Below, in pieces: positions 1 to 64,000 of a stretch of DNA of 64,000 nucleotides. How positions within the stretch are numbered: the first letter of the stretch is position 1; every line of letters starts with the position of its first letter. Both the position numbers and the translations under genes were made by a program. Origin of the DNA: a virus; the IMG/VR virus record IMGVR_UViG_3300014913_000007, positions 89,390 through 153,389 of that record, one strand, 5' to 3'. Under the pieces are notes generated by a model. That model was given only the letters and a program-made list of their open reading frames with translations. It did not search any database and was not told the origin of the DNA.

Positions 1-405
1 TTGGTCATCAGTAAGCGAGTTAATTGCCAAATTTAAATCATTTGATCCAGTAGTGGTTAAGATAACGTCTGGTATCTCAAATCTTAGTTCCTCAATGTCT
101 TGTAAAATACTTGAGTATTCTCCAGCCTCTACTGAAGCTATTAACTGATCTACATATAACTTAGTTGCAGCTTCAGAGTCTGTGGTGGGGTTTGGTAATT
201 GACTAAGTATTTGATTATTAAAGTCTACAGCATCCTGAGGAGGATATTTGTACCACTCATCTGCTGCAGCTCCAGAACTTGTAGCTCCAGAACTTGTAAC
301 TGCCTCTGAATCTCGGTATCTACCTCCAACAGCTAATAGTTCCTCTCCTCGCTGAATTACTCTAGATTCAGGTGTTACTTGTGGATCTACTTTATAATTT
401 GACAT
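1..405 (-). CDS. Fibre/virion-like protein, 5' part (runs off window edge)
   Basis: Hand translation from ATG at 405: MSNYKVDPQVTPESR...VTSSGATSSGAA...NPTTDSEAATKLYVD..., open to position 1; GAGGG RBS-like sequence upstream; the P-T-x-x-x-AATKxYVD motif is typical of phage fibre proteins. Confidence 0.7.
   Translation of the reverse strand, partial: MSNYKVDPQVTPESRVIQRGEELLAVGGRYRDSEAVTSSGATSSGAAADEWYKYPPQDAVDFNNQILSQLPNPTTDSEAATKLYVDQLIASVEAGEYSSILQDIEELRFEIPDVILTTTGSNDLNLAINSLTDDQ
268..297. repeat. Exact 15-bp tandem duplication (agctccagaacttgt x2) encoding TSSGA twice
   Basis: Read directly in the sequence. Confidence 0.9.
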
Positions 406-475
406 AATTATTATTATTCCCTCATATTAAAATTTCTTTTAATATTCTATAGTACATTACCAAGTTAAATATTTC

Positions 476-504
476 TTGACATACGTTAATATCTGTACTA
501 TAGT
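476..504 (+). promoter_or_regulatory. sigma70-type promoter of the first tRNA operon
   Basis: TTGACA-N17-TATAGT. Confidence 0.8.
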
Positions 505-510
505 ACATTT

Positions 511-594
511 ATGATGTTATCTATTTGTAACATATCTTTTGACTTTGCCGTATTCAACGGTACAGGAATCACCTCGGGAACTGGCACACATTAA
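511..594 (+). CDS. Putative leaderless leader peptide, Gly/Thr-rich (27 aa)
   Basis: MMLSICNISFDFAVFNGTGITSGTGTH*; ATG lies at the predicted transcription start; 8 of residues 17-26 are Gly/Thr. Confidence 0.65.
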   Translation: MMLSICNISFDFAVFNGTGITSGTGTH

Positions 595-685
595 GTGTAA
601 ACTGTCAGGATCCATCTAACAAATAAGTTTAAAATTTAATCTGGATACTGGCGGTACTAATATGATCGTATTTGGAGTTTGTTAC

Positions 686-1021
686 ATGAGTAGATCACGT
701 AGAAAAAAACCTATCATCAGACACGGTGGTAGTGATAAGTGGTGGAGAAGGAACTACAATCGTAAACTAAGAAGAGCTAATAAGGTACTCTTACAGAAAC
801 AGAAGGAAGATTTCCTACCTAAATTAGTTAGAGAAGTTAGTAATGTTTGGGATAGTAGTAGAGATTGTACTTTTAGATTTACTTATCTAAAGGATGGTAA
901 CTTATGTCATCTAAGTAACGTTGGATTCTGGGCTGATTTTTATGGAGTATCTATAGAAGAGTATATAGAGAAAGAAAAGAAAGAAGCTAAGGAGGAATAC
1001 AACAAATGGATGAGGAAGTAG
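686..1021 (+). CDS. Basic hypothetical protein (MSRS.RK...KR..NRKLRR type)
   Basis: ORF track 662..1021; the ATG at 686 has a GGAG RBS upstream; strongly basic N-terminus. Confidence 0.7.
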   Translation: MSRSRRKKPIIRHGGSDKWWRRNYNRKLRRANKVLLQKQKEDFLPKLVREVSNVWDSSRDCTFRFTYLKDGNLCHLSNVGFWADFYGVSIEEYIEKEKKEAKEEYNKWMRK

Positions 1022-1164
1022 AGTACAAGAAAACTAACAGGGAGAAGGTACAGACTCCTAAGTTAGGTATATTCTATTGCACATGTGATAGAGCTTTAGT
1101 AGGAAAGGGGAGGAAGTGTAAGTTTTGCGGGACTAGAGATCCTGGTAAAACATTTAAAAAATAA
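1006..1164 (+). CDS. Small zinc-ribbon protein (52 aa), absent from the ORF track
   Basis: MDEEVEYKKTNREKVQTPKLGIFYCTCDRALVGKGRKCKFCGTRDPGKTFKK*; AAGGAGG RBS upstream; CxC...CxxC. Confidence 0.75.
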   Translation: MDEEVEYKKTNREKVQTPKLGIFYCTCDRALVGKGRKCKFCGTRDPGKTFKK

Positions 1165-1167
1165 TAT

Positions 1168-1240
1168 CCTGGAATGAGGTTAATGGTTAGCCTGTCTGAC
1201 TTCCAATCAGAATGCGTCAGTTCGAATCTGGCTTCCAGGA
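1168..1240 (+). tRNA. tRNA-Gly(TCC)
   Basis: Acceptor CCTGGAA/TTCCAGG; anticodon arm TCTGA-CTTCCAA-TCAGA; T-loop TTCGAAT. Confidence 0.9.
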
Positions 1241-1245
1241 CTCCT

Positions 1246-1318
1246 GCTCGAATAGTATAAGTGGGCAATACACTGGTTTTGTAATCCAGAATTTTCGGAT
1301 CGTGGCCGAATTCGAGCT
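1246..1318 (+). tRNA. tRNA-Thr(TGT), atypical T-loop
   Basis: Acceptor GCTCGAA/TTCGAGC; anticodon arm CTGGT-TTTGTAA-TCCAG; T-arm TTCGG-ATCGTGG-CCGAA. Confidence 0.8.
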
Positions 1319-1324
1319 AATTAT

Positions 1325-1353
1325 TTGACATTACTTAGTATTTATAATATAAT
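1325..1353 (+). promoter_or_regulatory. sigma70 promoter for the HNH gene
   Basis: TTGACA-N17-TATAAT, ATG at 1360. Confidence 0.8.
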
Positions 1354-1359
1354 AGTTAA

Positions 1360-1728
1360 ATGTCCAAACTTAAAGTCTGTAAACAATGTGGAAAAACTTT
1401 CCCCAAATCAGGTATGTACTTAGGTAAGTGAAGGAACTTCTGTAATAGGAGTTACTTTCTTTTATGCTCCTCAACTAGGTTGGCCAGACAGTATTTACTG
1501 GAGAAACATGGAAACAAGTGTTTTCAATGTGAAGTAACCGGATGGAATGGACGGCCAGGACCTGTAGTTTTAGATCATATAAATGGAAACCCTTATGATC
1601 ATAGTTTAGAAAATATTAGATTGCTCTGTTGTAATTGTGATGCACAAACTAATACATATAAAAACAAAAATAAAGGTAAAGGCAGGCACACTAGGAGATT
1701 ACGATACAAACAAGGTAAAAGCTACTAA
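1360..1728 (+). pseudogene. HNH endonuclease interrupted by an in-frame TGA (1429-1431)
   Basis: MSKLKVCKQCGKTF...GK*RNFCNR... continues in frame into ORF 1480..1728, which has C-x2-C, LDHINGN...N.RLLCCNCDAQT (HNH-type). Confidence 0.7.
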
Positions 1729-1759
1729 TAGCTAACTCAACTCTCAGCTTCAGCTCCAT

Positions 1760-2065
1760 TTATTTTGGTAATAAAGTCTCAACGAGTACATGATAATCTC
1801 CGAATATAATACATGTACCATAGTCATTAATAGAAAACTGACCAAAATTAGGTGATATACCTTCCACACTCTCCTTAAAATAACTAAAGGGTACTTCAAG
1901 CAAGGAACTATTTCCCATACATAATACAACCTCTTCAGTGTTTACATCTATAAACCCACTTATTACATGCTTCTCTGGGTTATCTTTCTTTAATACTTTA
2001 GTTATATTATTAGGATCTAATTTTGCTCTTCTACTAATCATATGTTCCTCACTCAATGTATTCAT
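1760..2065 (-). CDS. Hypothetical protein, DUF2442-like
   Basis: ORF; LEVPFSYF...FSINDYGTCIIFGDY pattern resembles DUF2442. Confidence 0.45.
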   Translation of the reverse strand: MNTLSEEHMISRRAKLDPNNITKVLKKDNPEKHVISGFIDVNTEEVVLCMGNSSLLEVPFSYFKESVEGISPNFGQFSINDYGTCIIFGDYHVLVETLLPK

Positions 2066-2166
2066 TAGTTATTACAAAATAAGCTAGTAATATATTAATA
2101 CATAATTTAAAGATAAATGTCAAGTTACCATGTATTATATGTACCATAGTGTACTATAATATAAGT

Positions 2167-2529
2167 ATGGATATATTCCAATTAATCAAACAATGCTTAG
2201 AAACAGCTGAGGATACACCACATTTAAGCGTACTGGACGATTACATGCTATCTTATACCCTGGACCCAGATGATGAAGATCTAGCCACAGCGAGAGAATA
2301 TGACCTTGATCGAGTAACTTATAAAGGATTAATAGAAGGTGAACAAATATTTATAGGACCAGATAGACAACCTATAGCACTTAAAGAGTCTGAATATAAA
2401 AAGAAATGGGTGATGATTTCAACTACTAAATTAAAAGGACAAATATTACTTGCTGAATATGAAAAGCTAATCCAGCAAGTTTATAATCAGTTACCTGAAG
2501 CTTTGAAAGATAAAGTCTTTATTAAATAA
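2167..2529 (+). CDS. Hypothetical protein
   Basis: ORF track 2149..2529; likely start ATG at 2167, just downstream of TATAAT. Confidence 0.6.
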   Translation: MDIFQLIKQCLETAEDTPHLSVLDDYMLSYTLDPDDEDLATAREYDLDRVTYKGLIEGEQIFIGPDRQPIALKESEYKKKWVMISTTKLKGQILLAEYEKLIQQVYNQLPEALKDKVFIK

Positions 2530-2531
2530 TA

Positions 2532-2861
2532 CTAAAAAGCAAAGCATTCAAAATAAAATGCTGAATCAGATGGGGAGGAACTTATTCTTCTAGTACCTAC
2601 TCTAATAGTATTAATATCTGAACTATTAGTTAATTCTCTCCAACCAGTTACAGAACCATTGGAACTTTGCTGCTGATCTTCAAAAGATCTAAACTGTGTT
2701 TCAGGATCATTTCCTACATTACCCGTGAACATTCTTATAAGTTGCACTCTTTTACCAAAATTATGATTAAAATAATATTGAATTTCCGAAGTAGAGGTAC
2801 TCCTGGTTAATACCTCAGATTGATAATGTAAAACATTACTTTCATTTGTTAATCTAATCAT
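2532..2861 (-). CDS. Hypothetical beta-rich protein, possibly a fibre-tip-like module
   Basis: ORF with GAGG RBS; FNHNFG motif; family not recognised. Confidence 0.5.
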   Translation of the reverse strand: MIRLTNESNVLHYQSEVLTRSTSTSEIQYYFNHNFGKRVQLIRMFTGNVGNDPETQFRSFEDQQQSSNGSVTGWRELTNSSDINTIRVGTRRISSSPSDSAFYFECFAF

Positions 2862-2932
2862 AATATAATTCCTCGTATTTATTATCTATTCTTTATATAT
2901 ATAGTATAGAAGTAATATTTTTAATATAATAT

Positions 2933-2961
2933 TTGACATTAATTTTTATTTGTACTATGAT
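2933..2961 (+). promoter_or_regulatory. sigma70-type promoter of the second tRNA operon
   Basis: TTGACA-N17-TATGAT. Confidence 0.8.
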
Positions 2962-2970
2962 CTATTTGTT

Positions 2971-3057
2971 ATGTTAATATCAACTCTAAAACATATACTA
3001 TTCGATATAAAGCGGTTCCATAACCGCCATAAAAGACGCTTTGCGTCTACAATATAA
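2971..3057 (+). CDS. Putative leader peptide, Arg/His/Lys-rich (28 aa)
   Basis: MLISTLKHILFDIKRFHNRHKRRFASTI*; starts 9 nt after the -10 box, no SD; overlaps hairpins GCGGTT/AACCGC and AGACGC/GCGTCT. Confidence 0.65.
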   Translation: MLISTLKHILFDIKRFHNRHKRRFASTI

Positions 3058-3105
3058 TCAAACAAACAATTCAATTAGGGTAGAAGTAATTAAGTAAATA
3101 AATTT

Positions 3106-3174
3106 GGCTGTATAGGTTAATGGTAGACTAGGAGACTGTCGATCTCTTTGCCGGGTTCGATTCCCGTACAGCCG
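3106..3174 (+). tRNA. tRNA-Asp(GTC), short T-stem
   Basis: Acceptor GGCTGTA/TACAGCC; anticodon arm GGAGA-CTGTCGA-TCTCT; T-loop TTCGATT with a 4-bp stem. Confidence 0.8.
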
Positions 3175-3181
3175 TTCTTTT

Positions 3182-3253
3182 AGGGAGATAGCTCAATGGT
3201 TGGAGCACTCGGCTCGTATCCGAATGGTTACGGGTTCAAGTCCGGCCTCCCTA
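3182..3253 (+). tRNA. Degenerate tRNA with CGT (Thr) anticodon, possibly a pseudo-tRNA
   Basis: D-arm GCTC/GAGC; anticodon arm CTCGG-CTCGTAT-CCGAA; TTCAAGT loop; mismatches in T and acceptor stems. Confidence 0.6.
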
Positions 3254-3290
3254 CTTTTTAAAGTAAACTATTCTTTACATTATACCAACT

Positions 3291-3345
3291 TAATGTATAG
3301 AATACTAGACATTATCTGCTATACTGTCTAAGATTCTATACATTA
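3291..3345. repeat. Inverted repeat/hairpin inside the tRNA cluster
   Basis: TAATGTATAGAAT..TAGACA ... TGTCTA..ATTCTATACATTA (13-bp plus 6-bp stems). Confidence 0.8.
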
Positions 3346-3354
3346 TAGCATTTT

Positions 3355-3428
3355 GCTGCAGTAGTCTAACTGGATAGGCATCTCGCTTCTAACGAGACAA
3401 TATGAAGGTTCGAGTCCTTCCTGCAGTG
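3355..3428 (+). tRNA. tRNA-Arg(TCT)
   Basis: Acceptor GCTGCAG/CTGCAGT; TCTCG-CTTCTAA-CGAGA; GAAGG-TTCGAGT-CCTTC. Confidence 0.92.
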
Positions 3429-3436
3429 CTTTATAT

Positions 3437-3510
3437 GGTGACCATAACTTAACTGGTTAAAGTGCCTGACTGTGAATCAGGTGATTCGGGTTCAAATCCC
3501 GATGGTCACA
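3437..3510 (+). tRNA. tRNA-His(GTG)
   Basis: G-1 then GTGACCA/TGGTCAC; CCTGA-CTGTGAA-TCAGG; TCGGG-TTCAAAT-CCCGA. Confidence 0.92.
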
Positions 3511-3516
3511 CCCTTT

Positions 3517-3592
3517 GCCCTGGTAGTATAATCAGATAAAACACTCAGCTACGAACTGAGAGATGAAGGTGCAAGTCCTTCCTAGGGTGCCA
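3517..3592 (+). tRNA. tRNA-Arg(ACG) with encoded CCA
   Basis: GCCCTGG/CTAGGGT; CTCAG-CTACGAA-CTGAG; GAAGG-TGCAAGT-CCTTC; ends GCCA. Confidence 0.9.
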
Positions 3593-3597
3593 ATTAT

Positions 3598-3668
3598 TCC
3601 CTCTTAATGTAACGGTAGCATACCTGGCTTTTAACCAGTTTGTGGGAGTTCAAATCTCTCAGGGGGAA
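3598..3668 (+). tRNA. tRNA-Lys(TTT)
   Basis: TCCCTCT/AGGGGGA; CCTGG-CTTTTAA-CCAGT; GGGAG-TTCAAAT-CTCTC. Confidence 0.88.
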
Positions 3669-3706
3669 CTTTTTCAATTTCTAAGTATTAACTAAGTGCT
3701 ATACAC

Positions 3707-3919
3707 TTACTGACTTCCCCACTGTGCAAAACCTGTGGGAGAGTTATAAATTGTAGGTTCTTTGGTAATATCTTCGGATACACTAAAACTATCAGGATAT
3801 CTTCTCAACAAAATTTCTCTCGCCTGTTCAACGCTCTCTGCCAAAGCGAACATTATTCCTGCTTTCCAGTCCCAGAGAACATCTTCCCATACGTATAGTT
3901 TTAGGTTTTTATTCTTCAT
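3707..3919 (-). CDS. Hypothetical phage protein
   Basis: ORF, translationally coupled to the upstream gene. Confidence 0.65.
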   Translation of the reverse strand: MKNKNLKLYVWEDVLWDWKAGIMFALAESVEQAREILLRRYPDSFSVSEDITKEPTIYNSPTGFAQWGSQ

Positions 3920-4340
3920 CTGACCATTTACCAGTTAGTTTAAAGTGCATTAGTTCACCAGTAAGCTCACTGCTACCACATAGAACTGGTACTCCAAGTT
4001 CTACACAGAGTTCTACTTCTTCACGCATACCTCCAGATACCTTATCACCGTAAAGCCAAAGCTCGTCAAAGCCTCCTCGTCTAAACATTGCCTTGTTTGC
4101 TTCTATTCCCAATCTTCTCTCTTCTGGAATGTTATCATCTAAATAAAGAAGTGGGACTATGTAGGGAGCTAATGGGATAATATTTGGAGAATTTTTATGT
4201 ATTTCCTCACATATATCTTTTACACGATCAATATTACCAGAAATATCTCCAGACACCGGATGAGCTATATAAACCATTAGTTTCTCTTTTTTTGTCTCTT
4301 TAACTTCTGTTTTACCAAACATTTTAGGCTCCCATAGCAT
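3909..4340 (-). CDS. DUF4406 / nucleoside deoxyribosyltransferase-like protein
   Basis: VYIAHPVSGD...PLAP...LDD..PEER.LG...DELWLYG..SGGMREEV. Confidence 0.7.
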   Translation of the reverse strand: MLWEPKMFGKTEVKETKKEKLMVYIAHPVSGDISGNIDRVKDICEEIHKNSPNIIPLAPYIVPLLYLDDNIPEERRLGIEANKAMFRRGGFDELWLYGDKVSGGMREEVELCVELGVPVLCGSSELTGELMHFKLTGKWSDEE

Positions 4341-4482
4341 GTAAAAAGTAAGTTACACAAAAGATTATAACAGCAATATCAAGTACTATCATTGCAAAAT
4401 TATGTAAAAATTTTCTCCAAAATCCTGCTAAATCTATAACAAAGCTAGCAGATATTTTTAATAGTAATCCTAATTTATACAT
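4324..4482 (-). CDS. Small membrane protein (52 aa), absent from the ORF track
   Basis: MYKLGLLLKISASFVIDLAGFWRKFLHNFAMIVLDIAVIIFCVTYFLHAMGA*; fills the operon gap; GGAG upstream. Confidence 0.6.
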   Translation of the reverse strand: MYKLGLLLKISASFVIDLAGFWRKFLHNFAMIVLDIAVIIFCVTYFLHAMGA

Positions 4483-4705
4483 TCTTCTTCTCCTTGGCTT
4501 TGGCCTCTAAAACTTTAAATTCCCTATACTGAGTATCTAATATCTTTAATAAATCAAAATCGTTAAGGAAAAATAGATCAGGTACTTTAGAGTCACAGTC
4601 TATATCAGTCAATAACTGTCCAAACCTTTTATCAGGTCGTTGTCTCCATACCTCTCTCACTGTTGCAAGAACTAGGTCTATTCTTTCGAAGTCTTCATTA
4701 GGCAT
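4475..4705 (-). CDS. DUF1040/YihD-like small protein (paralogue 2)
   Basis: ERID.VL...W...PD.RFGQLL...DLFFL.D. Confidence 0.6.
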   Translation of the reverse strand: MPNEDFERIDLVLATVREVWRQRPDKRFGQLLTDIDCDSKVPDLFFLNDFDLLKILDTQYREFKVLEAKAKEKKNV

Positions 4706-4881
4706 TCTAAAATCTCCAACAATTTTGAATCTTCAAAGTAAAATACTTCAGGTGCTATTAAGTTCTTCTTCTTCTGTCTCATTAAATTTATAAGTATCTG
4801 ACCCAACCTCAAATCTGGCTGAGATTTCCAACGTTCCTCTAACAAGCTTAGTATTTTATCTATTCTTTCTGGATCTCTCAT
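4678..4881 (-). CDS. DUF1040/YihD-like small protein (paralogue 1)
   Basis: MRDPERIDKIL...W...PDLRLGQIL...FYFED. Confidence 0.65.
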   Translation of the reverse strand: MRDPERIDKILSLLEERWKSQPDLRLGQILINLMRQKKKNLIAPEVFYFEDSKLLEILECLMKTSKE

Positions 4882-5315
4882 TTACCTGTACTCCCAAAGC
4901 CTGCGGACCCTCTAATAGATTCATCTAACTTATCTACTTCTAAAAGTAGAATCTTACCTGTATTATCCTTCCTTAAAACTAATTGGGCTATTTTATCTCC
5001 CCTGTTTATTTTAAAGAAGGGTAGTTTATTGCTTGCTTTATTGCATTTTAGCCTTACAAAAATTTCTCCGCGATAATTTGGATCAAGTACTCCGGCCATC
5101 ACATGTGCATACTTAGATACAGAAGATCTATCAATGATTTGAAACCAATAACCAGTAGGAGGTTGTATAGCTATACCCGTAGGTACTAGAGTCACGTCAC
5201 CCGGAACCATATCTATATTTGCGTCTGCATAAATATCAATTCCAAGGTCTCCAGGTCTGGGTGGTTTAATCTTATTTAGTGGTTTATTTAAGTACTTAAC
5301 TTTGGTTACAAACAT
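4878..5315 (-). CDS. dut: Trimeric dUTPase
   Basis: GIDI, DRSS, GVLDPNYRGE, GDKIAQL and RGSAGFGSTG motifs. Confidence 0.95.
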   Translation of the reverse strand: MFVTKVKYLNKPLNKIKPPRPGDLGIDIYADANIDMVPGDVTLVPTGIAIQPPTGYWFQIIDRSSVSKYAHVMAGVLDPNYRGEIFVRLKCNKASNKLPFFKINRGDKIAQLVLRKDNTGKILLLEVDKLDESIRGSAGFGSTGK

Positions 5316-5321
5316 ATTTAA

Positions 5322-5714
5322 TTAAGCATCCTTTAAAGTTATTATAGACCCTTTTCCTATTTTATTAGTGTCACAGAAATCCTTACGAAGTTCTACTGCT
5401 ACTGTGTAAACTCCATACATTGGAAATACTATTTTTGCACTGTTCTTGTTCATATCTACACTTTCCATAACCACTCCCTGCTGAACATCTTCAGTGTCTA
5501 TCATGTTGAGTAGATATAGAACTCTTAAATCATAAGGTACTCCAGTATTTTCAAATTGAAGTTTCATTGCTGTATCATATTGAAACATGTAACCCTCATT
5601 ACTTGATAAGGTGTTTCCAGATGCTCTTGCTCCCTCTCTATACTCATCTGAAGTTTCTACTTTATTTAGCATTATAGGTATTCCATCTATTATAGCTTTT
5701 TGTTTTAACATCAC
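5322..5714 (-). CDS. DUF192-like protein
   Basis: L..NEG.MF.Y......F.N..VPYDL.V.YL...AVEL...IG.G pattern. Confidence 0.6.
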   Translation of the reverse strand: MMLKQKAIIDGIPIMLNKVETSDEYREGARASGNTLSSNEGYMFQYDTAMKLQFENTGVPYDLRVLYLLNMIDTEDVQQGVVMESVDMNKNSAKIVFPMYGVYTVAVELRKDFCDTNKIGKGSIITLKDA

Positions 5715-6160
5715 ACTTCCAATTTAAAATTTAAGAAATCTTTTAAGGCTTCCAAGTTCTGTCTAGCTTGAGAATTTCTATTATCATATGTTTCTGCTAT
5801 TTGTTTAGTTCTTATAATCTGAGATTTAGAAAAATTAACAATATTCATTAAAAAATTTAATTCATGAAAACTAAATTCCTTCTTAGAAAATCCTCCCTCT
5901 CTAGAATTTTTAACTGCCTCGGAAAGCATTTTAAGAGCTTCGTCCAACATGTCTTCATTTTGGAAGGCTAACTTTTTCTCATTCTCTACTGCTTCTTCTG
6001 CTACTTCCTCTACTATTGGAGTTTTTGTAACAGACTTTCCAGGTTTTATTGTTTGTCCTTTAGCAGTAATCTCTGGCTTTGGTTCCTGAGGTTCTGGATT
6101 TACTCCAGCTTTATTTATTTTACCTTCAGTAATTGTTTTTGAAGCTTTTTTCTTAGGCAT
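5711..6160 (-). CDS. Hypothetical protein
   Basis: ORF in a coupled operon. Confidence 0.6.
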   Translation of the reverse strand: MPKKKASKTITEGKINKAGVNPEPQEPKPEITAKGQTIKPGKSVTKTPIVEEVAEEAVENEKKLAFQNEDMLDEALKMLSEAVKNSREGGFSKKEFSFHELNFLMNIVNFSKSQIIRTKQIAETYDNRNSQARQNLEALKDFLNFKLEV

Positions 6161-6510
6161 TACTTACGTCTCCTATTTTTCCTATTATTCCTATCCCTTC
6201 TACATTTTTCCTTTCGTACAAAGATATACAAGTCTTTTAAGTCAGGAAAGTCTCTAAGGATACTGCTAAAATTTTTATCTACATATTTCTCTAAGGTAAT
6301 ATCAAAATTACCACTATCCACTATTCTATCTAAAACTTTATGGTAAATAGTTTCATTTTTACTCAGAAGTAGTCTTTCAGACATCTCAGCTACGAAGTCT
6401 TCTTTTTTAATAAACTCCCTAGGAGTTTTTGGCTTAGTAGCCTCTTCTGCTAACTCTTCTGCTGTTTCTGCTGTTTCTTGTACACCTAAACTGGCTGATT
6501 TTTCCTGCAT
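6160..6510 (-). CDS. Hypothetical protein
   Basis: ORF in a coupled operon. Confidence 0.6.
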   Translation of the reverse strand: MQEKSASLGVQETAETAEELAEEATKPKTPREFIKKEDFVAEMSERLLLSKNETIYHKVLDRIVDSGNFDITLEKYVDKNFSSILRDFPDLKDLYIFVRKEKCRRDRNNRKNRRRK

Positions 6511-7781
6511 TATATCTTACTCCATAAGTTACATTTATTATTTTTATTTATAGGTATAGGCATTCTATAGTTATTAGAATAATTATACCCCTTATTACAC
6601 GTCTGTGTCAACATTATAAATCCATCAATACTAGTTGAAGTGCTTTTACATTTTGAAAAATAAATATCCAGCCCAAATACTAACGAATTACTCTTAGTAA
6701 TAGATCCTCTCAACCCAACTGACTTAACTTTCTTACTGTTAGTCGGGAATAGTGAAAGGTAAATAGTCTGAAAAGTTGTCTTATCTTGTATTAATAAGAT
6801 TCCATAACCCAAGTTTTGAGCTATAAGTTTTTTTTTCTTAGTTTTGGTTATAAAGTCATACACTATAGAAGCAAAAGCTTCAGGATTTGTGACACTTATA
6901 TCTCCATTAGTTTTCCTAAACTTATCTTTATATACAGTTCTTCTAAGATCTACTTTTTTAATACAATCTTTAATAATCCAAGATAGTGTTTCCTCTATCC
7001 ACTCTAAGGATCCTGAATCTAACGAAACAAATTCGCTGAGTATACTACAATGAGTATCCTTAAGCGTAATAGATTGTTTATACTTTAAATCCTGTTCTAT
7101 CAGTTTTACCTTAAGCCTTTGAATTTGCAGGCTATGTACCTGCTCAATAGATTGATTACTTTTCTGTGGTTGGGTGTTTTTGTCTATACTCGTAAATAAA
7201 TCATTTAAAGTATACTTACTCTCAATATTTCCACCTAATTGTGCTATCTTTTTAAATAACATTCGTGACCAAGATTTCATTACACCTTTAGTTAAAGGAG
7301 ATAACCAGTTCTTATCTGATATATCTAGCTTTAATTTCTTCCAATCATATTCATCAAATATGATTATATTATGTTGTTCACGTAGTGTTTTTAATTTATT
7401 TTTTTGTCCCTGATACAAATCTTCGAATTTTACAGGTACGGTAACGATGTATACTGGTAAATTATTTACAGTTAAATCCTTCAATTTACAAGTTATCTTG
7501 TAAAAAACATGATTATCTAGTGGTATTTCTTTAGTAACTATTGAAGTACGTCTAATCTTTCCATCATCATCTATGTAATTTATGGGCTTATCTACTTTTT
7601 CTTTTCTTGTAAGTATTGTTTTAAGAGGTACTCTCTCTGCTTCCGAGAAAGGTACATCTGCTTGCATTAGGAATTTGAATAGAGAGTCTCTAACTTCTTT
7701 AAAGGATAGCTTTGGTTTGGCTTGACTTTTAGTTATGTCAGGTCTATCTACAGAAGTAGGTGATGCTGTAGTTAAACTCAT
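6510..7781 (-). CDS. Hypothetical basic protein
   Basis: 423-aa ORF with AGGAG RBS and its own promoter. Confidence 0.7.
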   Translation of the reverse strand: MSLTTASPTSVDRPDITKSQAKPKLSFKEVRDSLFKFLMQADVPFSEAERVPLKTILTRKEKVDKPINYIDDDGKIRRTSIVTKEIPLDNHVFYKITCKLKDLTVNNLPVYIVTVPVKFEDLYQGQKNKLKTLREQHNIIIFDEYDWKKLKLDISDKNWLSPLTKGVMKSWSRMLFKKIAQLGGNIESKYTLNDLFTSIDKNTQPQKSNQSIEQVHSLQIQRLKVKLIEQDLKYKQSITLKDTHCSILSEFVSLDSGSLEWIEETLSWIIKDCIKKVDLRRTVYKDKFRKTNGDISVTNPEAFASIVYDFITKTKKKKLIAQNLGYGILLIQDKTTFQTIYLSLFPTNSKKVKSVGLRGSITKSNSLVFGLDIYFSKCKSTSTSIDGFIMLTQTCNKGYNYSNNYRMPIPINKNNKCNLWSKI

Positions 7782-7816
7782 TGATTGCTTGCTCCTAAGT
7801 ATTAAAATACACTTGT

Positions 7817-7845
7817 AGTATATAGGCTATAAGTACAGTTGTCAA
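7817..7845 (-). promoter_or_regulatory. sigma70-type promoter
   Basis: TTGACA-N17-TATACT on the minus strand. Confidence 0.7.
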
Positions 7846-7846
7846 G

Positions 7847-8191
7847 TCAGTCCTTCCTTTTGAATATGAAGGTGAAGGATTCTTCCCCAGTGTCACTTTT
7901 TACACTATCAAAATCTATTTCTAAGTCTTTAAAATAACTTAGTTTATTTTTGGCTAGGAATACTGTAATACCTGTAGATTCGTTAGTAAAAAATAAATGT
8001 TCAGTATCCTCTATACCATCATCTTCTACATGAACCGAGGCTAATTGGAATACTACTCCAGATTCTTCAGTATAATTTACATCTAGTAATATACTTCTTT
8101 CAGCTTTTGGGACGCTATTTTCTTGGTATATACTAATTAACTCTTTTTCTGCTCTCTCTGTAAATATATCTTTTAAAATACTATTATCCAT
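7847..8191 (-). CDS. HesB/IscA-fold-like protein lacking cysteines
   Basis: FTERA..L...ILLDV...G..FQL...D...F...GITVFL...SYF.DLEIDF...F.F pattern. Confidence 0.5.
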   Translation of the reverse strand: MDNSILKDIFTERAEKELISIYQENSVPKAERSILLDVNYTEESGVVFQLASVHVEDDGIEDTEHLFFTNESTGITVFLAKNKLSYFKDLEIDFDSVKSDTGEESFTFIFKRKD

Positions 8192-8216
8192 GTCTTTTCT
8201 CCGTCTTAAATTAAAT

Positions 8217-10550
8217 TTATTTCAACCAGTGTGGTGATTCTTTGCCTTCTACTGCTGCTTTAACAGTTGGACAGTAAAAACTTTCTGCTCTATTCATTTT
8301 CTCTATAACGATCTTTTCAACCTCAGCTGCCTGTGAGTCTATTACCTCCACAATCACTTCATCATGGATTAGTCCTACTAGTTTTGCGTCAAATTCTCCA
8401 GCTTTTATGGCATTTCGTATATCTATCGCAGCTAATTTTGTCATGTCTGCAGCAGTTCCCTGAATATGGTGGTTTCCAGCTTGTCTAGCTATCTCGGACT
8501 CTAATCTGGAAATTACTTTGTCCTTCATGGATCGCATGTTCTTCGCAGTTACTGGTCCTTTTTCTAGTAGCCAGTGCATCTTCATGTCAACTATCCGTCT
8601 CTCTACTCCACTGGGTGAGATTTCGGCCTTTATCCAGTTTATCCTCTCTTTTAGAAAAGTGTAGTATCTCCTTCTTCCCATAATTGTATTGCTGTAGCCA
8701 TACTTATTAGCTAGGAACCCATACCTCTCCATTGCATCTTTCATCACTGAGTATACCTTCCAGTATCTTGATTGAATATCTTGTGCATCCTCTATAGGTA
8801 TGTGCAAAGTTTCTGACACATTCCTAACTCCAGATCCATAGAGAGATCCAAAGTTCAAAGTCTTACCAGCTCCTCGCTGCTTTTTAGCGATCTTGTGTAA
8901 GCCTATGATCTCTGCTTCCTCTACATTGAACTTACTTATTATATCATCTTTTTGTTTCCGCACTTCCACTGGTTCCATGGAATCATCATACTTTGCTAAT
9001 GCATGTAACCTTTCATAATCTTCGTGATACATCTCACTTGCTGCGAAGGAATGTAAATCTTTCCCCTCTTTAAAAGCCGTATGTAGTGCAGGATCTCTGG
9101 TGATATGTGCTGCTATTCGCATCTCTTGTGCGCTGTAATCATAGATTAGAAAAGTATACCCTTCCTTAGCTATGAAGCATTCTCGTAATCCATCTCTATC
9201 CGCTAACTTCTTCACTGTAATTGGGTTTTTTGATTCTTCTAATGTTATTTTCCAATCTATATTGGCTGGCATATTCTGTAAATTAGGTTTAGAGGTACTT
9301 ATCCTACCTGTATTTAAAATCTGTTTAATGTTGTAATGTAGTCTACCTGTCTCTGGATTTACCTGTTGCATTAAAGGTTTACCATATGTACTTATTAGTT
9401 TTGAAGTTTTTCGATATCCTATAAGATTTTTTAATGCGTTGTGTTGATTTGATCCTTCCTCTAAGGCTTTGATAGTATTATCTAAGATATCTGCACCAGT
9501 GCTCTCTACATAAAGTCCTAAACTATTTAGTGCATCCTTGATCTGTGCTGGAGAGTCTGGATTAATAGCTGCATATCCGAATAGAGTATTCTGAGAGGCA
9601 TCATTAGACATGCAACTTAAAAAATCAGATTTATATTCTTTATAATCTTTTTCTACCAGTTGCATAACTTCTGAATGTTTATCAACATCAAAACCTATAC
9701 CATCTAATTCTAATTCTATTACGACTTCTAGAAACTTAAATTCTAAACAAGCAGTATCCCATAAAGTCATTGTTGGTGGAAAGAGTTCCTCATACTGTTC
9801 CCGGACCCTAGGTTCCGAGGCTGAAGTTACCTGATGATCATATAAAGTACTGGGACATGGAATTTGTAATCTTGATAATTGCCAAGTCACTAACTGAAAC
9901 ATTGTATCTTTAGCAACATCGTGTGCTGCATAAGCAAGCTGACCTGGATCAAAGTCAGTATCTTTGTCCATGTTAAGAAACGATTGTTGCATTTTCTTTT
10001 TTGCGGTTTTAGTTTTATTCTCTTCGGAGAAGTTGGATCCTCCCATTAAATCCTTCCTAATGAGAATCAACTCTCTGTCAAATCTCTTCTTAAGGATTGC
10101 GTCTAATGCGAATCCACCCTTATCCTCACCTCTAATTATCATTTCTGCAAGCATGGTATCATACATCCTCTCTATGGAGATTCCCCATTTCACTTTTGCA
10201 AACTTTGCATCGAACTTAATATTATGACCTATTTTCCAACAACTAGTAATAAGAAGTGGTAATATTATATTATAATCTATCTTACGCATGTCAAAAATAT
10301 ATTGATCATTATAAACTGTCCCTATTTGTGCTAGCAATATCTCATCTGTAAAGGGGCTAAAACCTGTTGTCTCTATGTCGAAAGCTATCATGGAGTTTGG
10401 ATCCTTAACTATGCTCTGTAGCTTTCTAACTGCCTCAATTGCGTGTTCATTTTCCGTTATGTAGTAATAATTTACCTCACAGGTTAAGCATAGTGTATCA
10501 CCAGTATGTATGTTGGCCTTAGATGTAGTTACTCTACTTGGGAAGTTCAT
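8217..10550 (-). CDS. polA: Family A DNA polymerase (3'-5' exonuclease + polymerase, no 5' nuclease domain)
   Basis: ExoI DIETTG, ExoII HNIKFD, ExoIII YAAHD; TGRIS..PNLQN; motif A DYSAQEMR; motif B RGAGKTLNFGSLYG; motif C IHDE. Confidence 0.95.
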   Translation of the reverse strand: MNFPSRVTTSKANIHTGDTLCLTCEVNYYYITENEHAIEAVRKLQSIVKDPNSMIAFDIETTGFSPFTDEILLAQIGTVYNDQYIFDMRKIDYNIILPLLITSCWKIGHNIKFDAKFAKVKWGISIERMYDTMLAEMIIRGEDKGGFALDAILKKRFDRELILIRKDLMGGSNFSEENKTKTAKKKMQQSFLNMDKDTDFDPGQLAYAAHDVAKDTMFQLVTWQLSRLQIPCPSTLYDHQVTSASEPRVREQYEELFPPTMTLWDTACLEFKFLEVVIELELDGIGFDVDKHSEVMQLVEKDYKEYKSDFLSCMSNDASQNTLFGYAAINPDSPAQIKDALNSLGLYVESTGADILDNTIKALEEGSNQHNALKNLIGYRKTSKLISTYGKPLMQQVNPETGRLHYNIKQILNTGRISTSKPNLQNMPANIDWKITLEESKNPITVKKLADRDGLRECFIAKEGYTFLIYDYSAQEMRIAAHITRDPALHTAFKEGKDLHSFAASEMYHEDYERLHALAKYDDSMEPVEVRKQKDDIISKFNVEEAEIIGLHKIAKKQRGAGKTLNFGSLYGSGVRNVSETLHIPIEDAQDIQSRYWKVYSVMKDAMERYGFLANKYGYSNTIMGRRRYYTFLKERINWIKAEISPSGVERRIVDMKMHWLLEKGPVTAKNMRSMKDKVISRLESEIARQAGNHHIQGTAADMTKLAAIDIRNAIKAGEFDAKLVGLIHDEVIVEVIDSQAAEVEKIVIEKMNRAESFYCPTVKAAVEGKESPHWLK

Positions 10551-11877
10551 TTTTCTTGACTCCTTTAGAGAAACTAGTTTTAATTGGATCTTCTGATAAG
10601 TTAAAAATCTCCTTTACCTTAGCTATAGCCTGCCCTGTAGTAATATTTTGCTCTCCAGGTGTGAGCTTGCTCTCTTCCTTATCAAACCCTAATAATTCTT
10701 GTGCCCTTTCCTGAAATCGACCATACCTTATATATTTAAACTGGTCTCCAGCTACTTCTCTAATATTTGAGTAAGCTATAGCACGTTTCTCTTTCCGTTT
10801 ATCATACATACTTTTAGCGTTCAGTGGTGTAGTATCTAACACTTTAGGTTCTGATACTATTTGTTCAATTGCCATGTCCCTAGAAATTTCTAACTTTCTT
10901 ACAGGTAAGTACTGCTGTATAAAGTAATCCAAGTTATATCTACTAGACTCATAGGGTATAATTTGTTGAATCTTCTTAGAATCAATAGACATATTTTCTA
11001 TTCTAAGTCTGTTGCTAGGTACTAGTTTGCTGGCAGTCTCTCCATAATATGTTTGAATCTTCTGTACTAATTCAAACAACTTAATGGTATTCCCAGAAGA
11101 TACATTGTAAATTCCTTGTCGCGTCTCTACTACACAATCAACCACGACTTTTGACAAATAATTTACATGAATTAGGTCTATTTCTGTGCTTGGTGAGAAT
11201 ACTTCTATCTCCTCTTCTCTTTTCACAATCTTATCTAAGTAGTAATGAAAATATCCTGGCCAGTAGTTGCTTCTTCTAAATTCGTTATGATGTTTCCTTC
11301 CGTATACTTCAGTAGGTCTAAGGATACAGTAAGGTACCTTTAACATTCCCAATACCTTCTGAACAGTATCTTCTACATACAGTTTCCCTATACCCGTATA
11401 ATTTGCTGGTACTAGTGCGTCACTTTCATTGGAATTCTCAATACCATTTTCGCCATAAACGCTCCAGGAGGATATATACAAAAAGTAAGGTCTAACGTCA
11501 TCATCTTCAAATAAAGGCATAGTGGCGTATGCATTCATTGTATTTACAGCTGCTAAGATTGATTTAGCATCGTTTTCTATATCACCTAGTCCATCTGTAG
11601 GTCCTTCAAATCCAGCAGCATATATTATTACGTCAATGGCTTGAGCAGCAAGAAAGGCTGTAATACCTTCTGAGCTGGTGAGGCTCATGTGTACTTGCTG
11701 TACTACTGCATCATATCCTTCAGTATCTATTGTTACACCGTTAAGTCTCTTATCTAAGGACCATATTCTTACGTTTGATTGATTAGATAGTCTCCTAATA
11801 ATGTTCCTACCAATGAAACCGTTACCGCCTAAAACGGCTATATGAATTTTGTCTCTTATGTGGTGTGATCTAATCAT
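10534..11877 (-). CDS. Extended SDR NAD-dependent epimerase/dehydratase with C-terminal extension
   Basis: VLGGNGFIG, YISSWSVYG, ILRPTEVYG, DLIHV, YNVSSG. Confidence 0.85.
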   Translation of the reverse strand: MIRSHHIRDKIHIAVLGGNGFIGRNIIRRLSNQSNVRIWSLDKRLNGVTIDTEGYDAVVQQVHMSLTSSEGITAFLAAQAIDVIIYAAGFEGPTDGLGDIENDAKSILAAVNTMNAYATMPLFEDDDVRPYFLYISSWSVYGENGIENSNESDALVPANYTGIGKLYVEDTVQKVLGMLKVPYCILRPTEVYGRKHHNEFRRSNYWPGYFHYYLDKIVKREEEIEVFSPSTEIDLIHVNYLSKVVVDCVVETRQGIYNVSSGNTIKLFELVQKIQTYYGETASKLVPSNRLRIENMSIDSKKIQQIIPYESSRYNLDYFIQQYLPVRKLEISRDMAIEQIVSEPKVLDTTPLNAKSMYDKRKEKRAIAYSNIREVAGDQFKYIRYGRFQERAQELLGFDKEESKLTPGEQNITTGQAIAKVKEIFNLSEDPIKTSFSKGVKKNELPK

Positions 11878-11880
11878 ATG

Positions 11881-12177
11881 TTAATCCTTACTATCCTTGC
11901 TATCCTTACTATTCTGACTTATAGCTGAACTAAACGCTTGGTCCCAATTAATTTTCCTTGGATATTTTACTTTGACTCCTTCAAGTGATTTGATTACTTC
12001 TTCTAGTGATTTCCTTCCCCAGTTATAATCACACAAAGTCTCCACTAAAGAGTCCCTAGCGAACCTATTAGTTTCTAATACCAGCATATGTTTAAGTAAT
12101 GCATCTATAGTTTCCTCTAAGGGTTTATTCTTATATTTATATTCTTCTAATATATTCTTATAAAAATCTGTTGACAT
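11881..12177 (-). CDS. Hypothetical protein
   Basis: ORF downstream of a promoter. Confidence 0.6.
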   Translation of the reverse strand: MSTDFYKNILEEYKYKNKPLEETIDALLKHMLVLETNRFARDSLVETLCDYNWGRKSLEEVIKSLEGVKVKYPRKINWDQAFSSAISQNSKDSKDSKD

Positions 12178-12211
12178 ACTTATCCCTATTGAGTTTCCTA
12201 TTAATAACTAC

Positions 12212-12240
12212 ATTATACAGTACTTAAGAATCTTTTACAA
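12212..12240 (-). promoter_or_regulatory. sigma70-type promoter upstream of the epimerase-polA unit
   Basis: TTGTAA-N17-TATAAT. Confidence 0.55.
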
Positions 12241-12564
12241 CCATTTATCAGATAAGCTAAATTTTAGAATATTATCCTCGTAATAACTAAAACCTACTGC
12301 CAATGTCTGATTACCATCATTATTAAGAATAATTCTTAAAGTGATATCTCCCTCCTTATACTTCATACCATTTATAAGGTAGGGGAAAAAGTCTTTAACT
12401 ACATTGTAATGATCTTCGTGCATATTCAAGGTGTTAGGTAGGGTACTAGACTCTTGCATCTCTGTTACAAATGAATTTATAAGATATACCACTAATAAAG
12501 CTAACTCTTTATTAAGATTAAACGTCTCTACATCTAACTGCCTACTGTCGTTAGTTATGTTCAT
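12235..12564 (-). CDS. Hypothetical protein
   Basis: ORF. Confidence 0.6.
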   Translation of the reverse strand: MNITNDSRQLDVETFNLNKELALLVVYLINSFVTEMQESSTLPNTLNMHEDHYNVVKDFFPYLINGMKYKEGDITLRIILNNDGNQTLAVGFSYYEDNILKFSLSDKWL

Positions 12565-12571
12565 AATCTTC

Positions 12572-12811
12572 CTACTTTAAACTAAAACTTTGTACTTTCT
12601 TGGAACTTTTATTAGCAGACTTCTCCACTGACGAAAAATTAAATTTAATTATGCAACAAGTTTGTTCTAAAACGGATCCTACCCATTCTTTATGACAGTG
12701 CATACATTCAATTCCGGGCGTTCTCGCCTTTACAGCAGCTGTTAAATCAAATGGAGTAAATTTCCCACACCCTGAGGCAAAACACCTAAATTGTCTAGTT
12801 CTAACCACCAT
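12572..12811 (-). CDS. Small zinc-ribbon-like protein
   Basis: CFASGC...CMHC. Confidence 0.55.
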   Translation of the reverse strand: MVVRTRQFRCFASGCGKFTPFDLTAAVKARTPGIECMHCHKEWVGSVLEQTCCIIKFNFSSVEKSANKSSKKVQSFSLK

Positions 12812-13931
12812 TATTTAGTACCTGCATAGCTTCTAACTTCTTCTCCCATAAAGGATCGTTTAATTCTGGGTTAGTTTTAAAAAAATTATCAGATAGTTTC
12901 TTAGCGTACCTTCTCTTTAAAGCTTGAGCACTTGCTACGTAACTGATAGCTTTTCCTATCCTGACACTATTTCTACCATCAAAAGTTCCTGGTAAATACT
13001 TAGTAAGTACATAATTTATTTGCCTTTCAGTGTAAGATTTGGTCTCTGTTAAGAATTTATGCTTATCCACCAAAGTACTAATATCTAATAATCCTACTTT
13101 GGAATTAAATTCATTCACATCCTCATCTGCTTTATCTAGTGAAAAATTTGATGTAAGGTTGTTAGAAAGTACACCTACAAGTGTTCCCTCTAAAGTATCT
13201 GAAGTTACTGCTTTACTGTACTCTAAAAAATCAACTTCTGGTACTACATATTCTCCTACTAAATTAGGACTATCTATAAAAACCTTATCTCCAGTACCTA
13301 ATTGACTAACTTCAATATTGTCCTCTATTTCTCCATAAGTATCTCTCAAATATACAAAAATATTTTTGGAATTAAAGTAATTAACTAAGCTATTAATTTC
13401 CTCACAGTCGGAATAAAAATTGTCAAACATTATAGTTACTATTTCTAAAGACTCTTTATTACCTATAGCCTTACAAAATTGATCCCTTGAAAATATTATT
13501 TCTCTTTCCTCTCTGCTCTTAAATCTATCTAACCAAGAATCTCCTGTTATTATTATGGACTCCTCCATCATTCCTTTTCGTAGTAACTCTTGTTTTTGTA
13601 ACACATTTGCACAAAGTATGTAATCTGCAGAATCAATAAATAAATTATAAGCAAAAGAAAGACTGTAGTAAACTGCATCTAAAGTTAATACTACAGGTAT
13701 ACTTTTATTTTTACATTGTAGTACAAACCCATCTAATTCTTTCTTACATATACTGGAATCACAATTAAAACAGGAATATTGGAAAAGAAACATATGTACT
13801 TTAGAATCTAATTTAATATTACCTATAGTCTCTTTAGTTAAGTTTATAATGTCGTACTCGCTGGACACTAAATTATAAGCGTCCTTAAAACTATACTTAT
13901 CTACTAAACTAACGATTTTTCTTTTGCTCAT
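12801..13931 (-). CDS. GT-B-fold protein, UDP-GlcNAc 2-epimerase/glycosyltransferase-like
   Basis: ADYILC...L.RKG...SIIITGDSWLD and FDGRNSVRI resemble the I.VTGN..ID and GDG.AS.RI motifs of the family. Confidence 0.55.
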   Translation of the reverse strand: MSKRKIVSLVDKYSFKDAYNLVSSEYDIINLTKETIGNIKLDSKVHMFLFQYSCFNCDSSICKKELDGFVLQCKNKSIPVVLTLDAVYYSLSFAYNLFIDSADYILCANVLQKQELLRKGMMEESIIITGDSWLDRFKSREEREIIFSRDQFCKAIGNKESLEIVTIMFDNFYSDCEEINSLVNYFNSKNIFVYLRDTYGEIEDNIEVSQLGTGDKVFIDSPNLVGEYVVPEVDFLEYSKAVTSDTLEGTLVGVLSNNLTSNFSLDKADEDVNEFNSKVGLLDISTLVDKHKFLTETKSYTERQINYVLTKYLPGTFDGRNSVRIGKAISYVASAQALKRRYAKKLSDNFFKTNPELNDPLWEKKLEAMQVLNNGG

Positions 13932-14157
13932 ATTCCCTCATCACAAAGCTATGAAGTTCATCCCAATCTACTGGCATTACCTCTGTTGTATTTCTTGTAA
14001 GGTAAGCAGGTATATATCTCTCCCCATCAAATAACATCTCAAGATTTCCATGCTCTCCTTCATAGTATATCTTGTTAGTTATCTTTCTGGTTTGAAACAG
14101 TTTTTTTGCGAACTTTGTTGCTCGGTCTAACTGATATTGATTCTTTATTCTTTCCAT
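13909..14157 (-). CDS. Hypothetical protein
   Basis: ORF bridging two genes. Confidence 0.55.
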   Translation of the reverse strand: MERIKNQYQLDRATKFAKKLFQTRKITNKIYYEGEHGNLEMLFDGERYIPAYLTRNTTEVMPVDWDELHSFVMREYEQKKNR

Positions 14158-15322
14158 TATTTCTTAATCTATTAAATGATTCGTTTAATTCTACAACTAG
14201 ACTATCGCCCACTGATCTATAGGTGCAGTTAGTCTCTAAAAATTGTCTTAAGTTTCTTCCCTTTTCTTTTGCTAATTCTTGGTTTTCATAGCAAAATCTC
14301 ATTTTACTTGTCATGTCCTTCAGGTCCGGTTGTGCCCAGTACTGGTTTGATAAGTACCAGGGCCACTGTTGCATACCTGTAACGGGTCTTAGTGTGTGAT
14401 TATATATGAACCCAGTGTCACTAGTAACATAACTAGCTTGCTCACCAAATGTATTTGTTATAACTGGGTTTTCAAATATTCCAGATTCTAGAATTCCCAG
14501 CCCCAATCCTTCCCCCCTAGAAGGTGAAACGTAGCAATCACATCTCTTGTGAAGACCTAACATTTTTTCTCTAGATAGTAGTTGGTTTACTAGTATAACC
14601 TCTGGAACCTGGGTATACTTACCTTGACTTTGTATTTGCTCTATTACCTCAGAGAGGTATTCAGACTCTTCCTGACTGTGCTTAGCCAAGTAAGTCTTTA
14701 AAACCAAACAAACGTTCTCTCCATTACTAAATTCTGACCAGTAGGCTTGTAACAGATCTTTAAAGTTTTTTCTCTCAGACCACTGTGATATGTAATAAAA
14801 TACATACGTATCATTGCCTATAATTTCGGATGCAGATCTCTTTAGACTTATTGGACTTCCTTGTCCATAGGATTCCAGGTCTATTGGATGATGAAATGTT
14901 TTTAAAGGTACCGTAACTTTAGAGTCCCTAAAAACTTTTCTATTAAAATCTCCAGGTAGCCAGCATTCATCCATCTTGTTTATAATATTCACCCAAGCAG
15001 GATGTAGTAAATCTGTCTCCCAAAGTGTAAAGTTTATACGCAATGCTTTTTTATTAGTATCACCATTGAATACCTTTTCAGCTATTTCGGGAGTTGTCCA
15101 TGAAATAATTGCATCATATTCAATGTCCTTACCTACTAGACTATTTAAAGTGTTACCTATTTCCCCCAAGTCTGGTCCTTTTTCTTCGAACTTAATTGGT
15201 GCTAGTGTAATTGGTATCTTAGTCTCATTCAATGCTAAAATGTAGTTTCTGCTCCACTCAGCATACCCTGATCCATCAAATACAGGTGCTACACATTTTA
15301 TACCTCTAAGCTTCTTATTCAT
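14075..15322 (-). CDS. GT4-family glycosyltransferase
   Basis: GSGYA, WETD, ERKN, CDCYVSPSRGEGLGLGILE, PVI. Confidence 0.9.
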   Translation of the reverse strand: MNKKLRGIKCVAPVFDGSGYAEWSRNYILALNETKIPITLAPIKFEEKGPDLGEIGNTLNSLVGKDIEYDAIISWTTPEIAEKVFNGDTNKKALRINFTLWETDLLHPAWVNIINKMDECWLPGDFNRKVFRDSKVTVPLKTFHHPIDLESYGQGSPISLKRSASEIIGNDTYVFYYISQWSERKNFKDLLQAYWSEFSNGENVCLVLKTYLAKHSQEESEYLSEVIEQIQSQGKYTQVPEVILVNQLLSREKMLGLHKRCDCYVSPSRGEGLGLGILESGIFENPVITNTFGEQASYVTSDTGFIYNHTLRPVTGMQQWPWYLSNQYWAQPDLKDMTSKMRFCYENQELAKEKGRNLRQFLETNCTYRSVGDSLVVELNESFNRLRNNGKNKESISVRPSNKVRKKTVSNQKDN

Positions 15323-16883
15323 CTTCTATGGAACCTACTATAATATTTGACTTAGGATCAGCTTTTTTAGATTCTTTTAATTTTACTCCCTCCTGAGGTA
15401 CCCGTTGTAATAGACTATGTGTTTGAACTCCTTGTATGTTTTTAATTTTAATATCCTTTGCTAAACTAAATGTATCATGAAACTTGGGTACGATGTTACG
15501 TTCCCAATCAAGATCGGTCTGTGTCCATTGATAGGCTTTCTCTTCTATTTTTCTACATTCTGCTTGATTATTGTAAACCCACAACATTTTTTGCAGAAGA
15601 TCATCAGTATCTGGAAGTGGTCTTGGTACTTCATTATCTCCAGGAAATATAGCTATCTGGGATAAGCTTGCTCCTGATTTATATAATATTCCTCGCATAT
15701 TCTCATCTTTACCACAAAGTTCAGTGTGTGAGGTATTGTCTGGAGCTATAACAGTGGTCTTAGTGGCAAAAGCTTCAGTAATTGATAGCTCCCATCCACC
15801 ACCTACTGCAGTTGTAACTAATGCATCTGCTGCGTTATATACTTTATTCAAATCTTCTAGGGTTAAACCCTTCTGAACACTAAAGTTGGGTGGAAATAAT
15901 ACATCACTTCCAACTTGAAGTCCTAGAGTCGTGCATACCTCTGGTAAGTTCCATCCAACATCGACAGCTTTCATGTTTAAGTATATAAATGAGTTTGATA
16001 CTTGTTCCTGAAAATGCTTAAAAGCTAGCAAAGTAGCAGGTAAAAACTTTCTTAATTGGTTTCTATTAACATTGAGAAACATAAATTTATCTGCAAACTC
16101 CTCCCCAAACATGGCTCTTTTAAAAGTTCTAGATTCTTCTTTAGGGATTGGATAAAAATCTTTAGAATTTACTCCATGTGGTATTATCCTAAGTCTTCCA
16201 TTCAAACTATTATTCTTCCTAATACATTCAACTGCGCCAAATCTTAGGTAAGTTATTGGAAGATCTACTTTACATATATTATCTATCCAAGCTTTCTTGG
16301 GTATACCATCTATTGGAAAATATGAAACTATAGGTATATGACTCTTATTTAATGACTGTAAAGTATTCTTAATAGCATCTACAAAGGCTATAGGAGGCTT
16401 TGCTCCAGGAACTCCTCCTCCTACCCAAAAAGGATCTTCCATTAGAAAAATCATATCTATATCAGTTTTCTGTAAGATATTAGGCATTATATTTAAGAAC
16501 TTACGTTGTCCGTACATGTCTGCCTTGTTGGATCCCATCATCATTGCTGGCCATTGTCGGTACCTACCATTCTTCTCTCCACCTGTAATCTCCGATTCCT
16601 CATAGTGGTCTCCCATATGATTAATACCTACCTGATATATTTCATATTCTCCAGGATAATTTTTATATAAACCCTGCAAAACACTACGTACTACTATCCC
16701 AAATCCAGTTATTACGTAAGGACTTGCTCCCCAAACTAGTATTTTCTTCTTAGATGTTCCTTGTGTTACTAATTCAGTAGTCCCAGACTTTGGATTTACT
16801 ACAGACTTTATCTTTCCACTCCTAGCAGCGTTACCTAGCGCAGAACCTTTTTTAATTTTAAGGGTCTTTTTCTTTTTGGCCAT
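15315..16883 (-). CDS. GT4-family glycosyltransferase
   Basis: TGFG, IPHGV, NVNRNQLRK, YNAADALVTTAVGGGWELSITEA. Confidence 0.9.
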   Translation of the reverse strand: MAKKKKTLKIKKGSALGNAARSGKIKSVVNPKSGTTELVTQGTSKKKILVWGASPYVITGFGIVVRSVLQGLYKNYPGEYEIYQVGINHMGDHYEESEITGGEKNGRYRQWPAMMMGSNKADMYGQRKFLNIMPNILQKTDIDMIFLMEDPFWVGGGVPGAKPPIAFVDAIKNTLQSLNKSHIPIVSYFPIDGIPKKAWIDNICKVDLPITYLRFGAVECIRKNNSLNGRLRIIPHGVNSKDFYPIPKEESRTFKRAMFGEEFADKFMFLNVNRNQLRKFLPATLLAFKHFQEQVSNSFIYLNMKAVDVGWNLPEVCTTLGLQVGSDVLFPPNFSVQKGLTLEDLNKVYNAADALVTTAVGGGWELSITEAFATKTTVIAPDNTSHTELCGKDENMRGILYKSGASLSQIAIFPGDNEVPRPLPDTDDLLQKMLWVYNNQAECRKIEEKAYQWTQTDLDWERNIVPKFHDTFSLAKDIKIKNIQGVQTHSLLQRVPQEGVKLKESKKADPKSNIIVGSIEDE

Positions 16884-16898
16884 TTTTTATACTTTCCT

Positions 16899-18125
16899 TT
16901 ATAATTTCTTAGTTCTATATTGGGGATTACCTACTTTAACAAACGCAGCGTCCTCTATGTCTCTTTTTAAATCAGGATCATCTAACCTATTTAACAATTT
17001 GGTAATCTTTGTACTACTTATAGATGCTACTTCACCTAATTGATCAGGAGTAAGTAAGTTAATGACTCGCTCGGTGTCATAATATCTTCTACTAGAACAT
17101 GTGGGGTTTAAAAAGTGCGTGTCATTGGCCACAGGAGTCTCTGGATCTGCCTCGATCCGTTGAGATACCCACAGTTTAATACTATCCTTGTAACCCTTTA
17201 AAGCTTTCTCACGTAGTAAGATCTTCTGAAGTTCAACTATTGCTAGCTCATCCTTCATTGCGGTTATAGGTATAAAATCCGTTTCAAAGTTTCCACACAT
17301 TAATGCTCCATACTGAGGACATTTATCTCTATAAGCACACCAGTGACAAGTATCATGTACAGTTCCGTCCGGCCTATCTTTTGGTACATTTGCAAAGTAT
17401 TCTTTAATTGCTGTAAATATTGAAGATATTTGTCTTCTAAATTCCATCTGAGCTATTTCGGTCCTGTAGGAGGTTACACTCTGACCTAACCTTACATACT
17501 TCAATTCAAGTATGCGGTTTGGATATTGTGGATACATTACCGCAGCTGCTAAATCATACATAGAGAGCTGTTCATCTATTTTTGCTTCATCCCAAGACAT
17601 TGCCATTTTCGATGTTTTATAATCTGTTATCTTTACAGTAGTATCGTCTATTTCTGAAACTTTATCTATAAATCCGTAGATATTTACTCCCTCAGGAGTC
17701 GTAATGTCAAACTCGACTTCTGCATCAATTACTTTCTCATCATAGTCCAGACCTAAAAGTTCTGCCCTTACCATATCTGCACCTGAGTCAAAGAACTCCA
17801 TAGAGTCTATGAAAGTTTTTGACATGTAATCCCTAAAAATATCCACGTATTCTTCCACTTCATCTACTGTTAATACTCTTGGATTCTGTATTAAGGAGAT
17901 GTTTGCTCTCTCCAGAGCGTAATGTACTGAGTTTCCTAATGAAAACGAAGTGTTAGCTGGTTTAGGTAATTTTTCGGTGTAGTTCAAATGAAACTGTAAT
18001 AAACATTGTAACCAAAGTTTCATCATTGATGCCGATAACCTAATCTTTTTAGATTTAGTAAACTTCTTACTTGCTTTAATTACTTCATCTTTAATTTTCT
18101 TTGCTTTCGCCATATTAATTCCCAA
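16899..18125 (-). CDS. PD-(D/E)XK nuclease, RecB/AddB family
   Basis: LSAS...C, G..VH..LE, GFIDKV, ITDYKT, QLSMY, C..C.Y...C. Confidence 0.9.
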   Translation of the reverse strand: MGINMAKAKKIKDEVIKASKKFTKSKKIRLSASMMKLWLQCLLQFHLNYTEKLPKPANTSFSLGNSVHYALERANISLIQNPRVLTVDEVEEYVDIFRDYMSKTFIDSMEFFDSGADMVRAELLGLDYDEKVIDAEVEFDITTPEGVNIYGFIDKVSEIDDTTVKITDYKTSKMAMSWDEAKIDEQLSMYDLAAAVMYPQYPNRILELKYVRLGQSVTSYRTEIAQMEFRRQISSIFTAIKEYFANVPKDRPDGTVHDTCHWCAYRDKCPQYGALMCGNFETDFIPITAMKDELAIVELQKILLREKALKGYKDSIKLWVSQRIEADPETPVANDTHFLNPTCSSRRYYDTERVINLLTPDQLGEVASISSTKITKLLNRLDDPDLKRDIEDAAFVKVGNPQYRTKKL

Positions 18126-18158
18126 CGATAAACATAAAATAGTTAACTATATTTTAAC

Positions 18159-18656
18159 CTATTCACCCTGTTTAGTCAACTTCATAACTCCCCAATCTGC
18201 CATTAAAATAGCATCAGTAATATCATTATGACTTGATAGGATAAACCCTTCTAACTCATACTTTTCTACTGCCCAATCAAATACATGTCCCTTATCCAAT
18301 TTAGCTATACCTAATACAGGTTTTACTACATCTTTCTTTGCCGTGGCTTGGTGACACATCCTAATAGGTATATTGTCTGGAATTGCTATAAGTGTTACAC
18401 CATAGAAACCTCCCAACAGTTTTACTGAGTTCAAGTTCCTAGTCTGGTGAAGTTCTTCAATGACTACTACATCTGGTTTATGTATCTGAAGTGCTTCCTC
18501 TATATTATTAGTTAAAACTTGAAATCTTTTCCTATGTGAATCCTCTTTCTTCTTTAACCTTGTTTGCCAACTTCCACAATCCACAAGATTGTATCCATCC
18601 TCAATAACTGCATATCCAGTTCTAGTTGCTAAATCTAACCCTAAAACTCTAACCAC
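18159..18656 (-). CDS. ruvC: RuvC-like Holliday junction resolvase
   Basis: [25 protein letters not shown]. Confidence 0.85.
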
Positions 18657-19467
18657 CTTTTTTCCATCCTTTCTTTAGTAGTTCATTTAACAATGCACAA
18701 TCTTCTATATTCAATTTGGATAAGTCTGGTAAATCTATTATTGGCATTATACCTAAACATCCTGGAGTAACTTTCCATCCCTCGTTTCCTAGTCCAGAAA
18801 ACTGTAGTAATTTACCTATACTATACCTAGGAGGTATAGTAAAGTTAACTTCCTTTTTCTTATGATATACAAGCTTACCCTTACAGATTCTACAAGAACG
18901 TTCAGTAGTCCAACCAACTTTGTTACACCTTGTACAAGACTTTGTAGTATTTATAAACCCATGTGAAGTCTTTATAGACCTAGAGATCATTCCATAACCT
19001 TTACATGTCGCACATTCTATCCATCTACTAGCATCACCGAGGCAATTATCACAACAAGCTAATACCTCAAGTTCTAAACTTATACTTCCACCTGTAAGTG
19101 CCTCCAATAAAGTTATAGGTATATCTAGCGGGGCAATCTCTCCCAACCTAATAGGTTGAGAACCTGGCCTCGGCCTCTTTTGAGGTCTAGGTTGTTGTTC
19201 AAAGCGTCTATTAAAAAACTCAGCAAAATCTACTGGATTAGATCTCCCTGAAAAATTACGTCCATTTAGATCATTACCTAAATAATCCTTCTTAGTAATA
19301 GTATCATACGCCAAAGTAATTTCCTTGAACTTCTCCTCTGCGTTCTTATTCTCTCTATTTACGTCTGGATGATACTTTTTAGCTAACTTTCTATATGCTT
19401 TTTTAATATCGTCCTCAGATGTTGAAGTATCCACACCTAATATTTTATACGCTTCACTTAAATTCAT
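18649..19467 (-). CDS. dnaJ: DnaJ-like chaperone (J domain + CxxCxGxG zinc finger)
   Basis: [20 protein letters not shown]; four CxxC repeats; likely start at ATG 19467 (ORF track 19533). Confidence 0.9.
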
Positions 19468-19468
19468 A

Positions 19469-19774
19469 TTATCCCACACTAAACGCTGAAGCTGTAAATT
19501 GAGAGTAAGTTTTTCCAGCGAATTCATTTTCACTGAAACTACTTAATACTTTTATCCAGGAACCTTCTGGTACCTCTCTTAATCTATCAGCTATATCATA
19601 CCAAGCTACTATCTTAATACTTTGATATCCGTTCCTTCCTGACTCTTGTAGTCTAATCTCTCCCTTTCCCATAGGATGTCTATCTCCTACTACATTATAA
19701 GTATATCCAAATAAGTAACCTTCAAAATAACAATTATTTTTTGGTACTTTAGAGTAGCTTTCCATATTCCACAC
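19469..19774 (-). CDS. SSB-like OB-fold protein
   Basis: NN.YFEG.L...IKIVAW..IA......GSWIKV; lies next to the primase. Confidence 0.6.
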
Positions 19775-20852
19775 ATTTTTCTACTTCTGTATTTTGATAT
19801 ACTCTAAGATTACTTAAACATTTGGTAATCTGCTCCTTAGAATTATCATCTGGATCTCCTGATTCTAACCTAGCAATACTTATTTTCATACCTGGTAATT
19901 TTTCTAATGAATTTATGACTCCTTTTTCTGCAGCTTCTCCAGACTCTACTAAAAATACTACATTGCAGCAATACTTATATAAAAGTCTTGCCTGATTGTT
20001 GGTTAAATTAGATCCTCTAGATGCTACAACATTTTTAAAACCATATGAATACATCCTAATTGCTGAAAGTTCCCCTTCAACTACTATTAAACTATCATTT
20101 ACTAAATTATTTTTTGCTCTATTTAAATTAAAAAGTACTCCACCTTTCTTAAAGTTTGCTACCATATCATACTTTGCTATCTTCTTCTCTTTCCCCAAGC
20201 TGTTAATAACTACTTCAGGATAATTAAGTACTCCATCCATTCTTCTAGCATTAACTCCAACTAGGTTACCAAATTCATCAAAGGCAGGTATTCCCATCCT
20301 TAATATGTTGTAGTTATCTAAGCAGGGATAAAATTGAAAGGTAGATATAGTATCTTCGTCAGTATAATTCCTTGACTCTAAATACTTCTCTACATAGTTA
20401 TACCCTTCTTCGTAGTATCCTGGAAAGGTAGTCAATACTTTTAAACTTTCTAATCTGGTATTCTTCATTGCGGTGTAATCTTTTCGTACTTCTGCTGCAG
20501 CAAGATAATCAGAGTAACCTTCAGAGTCTCCGGTCTGTAAGTCAAATCCAAACATAGTTGATAAAGTCTCTACTGCTTCCTTAAATTCTACATTTAGCTT
20601 ATTCATAACAAATGCGTACACATCTCTAGGTCCATCTTTTCCACATTCCTTAGTGAAGCATGTCCACATTCCCTCACTCCTTTTCCAAGAGAATCCTGTA
20701 GGATTGTCTCCAGAATGTAATGGACATGGACAACGTATTTCAAAACCATTATCTGTCATAAGAGCAGGAGATACTCCACCTATAGAAATTAAAACTTCTT
20801 TTGGATCTACTACTTGCTTTAATTCTTCTATTGATTCTTTTTTATAAAACAT
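19749..20852 (-). CDS. dnaG: DnaG-type DNA primase
   Basis: CPCPLH.GDNP...WTCFT..C zinc finger; Toprim IVVEGE; DPDD. Confidence 0.9.
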   Translation of the reverse strand: MFYKKESIEELKQVVDPKEVLISIGGVSPALMTDNGFEIRCPCPLHSGDNPTGFSWKRSEGMWTCFTKECGKDGPRDVYAFVMNKLNVEFKEAVETLSTMFGFDLQTGDSEGYSDYLAAAEVRKDYTAMKNTRLESLKVLTTFPGYYEEGYNYVEKYLESRNYTDEDTISTFQFYPCLDNYNILRMGIPAFDEFGNLVGVNARRMDGVLNYPEVVINSLGKEKKIAKYDMVANFKKGGVLFNLNRAKNNLVNDSLIVVEGELSAIRMYSYGFKNVVASRGSNLTNNQARLLYKYCCNVVFLVESGEAAEKGVINSLEKLPGMKISIARLESGDPDDNSKEQITKCLSNLRVYQNTEVEKCVEYGKLL

Positions 20853-20861
20853 AAAAGTACC

Positions 20862-22406
20862 TTAAAATAAGTCATCATCATCTACTGGTAAAATATACTC
20901 TTCTTTTACAGTTACTTGTTCAATATCTGTATGTTTTATTACATTTTCTACTTTTTCTACTTTAAATGACTCATTAATCAATCTAGCATATTCTGCAGGT
21001 GTTGTTGTTTCAACATTGATTGCTGAATCCTCACCAGTCTCCTCATTAATGTCATCAATGAAATCTTCTGCTTCCTGTAATAGGTTACAAGGTTTCCAAA
21101 ATCTTACAGGTGTTCTTGCCTTTCCACCCGATCTAGTTTTCCAGCTTGTTAACCAATGGGTTCCGTATTTACGGTGATCTCCTGCATATTCTAGTTCTTT
21201 TACTGTTTTAGCTCTAAACTCTATTAGATTATTACAATACCTGAGGATTCTGTCACTATCTGCTACCTTAAGGTTCCTAGTATTTATCTGACAGGCAGCA
21301 AGAACTGGGATATTTAACTTTCCAGCTGTAGTTTTTAATGCTACAGTTAAGTCACCTAAAACCTGATCCTCCCTTCTATTCTTAATCTGACCATTATCCA
21401 TATTAGTATCTAATTTGATGTAATCAAAAATCACTAAACCTATATTGTGTTTAGCTTTGTGGTATTGAATTCTACTACACAATTTACTTGCATTAAATTC
21501 AGGCATGTATTCGTGGAAAAAGGTCTCTCCATTTTCTATTTCAGTTATAACTCTATCAAGTATTAACTTACTTTTTGGATCATGATAGGCAATACCATTT
21601 GAAATATCTCGCTCCCTTATCATTGATCTCATGGCTAGTAATCTAGCTGCATCTTCTTCTGAATACATTTCAGTACTTATGAAGTATACTGGGACTCTAT
21701 GTGCATTTGCAAATGCTACTTCCTCAGCTATATTTAATAGAACCGTTGACTTCCCTGCCCCAGCTATGCCAGCAACTACCGTTAAGGCTCCTGGCATTAA
21801 CCCATTAATCGCCTCATCTAGTTTTTTAAATCCAGTGTGTAACCCTCGAATATTGGTAGGATTAGCAGCCCATTTCTCTACATACTCACGTATAGTGGTA
21901 TTAATGTGAACTGCTTCCTGTTCCTTGTCTTCATATCCTCTTAATTTATTGATCCTAGCAAGTACCTCATCCATTAATTCATTTGAATCAAGTGATTCTT
22001 GCACGTCCGTTCTATTCTGCTGTACTATTGTATGTGAATCCTTTATTGCCTCATTTAAAGCGAATTTCTTATACGCTTCTCTTACTTTGTTTAGATATAG
22101 TTTATAGTTGCTAAGCTTAAAGTTATGTTCACAAACCATCATTAGGTAGTCTGCTCCAACTCCTGAGTCTTTTAAACCAAGCTTGGCACATTCTATGTAA
22201 ACAGTATCTATATCTAAATTTTTAAGGTCAGTTTGATCAGATAGTAGACACATGGCTGTATATATAATCCTATGTGGTTCATATAAGAAATACTCAGATC
22301 CAATAAGTTGTCTAGTCTCTATAAGTAAATCTTCATTACTAAAAATTAAACCTAGCAACCCTCTCTCATACTGAGAGTAAAACTTTGATCTCTCGTCATT
22401 ATTCAT
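20862..22406 (-). CDS. dnaB: DnaB-type replicative helicase
   Basis: TGFKKLD..GL.PG, Walker A GIAGAGKST, ISTEM, IFDYI, ACQIN, KTRSG. Confidence 0.93.
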   Translation of the reverse strand: MNNDERSKFYSQYERGLLGLIFSNEDLLIETRQLIGSEYFLYEPHRIIYTAMCLLSDQTDLKNLDIDTVYIECAKLGLKDSGVGADYLMMVCEHNFKLSNYKLYLNKVREAYKKFALNEAIKDSHTIVQQNRTDVQESLDSNELMDEVLARINKLRGYEDKEQEAVHINTTIREYVEKWAANPTNIRGLHTGFKKLDEAINGLMPGALTVVAGIAGAGKSTVLLNIAEEVAFANAHRVPVYFISTEMYSEEDAARLLAMRSMIRERDISNGIAYHDPKSKLILDRVITEIENGETFFHEYMPEFNASKLCSRIQYHKAKHNIGLVIFDYIKLDTNMDNGQIKNRREDQVLGDLTVALKTTAGKLNIPVLAACQINTRNLKVADSDRILRYCNNLIEFRAKTVKELEYAGDHRKYGTHWLTSWKTRSGGKARTPVRFWKPCNLLQEAEDFIDDINEETGEDSAINVETTTPAEYARLINESFKVEKVENVIKHTDIEQVTVKEEYILPVDDDDLF

Positions 22407-22873
22407 TATTGACCTGTATTACCCCTTACAGACAGTTCCTTCTTCAATGCATTAGCTATTTCCATAACCATTTCTGGTGTTTTATGGAACAACGTTGCCT
22501 CACTCTCAGCTTTATACCAGTTCTCCTCTAAAACAGCTAAGTTAGGATTATCCTCTAACGCTTGTGCAGCCTTCTCCTTTACCGTTAATTTTGACTTCTG
22601 CAGCTTTATCATAGTCTTTCCTAGTTCTAACTCATACCTTCTCTTAGTAGAATCTCTCTTAACTGTCCGCATGTTTGATTGTAATTGTAAATATAACTGA
22701 TATCTAGTTAGGGTGAAGATCAATGAGGAGATTTTCTGGGCTGATAAGGTTCCTAGCATGGTTCCATCAATGCTCAAAGCCTCTTTTAATGCCTCTGGTT
22801 GAGGAGTTATGGATCCTAAACCTGTTTCTTCTAAGCATCTATTCAAACTCTTAAAATGTTGATCTTCAGACAT
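22406..22873 (-). CDS. Helical hypothetical protein, possibly a UvsY-like recombination mediator
   Basis: Coiled-coil character; position between recA and dnaB. Confidence 0.45.
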   Translation of the reverse strand: MSEDQHFKSLNRCLEETGLGSITPQPEALKEALSIDGTMLGTLSAQKISSLIFTLTRYQLYLQLQSNMRTVKRDSTKRRYELELGKTMIKLQKSKLTVKEKAAQALEDNPNLAVLEENWYKAESEATLFHKTPEMVMEIANALKKELSVRGNTGQ

Positions 22874-22883
22874 TAAAACTCTC

Positions 22884-23225
22884 CTATGAATTAACTATTC
22901 TAGCCTTAACTTCCTCTACAGTTAGTTTTGCTATCTCATCATATTTAAAGTATACCAGAGTATACCCATTTTTACCACACCATTCTTGCTTTAAATTGTC
23001 CCTAGCGTTAGATTTATAAAAATTCTCTATCATACCATGAAAAAACCGAATAAATTTATAATGCTGTTGCCCTTGAACTTCTATCATAACTTTTAAAGAA
23101 GGTATGCAGAAATCAAAAAAGAGACGAGTACCATACATAGTCTCATAACACTGACTCTCAATATCATAATTTGGTAGAGCTTTAGATATTAACTCATCTA
23201 TTGTTATTTCAAGTTTACTAATCAA
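22884..23225 (-). CDS. DUF559/Vsr-like PD-(D/E)XK endonuclease
   Basis: FDF.IP...IEVQGQQHY...FFHG...RD..KQEWC. Confidence 0.75.
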   Translation of the reverse strand: MISKLEITIDELISKALPNYDIESQCYETMYGTRLFFDFCIPSLKVMIEVQGQQHYKFIRFFHGMIENFYKSNARDNLKQEWCGKNGYTLVYFKYDEIAKLTVEEVKARIVNS

Positions 23226-24376
23226 TCAGCCTCATTATATGTTACTTCTTTAGGGCTACCATCTTCATTCAAGAAGGGGTTAGTGAATCCATCTAAATAT
23301 TTAAGTTCTAAACTTTTAATTACCCGACTTCTTACTTCAATAAAAAATTCAGGCTCATTATAAAGTTTCTGTATTAAATTATCTTTTCCATACACTACTT
23401 GGTCTCCAGCTGGGTCATCTCCCCATCTGTATCTCCCACCATTTCCAACTAGTACGTCAGTCTGTTGAGTTGCTAACTCTGCCAACTCCATGTGAGGCTG
23501 AACACCAATACCTAAAAACAAGGGTATAGTGACTTCCCTCAGAGGCATACCTATCTTAGACTTATCACATAGACATTTAACATGCTGACCGACTGGCTTT
23601 CCAGTTATTGGATCTAAGATCCTGCTATTAGCGTACTTAACTTTTCCCGTTAGTTTAATACTTGCAGCTAAATAGTGCTCCAGACACCATCCACCAAAGG
23701 GTTTAACCCCACCCATATTGAACCCACCCAGATTATTCCTAACTTGATTAACTACAATTAGTAGTACATTATTATCAGCACACATATCTGCAATTCTTGG
23801 AAGTGTTGTAGATATAAAGGATGCTGAAGAAGCTATCCTATCATGTGTTATATCAATGTCCTTATCCTTCTTAGCTTTCGGATGTGGTTTCCACGCTGCT
23901 ATTGAATCTATGATTACTACTCCAACTTCACCAGTCTGTAACATCTTATACAAAATGTTAGAAGCCATGTCAGCTTCCTTCTTCAAGACCCAAAAATTGT
24001 CTTTAACTACTCCAGAAGCTATTACTAAATCAGCATCTAAGGTTTTCTCTGCATCAAGGAATAATACCTTTTCTCCTCTAGCCGTAGCATTTGCTGCAAA
24101 TCCTAAAGCTAAGGTAGTCTTCCCTGTTCCAGGCTCTCCCCACAATTGAAGCATCATTCCTTTACGCATACCACCTAGCCTAGGACTAAGTATGTAATCA
24201 ACTGATAAAGATCCACTACTTATGCCTTTGGCTGGCTTTGCTAGCATTTCATCTAGAGTTTCTAATATAGATCCTCCTGTCTCTTCTTCTAACACCTGCA
24301 TTTGCTTTTCAAACATTGTTGTAGGTTTCTTTTCTTCCGTTTTTGATTTCTTTCCTACTTTAGTTTTCTTTACCAT
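23222..24376 (-). CDS. recA: RecA/UvsX recombinase
   Basis: SSGSLSVD, GEPGTGKTT, FLDAE, IIDSIAA, VNQVR, GG..LEH. Confidence 0.93.
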   Translation of the reverse strand: MVKKTKVGKKSKTEEKKPTTMFEKQMQVLEEETGGSILETLDEMLAKPAKGISSGSLSVDYILSPRLGGMRKGMMLQLWGEPGTGKTTLALGFAANATARGEKVLFLDAEKTLDADLVIASGVVKDNFWVLKKEADMASNILYKMLQTGEVGVVIIDSIAAWKPHPKAKKDKDIDITHDRIASSASFISTTLPRIADMCADNNVLLIVVNQVRNNLGGFNMGGVKPFGGWCLEHYLAASIKLTGKVKYANSRILDPITGKPVGQHVKCLCDKSKIGMPLREVTIPLFLGIGVQPHMELAELATQQTDVLVGNGGRYRWGDDPAGDQVVYGKDNLIQKLYNEPEFFIEVRSRVIKSLELKYLDGFTNPFLNEDGSPKEVTYNEAD

Positions 24377-24378
24377 TC

Positions 24379-24939
24379 TTAGTCTTCTCCTTTAAGTAAT
24401 TCTTTGTGACGTAACTCTCTCAACTTTTTAAAAGTTTCGTCCTCGTCCATGTCATTATATTTGGCCCTTTTATATTCCTCTGCTTCTTCAGAATCCTCAT
24501 AAGACTCCACTGCATCTTTATGTGCTTTTAGAGCTTTAGTAAATATCCAACTACCTTTCTCAGATACAAGAAAGCTTATGGAGTACGGAGGATCGTTCAA
24601 ATTTAAAGCATCATAATATGTAAATACTAAATCTATTAAATCCATTAAGGATTCATTTGCTGAATTCTTACTTAAGTTTTCTTTTAATGCCTTTTCTTGA
24701 AACTTTTTTACTGCCTTTAGTTCCCTGTTCTCACTCAATCTATTACTTATTACTGTACTGTCATCTGCTACCTCTGAAAGCCTCCCATAAAAAAAGTCTA
24801 TAACATTTTGATTAGTAATCACTAAACTAGTTTTTGTCTCTCCAGCTACTACAGAATAACCTAGACCTTCGAGTAATTTTACTGCCTCTTCCTCTCTTAA
24901 AACCTTCTTAGTTTTTATTAAGCTATCCTGTTCGTTCAC
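24379..24939 (-). CDS. Hypothetical protein
   Basis: ORF in the replication operon. Confidence 0.6.
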   Translation of the reverse strand: MNEQDSLIKTKKVLREEEAVKLLEGLGYSVVAGETKTSLVITNQNVIDFFYGRLSEVADDSTVISNRLSENRELKAVKKFQEKALKENLSKNSANESLMDLIDLVFTYYDALNLNDPPYSISFLVSEKGSWIFTKALKAHKDAVESYEDSEEAEEYKRAKYNDMDEDETFKKLRELRHKELLKGED

Positions 24940-24941
24940 TG

Positions 24942-26105
24942 TTAGTTCATTCCCTGGATTAAAAAAATTAGCTCCCTATTAGGAGAACATAGAGTTACTC
25001 TATTGTTGCTGCTGTTAAAGTAAAACTCTGACATTTTTTCTATACTACTTAACTTCTGTATACTAGTGGTAAATAAAGATCCGTTTATCTTCACCTCCGA
25101 GTCACATCTAATGGTTGAAGGTAGACCTTCACTGGAATTCTTATCAGTTCTTATATTAAAACTTCCCTCTTTAAATTGCAAGTATACTTTATTATGAACA
25201 TCATTTGATAGATGAGTTAATGTACTAACTATCGATGGGATAGGAGGTAAATCTATAGAACCTATATGCTGAGAATTTTCATCTAAATTAAAAAATGCAT
25301 TTGGATCATTAATTCCATATAAAGTATTTAATGTAGGTACCTTCATACCTCTTTGAGAGGTCTCAACGTATAGAGAAGACCTGGAAGCAGAAATCTTAAT
25401 AGATTCCGTCCCATTTGTGAAATTTTTTATCAAAGCCAATATAACATTAGACAATACCACTCTAAAGTGTTTATCCAAAGTGTGTTTTATTACAGGCGAC
25501 TGAAATTTTGAAGCCATAATACTATCTGTACCTACTAAAACAAAATCTTGACCCACGATCTCTAAAAGACATCCGTTACCATCTCTAGATGTAGCATCTG
25601 CTTTAAATAGATTACAATTAATTATAGCTTGGTGTATTTTTTCTGTACTTATCTCTACAAAGTTTTCTCTATCCTTCATCAACTTCGAAAAAGTAGACAC
25701 GTCCTTTCCAATTTCAAGTATAGCATGAGCTAATCTTAGTTGAGTAGATTTGCTCTCTGAATAGAAGACTTCCCAACTAGTATGTAGAATAGATTTAGAA
25801 AACTTAAAAGATACTCTCCGAGTATAAGGAAATTTATCTTCCTTTTTAAATTCAGATACATTAATAGAGGATAGCTCTTTAACTAATATGGTGGAGTTTC
25901 CTTCACCCTCAGAAGAAATTACTGGTACATCTTCGACGAAGATACAAGGTATGTCAGTTTTCTCAATCTTAGATTCATAAAATACCTTTAGTTTAGAAGC
26001 TTCCAATAAAAAAGTTATGGAAGCTGCTGGATCACCAGAAGCTACTCCAGACAGTCTCTTTAAAAGTCCATTTAAGACTAATGTATCTATTGCAAAGTTG
26101 AACAT
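24942..26105 (-). CDS. Divergent sliding clamp (DNA pol III beta-like)
   Basis: 387 aa; NGCLLEI....LVGTDS resembles the LNG.......VATDG motif of DnaN; N-terminal F.I....L...L; heads the replication operon. Confidence 0.6.
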   Translation of the reverse strand: MFNFAIDTLVLNGLLKRLSGVASGDPAASITFLLEASKLKVFYESKIEKTDIPCIFVEDVPVISSEGEGNSTILVKELSSINVSEFKKEDKFPYTRRVSFKFSKSILHTSWEVFYSESKSTQLRLAHAILEIGKDVSTFSKLMKDRENFVEISTEKIHQAIINCNLFKADATSRDGNGCLLEIVGQDFVLVGTDSIMASKFQSPVIKHTLDKHFRVVLSNVILALIKNFTNGTESIKISASRSSLYVETSQRGMKVPTLNTLYGINDPNAFFNLDENSQHIGSIDLPPIPSIVSTLTHLSNDVHNKVYLQFKEGSFNIRTDKNSSEGLPSTIRCDSEVKINGSLFTTSIQKLSSIEKMSEFYFNSSNNRVTLCSPNRELIFLIQGMN

Positions 26106-26122
26106 ATTCTCTTATAAAAAAA

Positions 26123-28351
26123 TTAAACAGTACCTGAGATCGTAGAAGCTAGATCAGCTATTTCTACTCCAGAAATAGTTGCTACTAAATCGGGTGTCTC
26201 GGTATCTACTATAATATCAGTACTTATAACTTTAGTCAAGACCACTGTTTTCTGTCCATTCTCTAGGACTACTACTTTAGGTATGTATTCAATTCCTAAA
26301 GTATCAACTAGTGTATGTTTAGTATAATCAGTATAATTAGAGATTAAGTGTGCGTTTAAATCTTGTAAGTCTCCAGTACCTTCTATACTTGCATTTAATA
26401 TAGGTTGATTAGCTACTGGTAATATTTTAGTTTTCAAATCCTTAATATATCTTGAGTCTATCGGTAATACTTCTGCACCTAAATCATCCAGATCACCTTT
26501 GGATGTAATTGTGGCAAACAAGTTTTGACTTATTTCAGATACAGCACACATAATTCCGAATTTTATTGCCTCGTCCACACTCTCAAAATCCTCCAAGTTG
26601 TCTATAACACACCGTTTTACATTAGTCTTTTGAGTAAGAACACTCGCTATATCTTCATCTATCTTATCAAAGCTCTCTACTATAATCTCTAATCTACTAT
26701 CAGGACTTAAACTTAGAGATGTGCCTGCCTCTTCTGAATAGTAATACTCTAAGGCATCTCCTTTAAAAAATATCCTTAAAGTTTTCCTCTCTCCAGTTTC
26801 AGTGTTTACCCACTCGCCTAATAAACTAATATCTTTCTTAACACTTGAATAATAAAGAGGAGTGATTTCAGCAGATAAGTCAGTAGAGGGTTGTATACCT
26901 TCAATAAATGCAAATAAGTCTCCAAATGGTGAGTTTGTTATAACAAGGGGTATCACTGCCTCAGATGTGGCTGGTTGATCCGCTATAAAGAAGACCCAAT
27001 CTTCACTAATTACCTGATTTTTCACATAAAATTTTATTAAATCTTCAGCTATAGCGTACTGACCAGCAATACCTACTACAGATGCTTCTATGTCTTTATT
27101 ATTTACGCCCTTAATACTAACATGTAAATCATTAAAACTACTAGAGAATTCACATGCAGACGCATTTATGAGAGCCTTAAAATCTCGATACGGAAAGGTA
27201 CTGATAGGTATAGAAGAATCTACATAAAAAACCTTTGGATATATAGTTGCAAACAACCTCCCTGGCTCTATTGCAGTGATTAATGAACTCAATGACTTAG
27301 AGTCCTTAAAGTCATAAAAAGCCTTTAAGTCTGAAGATACATTAGGAGATACCGAGGCATCTAAGTCTAATTGCTTTGTTATATCTCCATAAGGAGTTAT
27401 AGTTGCATTCAACAACTTCTGAGGAACAACTCCTATGGTGGCCCTCAAATCCTGTGTCTGTACCCCGTCTACTAGTGCATATAATAAAGTAGTATCCTCA
27501 GTTGATGCAAAAATATACCCTGTAAGACCCTTTAAATCACCCGTAGGAACGATCTCTGCTACGAGTGACCCATCAGGTAGTTTTCCAGATATAGAGCCAT
27601 ACAGAGGTGCTGTGGACAATCCTAGTAGGGATCCAATTAGACCTACTGGTTCATATCCTTCTATCTCAGCTGTTATGTCTAAAGGTTCATATCCTGCTAT
27701 GGTGGCATCTAGATTTAGGTGTCCTGAACCTAGTATTATAGCTCTTAATTGGTCTTCCTCTTCTACCCCAACAAATCCTTGAATCCCTGCTAATAAATCA
27801 TCAGTACCGAGACCTGTTCCAGATAGTAAAGCTTTAAAGCTATCAGTGTAGTAGGGATGATAGAGGCCAGATATTGAAGTATCATCCCAACCAATTATGT
27901 TTCCTGATAACTGGTCAAAAGCCAGTCCTGTTATGGTAGCAAGAAGATCTATTGGATCTATAGAAGCTATATTAGCATTTAAATTCAGACCTGTTACACC
28001 GATTAAAGTAGCTAGTAAATCCAGTGGAGGTATTGGTTCTATCTCAGCCATTAATCCAAACCCAGAGGATGTAGTTGGAACATAGTAACCGTTCAACGGT
28101 TGGATTACATATGGTATTGCTACCCCTGAAATTACTGCTACTAAATCTGGAGTAGTTGTACCAGAAACAGAATTAGTAGCTGTGCTTATTGTAGGATCTT
28201 CTCCAAAATAAATACTAAAGTTATAAGAAAATCCACCTTCTTTGTAGATTACATCTATATAATCAGTATTACTAAATAGAATATCAAAGTCTGTTTGACT
28301 TCTCCCTTCCCTACCACCTTTTCGAAAATTTAAGTTTTTAACTACCATCAT
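26123..28351 (-). CDS. Repetitive virion-like protein with DL.A.I repeats
   Basis: Roughly 30 copies of an approximately 12-14 aa [DN]L.A.I.[GP] unit. Confidence 0.7.
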   Translation of the reverse strand: MMVVKNLNFRKGGREGRSQTDFDILFSNTDYIDVIYKEGGFSYNFSIYFGEDPTISTATNSVSGTTTPDLVAVISGVAIPYVIQPLNGYYVPTTSSGFGLMAEIEPIPPLDLLATLIGVTGLNLNANIASIDPIDLLATITGLAFDQLSGNIIGWDDTSISGLYHPYYTDSFKALLSGTGLGTDDLLAGIQGFVGVEEEDQLRAIILGSGHLNLDATIAGYEPLDITAEIEGYEPVGLIGSLLGLSTAPLYGSISGKLPDGSLVAEIVPTGDLKGLTGYIFASTEDTTLLYALVDGVQTQDLRATIGVVPQKLLNATITPYGDITKQLDLDASVSPNVSSDLKAFYDFKDSKSLSSLITAIEPGRLFATIYPKVFYVDSSIPISTFPYRDFKALINASACEFSSSFNDLHVSIKGVNNKDIEASVVGIAGQYAIAEDLIKFYVKNQVISEDWVFFIADQPATSEAVIPLVITNSPFGDLFAFIEGIQPSTDLSAEITPLYYSSVKKDISLLGEWVNTETGERKTLRIFFKGDALEYYYSEEAGTSLSLSPDSRLEIIVESFDKIDEDIASVLTQKTNVKRCVIDNLEDFESVDEAIKFGIMCAVSEISQNLFATITSKGDLDDLGAEVLPIDSRYIKDLKTKILPVANQPILNASIEGTGDLQDLNAHLISNYTDYTKHTLVDTLGIEYIPKVVVLENGQKTVVLTKVISTDIIVDTETPDLVATISGVEIADLASTISGTV

Positions 28352-29327
28352 AAAAAGTTATAGTTCCAGAACCTGCCACTCCTGAAGCTGTAAGAGATAA
28401 TGCCCTAGCCCCTACTGATGGAGTATTGTTAGCTGAAACTAATATATAGTCTCCTGAGAAAGGTATGTATGTTGTATAATCACCTCCAGAGGAAGTAACT
28501 TGTATATCCGCTAGTTCATTATCAGAGGTATTAATTAGATATACGGAAGTTCCTGACGCTGGTAAGTCTCTAGTATCATATACTGTACCACTTATGACAA
28601 AGGCTGGGTCATCTCCAGCAAGTGAATCAACTAAAAAAGTATCGTATATACCGCTAATACTGGTTGGACTAAGTTCCTCACTATATGTGGCAATATATCC
28701 CATCTTTACAGGAGGTTCATAAAAACTTACTGGCAATCCAAGAAGTGTTTCAAGATCTGTTCCACCGGAGTATGCATTATCAGGTACTGTTGAGGTTTGA
28801 TTAATGTATACTCCATCTAAGTATAACTTAGCTATTGGAGTACCCTTATTCACAGTAAGTACTGCACAGTGCCACGTATCTAAATCTATATTGCCTGTGG
28901 GTACTTCTATAACCATGGTGTTATTTACATAAAATCTTATTCTATGATTATCAAAACTTGTTTTATAAAGGAATAAACCAGTATTAGCCCCAGATACTCC
29001 ACCGTTCTCACAGTATAATCCTGTAACACCATTATTTCCCGTAGTACCTGCATTATCATATAGATTAAACCAACAAATAAAGCTTCGAGTAGTATAGGAT
29101 CCTGAATAATTACCCTTACAACCTACATATTCACTCTCTCTATCAAAAACATAACCATCTCTAGTAGTATTAGCATTCAAAGATATTCCGGGTCTATAAC
29201 TGAAGTCTGGAAGAGTAGTTACTGATTGAACAGTACCTAGTACATCTACTGCGGGTATATTATCTATGTTATCTACTGGATATGTTCCACTAAAACTTGT
29301 AAAGTCTACTTCCCAAATCTTTACCAT
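28338..29327 (-). CDS. LamG/concanavalin-like + carboxypeptidase-regulatory-like (Ig) protein
   Basis: SFICWF...WHCAVLTV...LYLDG...YSEELS; C-terminal ISGTVYD...P..G..VYL...T...G.Y. Confidence 0.7.
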   Translation of the reverse strand: MVKIWEVDFTSFSGTYPVDNIDNIPAVDVLGTVQSVTTLPDFSYRPGISLNANTTRDGYVFDRESEYVGCKGNYSGSYTTRSFICWFNLYDNAGTTGNNGVTGLYCENGGVSGANTGLFLYKTSFDNHRIRFYVNNTMVIEVPTGNIDLDTWHCAVLTVNKGTPIAKLYLDGVYINQTSTVPDNAYSGGTDLETLLGLPVSFYEPPVKMGYIATYSEELSPTSISGIYDTFLVDSLAGDDPAFVISGTVYDTRDLPASGTSVYLINTSDNELADIQVTSSGGDYTTYIPFSGDYILVSANNTPSVGARALSLTASGVAGSGTITFYDGS

Positions 29328-29328
29328 A

Positions 29329-30255
29329 TTAAACCTCGTCGTCGTATATTATTATTTGTTCTCCACTTGTTACCGTAAGTGAGGATGCCCTGCCCCCTGG
29401 AGTACCTGACTTTGAAGTATAGATACTATACTCTCCGGGAGATGGAAATCTAACAGTATAAACACCATTTGACTCACTTACAGTTTCATCTACTACCAGA
29501 CCTTCTACATGATCATATATTATTACATTTGCCTCTGGTAGTGGATCTCCCTCTAAGTCTCTAACTACCCCTACCATCTTAGTAAATGGGTAAGGATTTT
29601 TTGCGTCTAATAGAAAGTTAAGGTACATTGCAGTCACTTCTTCCTGACTTAATACTCTATCATAAGTAGATATGTACCCTAATGCAGTATCTGACTCACT
29701 ATCTGTCGCTAACTGTCCCATTTTAGAATTACCTGAGTTAGTAGGAGGCATAACACTATCTGAATATACATTATTAGCATTATAATAGCATTCATACTCA
29801 TCACTTAGTCTATCAACTGTTACTATTGCGTTGTGCCATCCGACATTTGTACCAGAGGAAGCAGTTGCTACTGTAGTACCACTCCTTACAAACTCAAGTC
29901 CTGAAGTTGCTAATGCAAATCCATTATCTCCATCTCCCCATATGTAATTAGTATTTCCACTATCGTGACTTGAACTGTAACTGTAATACCAAACTACAAA
30001 ACTTCTCTTACTAGTTGGGGAGTAAGTACTTCCTATTTTAAGTGCCTCTGCACCAGAAACTGCACTATCAAACTCGTAGAAATCTGCTACATTATCTACT
30101 GAAAAGTATACCCCAGGTCTAAATACGAAGTCCGGTAATACATTAGTTATATTAGGAGATCCAGAAGTAGTTCCACTTAAAGTAGTGTTACTGATATTAT
30201 CTACTGGAACTAAATCAGTGAATCGAGTAAAATCTATTTCGGATAACTTAATCAT
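29329..30255 (-). CDS. LamG-like + Ig-like protein, paralogue of the neighbouring gene
   Basis: Shared IDFT.F...PVDNI, LPDF..RPG, RSF..W, WH.A..TV, GYI.TY...LS. Confidence 0.7.
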   Translation of the reverse strand: MIKLSEIDFTRFTDLVPVDNISNTTLSGTTSGSPNITNVLPDFVFRPGVYFSVDNVADFYEFDSAVSGAEALKIGSTYSPTSKRSFVVWYYSYSSSHDSGNTNYIWGDGDNGFALATSGLEFVRSGTTVATASSGTNVGWHNAIVTVDRLSDEYECYYNANNVYSDSVMPPTNSGNSKMGQLATDSESDTALGYISTYDRVLSQEEVTAMYLNFLLDAKNPYPFTKMVGVVRDLEGDPLPEANVIIYDHVEGLVVDETVSESNGVYTVRFPSPGEYSIYTSKSGTPGGRASSLTVTSGEQIIIYDDEV

Positions 30256-30263
30256 AACTACTC

Positions 30264-33056
30264 CTACAACTTATCTGTAAACATCCATGCTTTTATACTT
30301 AATAAATCAGTACTTAGATTGTTTACTGAATCAAAATTGTACTTTAAATAGACAGGCTTAGACTCTCCTACCTGCACGTCCTCTAAAAGTATTACTGGTG
30401 GAAACTCCACAGACTCTACTATTGCATTGTCCTCTGGTCTAGGACTTGTAGTCTTCACTGTTAGTTGAATCTGTACGAAGTCTGTTTTAGGTATTAAAGG
30501 ACTATTAACAGTAATTGGAAAGAACTCTAAGCTTCCAGCGGTTCCATATAAAGGATCCTCTATGTGTAGAGGTATAGCTCTATCATCTTCTGAACTAGGC
30601 TCTAATCCTACTCTGTTTACTGTTAGATATTTAAATCCTTCATCAGCGTCTACTGTTTCAGATAGACTAAAGAATTCAAAAGTATGTTGAGACTTTAACT
30701 CCTCTATTTTGAAAGCAGGTATACTTCCAGAACCTATTTCCTGACCGTCAAAGTGAAGACTGTACGCTCCAGTATCCCAATCTACTACCCATACAACTTC
30801 ATAGGAATTTCCAGCACTTGCTGACATGTTATAGGTAGAAGTGGTACTCCCATTATATACTTTTATTGCTGAAAAAGATCCACCAGTATCTGAAGACCTA
30901 CCAAAAATGAGTGATATGAAGTCATCATCAGACCTTTCTGCAGTCTCTAAATCTCTATTAGGTAAACTACCTGTCTCTAATGTATCAATAAAGGGTGCTA
31001 AATAGAACCTTGAATACTTAGTAGATCCTGAAAGTCTATCTGTTGCAGGATTCCACCAGAACTTATATTGCATTTTACTGGAAGTTCCAAGAGGGAAACC
31101 AAAAGTAACGTAACCACTGTTATAATCTCCTACTCCTGCCTGATGACTAAAAGTTAGTATATCACTATCTGAAGTAATAATAGTATCATTAAACACTCCT
31201 TGTACCCAAACATCTGGGTCTAAAGCAGTCCCAAAACTCTCTACTACATTATCAGATGCGGGTGTTTCATTGGATCCTCTAATTTGAAAGTTCGCTACCC
31301 CTAAACTGTCATCAAACTTAAGAACACTGCTATCATTATCTATAAGGTTCATATAAATTCTTCTGAAGTTTTCTGCCTCTTCCATTCGCATGACCGGAGA
31401 TAACCATGTTCCAACTACTGGAGCGTTGTAATCCTCTAGAGATATCTCACTTAATATAAGTGCTTCCTGATATGAGTCATCGTCTCCCTCTGTTTGAAAC
31501 AGTAAGGTATTATCAAATCCTACTATTATATCATCATATGTATTAGTAGGACTTAAAACTAAAACTGGATTAGAACTCCACAGACCAGTAACAGGATCAT
31601 ATTCGTATACATTCTCACCATCTAAGTTTAACCAGACCTTGTTTATATCGGGCCTTGCAGTTAAACCATTAACAAATGTACCTAATGAAGCATGATCTGC
31701 TAAAGTATACCAAATGTTACTGCTTATATTATACCTATGGAATCTTCTACCATTATTTGGTCCAGAAGCAAAATAAATGTCATCACCTAACTGACAAAAC
31801 CCGTTTAAAGCATCGTCTGGACTTTCAGTCATGTTGGCCATCCTAGTCTGTACTTCTGTAGTAGTATTAATTCTCCAGACTTGATAGCTTACAGAACTAG
31901 AAGATCCAGCTGAAGACATTGCTCCCATAACATATAAATTACCTTCATAATAAAAAATCGCTTTACATTTTCTATTATAGAAACTGAGACCCGTCATAAA
32001 GGTGGAGTGTGTATCTGTTGATATCTCATATCTCTGCAACTCTTGAGTGTCTTTACCGTTTAAGTAATAAATATAATCTCCACCATCCCAAGCTAAACAA
32101 GTGTAGTTTTGTTCATCTGTGTTTGAAGGACTGTTTACTGGTAGGGATGAGATAGTCCTAGTGTTAGTTACTGCATTCATTAAATAAATTCTATGGTTGG
32201 TTTTTGTTCTTGCGAACACTTTGTTACCATCTTTGTCTATTACTTCTATACCTATTGATCCTGTTGATTCATTATTCGATTCTGATAGGGTTATAGTATC
32301 TCCCTCTCCTAACCCAGCTACTGGATTATTAGGATTAGACACTGCCAGCTTATTATCAGCTGTTACCGTGGTATTTTCAAAAACTCCCCATTCCCATGGA
32401 ATTGCACTTGGTATGCTCAGTTCAGAGTCGAAACTTAGGAAAGTTCCTGTGGTGGTTGTGGATAGTTCTAACTTCTTTAGTAGATCATAATCCACATCAG
32501 AGGTATCAGCTGAGACAAACATATCAGTAGGGATTGTTCCATCATTTCTTACATCTAATTCGTAGATTGTACTTGTTTCCGAGAAGGCTCCTCCAGTTAG
32601 GTTAAAAGATTGCAGGTTTCCATCCTCTCCAAAGTTTACTTCTGTATCATTATTTATTACTTCCAAACTTGTGAGGGTTAGAGGACTGCCTGAAGGTACT
32701 ACGTGATCTACTTTAAAATATCTAGGATAATCAAAGCCACTAGTAGTTGGTTCGACTCTGACACTTTGACCTATTAAACTTAGACTTCCAGCTGTTAGAT
32801 TATCTAAATCTCTACCGTATTGAATAGTTAGTCCAGAGGTGCTAACTGGAGTAAATCCATAATCTAACCTATCTATTGACTTTTGAGTGCCAAGATCTAG
32901 TAACAGGCTTAGTGTACCACCAGAGACTGAGATGCTGGCTCCTGAGCTTGAAATTAAGTCAGCTACTTGCTGTGCATCTAAACCTATTGATGTTCCTGAT
33001 GTAAGTGGCTCCTCATTTGTTATAAAAGATTCGCTTAAAATATTAAATTCAGCCAT
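30264..33056 (-). CDS. Large acidic virion-like protein with a Kelch/beta-propeller region
   Basis: GGDYIYY...RYEI...; GNLYVMG; DDIYF...RYNISSNIW; YEYDP..W. Confidence 0.65.
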   Translation of the reverse strand: MAEFNILSESFITNEEPLTSGTSIGLDAQQVADLISSSGASISVSGGTLSLLLDLGTQKSIDRLDYGFTPVSTSGLTIQYGRDLDNLTAGSLSLIGQSVRVEPTTSGFDYPRYFKVDHVVPSGSPLTLTSLEVINNDTEVNFGEDGNLQSFNLTGGAFSETSTIYELDVRNDGTIPTDMFVSADTSDVDYDLLKKLELSTTTTGTFLSFDSELSIPSAIPWEWGVFENTTVTADNKLAVSNPNNPVAGLGEGDTITLSESNNESTGSIGIEVIDKDGNKVFARTKTNHRIYLMNAVTNTRTISSLPVNSPSNTDEQNYTCLAWDGGDYIYYLNGKDTQELQRYEISTDTHSTFMTGLSFYNRKCKAIFYYEGNLYVMGAMSSAGSSSSVSYQVWRINTTTEVQTRMANMTESPDDALNGFCQLGDDIYFASGPNNGRRFHRYNISSNIWYTLADHASLGTFVNGLTARPDINKVWLNLDGENVYEYDPVTGLWSSNPVLVLSPTNTYDDIIVGFDNTLLFQTEGDDDSYQEALILSEISLEDYNAPVVGTWLSPVMRMEEAENFRRIYMNLIDNDSSVLKFDDSLGVANFQIRGSNETPASDNVVESFGTALDPDVWVQGVFNDTIITSDSDILTFSHQAGVGDYNSGYVTFGFPLGTSSKMQYKFWWNPATDRLSGSTKYSRFYLAPFIDTLETGSLPNRDLETAERSDDDFISLIFGRSSDTGGSFSAIKVYNGSTTSTYNMSASAGNSYEVVWVVDWDTGAYSLHFDGQEIGSGSIPAFKIEELKSQHTFEFFSLSETVDADEGFKYLTVNRVGLEPSSEDDRAIPLHIEDPLYGTAGSLEFFPITVNSPLIPKTDFVQIQLTVKTTSPRPEDNAIVESVEFPPVILLEDVQVGESKPVYLKYNFDSVNNLSTDLLSIKAWMFTDKL

Positions 33057-33057
33057 C

Positions 33058-36000
33058 TTATCCTCTCCTCCATCTAGTTCTTAGATGCGCTTTTCTTGCT
33101 AAGTTTCTAGTATCCTTAGGTAAATCTGTTTTTATCCAGACTCTAAGAGAATCCCCTGGCGGTACATTCTCTATTAATATAGGCAAGTTATTACTAGTTC
33201 CTTCATAAAAATTTACTCCATCTATGGATATTTTAATTTTATCCTTCAGAGTTTGTAGTTGTGAGAATTCAAATTTCTTTGGTTCTCTACTTATGATAAC
33301 ATTTTCTATCCCTGCAGTCACGCTTTTTAGGTCAGGTACTATCTTCCCTGGCACTGAACTTAGGTATTCGTCTGTTATATTCATTGCTATATCTATTTCT
33401 GGTGCTTTTCCACCTATAAAGAAGTAACTATTCTTAGTTATCTCTATATCCCAAGTAGTGGTAAAGTGCATTATGGATATATCATTAAACCATATTCTTA
33501 CAGTTGATCCTGCTATCTGGTCTATCTCTTTTCCAGAACTGTCCCAGGCTATACTAAACTTAAAGGGTTTATACTTCTCTATATCAAAAACCCTACCAGT
33601 TACTAAGCTAATTCTATTAGTTTTAGTAGTAATAGTTAGTGTAAAACCTGAAAACGCTGAGTAAGTACATGTTAAACTCTCATCTAGTTCATTAACTGCT
33701 GTAAATACTGTGAACGCTTCCGACTTGGTTACTGTAGTGTTTGCTTGAAAGTCCCAATCAGGTGTTATCCACGCTTCAAAGAATCCTTTATCAATTCTAA
33801 ACCCTGACAGTGGATAGTATAGATACTCCAAGTTATTTAAGTAAAGAGTATCGTTATATTTTCCAGGTAAGCTAAAATTCTCACGTACTATCTTAAAATT
33901 ATCTAACCAAACATTTATATCCACACTAGTAGTATCTAAAGGTTTAAGCTCTAGTTCTACAAAACCTAAAGGTCCGTTTTTAAAGTCAACTCTAGATTCT
34001 AAATCCGATCTATCAACTGAGTTTAAATTAATTCCAGGTATTCCCTGTATAGGTGCATCTTTAAATCTGAAGTTATATCTCTCTAACTCTGTAGAAGCTA
34101 TATCCCCCTCTATAGAAGCTAATGACCATTCATAATAGTAAGTGGAGTCCTGCCCAACCCTGATGAAGCAGTTATCTAAGTCTAGCAGCTCAGGTGAGTC
34201 AATTTTTAAAGAGACACTTAGGAAATCCTGTATTGACCAGTTTTCATCAATGTCTATTCTGGCAGCTGTACCTATTGTAACTGTCTCAGACTCTTCGTTA
34301 CCGCTTAGGTATGTTATTTTTAGTGACCTTCTACCTCCGTCCCTAACATTTGGATCATTATCTACATCTATTACTGCAGCAGGTTTATTAGTATCTTCAT
34401 ATAAGTATACATCTCCTACAGTAACTGTACTTTCATGTACGGTAGAACCATATGTTATATCTTCAAATAATACTCTAAATCCACTAAGAGTTACTGGAGA
34501 GGTAAAATTGGCTCTATAAGTATCTCCTCCGTTAAAGACAAGCTCTAAATTGTCATCATCCTCTAACTCTCCCTCTGTATACACCTCTTCAACAAGGTCA
34601 CTTTCAGTATATATAGTGTACCAGTTAGATTCGATAGTTGGATCTTCTCCAGATAATGTTTGAAAGGTAAGAGTATTTGGTTTACCTACAGCTGAGTCAG
34701 GTATTCTAATTCCAAACCCATTTGCAGTTACTTCATAAAACTCTATATAAGTATCCTCTATATCTGAAGTTTCAATAGGTGGAAAGTCTATTCCAGATAT
34801 TGAGTAAGATACTCCAGAGGATGTTACAAATAAATTACCAAAAGCTCTCCACGCATTATAGCTGGAGGCTTGCATGATTACATTAGTAGTAAGGTCTTCG
34901 TCAAATAACTGATCCGTTCTACTGGTTTCCATGTTATCACTTACTCTAACTGATGCGGATCCATATAAGAAGTCTTCTGCATTGTTAACTTCAAAAGCTG
35001 TCAATTTAGCTATATTATTCTCTTCTAGGTAAGGAACTGTAAACCAACTTGCATATTCCGTAAAGTCTACTATACTTTTATATTCACTTGCATTATTAAG
35101 AAATACTCCATCTGTACTTGCTTGGAAAGTCGCAGCTAACTTTTGTAAATTGGTACCATCTGTTATATCAAAGGTCTCATTTTTAAAGGACAACCATCTA
35201 ATATCTCCTGAAAACTTATCCTCTTCAGAGTAATCCACCCAGCTGTCCCAGGAAACTTCTTTTGGATTGTCTTTATTGGTTGCTGAAGATGTTTGTTTAG
35301 CCTCAGCAGTCCATCCATTGAATCCAGGTCTACCTGAATATTCCTGATTTGAGGTATCCAGAAGTTCATAGAAAGCAACACTAAAAGTCTCTAGTAAATC
35401 TACTGCAATAACTGGATAATCTAGCTGACTAACCGCTGTTTGAGTGTCTCCATCTGTGAGTATGTTTCCTAAGGACTCCCACTCAGAGTTTGTAAACTTG
35501 CTATCTGGCAATCTAGTAATATCTGGATAGATTCTTAATATATCTAAGTAAGTAACATTAGTTTCTGTTACTGGTACTGCATCCTCTAAGAAGAGTACCC
35601 ATCTAGCATTAAGTACTGTAGAATTTCCCCATAACACTGAAGCTATATCCGAAGTATCTGAGCTTGAATACTGTGTCCTATATGCTTTCCAGAGATCTTT
35701 TCCAGTATTAGTGTAAATCTGCATTATATCTAGATTATAAACTGTTCCCAAATCAACGGCTATTGCTTTTGCACCATAATCCGTAACCAAATCTACTTTA
35801 TTATCTTCTTCTACCTCTCCAAGAGAACCTATCATCTTTGGAAATTTGAAGCTAATATTGTAAGAGGAAAAAGTAGACTCTCCTGCAAACTGGAAAGAGT
35901 TTATACTTTGGTAAGGTGTGACACCCGCTGCATATCTATAAGGTCTTACATTTCCAGTCTGTGTTTCCCAATAGTTACCTATAAACACCTTTAAAGGATC

Positions 36001-39000
36001 TGTTAAATTATAACTTAGTAAGTCTATTGAGAAGACGGGATCTGTTCCCCACTGAAACTCATTAGTTCCATTTACAGAATCAATATAATAAAAGTGTAAA
36101 CTATCTACTCCAGATTTTACTTCTCTAGTTAGGTACATTGAGTATTCTACTCCATCATCCCACTGCCCATATGATCCATCACCTACTGTGAGTATGTCTG
36201 CTACTTGTACTGAACTTAATGTTCCTATGTTACTGTCTCGTACCTCATAATATATGCGCTGTATAGGACCCAAACTTATTGCATTCCTATCGTAGTTTCG
36301 AATTCTTTTACGTATGTATATTTTTCTTCCATTTCCATCTACTATTCCAATGGTTGCTCCCCTCTTGTTGCAGCATAGTCCTCTAACATCTGTCTCTGCA
36401 AGTACAGAAGCTGTAAAACTTCCTACCACATTCCAAGAACTATGAAGCTCTGCATTAAGTGGTGGATTAGGATTAGCTAAAGTATCACCATCTACACCTT
36501 GAATACTAAACCCTGGATCGTCTCCATAGTTTATCTTCCCTCCAGGAATGAGTACACCTGTATCTGGGGCAGTCTGTGGAAAGTTCTCGTGATAGCCAGC
36601 TAACCATCTGCTTCCGTAACTTACTCCACGTATAAAGTAGTCAGACTCATTTTCGAACCTTGAAGATTCGTAGTATAATTTCTTAGAAGCTAGATTTTTT
36701 AACCCATAACAAGGTGAGTTGATAGCTATAGTCTCAGTTATTCTTAAATCAAAGTCCTCATTCTGCTCTATTACACCTGCTGGACCTATTTCAGGTAATC
36801 TTACATCCTCTTCAGTATTCATGGAAGACTTAAGAATTAAATCATCTGCTATCTCTTCAGTCTCTATGTATAGTTCTACGCTTGAACTTTCACAAGCTCT
36901 GTTCACTACCTCTACTACCTCCGCAGCTGACTCCTCTCCCTTCTCTATTTCAGGAGCTATTAGTTCTAGAGGTTTTTTAGTTTGATAGTCCTTATATCTA
37001 ACAGTATCATCAGAACTTTCTGCGTAAAATTCAGAGATTGCAAAAGTTGTACCGGGACTAGATACTATTCTAAGATATCTAGTTGGAAATCCTATATTGA
37101 ATCTTGCTTTATTCTCTGAAATTAATTTTGGATCTACTCTCTGAAATTCAACTCCATCTATTGAGAAGTAAAACTCTAGAGACTCATCTAATCCTGAAGC
37201 AGAATCTGTTTTAGATATAAGTTCCACTTCTGACATTTTAGTGGAAACATGTGCCCTACATGCCCACCTAACTGCTGTAGTATTAACTGAATCAAATTTC
37301 TTCTGTAATAAAATATAAGGATTCTTATTATAAGTATCTACTACTTCACCTGACGATGGGTTAAATGCGGATAGTTGGGCATCAAATGTCGTATCAAAAT
37401 GTTTCTGAAATTCCACTAACTGATCAAGATCATCTCTGTGAAGCCTTAATCTATCTAAGTATACTTGTTCGTACTCTGAGGAATTACCTAGCCCTATTCT
37501 TTCAAAGCCCTTTATCTCACTATCATATGTAGTACTTGAGTCTTTTAACCACTCTAGCGAGTAGTTCTCTGTATGTGGATATTCTTTAAAAAATAAGTTG
37601 AACTGTTGAATATTCTTTGGTACATCCCAAGTCATTCTTATCTCATAGGGATCTCCATAATAGTCATAGATCCTTTCATGAATTAGTGTCCCAGCTGTAG
37701 GAAATTCTATATCAATAGGGTCTTCTGGGTATGTAGGTGTCCACTCACCATCTCCTGATATGTAGCAATAAGCTGCTCTAGAGTCATCCCCTTCAAAGGT
37801 TCCAACACTTCCATTAGAGGCGAACCTCAATCCATCTGTCAATGTAAATACATTATATGCTATATTGTCGTGTATCTTATCCTCTGGTAGTGCTGAGATT
37901 GTATTAAAAACTCTATGAATGTGTGTACCTGAAACAAGTACTTGCAAGTTAAAGCCCTTACCTACAGCAGTTGCTATGTTATACTCTCTATCATGTGGTA
38001 ATACTTCTCCCACTACCTCAAAAAATTCTATATTCTCAGATTGAGGGAACTCTATATCGTATACTGCTCTAGTTTGCTTAAGCTTTGATCCTCCAAATAA
38101 ACCTATTCCTCGTATTCCTGCGCCAATAGGTGTGGAAACATTTATATTGTCTCCTATTAGATCTCCGTCTTCCTCTAAGTAGATTGCATCTACACTATTA
38201 TTTATATCATTTCCTGCATATACTTCTATTGCATTGTATATACCTATAAAATCTCCACGATGTACATACCAATTAACATCTACTCTATATGTATCGTGAT
38301 TTCTGGTATAAGTTTCTCCAGATTGTTCTATTCCTAACTGTGTCTCATTAATTAACGTTAAGTCTCCATCAATGTTTGGCCTGAAGTGTTTTAACTTTGC
38401 TATAGATTCTATAGTTAATTCTAAAGCAGAGGCTGTAGGTAAAACTGTATCAATACTTACTGCCCCATTATACTTGTGTACTTGTACTACTCCATAAGTT
38501 CCATTTCCAATGTAACCTGGTGTATCTATTATAACTAAGTCTCCTATATTTACGTTGGCTTCTTTAATACTACCTACACCTAGATTTATCCAACTACTTG
38601 TTATACTTGCATAACTGGTAGTTACTTTTACTTCTGCAACTTTGGGTAACTTACCATGAAAGAAGACTTCTTCTAAAAACCCCTCGTCTGTAGCTCTATG
38701 TAAGAAATCTATTAAAGTCTTATTAGTTCCACTGATTTTATTTAATCTTCCTGTAAATCCAGCATCATCTATCCCTATTTGTACAGTATTCAGTGTCGGA
38801 TTGTGGTATAAAACTTTGACATCTTCTTTGTTATTATCTATTAACCTATTTAAATCATAAGTTCTAGGTCTAAAAGTATTAGAGAAGTTAAATCCCTGAG
38901 AATGGGGCCTACCAGCTGAACTTATTCCTGCAGATATACCTTCCTCTGTAAAACCTAACGTATCAGAAAGGGTGGAGTCTAAATGTTTGCTTACTACAAC

Positions 39001-40449
39001 ATTACTATCAAACCCATAAGTACCTGACTTAATTCTATATGCATTATAGTCATCTATGAAATCTACTTCACAGTATGGATAGCCCCCAACATCTAAAGAA
39101 GACAATTGCTTCTCTAGTTCTCTAGCTAGTTCTCTATTTGTATATCCTTGACGATCTGGTATTTTTATAATAACGTCTCCATAGTTATTCATATTTACCA
39201 GTAGGGTATCATTCATTCCATAGGTGATATCCACTCTATTAAAGTCTACAGACCCTCCTCTTACTTCTCCCTGCTTACCTACTCCAGGACAGTTCTTACT
39301 CTGATCAAATTCTTCTACTAGCTGAAGGTTATCAAAATACAAGTTATTTACAGTTGTCTCAGTATTTTCTAATTTTAAAGACCTTATAGTTTCCAGTCTT
39401 AGGTTAGGAATAGAGTTACCTATTTGTTCATTATTTAATGTAGTATTAAACACCGAGCTAGAATAGTTAAACTGAATTAACAAAGAATTCCAAGAGTTTA
39501 AATTGTAGTTGGAATTTCCAGAAAACTCTGAGAACGTTACCAAGCCTGATTTATATTTTAGCTTTCCATTTGAGTCTAACTTTATCTGTATAATTTCACT
39601 AGTTGCTAGAGTATCTGAATAGAGAGTAATCATACCTGAGAAATTTGTAGGTCTAAATGATAGAGATAAGTATCCATCTGCTATTTGCCTACTTGCTACT
39701 CTCACTGCTCCAGGTCCTTCACTACTTCCTAGAATATTTTCCAAACTTAGTACTTGATTAGAGATACTTTCAGGATCTTTTCTTACTACTACCTGTCTAT
39801 TATCAAAGTTTACATCAGTTAACGACCAGTTTTGTGGTGCTAAGTTAACATCCTGATTATCAAAAGAGTCTGCAAAAAGTGTCTCACTTAAATCTTCAAA
39901 ACAAACTTGAGTACAAAATTGAAACACTGGGTTTTGAATCTTAATGTGTTCTACAAATATCTCATCTCCCTTTATTCCTTGATTGTCAGCAAAAACTACC
40001 TTAAGACTTACTATATCTCCTATCCAAGTACGGACTGGACCCATGTTTATTCTATATACATGCCACTTATCATCTGATATTACTTCGAAGCTCTCTGATT
40101 TATCTTCTGAGAATACAACATCAGAAGAGGTCTTAAAGTATACCCTTCCACTGTCTACTTCAAAATGTTCAGAACTATTCTTATACTTTGCCTTAATTAC
40201 TATTTCAGTATAGGTATCTGCAGATACTAGTGAGAAATTACTACTCCTACTTAAACTTGGAGAGGTAGTTGTTGCACTGAAGAAAGTAAATCCTCCTGAT
40301 ATTCCATGTAAGGTACCATTTTCAACAAAGTCCCAACCTTTGTAGTCTCGTTCTATGTCGAATACAGTATTGTGTCCTAAGTTTTCAGACTCATCACAAA
40401 CTCTTGCATTCTTAATTACTGCATTTTTTAATATGTTTCTCTTCGACAT
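33058..40449 (-). CDS. Very large (2463 aa) acidic beta-rich virion-like protein
   Basis: Uninterrupted ORF; several CBM/discoidin-like segments; D/E/S/T-rich. Confidence 0.7.
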   Translation of the reverse strand: MSKRNILKNAVIKNARVCDESENLGHNTVFDIERDYKGWDFVENGTLHGISGGFTFFSATTTSPSLSRSSNFSLVSADTYTEIVIKAKYKNSSEHFEVDSGRVYFKTSSDVVFSEDKSESFEVISDDKWHVYRINMGPVRTWIGDIVSLKVVFADNQGIKGDEIFVEHIKIQNPVFQFCTQVCFEDLSETLFADSFDNQDVNLAPQNWSLTDVNFDNRQVVVRKDPESISNQVLSLENILGSSEGPGAVRVASRQIADGYLSLSFRPTNFSGMITLYSDTLATSEIIQIKLDSNGKLKYKSGLVTFSEFSGNSNYNLNSWNSLLIQFNYSSSVFNTTLNNEQIGNSIPNLRLETIRSLKLENTETTVNNLYFDNLQLVEEFDQSKNCPGVGKQGEVRGGSVDFNRVDITYGMNDTLLVNMNNYGDVIIKIPDRQGYTNRELARELEKQLSSLDVGGYPYCEVDFIDDYNAYRIKSGTYGFDSNVVVSKHLDSTLSDTLGFTEEGISAGISSAGRPHSQGFNFSNTFRPRTYDLNRLIDNNKEDVKVLYHNPTLNTVQIGIDDAGFTGRLNKISGTNKTLIDFLHRATDEGFLEEVFFHGKLPKVAEVKVTTSYASITSSWINLGVGSIKEANVNIGDLVIIDTPGYIGNGTYGVVQVHKYNGAVSIDTVLPTASALELTIESIAKLKHFRPNIDGDLTLINETQLGIEQSGETYTRNHDTYRVDVNWYVHRGDFIGIYNAIEVYAGNDINNSVDAIYLEEDGDLIGDNINVSTPIGAGIRGIGLFGGSKLKQTRAVYDIEFPQSENIEFFEVVGEVLPHDREYNIATAVGKGFNLQVLVSGTHIHRVFNTISALPEDKIHDNIAYNVFTLTDGLRFASNGSVGTFEGDDSRAAYCYISGDGEWTPTYPEDPIDIEFPTAGTLIHERIYDYYGDPYEIRMTWDVPKNIQQFNLFFKEYPHTENYSLEWLKDSSTTYDSEIKGFERIGLGNSSEYEQVYLDRLRLHRDDLDQLVEFQKHFDTTFDAQLSAFNPSSGEVVDTYNKNPYILLQKKFDSVNTTAVRWACRAHVSTKMSEVELISKTDSASGLDESLEFYFSIDGVEFQRVDPKLISENKARFNIGFPTRYLRIVSSPGTTFAISEFYAESSDDTVRYKDYQTKKPLELIAPEIEKGEESAAEVVEVVNRACESSSVELYIETEEIADDLILKSSMNTEEDVRLPEIGPAGVIEQNEDFDLRITETIAINSPCYGLKNLASKKLYYESSRFENESDYFIRGVSYGSRWLAGYHENFPQTAPDTGVLIPGGKINYGDDPGFSIQGVDGDTLANPNPPLNAELHSSWNVVGSFTASVLAETDVRGLCCNKRGATIGIVDGNGRKIYIRKRIRNYDRNAISLGPIQRIYYEVRDSNIGTLSSVQVADILTVGDGSYGQWDDGVEYSMYLTREVKSGVDSLHFYYIDSVNGTNEFQWGTDPVFSIDLLSYNLTDPLKVFIGNYWETQTGNVRPYRYAAGVTPYQSINSFQFAGESTFSSYNISFKFPKMIGSLGEVEEDNKVDLVTDYGAKAIAVDLGTVYNLDIMQIYTNTGKDLWKAYRTQYSSSDTSDIASVLWGNSTVLNARWVLFLEDAVPVTETNVTYLDILRIYPDITRLPDSKFTNSEWESLGNILTDGDTQTAVSQLDYPVIAVDLLETFSVAFYELLDTSNQEYSGRPGFNGWTAEAKQTSSATNKDNPKEVSWDSWVDYSEEDKFSGDIRWLSFKNETFDITDGTNLQKLAATFQASTDGVFLNNASEYKSIVDFTEYASWFTVPYLEENNIAKLTAFEVNNAEDFLYGSASVRVSDNMETSRTDQLFDEDLTTNVIMQASSYNAWRAFGNLFVTSSGVSYSISGIDFPPIETSDIEDTYIEFYEVTANGFGIRIPDSAVGKPNTLTFQTLSGEDPTIESNWYTIYTESDLVEEVYTEGELEDDDNLELVFNGGDTYRANFTSPVTLSGFRVLFEDITYGSTVHESTVTVGDVYLYEDTNKPAAVIDVDNDPNVRDGGRRSLKITYLSGNEESETVTIGTAARIDIDENWSIQDFLSVSLKIDSPELLDLDNCFIRVGQDSTYYYEWSLASIEGDIASTELERYNFRFKDAPIQGIPGINLNSVDRSDLESRVDFKNGPLGFVELELKPLDTTSVDINVWLDNFKIVRENFSLPGKYNDTLYLNNLEYLYYPLSGFRIDKGFFEAWITPDWDFQANTTVTKSEAFTVFTAVNELDESLTCTYSAFSGFTLTITTKTNRISLVTGRVFDIEKYKPFKFSIAWDSSGKEIDQIAGSTVRIWFNDISIMHFTTTWDIEITKNSYFFIGGKAPEIDIAMNITDEYLSSVPGKIVPDLKSVTAGIENVIISREPKKFEFSQLQTLKDKIKISIDGVNFYEGTSNNLPILIENVPPGDSLRVWIKTDLPKDTRNLARKAHLRTRWRRG

Positions 40450-40834
40450 GTTTCAATAAGCGATCCAAATATGGATTACTATCTCTATCCTCTTTACTAA
40501 TGTTTTTATGTAAACCTTTCTTTATTATATACTTTTCTAAGTAATTTTCATAGTACTCAGGTGTTCCTATTTCTACTCTACTTCTTACCCAAGCAAGCTC
40601 TGAGCAATCATCTCTTAACATTTTTATAGCTTCTTCATGACTTACATTAAAAGATTCTTCACAGTTACTGCAGGTCATTATGAAGAAGTTCGGACTTAAA
40701 GGTGGATTACTATACGGTAATACTGTCTTTATATCCTTACTATATTCCTCAGAGTATGCTTCTACAGTTTTAATGTAGTCAACATCTAATGATTTAGTGT
40801 TACATTTCTTACACTTACATTGTGCTAATATCAT
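40412..40834 (-). CDS. Hypothetical protein with CxxC pairs
   Basis: CKKC...CSNC. Confidence 0.6.
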   Translation of the reverse strand: MILAQCKCKKCNTKSLDVDYIKTVEAYSEEYSKDIKTVLPYSNPPLSPNFFIMTCSNCEESFNVSHEEAIKMLRDDCSELAWVRSRVEIGTPEYYENYLEKYIIKKGLHKNISKEDRDSNPYLDRLLKHVEEKHIKKCSN

Positions 40835-43800
40835 TATGGCCTATACCTCGCTAAATTTTGTCTTGCTTTCTCTTCTCGGTTTCGTGCTGCGTCAGATACT
40901 GCTTCCACTAAAGATTCACTTCTAACTTGATTACTTAGTAAATCACTGTATGAATCAAACACACCTGCATCTACTTGTCCTAGTAGCCCTGCAGCTGAAG
41001 TTCCCATTGCTCCAGCTATTTTGTCTGTAAGTCTTCCAAATTGGAATAAACTGTAAGCACTTCTACCTCCCTTTCCATCTGAAGTACAAGTATCATGCGA
41101 CTGGTTTTTGTAGACATAGTGAGCAGTCCTTGAACCACTTCCAAAACCTATCACTCCTAAATTTACAACACAGCTTTTAACTACTTGCTCAGTGGTTCCA
41201 TGACACGCATGAAATCCGTCCGGTTGCCAACCTGCTGGTAGTGGTACTGGAGCAACTATAGAATCAGCATTAACCCACTTATCTGAAGCCTCGACATTCA
41301 TATTGATAGATGTTCCCTCTAAACCAGTAGATAGATTATATTTAGATAATAAATACTGATCGCTTGCATTTACAAAGTACTGAAGTGGCATTTTTAATAG
41401 CTTCTCTACGGACTTTAACTTATCTTCCATATTTTCTAATAAGGTTATCTGACGTTTCTCACTTAACTCCACAGTACTATCTACAAATACGGCTGGTGAG
41501 GTATCTTCTTCATAATATTTTAATGTATCATAAGTCATCCAATCTGATGCCCAATGTCTACGAATCTTTCCAAACGTTCCAACTTCATAGTCTAAAGATG
41601 CCATTCCAGGTTGCCATAGCTCTGCAATTCCAACCGTTTCAAGTGAGTCTGGTTGATCTCTTAAGGCTCCCACTCCAGATAAAAACTTTCTCTGAGAGGG
41701 TAAGTACTGTGAATTACCTGTTATACTATCTGGATCACTTGTTCCATATCCTTTACTTAGAATGTATTTTTGATCTAAACAGGAGAACTCTTCTACAGCT
41801 CCTTCATATCTTCTCACCTTAACACTAAAACTACTTAGAGAGAAACCTGTAGCATCATCTCTACTTCCTATAAAAACCTCTATCTGTTTAGTTTTAAATG
41901 CCTCCATATTAGTTGAATCAAATGAAAAGTTTCTTATTACATCCTCGTTATCTACTTCTTTAATTGAAATCCTAGGCTTTGATACTAATTCTAAAGTTGT
42001 ATCTCCAACTAGTGCTACAGAAAATTCTGGATCTGTAAATGGTCCAGCTATTGGCTGAGAAAATACGGTTCCCTGCTCTCTACCATATAATTTATAACTA
42101 AACTCTATAGAACTAACTTCTACTACACTTGCAAAGGTGACTGTTATAGAAGAAGGTCCAATCTGTCCCTCTCCTTTACTAGGGTCTGGTAATGATAAGT
42201 CATCTAGAGAATAAGGTTTCCAATCATATACATAAGCTTCTACTTCTCCAAAGAATAACTCACTAATTGCATCCAGTTCCCTTCCTGACTTAGCTTCTCT
42301 AGTTACTAAATCTATACTTGGATAATTTCCAAAATTTGCTGTAGGCATCTGGCTAACTGATTGATCCTCAACTGGAAGCTCTGAATACGGGAAAAGTCTT
42401 GGGCTAATTGCTAATACCTCAACGCCTTTAAAAAATCCTTTCCAAATTACTTCTTCATCATCTAAGTTATTACCAGTTGGTCCATTTGTAGAATAAATAT
42501 ACACAATAGATAAATCAGATACCACATTACTGTAAAAGGTAATGTCCTCTAAATCTTCTAAACTCTCAGGAATTGACTCTGCAGCTTTAGCTGATACTGG
42601 TTCATAAACTGGTACTATCTCAGGTTCTATTCCTAATTCACCTAATGCTGCTATTATCCCCGTCACTGTAGTTAAGGTATAGATTGCAGGATTACCTTCC
42701 TTATCTGTTTCCTGTATCTCTCCGTCTGCTTTATCGTAATACAAGGGTGCGTTCTCATCAATAAAAATCTTTCCGTACTCTACTTCATTTCCATCCTCAT
42801 CTAGTTCTGGCATCTCAAGAGTTACTGTCTGTAAGCCTTCATCTGGACCTATCTCTACAGGTCTAGAGAATCTATCTGTCAGTCTTGATCCATTTACTGT
42901 AGGCTTCTGAAATACCACTCCATTTAGATAACTTCCTTTTACAGTGTTTGAGTGCTCCCTACCTACATCACTACTTGGCTCTATATATCCCCATAAAGTA
43001 GTGTACTCTTTTGGATTAAAGTATAGACCCTCAGGTGGCCAGCGAGTTCCATAAGCTAAGTTACTGGCTCCAGGTCTTCTAACTTGAAAAGTAGTATCAA
43101 AGTCTTCCCTCTCAAAGGAGACTACTTCAGAATTTGTAGTACTTGTACCAGTTTCTTCTGATAGTATCTCAAGGTGTCCTTCATAAGAGTTATAGTCTTT
43201 CTCCGTTAGGGATGAACTCTCAGTTGAATAATCAAATAAAGTTCTAGGTTGAGTATCATCAAATATACTACTACTACCTAGAAAAGGTACAGCTGGCATC
43301 CACCCAGCACCTACTTTTAATCCACCTACTGCTGGATATAAGTATTCTCTGTAGTGCATAGTTCTGAATATACGTATATGCTCTCTTCCTTTATTTCCAG
43401 AAGGTGGGAACGCCCAATCTTTAGAAACATAAGCTGACCATAAATATAAATCTAAGTACTCACTTACTGGTCCACGTAATCTAGCTAGTCCAGCCCAGGT
43501 AGACTCCTGTCTATTCTTTGTTCCAAACGTCCACTCAAACACACAAGATGAGAAAATTCCAGCTACGTTGTGCTGTATAGAATAAGGTCTCTGTCTTTCT
43601 GGTCCTCTATATCTCTCATAGTAGTCCTTCTCCAGGTCTATTCTCTGATTTAGTATTATACCTCCATCATTGATTGCTATCTGAGCAGGAGTACAGGTAG
43701 AATAGGGGGTAAACAACCAAGTCTTCTCATGATCTCCACATGCTGGAGTATATGTAGCTACTCCCGATGACTTCTGACTACCATCTCCAGGATCAAAAAA

Positions 43801-46167
43801 CTTCTCAGGTTTGTTAAGCTGTCTAGTTGCACGAGAGTAGTCGGGGGTTAATGTTTGTTCTGTTTCGATAGATGACCACTTATATTGTATGTCTACATCT
43901 CTTGCCCATGTGTGACATATCTCACCTACTGCGTATATCCACTTTCTACCTATTACTTCCCCATCGGGTGTAGAAAATTCTACTATATAACTCATATCAT
44001 ACTTACTTGATTTTCCTAGATTCAATACTGAACTAGAAATATCCACATCATGTACCGAAGCCTCTGCTAGCATTGTCTTATCTGTTACTCCAGTTATCCT
44101 TACTCCACCTGCATTACTTGTTAGAGGATCTGGAAACTCAGAATATATTTCATCAAAGTCATCTTCGTTTAAAGTATTAGAGGCTTCAAATATATCTAAG
44201 TTAACTGACATAGTAGAGGTTTTTGATGGGAAGGAAATACTTCCACCTCCTTTAGGTTCTACCATTAAAAATCTTACAGGTAATAAGGTTCCGTCTAGGG
44301 ATCTACTTACTTCTCCAATACCTTCGACTACCTCCATAACTATTTCAGTTCCCTCTGGACTCTCTTCTGACTCTTCTGACTCCGGTACTACATTAAAGAG
44401 TATCTCTCTAGGTTCCCAAGTTCTATCTATGCCACCTGGCTTTGCGGAAGATAGTTGTGGTTCTACAATCTCTATTAGGTATCTGTTGCAGTTATCTAAC
44501 CTTGACCATTTTAGTGATCCACCTATCTCTCCATCTCCCGTTACAAGTTCTGACCTTTTAGAAACTGACCAGTACCTACGGTCTGGTAAAGCTTCCTCAT
44601 CCTGTGCATATAGCATTCTAGAAAAAGATCTGTCGAAAACATAATAATGATATGCTTTACTTATAGTAAGACTACCACTTAATATGTTACTATGAAATAA
44701 TATATTCTCCTTAGGAGCTAAATTAGCTAGCCCTGTTACTAGAGATTGTGATTGAGGTGTTTGTAAAACAGCTGTAAAGCCATTTTGAATTAATTCTGCA
44801 TGATGAAACCTGTAATCAATAAAGATTTTTAAATGTGTCCATTGATTTCCAGTTCGAACTAAAATTAGAACCTCATTAACTTCATTGGGCTGTAGGTCTA
44901 TCCCTTCTGGAATATCCCAGAACCTATCCTGACTAGACGTTACAACTCTAAACCCAGTAAAGGATCCGGTTGTTCCAAGTGTATCTACTAATTCTAGAAT
45001 ACTCTCACTTACCTGCTCATTGTAATCTTCTTTACCTGCGTCCAGTTCTGGAAAGCTATCTATAATAGAAGTGTTTACTATGTATACATTTGTTACAGCG
45101 TAAGTTGTACCTGCAAGATACATTGTATTTCTATAGTTACTAAACGAATTATAAACAAATCCTGTATCGTATATGTTATCTCCATTTGCAGACAGTGGTG
45201 GTGGGAAAGTTACTTCTATGGGTGCCTTTATAGCATTACCTAGGTCACCTATTATGGAGTAGTAACTTGGTGAAGTAGTTTGACCTTCTGTATTTTCTAC
45301 GGGTGTACCTTCACTAGGTGTACTAGGTTCTATTACTAAAACAGCATCCTTCTCAACAACATTCCAAGATACTTTTACTAGTTTTACACTATCTGGATTA
45401 TCTTGTATTACGTCTGGTGCCTCTTGTGCTATATACATAGGGTCATCTTCAAAATCTCTAGACCAGATATAAGGATCTTCAAAGGTCTGATTCCAAACTT
45501 CTTCTGCATCAGGTATTAAGCTCCAGTCTCTAATTAAAGATCTCATCTCTTGAACCTGCTGACCTGTTATAGGATCTCCAGGTCTAACATCAACGTCTTT
45601 TAAATATTTAAAGGAAGGACCTGTATAGAAAGGGCAGTTTGTCTTAGCACCGTTACATGGAGGTGCTCCATCTTGTCCCTGGTGGTACTGCTCAGCTCCT
45701 GGCTGTGTACATTTAGTTGTAATAGTTGTATCAGTAGGTACTGTCTCAAAGGTTCTAGGCTGTATTAGGAAGGAAGGCTCATCTTCATGCAACCACCCAC
45801 CAACTACTATATCAGAACTTGCGGTATCTCCGAGGTCTGTAACTTCTAAATCTGTTAACCCTTCTAAATCTTCTATTACTTTATATGAAAAGGTATTGGG
45901 CGTATCATAAGCGACTTGTAAGTCTTCTGGATTTATATCTTCTGGATTAATTGTTAAGTCTCTCCAGTGGCAGCAGGGTTTAAGGCTGGCTCTTTCTCTA
46001 AGTATCTGATACTTATATGGAAGTTGTGTTACTGTACCCTCTTCTTCAGTAGCTACTACAGTATCAAATACCATTCCACAAGGGAAAGGTACTTCTTTAG
46101 TACTTCCATCTAATAATTCTACAGTAATGTAACAATCTAATACAGGATCGTCATCAAAATTTGGCAT
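40834..46167 (-). CDS. Very large (1777 aa) acidic virion-like protein
   Basis: Uninterrupted ORF; Cys cluster near N-terminus (CCHW, CNG...CPFY). Confidence 0.7.
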   Translation of the reverse strand: MPNFDDDPVLDCYITVELLDGSTKEVPFPCGMVFDTVVATEEEGTVTQLPYKYQILRERASLKPCCHWRDLTINPEDINPEDLQVAYDTPNTFSYKVIEDLEGLTDLEVTDLGDTASSDIVVGGWLHEDEPSFLIQPRTFETVPTDTTITTKCTQPGAEQYHQGQDGAPPCNGAKTNCPFYTGPSFKYLKDVDVRPGDPITGQQVQEMRSLIRDWSLIPDAEEVWNQTFEDPYIWSRDFEDDPMYIAQEAPDVIQDNPDSVKLVKVSWNVVEKDAVLVIEPSTPSEGTPVENTEGQTTSPSYYSIIGDLGNAIKAPIEVTFPPPLSANGDNIYDTGFVYNSFSNYRNTMYLAGTTYAVTNVYIVNTSIIDSFPELDAGKEDYNEQVSESILELVDTLGTTGSFTGFRVVTSSQDRFWDIPEGIDLQPNEVNEVLILVRTGNQWTHLKIFIDYRFHHAELIQNGFTAVLQTPQSQSLVTGLANLAPKENILFHSNILSGSLTISKAYHYYVFDRSFSRMLYAQDEEALPDRRYWSVSKRSELVTGDGEIGGSLKWSRLDNCNRYLIEIVEPQLSSAKPGGIDRTWEPREILFNVVPESEESEESPEGTEIVMEVVEGIGEVSRSLDGTLLPVRFLMVEPKGGGSISFPSKTSTMSVNLDIFEASNTLNEDDFDEIYSEFPDPLTSNAGGVRITGVTDKTMLAEASVHDVDISSSVLNLGKSSKYDMSYIVEFSTPDGEVIGRKWIYAVGEICHTWARDVDIQYKWSSIETEQTLTPDYSRATRQLNKPEKFFDPGDGSQKSSGVATYTPACGDHEKTWLFTPYSTCTPAQIAINDGGIILNQRIDLEKDYYERYRGPERQRPYSIQHNVAGIFSSCVFEWTFGTKNRQESTWAGLARLRGPVSEYLDLYLWSAYVSKDWAFPPSGNKGREHIRIFRTMHYREYLYPAVGGLKVGAGWMPAVPFLGSSSIFDDTQPRTLFDYSTESSSLTEKDYNSYEGHLEILSEETGTSTTNSEVVSFEREDFDTTFQVRRPGASNLAYGTRWPPEGLYFNPKEYTTLWGYIEPSSDVGREHSNTVKGSYLNGVVFQKPTVNGSRLTDRFSRPVEIGPDEGLQTVTLEMPELDEDGNEVEYGKIFIDENAPLYYDKADGEIQETDKEGNPAIYTLTTVTGIIAALGELGIEPEIVPVYEPVSAKAAESIPESLEDLEDITFYSNVVSDLSIVYIYSTNGPTGNNLDDEEVIWKGFFKGVEVLAISPRLFPYSELPVEDQSVSQMPTANFGNYPSIDLVTREAKSGRELDAISELFFGEVEAYVYDWKPYSLDDLSLPDPSKGEGQIGPSSITVTFASVVEVSSIEFSYKLYGREQGTVFSQPIAGPFTDPEFSVALVGDTTLELVSKPRISIKEVDNEDVIRNFSFDSTNMEAFKTKQIEVFIGSRDDATGFSLSSFSVKVRRYEGAVEEFSCLDQKYILSKGYGTSDPDSITGNSQYLPSQRKFLSGVGALRDQPDSLETVGIAELWQPGMASLDYEVGTFGKIRRHWASDWMTYDTLKYYEEDTSPAVFVDSTVELSEKRQITLLENMEDKLKSVEKLLKMPLQYFVNASDQYLLSKYNLSTGLEGTSINMNVEASDKWVNADSIVAPVPLPAGWQPDGFHACHGTTEQVVKSCVVNLGVIGFGSGSRTAHYVYKNQSHDTCTSDGKGGRSAYSLFQFGRLTDKIAGAMGTSAAGLLGQVDAGVFDSYSDLLSNQVRSESLVEAVSDAARNREEKARQNLARYRP

Positions 46168-46168
46168 A

Positions 46169-46351
46169 TTAACCCTTTATTATCTCTTCACATGTATTCA
46201 ACTTTATTCTCCACTCACCGCTAGGTAGCTTAAATGCTTCTATCTTATCTTCTCTACACCAATTTTTTACTGTTTGTACAGAAACTTGAAATAATTCAGC
46301 TACTTGCTTTGGAGTAAGTACGGGTTGAATTGAACAACTAAAATTTTCCAT
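46169..46351 (-). CDS. Excisionase/MerR-type HTH protein
   Basis: LTPKQVAELFQVSVQTVKNW...KI.AFK..GEWRI. Confidence 0.85.
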   Translation of the reverse strand: MENFSCSIQPVLTPKQVAELFQVSVQTVKNWCREDKIEAFKLPSGEWRIKLNTCEEIIKG

Positions 46352-46393
46352 TATACCTCTATATGGATCTCTATGGATCTCTATAAAGGTATA
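46352..46393 (-). promoter_or_regulatory. RBS-sequestering hairpin enclosing a 10-bp tandem repeat
   Basis: Minus strand TATACCTTTATA...TATAGAGGTATA stem around GAGATCCATA x2. Confidence 0.55.
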
Positions 46394-46408
46394 TAGTATA
46401 TTTAGTGT

Positions 46409-47206
46409 TTAATCACTGAAATTTTTAAAGATATTTAAGGCTGTCATAAAGTCCCACTTAGCTAACTTTAATACATTGTATATCTTGTCTTTATCTTGTA
46501 AATTCAATCGTTTAGCTAACTTATCTACCATGTCTTTTCTTTCTCTATTTAAAGCTTCACGGTAGGTTCTATCATTACTAATCTGTGCATCTAATGGTCC
46601 AAGCTTTAAGGCTTTAACTACCTTAGATGTTGATTCTGCGTCTGCTAGTGCCCTGTGTGCTGGTAAAACCTGTTGTAGGTTCAACTTACTGAGTGCTTTT
46701 TTTAACCCTCCCCTGCCACCATAACATAGCTTTACGTTAACGAATCTTGGATCGAATTCAATTGGTGGAAATCTTTTACTAATGTATCCCTTATACGACT
46801 TGGCTACTATCTCATCTTGTAGCCAAGTAGCATCTCTTCCCCAACATGTCCAAACAAACTCTCTAGGATCTGGAAGCTCTTCTTTTAGAATTGCTGCAGT
46901 TACATTTAAGTTTTTAGAGAGGTGAATCTCCTCCTGTGAAATGTGAGTTAAGTTCTTGCAGTAGTCAGATAATATTGGATAAAATATAGGTTTTACTGTT
47001 TTGGTATGTTTACTGATAGAGTTATACTCTAAGTCTAGTATCTCTACACCTATTTCAGTAATCTCCATCTTATCCCTAGGTTGACTATCCCAGGACTTAC
47101 CATCCCAACATGTAAGCTCTAGATCCATCACTGCTAAGTACTTTTTGTCCTCTAACTTACCAAACTTATTTACTATCTCTTCATTGTGAAACTTAGTATT
47201 CTTCAT
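46409..47206 (-). CDS. DEDDh 3'-5' exonuclease (ERI-1/KapD-like)
   Basis: MDLELTC, EITEIG, LSDYCKNLTHI, WG.D, HRALADA. Confidence 0.88.
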   Translation of the reverse strand: MKNTKFHNEEIVNKFGKLEDKKYLAVMDLELTCWDGKSWDSQPRDKMEITEIGVEILDLEYNSISKHTKTVKPIFYPILSDYCKNLTHISQEEIHLSKNLNVTAAILKEELPDPREFVWTCWGRDATWLQDEIVAKSYKGYISKRFPPIEFDPRFVNVKLCYGGRGGLKKALSKLNLQQVLPAHRALADAESTSKVVKALKLGPLDAQISNDRTYREALNRERKDMVDKLAKRLNLQDKDKIYNVLKLAKWDFMTALNIFKNFSD

Positions 47207-47213
47207 ATATCTC

Positions 47214-47591
47214 CTATTTATAGGGTTCCTCTTCTACTTGAAACTTACCAGTAGCTCTAAATCCACGAATAAGTACCTTAACTTTCTTTTCATTGTCGTA
47301 ATAACCTATGAACCAACCAACAACTGGGGAAGATGTTATTCTAATTCCACCTGCTAACTCATCTCCTATAGATATTTCACGTAGCTCAGTCTTTCCTGGT
47401 GGTATATACATTCCCTTATCTACTAATTCATAGTGCTTATGTCTACATTTCAAACCTACAATCTTAATATCTTTTTTATTCGGTACTTTTCTCCAGTACT
47501 CTGCCTCTTCCATTGTTATGACAGTACCATCATTATAGACTACGTACCAACCACCTTCTAACTTATTTATTTTTTCATGTGTGTAAGGCAT
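47214..47591 (-). CDS. Hypothetical protein
   Basis: ORF. Confidence 0.6.
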   Translation of the reverse strand: MPYTHEKINKLEGGWYVVYNDGTVITMEEAEYWRKVPNKKDIKIVGLKCRHKHYELVDKGMYIPPGKTELREISIGDELAGGIRITSSPVVGWFIGYYDNEKKVKVLIRGFRATGKFQVEEEPYK

Positions 47592-48904
47592 CTTGCTCCT
47601 AGCTCCTCTTTTATTTTTTTATGCATGTACTTACTGTAAGGCTCATCATAAGTATCTAGATACCCATTCTTATAAAGGAAATCTGAAAACCTTTGATAGC
47701 CTCCTCCAAAATCTTTAAGCTCTGGTCCTACATACTTAAAGTTAGAACAGTTACCTCCCGAGTATCCTCTAGATAACATCGTCAAAATATGATCTTCCTT
47801 AAGCCTCTCCATTACTATACTATAGTTTTCGCTGTGAAGTCCAATCTCATTTACTAGCTGACTTGTGGATAGAAATATTTCATCCTTCTCAGTCTTAAAT
47901 TCTTTAATATGTTTAAATAGTTGGAATACAGCTTTTTGCATTTTGTATAGATTGCTTCCAGAAAAAGTTTCAACTATGTATTCACATGTCCAACGCTCTA
48001 GGAACATTCTATCTAAGTTCTTCTTTCTCTCTAGGACACTTGCATTTAGACCGTCTATTAAGGATTCTATTCTTTTATAGATATGTTGAGGGTTAATATT
48101 ATAATCAGTAGATTTGCCATTATTTTTCACGTCAATCCAACCAATGAATAGGGACTTTGCCACTTCTTTATTTAAATTAGCCTTAAAGAAAAAGTAAGGT
48201 GCCATGTCAGTTAGGATATCGTTGCAGGTTCCAGGTTCCAGTATTCCATTTTTGTATATTAAATCAAGTTGCTTCATCTTATTCTCATTCAGTGCTCTAC
48301 TGTGCCTGCAAAGCCTTTTATATCCAGGAGTTGCTTCATTTATAAAAGGTAAGTACGCAAATTCTGCTATTTCTTTTATGGCTAATTCTAATCCCGCTAA
48401 CCTTGGCACATTAACGGGTTCTAAAGAGCTATCTAAAAGCTTACTTCCTTCTCCAAAAGGTAATCTAATATTTCCGTTACTGACGAAAACCTCTACAGGA
48501 TCAACTCTAGGTATTATTTTATGATTGTGTAATGTTCCCTTAATTCTATCTTTAATTATAGATGGTGATGCATGTTTAAAATAAAGTAGTACATGCACAT
48601 CTCCAGAGTTTGAGGACTGTACGGGTATCTTTGGACACTGAAATAGTAGACAAGTTTTGTTAATAAACTTTTTAAACTCTTCTACACTTAATCCTTCAGG
48701 TCTATCAAAGTCTAAAACTGCGAAGCGTTTCTTCTCATGCTTATTAAGAATTTGTCCAACTATCTTATCTCCACGTAGATGCTTATCTATATATGAGTTA
48801 GATATTTTATATTCAGAACACCTCTTCCACTCTTCTCCTATACGTAAGGACAGTGTAGAACCCTTCTGTATGAAAGCTTTTCTAAACTCGTGTGTAAGGT
48901 TCAT
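47567..48904 (-). CDS. Archaeo-eukaryotic primase (TOTE-type AEP) domain protein
   Basis: HLRG...VG, FAVLDFD, SSNSGDVH, NIRLPFG; helical PriCT-like and wHTH-like C-terminal half. Confidence 0.7.
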   Translation of the reverse strand: MNLTHEFRKAFIQKGSTLSLRIGEEWKRCSEYKISNSYIDKHLRGDKIVGQILNKHEKKRFAVLDFDRPEGLSVEEFKKFINKTCLLFQCPKIPVQSSNSGDVHVLLYFKHASPSIIKDRIKGTLHNHKIIPRVDPVEVFVSNGNIRLPFGEGSKLLDSSLEPVNVPRLAGLELAIKEIAEFAYLPFINEATPGYKRLCRHSRALNENKMKQLDLIYKNGILEPGTCNDILTDMAPYFFFKANLNKEVAKSLFIGWIDVKNNGKSTDYNINPQHIYKRIESLIDGLNASVLERKKNLDRMFLERWTCEYIVETFSGSNLYKMQKAVFQLFKHIKEFKTEKDEIFLSTSQLVNEIGLHSENYSIVMERLKEDHILTMLSRGYSGGNCSNFKYVGPELKDFGGGYQRFSDFLYKNGYLDTYDEPYSKYMHKKIKEELGARCLTHMKK

Positions 48905-48906
48905 TG

Positions 48907-51366
48907 CTAAAGCCTATCAGCAGCTTCAGTTGCTAATGCAGATCTTACTCCATCTATTAATTGTATGTGTCCTACCAGTTCAGAATCTTTGAACTTCTCA
49001 ATAGTCTGAGCCAGTCCATTAGAGGTTCTAGATACATAGTAGTTATCAATTTGATCTAAGTCTCCCAACAATATAATTTTAGAGTCGTCACTAATTCTAG
49101 TTACAATTGTCTTCACATCTTGTATTGATAAGTTCTGAGCTTCATCTACAATCATTATAGAATTTCTAATGTTTCTACCACGAATATATTGTAGAGGTTC
49201 TATCTCTATAATAGGTTTTTTACCATCTCTAGCATCAGTCATGTAGTCCATTACGTCATTACCATCATCCCCCATTACAAAATCTATAGCGTCTTGAAGT
49301 GGCATAAGGAAAGGTCTAAGTTTATTGCTCAGGTCTCCCGGCAAGAATCCAAGCTTATCTTTACCGCCCATAACTGTTAGAGATCTACTGAGTACTACTT
49401 TACTATACTTAGTTTCAGAGTTTCCTATCACCTGCGCCAATGCTGCTGCTATGGAGATCAGGGTATTGTGTGTAACAACATAGTTGTCAGTTACATAGAG
49501 ATGATCCTTGTCATCAATTAGAATACACTGACATTCTTTCTTTCCTATCTTTTTAATATCTTTTATACCTAACCCCAAGTTTTTAGTATACTGATCTTTC
49601 TTTTTTATTCGTTCCTTCTTTCTTTTTAGTGAAAATAGACTTCTCTTATCTCTATGTCTAATGTTAACTATATAATGCAATCTTCCCTCTACTTTCCTAC
49701 CTGCTTTATCCTTGTAATATGGAAGCTTCTCTGCTATTCTAGCTATACCACCTAACTCCCATATAATGGATTGAACCTGTGTAGCTAACTTCTTACTAGA
49801 AGAACTAAAAGATACTGTACTTAATGTATCTGCATAACCATCTGTATCCATTAAACCTTGTAATAGTTTCAATTTCGAAGATAAACTAGCTTTCAAGTAC
49901 ACCTCTGGTATGCTTTTCTCATAAGAGTACTTCCCATATAGGTCCAAAGATTCCAGCTTACCAACTAGTCTGTTTTTTGTTTTACCTTTTCCAGTATGTT
50001 TAACTAGCAAGTCTACAATAGAGTAATCATATTCTCCATGTTTAGTCTTTCGCATTTCAAAAGACTTTCCTAAAATTCTTTTTAGTTTATTGAGTATTTC
50101 TGCATCTGCAGTTGAGAACGTTGGGGTTCTAGTACGAAAGCACCCATCTCCAATTAAGGCTCCTAGCACATAAGGATCGATTGGTAAGTCTTCTCTCTCC
50201 TTCTCTATTAAGTCTAAACTAAGATTTACTAGTGGAACTCTACCTCTAGACTTATTGTGTGACTTTGATTTAAACTTGATTAGTTGTTTAAGATCAGCAA
50301 CTTCTATCTTCGATCCGTCATCCCTATCAAGCCCTATAACTGACCAAAGGTGGTCTTCACAGCACTCTACACTTCTACCATCTACAAACTCCACTCTGTA
50401 GACTTCCTTCTCGCCTTGAGGAAACACTTGAAGTACTTTGACACTTTTTCCCGTAGGTGTTAAAACCTTAGAACCTTTAACTATATCCCCCATCCTTACA
50501 TAACCTTCAGGTGTAAGTACATTTGAGTCCAGTGGCTGTGCTTTACCAGATCCAGCTCTTCCAGTTAATGTTACCATTTTTACACTTGGATCCATCAATA
50601 ACTGCATAGCATACGCTTGCTCATCGTTTAAGGCTTTTATATTATCTATTTGAAACTCTCTTGGTATTCTAAATAGCTTTCCATTTCTATGGTAGCATCT
50701 AACTTCAGACTTACCTGTAGCTCCACCTTTTACTATACAAAATTCATTCTCTTGTAGTTTATACTTCTTACTAACCTTTGTACCTGTCCACACATGGGCC
50801 TTATGTAAACTGTCTACTAAAAGTTTAGGTGTTTCTTGTATAGGTTCTTCCCTATGTCCAGTATACTTAGTCAACTTAAGTAAGTTTTCTTGATACTTAG
50901 AAGTTTTTATATCATACATAGCTGCTCTCAATCCTAGCAGGATATCATTAGTAACTAAGAGAATTTCTTTACCCTTTTTTAAACTCTGTTTTAATTTCAT
51001 ACATGTTCCAAGTATCCTATCATCTCCTTTTGTTGGATCTAGCGGAGCTTCTAGCTCTGACATGTCTTCAGCTACAAACCTTACAGTTACTCCGGTGTCT
51101 GTATTTAGAATACCTTCGCTTATATTTCCTACCTGTTCAGAGAACCACTCCAGTGCTTTGGAGGCTTTCCGTATGTTAACTGCTTCGCTTCCACCAAGTA
51201 GTTTATCCTTTACTTTATCAAGTTCTTGAAGAACTGTGCTTGTAATAATTACAATATTATCTTTGTAATGACTCAAACAAGAAGGGTCATGTATTAAAGA
51301 AGATGTATCTATTACTACGAGGTTTCCTTTTCCTTTTGGATTATAATTTGATTCCATCAGTGACAT
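48907..51366 (-). CDS. phoH: PIN-PhoH (PhoH2) protein containing an intein
   Basis: PIN VIDTS...VLQELD...DDRIL...VTND; Walker A GRAGSGK|T; LGFLPG, IRGR, VDEAQN, LGD..QID. Confidence 0.93.
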   Translation of the reverse strand: MSLMESNYNPKGKGNLVVIDTSSLIHDPSCLSHYKDNIVIITSTVLQELDKVKDKLLGGSEAVNIRKASKALEWFSEQVGNISEGILNTDTGVTVRFVAEDMSELEAPLDPTKGDDRILGTCMKLKQSLKKGKEILLVTNDILLGLRAAMYDIKTSKYQENLLKLTKYTGHREEPIQETPKLLVDSLHKAHVWTGTKVSKKYKLQENEFCIVKGGATGKSEVRCYHRNGKLFRIPREFQIDNIKALNDEQAYAMQLLMDPSVKMVTLTGRAGSGKAQPLDSNVLTPEGYVRMGDIVKGSKVLTPTGKSVKVLQVFPQGEKEVYRVEFVDGRSVECCEDHLWSVIGLDRDDGSKIEVADLKQLIKFKSKSHNKSRGRVPLVNLSLDLIEKEREDLPIDPYVLGALIGDGCFRTRTPTFSTADAEILNKLKRILGKSFEMRKTKHGEYDYSIVDLLVKHTGKGKTKNRLVGKLESLDLYGKYSYEKSIPEVYLKASLSSKLKLLQGLMDTDGYADTLSTVSFSSSSKKLATQVQSIIWELGGIARIAEKLPYYKDKAGRKVEGRLHYIVNIRHRDKRSLFSLKRKKERIKKKDQYTKNLGLGIKDIKKIGKKECQCILIDDKDHLYVTDNYVVTHNTLISIAAALAQVIGNSETKYSKVVLSRSLTVMGGKDKLGFLPGDLSNKLRPFLMPLQDAIDFVMGDDGNDVMDYMTDARDGKKPIIEIEPLQYIRGRNIRNSIMIVDEAQNLSIQDVKTIVTRISDDSKIILLGDLDQIDNYYVSRTSNGLAQTIEKFKDSELVGHIQLIDGVRSALATEAADRL
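49465..50541 (-). mobile_element. Class 3-type intein (359 aa) with LAGLIDADG homing endonuclease
   Basis: Starts AQPLD after Walker A GK and ends VVTHN before T; EDHLW, ECQCI; LGALIGDG and LQGLMDTDG. Confidence 0.9.
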
Positions 51367-51914
51367 ATTACTCCATCATCATTTCCACCGCTTCCATCTT
51401 CAGGATCAGGATCATCATCATCGTCCTTAGATGAAAGTAAATCCTCAATATCAGAGATGCTACCCAACTCTCCACTCTCAAGTGCTTGTGTAAGAGTATG
51501 AGCCATTACCATAGTTTGAGTAGGTGAATTCATTAAAATTAAACTTTTCTTGTTATGGGTCCTTAATATTGGTTTATCAAATTCAAGCATATTAAAGTAA
51601 GCTACTACTATTGTATCATCAGTTGGGTAGGAGTATCCTACTACTGATCCTACTAGGTAGGAGTCTGAGTTATCAGTTAAGGAATTTGGATCATCCATAA
51701 GCAATCCATCCTGCATTAACTCTAACTTATCCTCAGTTGTTACTAAGTCTCCGGGAAGAAAGATATATTCACTCAATATCTCCATATTTGGAATATGTAC
51801 TGGGTCTTTCTTTGAAGGATTTACTAGCTTACGTATTAATTTTAACAAATAAATTAAAAAATCAATATGCTTCCTAACCACTAGTTTAAAACATGATTTA
51901 CTTAATGTATACAT
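51357..51914 (-). CDS. Hypothetical protein with acidic tail
   Basis: ORF between clpP and phoH. Confidence 0.6.
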   Translation of the reverse strand: MYTLSKSCFKLVVRKHIDFLIYLLKLIRKLVNPSKKDPVHIPNMEILSEYIFLPGDLVTTEDKLELMQDGLLMDDPNSLTDNSDSYLVGSVVGYSYPTDDTIVVAYFNMLEFDKPILRTHNKKSLILMNSPTQTMVMAHTLTQALESGELGSISDIEDLLSSKDDDDDPDPEDGSGGNDDGVICH

Positions 51915-52510
51915 TATTCTTTTAATTCCTTTTCGCTTTCTATTATCCTATCAATTAAATTAAGATTTTTTGCCTCTTCAGGACACATCCATAAATCTCT
52001 TTGAAGCATTTCTAATACTTTCCCTAAGTCTACTCCAGTTTTCTTAGCTAATATTTTTGCTAAAACTGAATTTAACCTATCAACTTCGTTGAAATTTATC
52101 TCTTGTTCCGTTCTAGTACCTTCTGTAGGGCCTCCACTTACTTCGTGAATCATTATTCTAGTATTTGGTAATGAAAATCTTTTACCATCTGCTCCAGAAC
52201 AGAGCAGAACTGCACCCATACTCGCTGCCTGACCCATGCCTATTGTACGGACATCTGCAGATATGAAGTTCATAGTATTTATAATAGCTAATCCAGCTGT
52301 AACTGAGCCTCCTGGAGAGTTTATATATAGTTCAATATCTTGTTCTGGATTCTGCTGATTGAGTAGTAATAACTGAGCAACTACACTGTTTGCAACATCA
52401 TCAGTTATCTCGGATCCTATGAAAATTATTCTATCTTCTAAGAGTCTTGAATATACATCATAAGCTCTCTCGCCTTCTTTAGTTTTTTCAATTACATTAG
52501 GTATTAACAT
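51914..52510 (-). CDS. clpP: ATP-dependent Clp protease proteolytic subunit
   Basis: DVYSRLLEDRIIF, YINSPGG, AASMG, MIHE, RD. Confidence 0.96.
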   Translation of the reverse strand: MLIPNVIEKTKEGERAYDVYSRLLEDRIIFIGSEITDDVANSVVAQLLLLNQQNPEQDIELYINSPGGSVTAGLAIINTMNFISADVRTIGMGQAASMGAVLLCSGADGKRFSLPNTRIMIHEVSGGPTEGTRTEQEINFNEVDRLNSVLAKILAKKTGVDLGKVLEMLQRDLWMCPEEAKNLNLIDRIIESEKELKE

Positions 52511-52662
52511 AAAATCCTATGATTGTAGTACTTATTCTAAAGTTTAACACAGTGACTTCAGAACGTCAACAAACTAATTATTTTAAATATTTTTGACTAA
52601 AGTTATAAAATATTGTATCATTTAATTATATACATAAAAAATCTTAAGCAGGAGAAAATTCG

Positions 52663-53793
52663 ATGAGCGATTTCAATCTTTACGGACCACTAAATGATTT
52701 CGGATATGGAGTATTTACAAGAGGTATAATTAAAGGACTCCTTGAATTAAACGAATCTAAATTTAGTATTAATCCTATAGGTCCACTATCCTTAGAAAAT
52801 CAACAAGAAACTCAAGTACTTAGAAACATAATAAGTAGTAATCAATGGGATAGGGAGGTTCCTTCAGTGGCCATCTGGCATGAGTTTGACCTAACTAAGT
52901 TCTCTGCCAAAAAATTAGTGGCTTATCCAATATTTGAAACTGATAAGTTTAATTCTACAGCTATGAATCAACTACCACAAATGGATGCTATATTTGTCCT
53001 ATCTAAGTGGGCAAAGGAGATAGTAATAAAGAATATAGGAAACTCTGTTCCGGTACATGTGGTTCAGGGAGCTTCTGATGCTGTCCTACATAAGAAAAAA
53101 GAGTACAGTGAAGCTGATACTTTTACATTCCTTAGTGTTGGAAAGTTTGAACAAAGAAAGTCTCCTGTTGAAGCTATTACTGCATATGTAAATGCATTTC
53201 AAGCAAAGCAAGCTACCACTCGATACATTTGTCACTGTTTTAATCCTTTTGACAGACATTTTGCAAATAACATGGCTACAATATTAACACAGATAGGATT
53301 ACGTGTGATTCCAGCTACTTCCAGTGGGTCCATTATAGGTGTAAGAGGTAATGCCATAGTTGAAGTACCTCGATTTAAGTTACAGAGGGATCAATTGATA
53401 GAGCTAATGTCACGGAGTCACGTAGGATTATTTCCTGCAAGAGCAGAGGGTTGGAATCTACCTCTAATGGAAACCATTAAAGCTGGTACGCCTTGTATAG
53501 CTACCAACTACTCAGCTCACACTGAGTACCTCACATCTGAGTATAACTACCCTCAAGACCTATTACTTAATAATCTCACTACTGAACTAGCAAATGATGG
53601 TCAATTTTTTAAAGGAGACCGCGGAAACTGGATGAGACCGAATACTGGGGAAATTTCCCAGAAAATGAACTATGTATATGATAACTACAAAGAAGTATTA
53701 GAGGATTTTAATAGAAATACAATAGCAGATCAATTTACATGGAAAAACTCTGCTAAACAGCTTATTTCTTCTTTAAATAAAATTAATGATTAA
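52663..53793 (+). CDS. GT4-family glycosyltransferase
   Basis: GYG, FETD, SVGKFEQRK, FPARAEGWNLPLME, IATNYSAH. Confidence 0.9.
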   Translation: MSDFNLYGPLNDFGYGVFTRGIIKGLLELNESKFSINPIGPLSLENQQETQVLRNIISSNQWDREVPSVAIWHEFDLTKFSAKKLVAYPIFETDKFNSTAMNQLPQMDAIFVLSKWAKEIVIKNIGNSVPVHVVQGASDAVLHKKKEYSEADTFTFLSVGKFEQRKSPVEAITAYVNAFQAKQATTRYICHCFNPFDRHFANNMATILTQIGLRVIPATSSGSIIGVRGNAIVEVPRFKLQRDQLIELMSRSHVGLFPARAEGWNLPLMETIKAGTPCIATNYSAHTEYLTSEYNYPQDLLLNNLTTELANDGQFFKGDRGNWMRPNTGEISQKMNYVYDNYKEVLEDFNRNTIADQFTWKNSAKQLISSLNKIND

Positions 53794-54004
53794 AATATTA
53801 AAAGAAAAATTAAGACCAACTGCAGTACCTGAAAACCTTATTCCCATTGTTTTTAGATGTCAGGACTGTGGGTGTACTATTCGAAGATTGGAGGCTACAA
53901 ACTCATACGTTTTAATGAGTACTAGTTCTCTAATAGATCGTGGAAAGCAGAAAATATGTCCCTTCTGTTATAGACTCAAACAATATCAAGGAGTCTCTAA
54001 TTAA
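53786..54004 (+). CDS. Small zinc-binding protein
   Basis: CQDC...CPFC. Confidence 0.55.
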   Translation: MIKILKEKLRPTAVPENLIPIVFRCQDCGCTIRRLEATNSYVLMSTSSLIDRGKQKICPFCYRLKQYQGVSN

Positions 54005-54499
54005 TTGGCTAGAATAAATTTAAAACATTCTAAAGCTCCTAATGGACTATTAATACCTATCACAGTAAATATAGAGCATTCTGCTTTAAAAAGTAACAAT
54101 GATGGTGAACTAATATTCATCCTGACTTTCGATACTGGAGCTATTGATTTAAATGGGGCCGTAATTGAAACTGTAGTAATTGACGGAGTTTCTAAAAAGT
54201 CTATAAAAAGAGAAATCCAAAAAGGTGTAACATTAATAGGGAACCAAATAGATTGGGAGGATCTTCAAGAAGATGTGGCAGCTCCTAGAATAGAGAACAT
54301 AAGTCCAGAGCCTGGCGAAAAAGACGTAAGTATAGAGTCACATATCATACTTAAATTAAAAGATAACTTCCCGACAACAGGTATAGATCCTAACTCAATA
54401 AATCTAAAAGTAAATGATATAGATATTACAAGTGACTTAAGAATAAAGGGTGCAGATACAGAATATTATATTAGATGGATTCCTACTATTTTAAAGTAA
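54005..54499 (+). CDS. Ig-like (Big_5-like) domain protein
   Basis: APRI..ISP.PGE.DV.....I...L.D...GID..SI.L.VN. Confidence 0.6.
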   Translation: MARINLKHSKAPNGLLIPITVNIEHSALKSNNDGELIFILTFDTGAIDLNGAVIETVVIDGVSKKSIKREIQKGVTLIGNQIDWEDLQEDVAAPRIENISPEPGEKDVSIESHIILKLKDNFPTTGIDPNSINLKVNDIDITSDLRIKGADTEYYIRWIPTILK

Positions 54500-55174
54500 T
54501 TATACTGGGGTTCCACTACTAAGTATGTATAGGACCCTATCAGCTAGTTCTTCTAAACTTAGCCCTATAGGCTCATAACCTCTCTCTATTAGTCCATTAT
54601 TTTCAAAACTAGTTCCAGAGGTGGATGTAAAGTAATCAAATAATCCTTCCACATCTCCTTCAGTTGTCCCTTCGACACCTAGATTATTATATTTCCACAG
54701 GTAATCACCTAAATCACTTACTAGTTCTCCAGTCTCTTCGTAGGTTAATCTATTGAATAGTTCTGAAATTGCTGCATCTTCTCTACCTGCTCTACATTTG
54801 CAAGATCTAGCATGGAAGACTTTTCCGTTCTCTATTTGTTCATCTAGAGAAAAGAAGAGATTACGAGTATCTGTGTCTGTACAGAAATGTTCTGAAGCTT
54901 GCATCAACTCGTCTGTTGACATTATTTGCCAATTGTTGGTTACATAGTGTATAAGTGAGTGTCTGTGCCAAATATAATCATGCTCACAGTCTTCCCAACT
55001 ATCATTGTCGCACAATACACTTACTGAACCGGATGTTACTGTGTGATCTGAGCCACTAGGACATACTTCCATTGTAAATAAACCTTCTTCTACATGAGAG
55101 GTATTACATGTTTCACAAAAAAATCTATATCTCATATATCTACTCCTTAAAGCTCCAAAGAAATAAAATTGCAA
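54500..55174 (-). CDS. Hypothetical protein
   Basis: ORF; CETC..CP...H; likely start at MRYRFF. Confidence 0.6.
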   Translation of the reverse strand: MQFYFFGALRSRYMRYRFFCETCNTSHVEEGLFTMEVCPSGSDHTVTSGSVSVLCDNDSWEDCEHDYIWHRHSLIHYVTNNWQIMSTDELMQASEHFCTDTDTRNLFFSLDEQIENGKVFHARSCKCRAGREDAAISELFNRLTYEETGELVSDLGDYLWKYNNLGVEGTTEGDVEGLFDYFTSTSGTSFENNGLIERGYEPIGLSLEELADRVLYILSSGTPV

Positions 55175-55767
55175 TAGGTTGCATATTTATTTGTCTTGAG
55201 CTGTATTTCCCAAATTGCTTCAGATTCTGGTATGTTCGCTATCTTTTCTAGTATAATTAAATTTTTTCCCATCTCTTCACAGCTTCCCACACATATTTCT
55301 TTATTATTAGTTACATCAAAAATCCTTATACTACTGATCTGCTTTTTTTTCATTACAGATATTATTACTTTTATCTTCCGTAACACACCAAAAGCTTTAA
55401 TACCTGGAAATAAAATAGTACTTCTAGTGTGCCAATATTTACTTTTCGTAGCTAATCCATTGTTTTCGAAAACATATGATATTCTCCTATTCCCTAAAGT
55501 GATACAATTTTCTGGATCCTTGTCTGATGCCACGTAAGATGTATCACCCATCATTCCAAAATGAAATGCGTTCCCATGTTCATCTGTAAAATGTACCTTA
55601 GAAGAAAGCATACCATTGTTCATTACTTGATCGTAGTGATCTTCTGTTACATAAGTTTCCACTAGATGATGATCTGGGTACATATCTAAATGATGCTGAC
55701 TTCCACCTATGCCAATAAATTTTTGACACTGCAAACAAAAATCAATCCATCTTACATTAATACTCAT
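55147..55767 (-). CDS. Hypothetical protein
   Basis: ORF; CxxC...H..HH N-terminus. Confidence 0.6.
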   Translation of the reverse strand: MSINVRWIDFCLQCQKFIGIGGSQHHLDMYPDHHLVETYVTEDHYDQVMNNGMLSSKVHFTDEHGNAFHFGMMGDTSYVASDKDPENCITLGNRRISYVFENNGLATKSKYWHTRSTILFPGIKAFGVLRKIKVIISVMKKKQISSIRIFDVTNNKEICVGSCEEMGKNLIILEKIANIPESEAIWEIQLKTNKYATYCNFISLEL

Positions 55768-56543
55768 TAACTTAACTCCACCATTTCTATATTTAAAAAC
55801 CCACCTGCCACTGGGAAAGTCTGTCCAAGATCTCCATACATACCAGCTCTAACTGCAATAGTCTCATCACTTCCCGAAGTAGTGATGTAGTAAGAACCTG
55901 CAGTACTTGTATGTCCAGACTGATTACCGTCTCTAACATATCCACCTTGAAGTGTGGCTAGTAATTGAGTTCCATCATTTTGATTAAGATTAGTTAGTAA
56001 AGTTTTTCTATCCCTAGCAGTCCTAGGTAAATAAGAACAAACCGACCAACTTACCTTATAAACGCCTGCATCAGATATTGTTATAGCATTGTTTTCAACT
56101 TCAAATAAACTGCTGTTACCTACTACTGTATTAGTGTTCATAGGCAGTTTATCTACTGAGGTATCTAAATCTGTACCTAACTCAAAATCTACCTGGCAAT
56201 ACTGTATAACACTCTTAGAATCTACATACTGCTTAGTGGCAGCCTGCCCAGAAACCGTTGGATCTGTATTTAAATTGAGTGGACCTGTCATTGTATCGCC
56301 CGATATAGAAACATAATTGTCATCAGTATATCCAGATAGTGCTACGATCCCTGCCGAGTTGTCAACAATATCAGAAGCGTTAGTGGAGATGTCTAGTGAA
56401 TTCTGATCTGTGGTACCGGATACACTTACTAAATCTGCGTGATAAGCTGCACCTATATCACTTGGATCTAGTACTTCTTCAATCCAATCATCATTTTCAT
56501 TTACCTTCTTTACTACAATTGTTCCACTAGGCCATATAGTCAT
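55767..56543 (-). CDS. Short fibre-like protein with C1q/BclA-like C-terminal head
   Basis: GDTMTGPL...DPT...AATKQYVD; ITISDAGVYKVSW. Confidence 0.65.
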   Translation of the reverse strand: MTIWPSGTIVVKKVNENDDWIEEVLDPSDIGAAYHADLVSVSGTTDQNSLDISTNASDIVDNSAGIVALSGYTDDNYVSISGDTMTGPLNLNTDPTVSGQAATKQYVDSKSVIQYCQVDFELGTDLDTSVDKLPMNTNTVVGNSSLFEVENNAITISDAGVYKVSWSVCSYLPRTARDRKTLLTNLNQNDGTQLLATLQGGYVRDGNQSGHTSTAGSYYITTSGSDETIAVRAGMYGDLGQTFPVAGGFLNIEMVELS

Positions 56544-56610
56544 ATGGTATTAATATAGTACATTAGAAAATTTGACTTTAGGTTCTAGTTGCTATAGTAT
56601 AGTAAGTACT

Positions 56611-57072
56611 ATGATTAGATCATCTACATCAAAACGTAAATTAAACACTGTTAGAATACATAATCAACTATGGTTAAGGTGGTCTAAAATTGAGCACTTA
56701 GGTGATGGTAAAATAAAAGTAAAGAATCCAGAGTTCTATGGTCCAGTTATGAGTGATTGCGTAGAAATGGAGGACACTGGTAGTATTAGGCTGGATCTTA
56801 CTAATCACTTTTTACTAATACTTCCAAAGCCTTACATAGTAAGATTAGAATGGACAGGTAAAATAAGCCAAAATGAAAAAAAGGCAGTATTTACTGAAGC
56901 TATCCTACATGACACAGATTTAGGTAATCTAAACTTATTGAGAAATAAATATCAAATACTTATTGATTGTGAGAATCATACTACAGAATCTAGAGCGAAA
57001 GGTAACTTAAAAACTTCTTTTACTTCAACAGTTTATGACCATAACGGTCAACCCTGTGACATAACTAATTAA
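56611..57072 (+). CDS. Hypothetical protein
   Basis: ORF track 56572..57072; its TTG start lies in a TTGACT -35 box, so ATG 56611 is the more likely start. Confidence 0.6.
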   Translation: MIRSSTSKRKLNTVRIHNQLWLRWSKIEHLGDGKIKVKNPEFYGPVMSDCVEMEDTGSIRLDLTNHFLLILPKPYIVRLEWTGKISQNEKKAVFTEAILHDTDLGNLNLLRNKYQILIDCENHTTESRAKGNLKTSFTSTVYDHNGQPCDITN

Positions 57073-57109
57073 AATTACTACATAAAGGTTACTATACTAT
57101 ATAATAAAT

Positions 57110-57454
57110 ATGACAATAAAAGCACCAGTATTAAATAGGAGAGTTCAAGGAAGAAAAAGGTATTGCTGGAGAATATGTCCATATGCAACGAACGATCTTT
57201 CAGATAGAATTCCAGATGTAGAACGAGCAGATCATGTTGTGACTAGTGGGCAAATGGCTATGGATATTCGTGGTGGACACCATAGGGCTGGTTGGGTATG
57301 TGAGGATCCCAGCTGCCCATTCTTTTTAGGTACAGCAGTAACTCCTATACAAATTTATGAAAACAAGATAGTTATAAGCGGTGCTGACTATACCGTTCAG
57401 AAGATTCCTCACGACACTCCTTTATGTTCTGGCATTCAATTTTGGGAGTACTAA
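57110..57454 (+). CDS. Hypothetical Cys-containing protein
   Basis: ORF. Confidence 0.6.
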   Translation: MTIKAPVLNRRVQGRKRYCWRICPYATNDLSDRIPDVERADHVVTSGQMAMDIRGGHHRAGWVCEDPSCPFFLGTAVTPIQIYENKIVISGADYTVQKIPHDTPLCSGIQFWEY

Positions 57455-57534
57455 TCTAGCTTTTCGTACTATTTAGCTATTAGAGTTGGTATAGACGTAT
57501 ACCCTGAAAAATATAATTAAAAGAGGATATTATA

Positions 57535-58449
57535 ATGGCACAATCGGAACAAGTAAGAGATCTCATAAATAATCCAAGTGTTACTAAAACAGTGACCTTA
57601 GATATGGATAAAGTAGTTCCTTTAGATAATGAAGGAGATGAAGTTTACGTTTCTGTAGGCTCCACTGCAAATACTGCCGTAGGCGGTTCATCAATTACCC
57701 CTATCTATGTCCGTGAATTTAAATCAGGATATTTTAAGAGTTCTGGGTTCAAAACTGAACCTTTCACAATTGACTCTTCTGCTAATGCGATGGAAGTTTC
57801 TATGGATGGATCTACTGCTAGAGAGATCATCTTAGAAGAAGGTACTGGACTATCAGGAGAAAATATAGCTGATGACATTAGAGACAAGTTGTCTGCTCTA
57901 GCTGCAGCTTCAGCAGTTGAAGAGGGAAATTTATCATTCCTTAACTGCACAGTAACCTGGAAAAACAATAGATTTAGTATCATTTCTGGCTCTATTTCTA
58001 GTAATTACACAGGTGTTGGAAAATCTAGCGTTGAGGTTACAGCAGCTACATCAAACGATGTATCAGTACTGTTGGGCTTTGATCTAGGAGTTTCTAGCCA
58101 AGCTATTAGTTCTAAAAGATCAGTTGAATCTAAACTTTCTGCAGACTTTACTGCGAGTGGTACTACACTTAACTTAGTTAGTGTAGAAGACATGGCAGCT
58201 GGAGAAGCATATACAATCTTCGACGCTACTAATAGGGGATACTTCGTAGCTGAAGACGTTACAGCTAGTGGTTCTACCATTACTGTAGCTTCTGGAGCAG
58301 TTACTAATAGTTACTCTACTGGAGCTGGAGTTCAAAAAATATATGAAAGGGACGCTGATTCAGAACTGGCTTCTCCTCATGAGACTATTGACGACATTTA
58401 TAGACACATTCTAAAAAGTGTTGCTAACCAAATAGACTTCACATCTTAA
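57535..58449 (+). CDS. Virion-like protein
   Basis: S/T/A/G-rich; shares a domain with 62044..63594 and 33058..40449; GAGG RBS. Confidence 0.65.
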   Translation: MAQSEQVRDLINNPSVTKTVTLDMDKVVPLDNEGDEVYVSVGSTANTAVGGSSITPIYVREFKSGYFKSSGFKTEPFTIDSSANAMEVSMDGSTAREIILEEGTGLSGENIADDIRDKLSALAAASAVEEGNLSFLNCTVTWKNNRFSIISGSISSNYTGVGKSSVEVTAATSNDVSVLLGFDLGVSSQAISSKRSVESKLSADFTASGTTLNLVSVEDMAAGEAYTIFDATNRGYFVAEDVTASGSTITVASGAVTNSYSTGAGVQKIYERDADSELASPHETIDDIYRHILKSVANQIDFTS

Positions 58450-58454
58450 TATTA

Positions 58455-58486
58455 AAGCCTCGGTATATGCCGGGGCTTCTTTTTTT
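58455..58486 (+). terminator. Intrinsic terminator
   Basis: AAGCCTCGG-loop-CCGGGGCTT followed by a T-tract. Confidence 0.85.
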
Positions 58487-58516
58487 GCCCTCAAAATAAA
58501 AAATTGTTCCAAGTAG

Positions 58517-58545
58517 TTGACTTTATCCTATATTAGTGTCATAAT
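58517..58545 (+). promoter_or_regulatory. sigma70-type promoter
   Basis: TTGACT-N17-CATAAT with TG extension. Confidence 0.6.
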
Positions 58546-58592
58546 AACTTTACATCAAGAATGATGAATTCGCATAAGGAGAAATAGCGTAA

Positions 58593-58859
58593 TTGGATAA
58601 AGAACTAGAAAAAAGAAACGAATATATATTTGAGAAAGTAAAAACTTGGCAAGAGTTTCAGTATGTTAAACCTTTAATTTGTTCCAATCAAGAATGTAAT
58701 GAGGCTAAACTTAAGCCTAAGAAAGGTAAGTACAGAGTGATGCTTCAATGCCCTAAGTGTAAGAAAGTACAAAACTATGTACCTCAAAAAGTTTTACAAA
58801 TTAAATTAGATATACCACAAGTACTTACTAGAAACCAAGCTAAGCACTTCATTAAGTAG
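58593..58859 (+). CDS. Zinc-ribbon protein
   Basis: CSNQEC...CPKC; AAGGAG RBS. Confidence 0.65.
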   Translation: MDKELEKRNEYIFEKVKTWQEFQYVKPLICSNQECNEAKLKPKKGKYRVMLQCPKCKKVQNYVPQKVLQIKLDIPQVLTRNQAKHFIK

Positions 58860-59133
58860 TCTTAGTTCTAGTTTTAGTAGTACCTCTCACTTTAATATCT
58901 ACTCTGGATAAATCTTCAGAAAATTTAGCAGACACATACTTCCATTCAAATATGGAGGCATGTGACTTCCATACATTACTGTCTAAGAATGTCTGCATAA
59001 TTACGTCCTTATCTACCACTGAGGCATCAAAAAACAGGGAGAATTCGAGCTTATCCTTTATATAGAAGTCCCTTCTAGGTATTTCTAGATCCTCTTTAAA
59101 GTTAATTTTACTTGTCTTCTTCTTTCTAGGCAT
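58852..59133 (-). CDS. Hypothetical protein
   Basis: ORF. Confidence 0.55.
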   Translation of the reverse strand: MPRKKKTSKINFKEDLEIPRRDFYIKDKLEFSLFFDASVVDKDVIMQTFLDSNVWKSHASIFEWKYVSAKFSEDLSRVDIKVRGTTKTRTKTT

Positions 59134-59438
59134 TAATACTCATTATATAATACAAACCAAGTCATCCCATATTTCTGCTTTTCTACCTTTAACGTAGATC
59201 TTCTACTATTGTTACGATCATCTTCTAAATGAAAGGTAAAGTACCTTTTACGAATTACTTTATAAGTATTCATAATATAACACTTGCCCTCATAAACCCA
59301 AAATAGTACACGGTTTCCACTAGGTTTAATTTCTGTAATATCCATTCTTTTACAATAATAGGCATTATAAGTATCTATACTAATCTCATGTATGCTTGGC
59401 CATTTATCTGCATTAAATTCTTTAGACTTTCTACCCAT
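59133..59438 (-). CDS. Hypothetical protein
   Basis: ORF. Confidence 0.55.
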   Translation of the reverse strand: MGRKSKEFNADKWPSIHEISIDTYNAYYCKRMDITEIKPSGNRVLFWVYEGKCYIMNTYKVIRKRYFTFHLEDDRNNSRRSTLKVEKQKYGMTWFVLYNEY

Positions 59439-59443
59439 ATAAC

Positions 59444-60061
59444 TTAACCTAAAAACTTATTAATTAACCTCTGAGGTACACCTTTGGACTTTAAAACTTT
59501 AACATATTTCTGTCCGTTTCTCTTAAAAGCATTTAGTTCTCTCTTAGATACTCGGTTTAGTTCCAGAAATTCCACTCTGGCTCCAAACTGTCTATAGTTA
59601 TAAGTTGCATAAATATTATAAATAATAGCTGCATAGGACTCCTTCTCTATACCGCACAACTCAAACCACTTTCTTCTTCTATCTTTTGGATCTAACACTA
59701 ATGAAGCCGAATCCTTGGGAGTCACACTAAATTTTACCCTCCACTGGCTGGTAATTAGTCTTCGTTTATCTACCGTGAGACCTTTGTGAACTGATATTCC
59801 TCCTCTAGAGGGAGTATTCAGTTGGTTCTCTGTATGGGTTGCATATCGTAGATTTTGCCTACGATTATCTAGTTTATTTTGATTCTTATGATCTACTTGA
59901 AAACCGTCTCTTTTACCCATGATAACTAGTTGAATTTGTTTACCTTTAGTACATGGATACCCATAAGCATCTAATGACCATGAAAATTGGGATAACTCTT
60001 TGAAATCTCTATCATCTACTAACACAAGACTACTTGAATTGTTAAGTTTAAGCTTCTTCAT
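59444..60061 (-). CDS. HNH homing endonuclease (HNH-AP2-like)
   Basis: LVDD.D...L..F.W, VDHKNQNKLDNRRQNLR.AT..EN, degenerate AP2-like C-terminus. Confidence 0.85.
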   Translation of the reverse strand: MKKLKLNNSSSLVLVDDRDFKELSQFSWSLDAYGYPCTKGKQIQLVIMGKRDGFQVDHKNQNKLDNRRQNLRYATHTENQLNTPSRGGISVHKGLTVDKRRLITSQWRVKFSVTPKDSASLVLDPKDRRRKWFELCGIEKESYAAIIYNIYATYNYRQFGARVEFLELNRVSKRELNAFKRNGQKYVKVLKSKGVPQRLINKFLG

Positions 60062-60118
60062 ATATAACTCGCTGTTAATATTGAAATTTTAAATGTCTAT
60101 CTATAAGTTCCTAATATC

Positions 60119-60147
60119 ATTATATCCAATTTACAGATCTTAGTCAA
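60119..60147 (-). promoter_or_regulatory. sigma70 promoter for the HNH gene
   Basis: TTGACT-N17-TATAAT. Confidence 0.7.
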
Positions 60148-60264
60148 GGATATTTATTTAGAGGGCCATATTTGCCCTGTACGGGCTTATTATTCTGGGG
60201 TAGGTTGGTAACTGTATTTACAATTATATCATCAGGTAAGTACGCTGGGTTCGATATTGGTGAG

Positions 60265-61959
60265 TTATTTAGTTGGTTTAAAGATATACTTAACTTTACC
60301 TGAATCAAATATGACTCTATAACTTGTATTATTAAATACATTCTGAAATTCAGTTAAATTAGGGTCGTATAGTTCTCCTAACATAACTTTCAACTTACTT
60401 TTTTGAAAGGATCTTCTGTGAAACAAAGTATTAGTATCTGTATACTTATACCTAGGTGGAAGCTCCCCAGTCCTATCAAATCCTAGAGTAGTATATAAAT
60501 TGCCATAAGAGTATGATAGATCAGCAAAGGTACTTACTTCATTCACCTTATAAATTCTGCAAAAGTTTTTAAATAACTTACTTGCTCCTCCTAAAACATT
60601 TGTTTTAAGCTTAGAAGCAAATCTAACCAATTGCCAATTATACTCTAAAGTCTCTTTATTAAAACTCATACAAGATACTAGCTCATCTTGAGATACTAAT
60701 CCTAAATGTACTGTTGCCCCGACTGCTCCTTGAAGATGGTTAGTTTCATAGAAGATTTTTGCTTCCTTAGCACTTACTTCAACTAACTCACACTTTCTTG
60801 CATATACCTTATCCATTAACTTAGGTGCTATAGCATTTGTTAATACAGACTCCCAAATACTTCTCTTAGTATTGTTGTACCACTCACACTCTATAATGTG
60901 AAACAATCTAATACCTAGGTCTATACATTTCCGGGTCTTATCTCTGTGATAGAACTTTTTCTTATAAACATCTTCTATAGTATTAAGTGAATGGTAATAT
61001 AAGCCATCTGCCTCTATTGCTAAATTTAGTTCAGGTATGTGAAGATCTAATTCGAAAGTGTGCTGCCTATCGTTATAAATGGTTTCTTTATTAGTTATAC
61101 TACTTACAAACTCTGCTATATTTTTTTCGAAGGATGATCTAACCAAGTGTTTTACTTCTATGTTTAACTCTTTCATTAAGTAGGATACTCCACCCTTATA
61201 ACCAAGCCTAGATCCTATTTCCCCTAATGTTAACTTTTCCATGTGATGCCATTTAGTTAGAGTTTCTTTAAGTAATACTTTATCTTGTAGTAAGTTTAAT
61301 GTGTTAGAATCTAAATTTACCTGTTTTATATTTTTAACTCCATACTTAAGTAAATTAGTGTTATACATCTTATTAATAATTTTTAAATCACATATTGGTG
61401 CAGGTCCTCCATATCTCTTTAAGTTAGTTTCTCTAACTTTTAACAATGTGTTAGGATTTTTTAAAGGATTATCAACTCCATATTTAGATTCTAGAGTTTT
61501 TCTACACTTCTCTTGAACTTCCTCAGACTTAAAAGGGCTATCCACTCCGTACTTACTTGTAAAATACTTGTTTCGTTTTTCTAAAATATCCTTAGAGAAC
61601 ATAACATTAGTTACTCCATACTTTTCTTGCACAGTACGCTTTCTTACTAAGTTCTTTCTCTTGGTAGGTACCTTAATCTCGTATTTTTTCAGTATTTGGG
61701 TTATTCTTGACTTACTACAATTAAATTTCTCTGATATTTCCTTCAATGAAAGATCTGACTCTTTAAAGAGTTTACATATTGCTTTATCTTTAATTGCCTG
61801 CTTTTCTTTTGCAGTTATACAGGTTATATTATACTTTTTTAGTCTTTTAGAAATTCCTGTTTTAGCTACTCCAAGTTTGGTAGCTATTTCTGAACAAGTT
61901 AGTCCTTGTTCAGCTAATTCTTTGATCTTATCTACAGTTATGCCCTTATTCTTTGCCAT
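60265..61959 (-). CDS. Hef-like freestanding homing-endonuclease-type protein (HTHs + KYGV repeats + PD-(D/E)XK-like domain)
   Basis: Two N-terminal HTH, five KYG(V/G) repeats, ELDL.IP..NLAIE.DG.YYHS, YARKC, LGGASKL, D.G. Confidence 0.8.
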   Translation of the reverse strand: MAKNKGITVDKIKELAEQGLTCSEIATKLGVAKTGISKRLKKYNITCITAKEKQAIKDKAICKLFKESDLSLKEISEKFNCSKSRITQILKKYEIKVPTKRKNLVRKRTVQEKYGVTNVMFSKDILEKRNKYFTSKYGVDSPFKSEEVQEKCRKTLESKYGVDNPLKNPNTLLKVRETNLKRYGGPAPICDLKIINKMYNTNLLKYGVKNIKQVNLDSNTLNLLQDKVLLKETLTKWHHMEKLTLGEIGSRLGYKGGVSYLMKELNIEVKHLVRSSFEKNIAEFVSSITNKETIYNDRQHTFELDLHIPELNLAIEADGLYYHSLNTIEDVYKKKFYHRDKTRKCIDLGIRLFHIIECEWYNNTKRSIWESVLTNAIAPKLMDKVYARKCELVEVSAKEAKIFYETNHLQGAVGATVHLGLVSQDELVSCMSFNKETLEYNWQLVRFASKLKTNVLGGASKLFKNFCRIYKVNEVSTFADLSYSYGNLYTTLGFDRTGELPPRYKYTDTNTLFHRRSFQKSKLKVMLGELYDPNLTEFQNVFNNTSYRVIFDSGKVKYIFKPTK

Positions 61960-62043
61960 ATTATTATTATAACATATAGTACAAAGAAGTCAACAGATTA
62001 AACTTCGGTTGTTATCTCTATAATTATTAGTTAATTCAACAAC

Positions 62044-63594
62044 TTATGAAAAATCGAAAAATTGACGATACACTATGGATGGATTAGCCCCTGTCTCAGT
62101 AGCTCCTAGCTTAACTGTTAAGTATACAAAATCACTAATCATCTGTCCAGCTGCTACTCCAATTGCTTCAGAGTTATCTGCTGTAGCTACTACATCTAGA
62201 TTTGCTTTAGATGCAGATAAGTAATCAGGAGGAGTATCACTGTCTAAATCAGCTGCTGTTACTCCAGTTCTCCACTCTGTTTGTACTGTTGGGTCAGATC
62301 CTGCAGGAGTTCCTGCTCCAGCTGTACCGAATCCAAACAGTGTATCACTGTTACCTTGATTATGATGCTGTGCTGTACCATCTGATTGTAATCCAAACTT
62401 AGTATTTGAAAGAATAGTTGCTCCAGATGTCAATTCAAACCAAACTGCTTTTACTGGTGAATATGTTGAAACCGTTACACTACCGTAATTAAGAGTAGTT
62501 ACTCCTAGAGTAGTTGGCTGAGGACCAGAACATATAATTCTAAACTCATCTCCAGCTGTTACATTCGAACCTGTTGAGAAGAAAGCTTCAATACCTAAGT
62601 TACCTACTTTCTCACCTGTAGCTGAACTAGTTAAACCTGTAGTAGATTTACCTTCTCTACGTGAATCCCATTGATATTGAGCTGAGCCTATTGCATTAAC
62701 ACCGCCAGATGCTGCAATACAAGCTACTGTAAACTCATCACTAGAACCAAAAGGTACATCAGAGAACTTAATTCTAACTCCTTTAGTACCTACTTCATAG
62801 TAGTAATCTGAATATAAGAGTTCTACTCCTGTAGCATCATTATCACTTGAAGGGCTTGAAGTCCAGGTCATTACTGGTACATTTCCTTGTCCACCATTCA
62901 TTACTGGGTCAGATGAGCCATCTACTGTAATAGTGTAAGTCTCTATTGTATCATTGAAATCTCCAGCTGTCTCTACAGTACCTGCGTAAGTATTTCCACC
63001 GTCTGCTACTGCATCTCCTACTAGATGATCTCCTTCTGTAAAGATGATTGTATAAATGTCATCAAATTGACCTCTGAATACACCACTTACTGTTAAAGTA
63101 CCCTGATAAGTACCTGAGTTATCTGTAGTAACTCCGTCCACATTTACATAGTCTGGGCTTCCACCTGTTGTTAATTTAAGGTCTTCTGATATGTCATTAG
63201 TCCCTACAGCAAAGTCTACTTCAGACCCAGGACCTAATTTACTTGAATATACTCTAAACTTGTTATTAATGTATTCACATTGAACAAAATCAAACTCGGA
63301 TCCTGCTAACTGTTTACACTTAAAAGAGATGTCTCTGGCTATTGTTCTGGAATCAATATCTGTTCCACTGGTTAAAGTTATTTCATTTAACCCGTTACCA
63401 TCTATATTTACTTGAATGTCTTCTGCTACACCAGGTGTAACTGTAATAGTATCATCTGCCACAGAATTACTCTGTGCATATCCTAATGTTCCTCTTCCGT
63501 TTGAGCTGCCTGATGCTGCAGTATCATATGATTGTGCTGTGATTTCACCATTTGCATCTACGTCAAAAAGTACGAATCTACTTGTTGCTGCCAT
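62044..63594 (-). CDS. Virion-like protein
   Basis: G/S/T/D-rich 516 aa; internal repeat G.(R/E)..FS.......DEF.(V/I).C. Confidence 0.65.
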   Translation of the reverse strand: MAATSRFVLFDVDANGEITAQSYDTAASGSSNGRGTLGYAQSNSVADDTITVTPGVAEDIQVNIDGNGLNEITLTSGTDIDSRTIARDISFKCKQLAGSEFDFVQCEYINNKFRVYSSKLGPGSEVDFAVGTNDISEDLKLTTGGSPDYVNVDGVTTDNSGTYQGTLTVSGVFRGQFDDIYTIIFTEGDHLVGDAVADGGNTYAGTVETAGDFNDTIETYTITVDGSSDPVMNGGQGNVPVMTWTSSPSSDNDATGVELLYSDYYYEVGTKGVRIKFSDVPFGSSDEFTVACIAASGGVNAIGSAQYQWDSRREGKSTTGLTSSATGEKVGNLGIEAFFSTGSNVTAGDEFRIICSGPQPTTLGVTTLNYGSVTVSTYSPVKAVWFELTSGATILSNTKFGLQSDGTAQHHNQGNSDTLFGFGTAGAGTPAGSDPTVQTEWRTGVTAADLDSDTPPDYLSASKANLDVVATADNSEAIGVAAGQMISDFVYLTVKLGATETGANPSIVYRQFFDFS

Positions 63595-63608
63595 ATCTCT
63601 TCCTATCC

Positions 63609-63632
63609 TTTTACCTAAATTTTTACCTAAAT
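63609..63632. repeat. 12-bp tandem repeat (ttttacctaaat x2) in the 5' leader of the 516-aa gene
   Basis: Read directly in the sequence. Confidence 0.7.
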
Positions 63633-63785
63633 TTTTATTGTCCCAGACTATAGAAACTCTTCTTATTATAAATAGTACAAAAAGTAATTACGCTACAAGC
63701 TAAGGTACCATCATATTAAAAACCCAATAATATTAAATGTATAGTAATTTAAGTTACTTATATAAAACATTAAATACTAAAAAAC

Positions 63786-63813
63786 CTAAAGTTATTTAAA
63801 AATATGCCGATAT
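63786..63813 (+). promoter_or_regulatory. sigma28 (FliA/SigD)-type promoter
   Basis: CTAAAGTT...; TAAA-N15-GCCGATAT. Confidence 0.7.
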
Positions 63814-63820
63814 ATTAGAT

Positions 63821-64000
63821 ATGACAAATTGGGATGACGAAAAGGAGTGTTTAAAAGCTGTTAAAGAAAATGGATGGGCTTTACAGTATGTAAAAAATCA
63901 AACTCCAGAAATCTGCCTAGAAGCTGTTAAAAAAGATGGATGGGCCTTAGAATATGTAAAAAACCAAACTCCAGAAATCTGTTTAGCTGCTGTTAAACAA
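63821..64000 (+). CDS. DUF4116 repeat protein, 5' part (runs off window edge)
   Basis: MTNWDDEKECLKAVKENGWALQYVKNQTPEICLEAVKKDGWALEYVKNQTPEICLAAVKQ; 22-aa/66-bp repeat. Confidence 0.85.
   Translation, partial: MTNWDDEKECLKAVKENGWALQYVKNQTPEICLEAVKKDGWALEYVKNQTPEICLAAVKQ

Follow-up and report, generated by a model that had tools for sequence, protein, structure and literature searches.

Leader-peptide attenuators of amino-acid operons, such as trpL, hisL, thrL, leuL, the ilv leaders and pheL, consist of a short 5′ ORF with a distal run of cognate codons and overlapping hairpins, and thrL and the ilv leaders carry a multivalent codon set. Here we describe phage tRNA operons headed by short ORFs that share this layout, including the multivalent codon sets. 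The phage units differ from amino-acid operon attenuators in that they would regulate tRNAs rather than biosynthetic enzymes, and in that they are phage-borne, would be read from leaderless mRNA and, within the window analyzed, have no terminator/antiterminator pair. The pheST attenuator (pheM) and T-box riboswitches likewise respond to the state of one particular tRNA and thereby control a decoding component. Their targets, however, are aminoacyl-tRNA synthetases or amino-acid genes, whereas those of the phage units would be tRNA genes; T-boxes also bind the tRNA directly without an ORF, whereas the phage units use one. In ermC, ermB, and cat, as is predicted for the first unit described below (unit 1), a downstream ribosome-binding site is paired with the leader ORF, and a held ribosome would expose it. 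Unlike those systems, unit 1 would stall ribosomes at hungry codons and not through a drug and nascent peptide, its helix joins the leader 5′ part directly to the Shine-Dalgarno (SD) sequence instead of acting through a four-segment relay, and its tRNA genes come after the regulated ORFs. Finally, in tnaC and in mgtL/mgtP of Salmonella, codon decoding speed sets read-through without an intrinsic terminator, in a Rho-dependent manner. Two of the phage units (2 and A) likewise have a G-poor tract by the stop codon, though one of only ~30 nt. The role of phage tRNAs is itself debated: they may compensate for codon usage, replace host tRNAs that have been degraded, or help the phage to escape from tRNA-cutting defences (e.g., eLife 2023, PMC10264068).

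The uncultured phage genome analyzed here is 153 kb long with 34% GC, and the window is a 64,000-nucleotide stretch of it; all coordinates below refer to the plus strand of that window. Across the whole genome, a promoter and a short codon-matched ORF stand at the head of all four tRNA operons. Units 1 and 2 lie inside the window, and the other two lie outside it: unit A, a Phe/Val/Asn/Pro/Ala/Gln/Ile operon, and unit B, a Leu/Cys/Tyr/Glu operon. The preliminary description had reported for both window units a promoter, an ATG without SD, an ORF of 27 or 28 amino acids and tRNA genes, and we found all of these in the sequence. It had also called the two units independent, which does not hold: they are paralogues with a common extended promoter and a similar leader 5′ half. 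Because the four units are paralogues, they do not represent four fully independent origins. Translation of the ORFs bore out the absence of Arg and Lys from leader 1 and of Gly from leader 2. The FD pair noted in both leaders is indeed present in each but is lost in orthologues.

The unit 1 promoter (474–504) reads TCTTGAC-N14-GTACTATAGT and contains TTGACA-N17-TATAGT at 476–504, and the unit 2 promoter (2931–2961) contains TTGACA-N17-TATGAT at 2933–2961, with GTACTATGAT spanning the −10 element. Both scored 11/12 and, together with a 12/12 site at 1325, ranked as the top three sites in the first 5 kb. Genome-wide, the extended promoter form is confined to three tRNA operons; the site at 2933 is a close variant of it. 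The ATG of leader 1 follows the −10 element by approximately 6–7 nt and that of leader 2 by 9 nt, neither with a Shine-Dalgarno sequence. At approximately nine phage promoters, the −10 element is followed by an ATG at a distance of exactly 7 nt, and several of these promoters head ORFs of 115–564 amino acids. Since this spacing is common and also precedes long ORFs, leaderless initiation appears normal in this phage, and leaderless translation of the leader ORFs is plausible.

Leader ORF 1 (511–594) has 27 codons with a Gly/Thr run in codons 17–26, where eight residues are Gly or Thr. Its frame and its tail, GTGxTxGTGxH followed by the stop, are kept in five orthologues. Leader codons 6–10 form the 5′ strand (526–537) of a predicted long-range helix whose 3′ strand (674–688) contains the SD GGAG (674–677) and the ATG (686) of the next gene. 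This helix was recovered in RNAalifold consensus structures built from four and from five orthologues; 90.6% of its cells are paired, it is retained in 5/5 orthologues, and zero pairs have changed on both sides. Its support rests on sequence conservation and not on compensatory change. In folding calculations with no ribosome on the leader, the SD/AUG region was predominantly paired (P unpaired 0.05–0.35); the SD opened only with ribosomes over codons 3–12 or with one queued behind a stall at codons 12–21. In this purely thermodynamic model, a lone ribosome at codons 15–27 left the SD closed, and adding another one, held up behind a ribosome stalled at codons 12–21, opened it (0.4–0.6). As modelled, unit 1 bears a closer resemblance to translational attenuation of the erm type, acting on the protein gene that follows. 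The leader also contains a small conserved hairpin across codons 13–17 (547–561) with four pairs, of which 100% are paired and one has changed on both sides, and a covarying stem follows directly after its stop codon (599–657; 13 pairs, five changed on both sides, 98.4% of cells paired) with no U-run behind it.

Two protein genes stand between leader 1 and the tRNA-Gly(UCC) and tRNA-Thr(UGU) genes (1168–1318). The first, co-transcribed with the leader, encodes a basic protein of 111 amino acids (686–1021), with orthologues at the matching position in L205, L206, L208, and L212; it had no match in Pfam or PHROG. The second encodes a 52-amino acid zinc-ribbon-like protein with two Cys pairs (1006–1164), also without a family match in Pfam or PHROG, which is present in L205, L206/L207, and L212 and missing from L208. 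In relatives, unit 1 carries a GGQ-domain rescue-type gene, and a gene for RNase P RNA lies immediately upstream. Together with the two small proteins, these genes are suggestive of a broader translation-maintenance module.

Leader ORF 2 (2971–3057) has 28 codons with Asp, Lys, Arg, and His concentrated in codons 12–23, where they account for nine residues. Orthologues in L205 (2890–2964) and L003 (2753–2824) keep the core D-x-K-R ... K-R-R. Two GC hairpins, at 3012–3027 and 3034–3048, lie within the codon run (3012–3048) with no U-run behind them, and L205 and L003 have retained both. In the first hairpin, the stem changes on both sides (GCGGUU/AACCGC, GCGGC/GCCGC, GCGCC/GGCGC). Behind the hairpins, a G-free, A/C-rich tract leads into an invariant GGGTAGAAG box (tract and box 3049–3086, box 3078–3086) approximately 20 nt upstream of the first tRNA. 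The same box precedes the first tRNA in the L003 and L205 orthologues of unit 2 and in unit A, whereas in L003 the orthologue of unit A carries GAGTAGAAG in its place. We found no pairing partner for the box that was consistent across units. The operon itself encodes tRNA-Asp(GUC) and tRNA-Thr(CGU) (3105–3254), followed by tRNA-Arg(UCU), His(GUG), Arg(ACG), and Lys(UUU) (3355–3669); the tRNAs previously listed (Asp, both Arg, His, and Lys) are all there, but that list had omitted Thr(CGU) at 3181–3254. A 100-nt gap with a promoter-like site (3274–3303, 10/12) splits Asp/Thr from Arg/His/Arg/Lys. At the corresponding place, L003 has an HNH gene (3080–3586) and L205 a 218-nt repeat-bearing gap, and the site is possibly a scar of homing-endonuclease insertion.

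We compared the amino acid composition of each leader with the tRNA set of its operon, using 512 short ORFs from the same genome as the null set. Residues belonging to the own set made up 28/38, 14/25, 8/26, and 13/27 of the four leaders, giving z = 3.5, 2.9, 3.4, and 2.9, whereas the off-diagonal values against the sets of other operons ranged from −2.6 to +0.4. Leaders 1 and 2 had empirical P values of 0.004 and 0.008, respectively. A permutation of leaders against tRNA sets ranked the true pairing first of 24, with a summed z of 12.7 vs. 6.3 for the runner-up. Dinucleotide shuffling of entire leader regions, with the best ORF of every shuffle retained, yielded P = 0.0003, 0.0003, 0.006 (leader 1), and 0.001 (leader 2), or 2.7e-9 when combined by Fisher's method; each window leader region contains a single candidate ORF of at least 15 amino acids. 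The proposed match is thus above chance by both enrichment and shuffling, and it recurs at 4/4 operons and in relatives. It also holds at the codon level under strict wobble rules, under which four of the eight Gly/Thr codons of unit 1 match and tRNA-Thr(CGU) of unit 2 reads none of the Thr codons of leader 2. In 8/8 leaders tested, the matched codons were concentrated in the distal half.

Orthologous leaders are present in metagenomic relatives at approximately 50% PolA identity and in one closer relative. They keep frame and length, change mostly synonymously, and repeat the diagonal match with the tRNA set; in unit A, the composition is kept in the orthologue and the sequence is not. Both codon-position and synonymous counts show that the leader frames evolve like translated ORFs. 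For the unit 1 tail, pairwise differences by codon position were 17/25/44, and the ratio of synonymous to non-synonymous codon differences was 31:33 in frame compared with 0:59 and 11:45 for the alternative frames. Where orthologous operons have gained or lost single tRNAs, the leaders reflect this only weakly: His and Met agree, but Ile(AUA) and Trp do not.

We weighed several explanations of these leaders, beginning with the one originally implied, attenuation of the trp/his/thr type, in which stalling of a ribosome would allow an antiterminator to form at the expense of an intrinsic terminator located between leader and tRNAs. Neither window unit has a hairpin with a U-run between leader and tRNAs. 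Only unit B has a terminator-like hairpin (−21 kcal/mol) and a long U-run after its leader, ending 3 nt before the first tRNA; unit A also has a hairpin with U7, though upstream of its codon-matched ORF. In constrained folding, the unit B stem formed with P 0.84–0.94 at every ribosome position, with no competing antiterminator found, and a simple terminator scan did not flag the hairpin. Classical attenuation is therefore not supported for the window units, the folding of unit B showed no ribosome-dependent switch, and we consider this explanation quite unlikely for this phage. Rfam covariance models returned only tRNAs and sub-threshold chance hits, with no T-box or other cis-regulatory family. 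Somewhat easier to accept, yet still unlikely, is a general coupling without codon sensing, in which translation would simply load ribosomes that open structure, protect the transcript or mask a Rho or RNase site, the codon match having some other cause. Leaderless starts are common in this phage, and any translation of leader 1 would open the SD of the next gene, to which its 5′ part is paired. The G-free tracts of ~30 nt behind leaders 2 and A and their orthologues also fit such a coupling, at a chance rate of approximately one per 1.3 kb by base-composition estimate. What coupling leaves unexplained is that four different leader compositions each match their own operon and that the matched codons occupy the distal half.

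The leaders might instead be structured, non-coding 5′ leaders of pre-tRNAs, serving processing, stability or as pause sites, with incidental ORFs. The conserved and covarying hairpins do overlap the ORFs, the GC stems in unit 2 inevitably spell out Arg codons, and there are invariant non-coding motifs such as the box of unit 2. However, third-position changes dominate, the synonymous excess is limited to the proposed frame, and both ORF length and stop position are conserved. The AT-rich Leu/Tyr/Glu leader of unit B, moreover, matches its operon without GC stems, and the combined P of ~3e-9 also argues against incidental ORFs, so that we give this explanation little credence. Functional micropeptides whose link to the tRNAs is coincidental seem less probable again, indeed very improbable. 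One example would be unit 2, whose Arg-rich peptide might act on its own hairpins much like the arginine-rich motif of lambda N on boxB: the basic tail of leader 2 adjoins two conserved hairpins, and the C-terminal cores of units 1 and 2 are kept at the peptide level. Yet N-type antiterminators need parts for which peptides of 23–28 amino acids are too short, unit A keeps composition and not sequence, and the four peptides, unrelated in their chemistry, each reflect the tRNAs of their own operon.

The best reading, to which we assign a probability of roughly 0.5, is that the leaders are translated sensors of cognate tRNA supply. Each tRNA operon would be transcribed from one strong promoter type as leaderless RNA, whose first 26–39 codons would serve as a translated test ORF with a distal half written in the amino acids, and largely the codons, of the downstream tRNAs. 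We infer that these ORFs are translated in vivo; the speed of ribosomes across the matched codons would then report the supply of exactly those charged tRNAs, from host and phage alike. Slow decoding would leave stalled and queued ribosomes on the leader, open the conserved helices, and raise downstream expression, and fast decoding would let the helices re-form and lower it, the net effect being a feedback loop on tRNA supply. Weighing against this reading are the lack of an intrinsic terminator behind leaders 1 and 2, the ribosome-independent hairpin of unit B, the absence of compensatory change in the leader/SD helix of unit 1, the partial match of the window leaders at strict codon level, the weak mirroring of tRNA gains and losses, the promoter-like site ahead of the Arg/His/Lys tRNAs, and the paralogy of the four units. 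In unit 1, the probable output is that the next gene's ribosome-binding site becomes exposed, and the tRNAs would follow by polarity. Units 2, A, and B may use a different route, through control of read-through or processing. More tentatively, each operon may use its ORF as a checklist that gauges its own tRNAs, maintaining homeostasis of the decoding pool and automatically replacing tRNAs after nuclease cuts, with a helix and not a terminator as the output. The link to anticodon nucleases made in the preliminary description, as an on-demand counter-defence, is speculative.

A literature search found no paper on codon-matched leader ORFs heading phage tRNA operons. In the more tentative checklist reading, where the output would run through leader-to-SD or leader-to-box helices instead of a classical terminator, the mechanism itself would be new. 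The role of phage tRNAs and the way they are expressed have been debated for decades. If the sensor reading is true, this phage gauges its capacity for decoding one codon at a time and sets tRNA output accordingly. Leader-peptide control would then reach beyond amino-acid enzymes to tRNA genes, and the phage would provide a case of regulated leaderless translation.

Inspection of the sequence confirmed that both tRNA operons of the window are headed by a promoter, an ATG without a Shine-Dalgarno sequence and a short ORF, as claimed in the preliminary description, whose residue counts for the two leaders were also correct. The promoters, at 476–504 and 2933–2961, rank among the top three sigma-70-type sites of the window's first 5 kb, and the ATG lies 6 nt (leader 1) or 9 nt (leader 2) past the -10 element. 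Leader 1 (511–594) encodes 27 aa and is followed by two protein genes (686–1021 and 1006–1164) and then by tRNA-Gly(UCC) and tRNA-Thr(UGU) at 1168–1318. Leader 2 (2971–3057) encodes 28 aa and precedes tRNA-Asp, -Thr(CGU), -Arg(UCU), -His, -Arg(ACG) and -Lys(UUU) at 3105–3669, an operon split by a 100-nt gap that contains a promoter-like site (3274–3303). ARAGORN and Rfam agreed on these eight tRNA genes; the five tRNAs previously listed for the second operon were all present, and Thr(CGU) had been left out. The two units had been described as independent. They have in common an extended promoter (GTACTATAGT or GTACTATGAT over the -10) as well as similar leader 5' halves, indicating that the units are paralogues and did not arise by independent invention.

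An HNH endonuclease gene directly 3' of tRNA-Thr (1360–1728, + strand) has its own consensus promoter (1325–1353) and is broken into 23-aa and 82-aa frames; its orthologue in the metagenomic relative L205 (1416–2027) is intact and encodes 203 aa. Further HNH insertions in tRNA arrays were observed at 76725–77174 of the genome and at 3080–3586 of the relative L003.

The whole virus record (153,389 bp, 34% GC, ~78% complete by CheckV), of which the window forms the final 64 kb, contains 23 tRNA genes, and the remaining 15 form two operons outside the window, each with a promoter of the form TCTTGAC-N14-GTACTATAGT and a short ORF. The preliminary description could not have taken these operons into account, and they therefore provide an independent test of the codon-match idea. 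At genome position 85354, a 26-codon ORF whose ATG lies 7 nt past the -10 heads genes for three tRNA-Leu and for tRNA-Cys, -Tyr and -Glu; not counting the start, Leu, Tyr, Cys or Glu account for 14 of its 25 residues. At 75689, a 39-codon ORF heads unit A, which comprises a weak Met-like tRNA gene, tRNA-Phe, -Val, two -Asn, two -Pro, an inserted HNH gene, and tRNA-Ala, -Gln and -Ile; Phe, Val, Asn, Pro, Ala, Gln, Ile or Met make up 28 of 38 residues. The match between leader and tRNAs was thus borne out in both operons. The weak tRNA-like gene (C1:75951–76022, equal to L203:951–1022, both being coordinates of the phage's own genome; 21.5 bits, CAU anticodon) was not called by ARAGORN and is orthologous to a tRNA-Met(CAU) called in L003 at 8830–8902. 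It could be an elongator Met tRNA or an AUA-reading Ile2 tRNA.

Relative to amino-acid usage in the long ORFs of the phage, the four leaders gave binomial P values of 5 × 10−6, 1.7 × 10−4, 0.014 and 0.012. With all 512 ATG ORFs of 20–45 aa found genome-wide in six frames as background, the leaders scored z = 2.9–3.5 for the tRNAs of their own operons (empirical P 0.002–0.008), compared with -2.6 to +0.4 for the three foreign sets. When the pairings of leaders with tRNA sets were permuted within the genome, the true pairing came out top of 24 (summed z 12.7 vs 6.3 for the runner-up), as the proposed match had implied. As a control for ORF selection, each whole leader region was shuffled 3000 times with dinucleotides preserved and the best ORF of >=15 aa was taken, yielding P = 0.0003 for each of the two outside units, 0.006 for leader 1 and 0.001 for leader 2 (combined 2.7 × 10−9); the real regions hold just one or two such candidate ORFs each. 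The match extended to codons read under strict wobble rules (z 2.6–3.8 in the four own units), and readable codons were denser in the second half of all eight leaders examined. Leader 1 was the weakest at this level, with UCC and UGU reading 4 of its 8 Gly/Thr codons without extended wobble.

No close relatives were found in public phage genomes by megablast, blastn or tblastn. In IMG/VR, a single-protein pattern search gave no match, a promoter-pattern search gave four contigs, all unrelated, and the one relative recovered with a PolA profile (39% identity, 140 kb) lacked tRNA genes. A metagenome pattern scan produced 113 matches, none with a leader-plus-tRNA unit, and the contigs around the PolA relatives L002, L121 and L122 carried no tRNAs. 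A large protein collection contained relatives of PolA (43–50% identity) and homologues of the basic protein encoded in unit 1 (61–68%). More remote homologues of the latter (P0127) belong to an operon of small protein genes, and their contigs, which bear two tRNA genes, were left out of the comparison.

Orthologues of unit 1 were recovered on the metagenomic contigs L205, L206/L207, L208 and L212, of unit 2 on L205 and L003, and of unit A on L003. All have the identical promoter type, and leader lengths are 27–28 (unit 1), 23–28 (unit 2) and 39–40 codons (unit A) with the frame kept. On the SRR33375187 contig (L003/L212), three leaders matched their own tRNA sets only (diagonal z 5.0, 3.1 and 2.9; rank 1 of 6), as did both leaders of L205 (z 4.6 and 2.6), whose tRNAs Gly(UCC), Gly(GCC), Thr(UGU) and Thr(GGU) can read every Gly/Thr codon of its leader. 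Over their final 15 codons, the unit 1 leaders showed 17, 25 and 44 pairwise differences at codon positions 1, 2 and 3, and the synonymous to non-synonymous ratio of codon differences was 31:33 in the proposed frame vs 0:59 and 11:45 in the alternative frames. This substitution pattern is as expected for a translated frame. The unit A orthologues have little sequence in common between the initial M-E-K and the terminal P-F-x-C, and ~72% of residues fall within the tRNA set in both. Gain and loss of individual tRNAs was tracked weakly by the leaders: His and Met fit the anticipated covariation, and Ile(AUA) and Trp do not. Conserved tRNA-sized segments that were not called as tRNAs lie between tRNA-Gly(UCC) and tRNA-Gly(GCC) in L205 (two, 958–1135) and L208 (at least one, 871–960). 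One has the loop UUCUAGA, whose CUA may be an anticodon; UAG is the stop codon of the leaders in L205 and L208.

The genome contains 46 matches to the TTGAC-N-type promoter, 15 of which have an ATG 5–11 nt past the -10. In about nine the ATG lies at exactly +7 (e.g., window 1325–1362 and 61959–61993 on the - strand), and several of these head long ORFs (115, 117 and 564 aa) or an HNH gene. Judging from this recurrence in the sequence, the phage and its host seem to express leaderless mRNAs routinely, so the missing Shine-Dalgarno sequence would be a feature of the system and not an objection to translation of the leaders.

We then considered RNA structure, judging ribosome effects on unit 1 and the Leu/Cys/Tyr/Glu unit by constrained folding. 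In unit 1, a stem directly 3' of the stop codon (599–657) has 13 pairs, five of them changed on both sides, with 98% of cells paired across five orthologues, which also have a small hairpin inside the leader. In 5/5 orthologues, leader codons 6–10 (526–537) can form a long-range helix with the SD/ATG of the basic-protein gene (674–688), the pairing being conserved with no pair changed on both sides. Constrained folding predicted this SD-ATG to be mostly paired without ribosomes (P unpaired 0.05–0.35) and unpaired once a ribosome sits over codons 3–12. It remained closed with a lone ribosome stalled in the Gly/Thr run and opened (0.4–0.6) when a second ribosome queued behind a stall at codons 12–21. 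Control of the two small proteins modelled in this way resembles translational attenuation of the erm/cat type, and the tRNAs would be affected only indirectly, e.g., via polarity.

In unit 2, two GC hairpins over the Lys/Arg/His codons are kept in three orthologues, and the stem of hairpin 1 has changes on both sides with the Arg codons retained. The hairpins give way to an A/C-rich tract devoid of G and, ~20 nt short of the first tRNA, to an invariant GGGTAGAAG box; the same tract and box occur 3' of leader A. The box (GAGTAGAAG in one case) lies at window 3078–3086, C1:75931, L003:2864 and 8762, and L205:3002, with 20–60 nt to the first tRNA across units 2, A and their orthologues. We rejected the idea of constant pairing between the box and the 5' portion of the leader: pairing held in our unit 2, was weak in unit 2 of L003 and our unit A, and failed in unit 2 of L205 and unit A of L003. 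Unit A has a hairpin and U7 a few nucleotides past the transcription start, 5' of the codon-matched ORF (C1:75722–75775, equal to L203:722–775; L003:8551–8600). They are overlapped by a conserved leaderless start, ATGTTGCAGG, whose frame stops after 11 codons in the phage's own genome and continues into the matched ORF in L003. This arrangement may be a translation-dependent gate.

The preliminary description had interpreted the leaders as attenuators of the trp/his/thr type, a mechanism that the folding does not bear out. No hairpin with a U-run and no terminator/antiterminator pair was found 3' of leader 1 or leader 2, and a simple terminator scan called none of the leader hairpins. The Leu/Cys/Tyr/Glu unit does have a -21 kcal/mol hairpin and a long U-run whose end lies 3 nt from the first tRNA, but a classical antiterminator was rejected there too: the stem is insensitive to ribosome position (P 0.84–0.94 throughout) and no competing structure was found. 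Conserved RNA structure surrounds every leader, and a classical switch is demonstrated for none; a true trp-type attenuator is accordingly improbable.

Other translation genes accompany the Gly/Thr unit in relatives. A bacterial class-A RNase P RNA gene lies directly upstream of its promoter in L206 (131–465, + strand; 188 bits, complete) and L212 (13986–14144, - strand; 89 bits, cut by the contig end); none was found in the window's own, ~78% complete genome. Between tRNA-Gly and tRNA-Thr of the leader-headed unit, L207 (833–1114, + strand) and L212 (12768–13165, - strand) encode a GGQ/RF-1-domain protein of the ArfB/peptidyl-tRNA-hydrolase type that resembles ribosome-rescue factors. The phage's own genome has an RF-1-domain ORF away from the Gly/Thr unit (C1:72190–72372, - strand; 56 bits).

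For a short, conserved and apparently translated ORF rich in the amino acids of the downstream tRNAs, the simplest function is a readout of tRNA supply. We favor the reading that the leaders are cis-acting sensors of cognate tRNA supply, with a probability of roughly 0.5. Beyond the trp-type attenuator, the leaders might load ribosomes irrespective of codons, be non-coding, or encode functional micropeptides, and these three share the probability that is left. No alternative accounts for four compositions that each match their own operon. In full-text literature searches, leader-peptide attenuation appeared for amino-acid, synthetase, resistance and transport genes only, phage tRNAs were treated as codon compensation or defence evasion, and leader ORFs or leader-peptide control of tRNA genes were not found.

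As sensors of tRNA supply, the leaders would, by analogy, respond to less tRNA with more transcription, with a positive loop as a possible alternative. A link between anticodon nucleases and the phage tRNA operons is possible, given that these enzymes typically target tRNAs for Lys, Arg, His and Asp.
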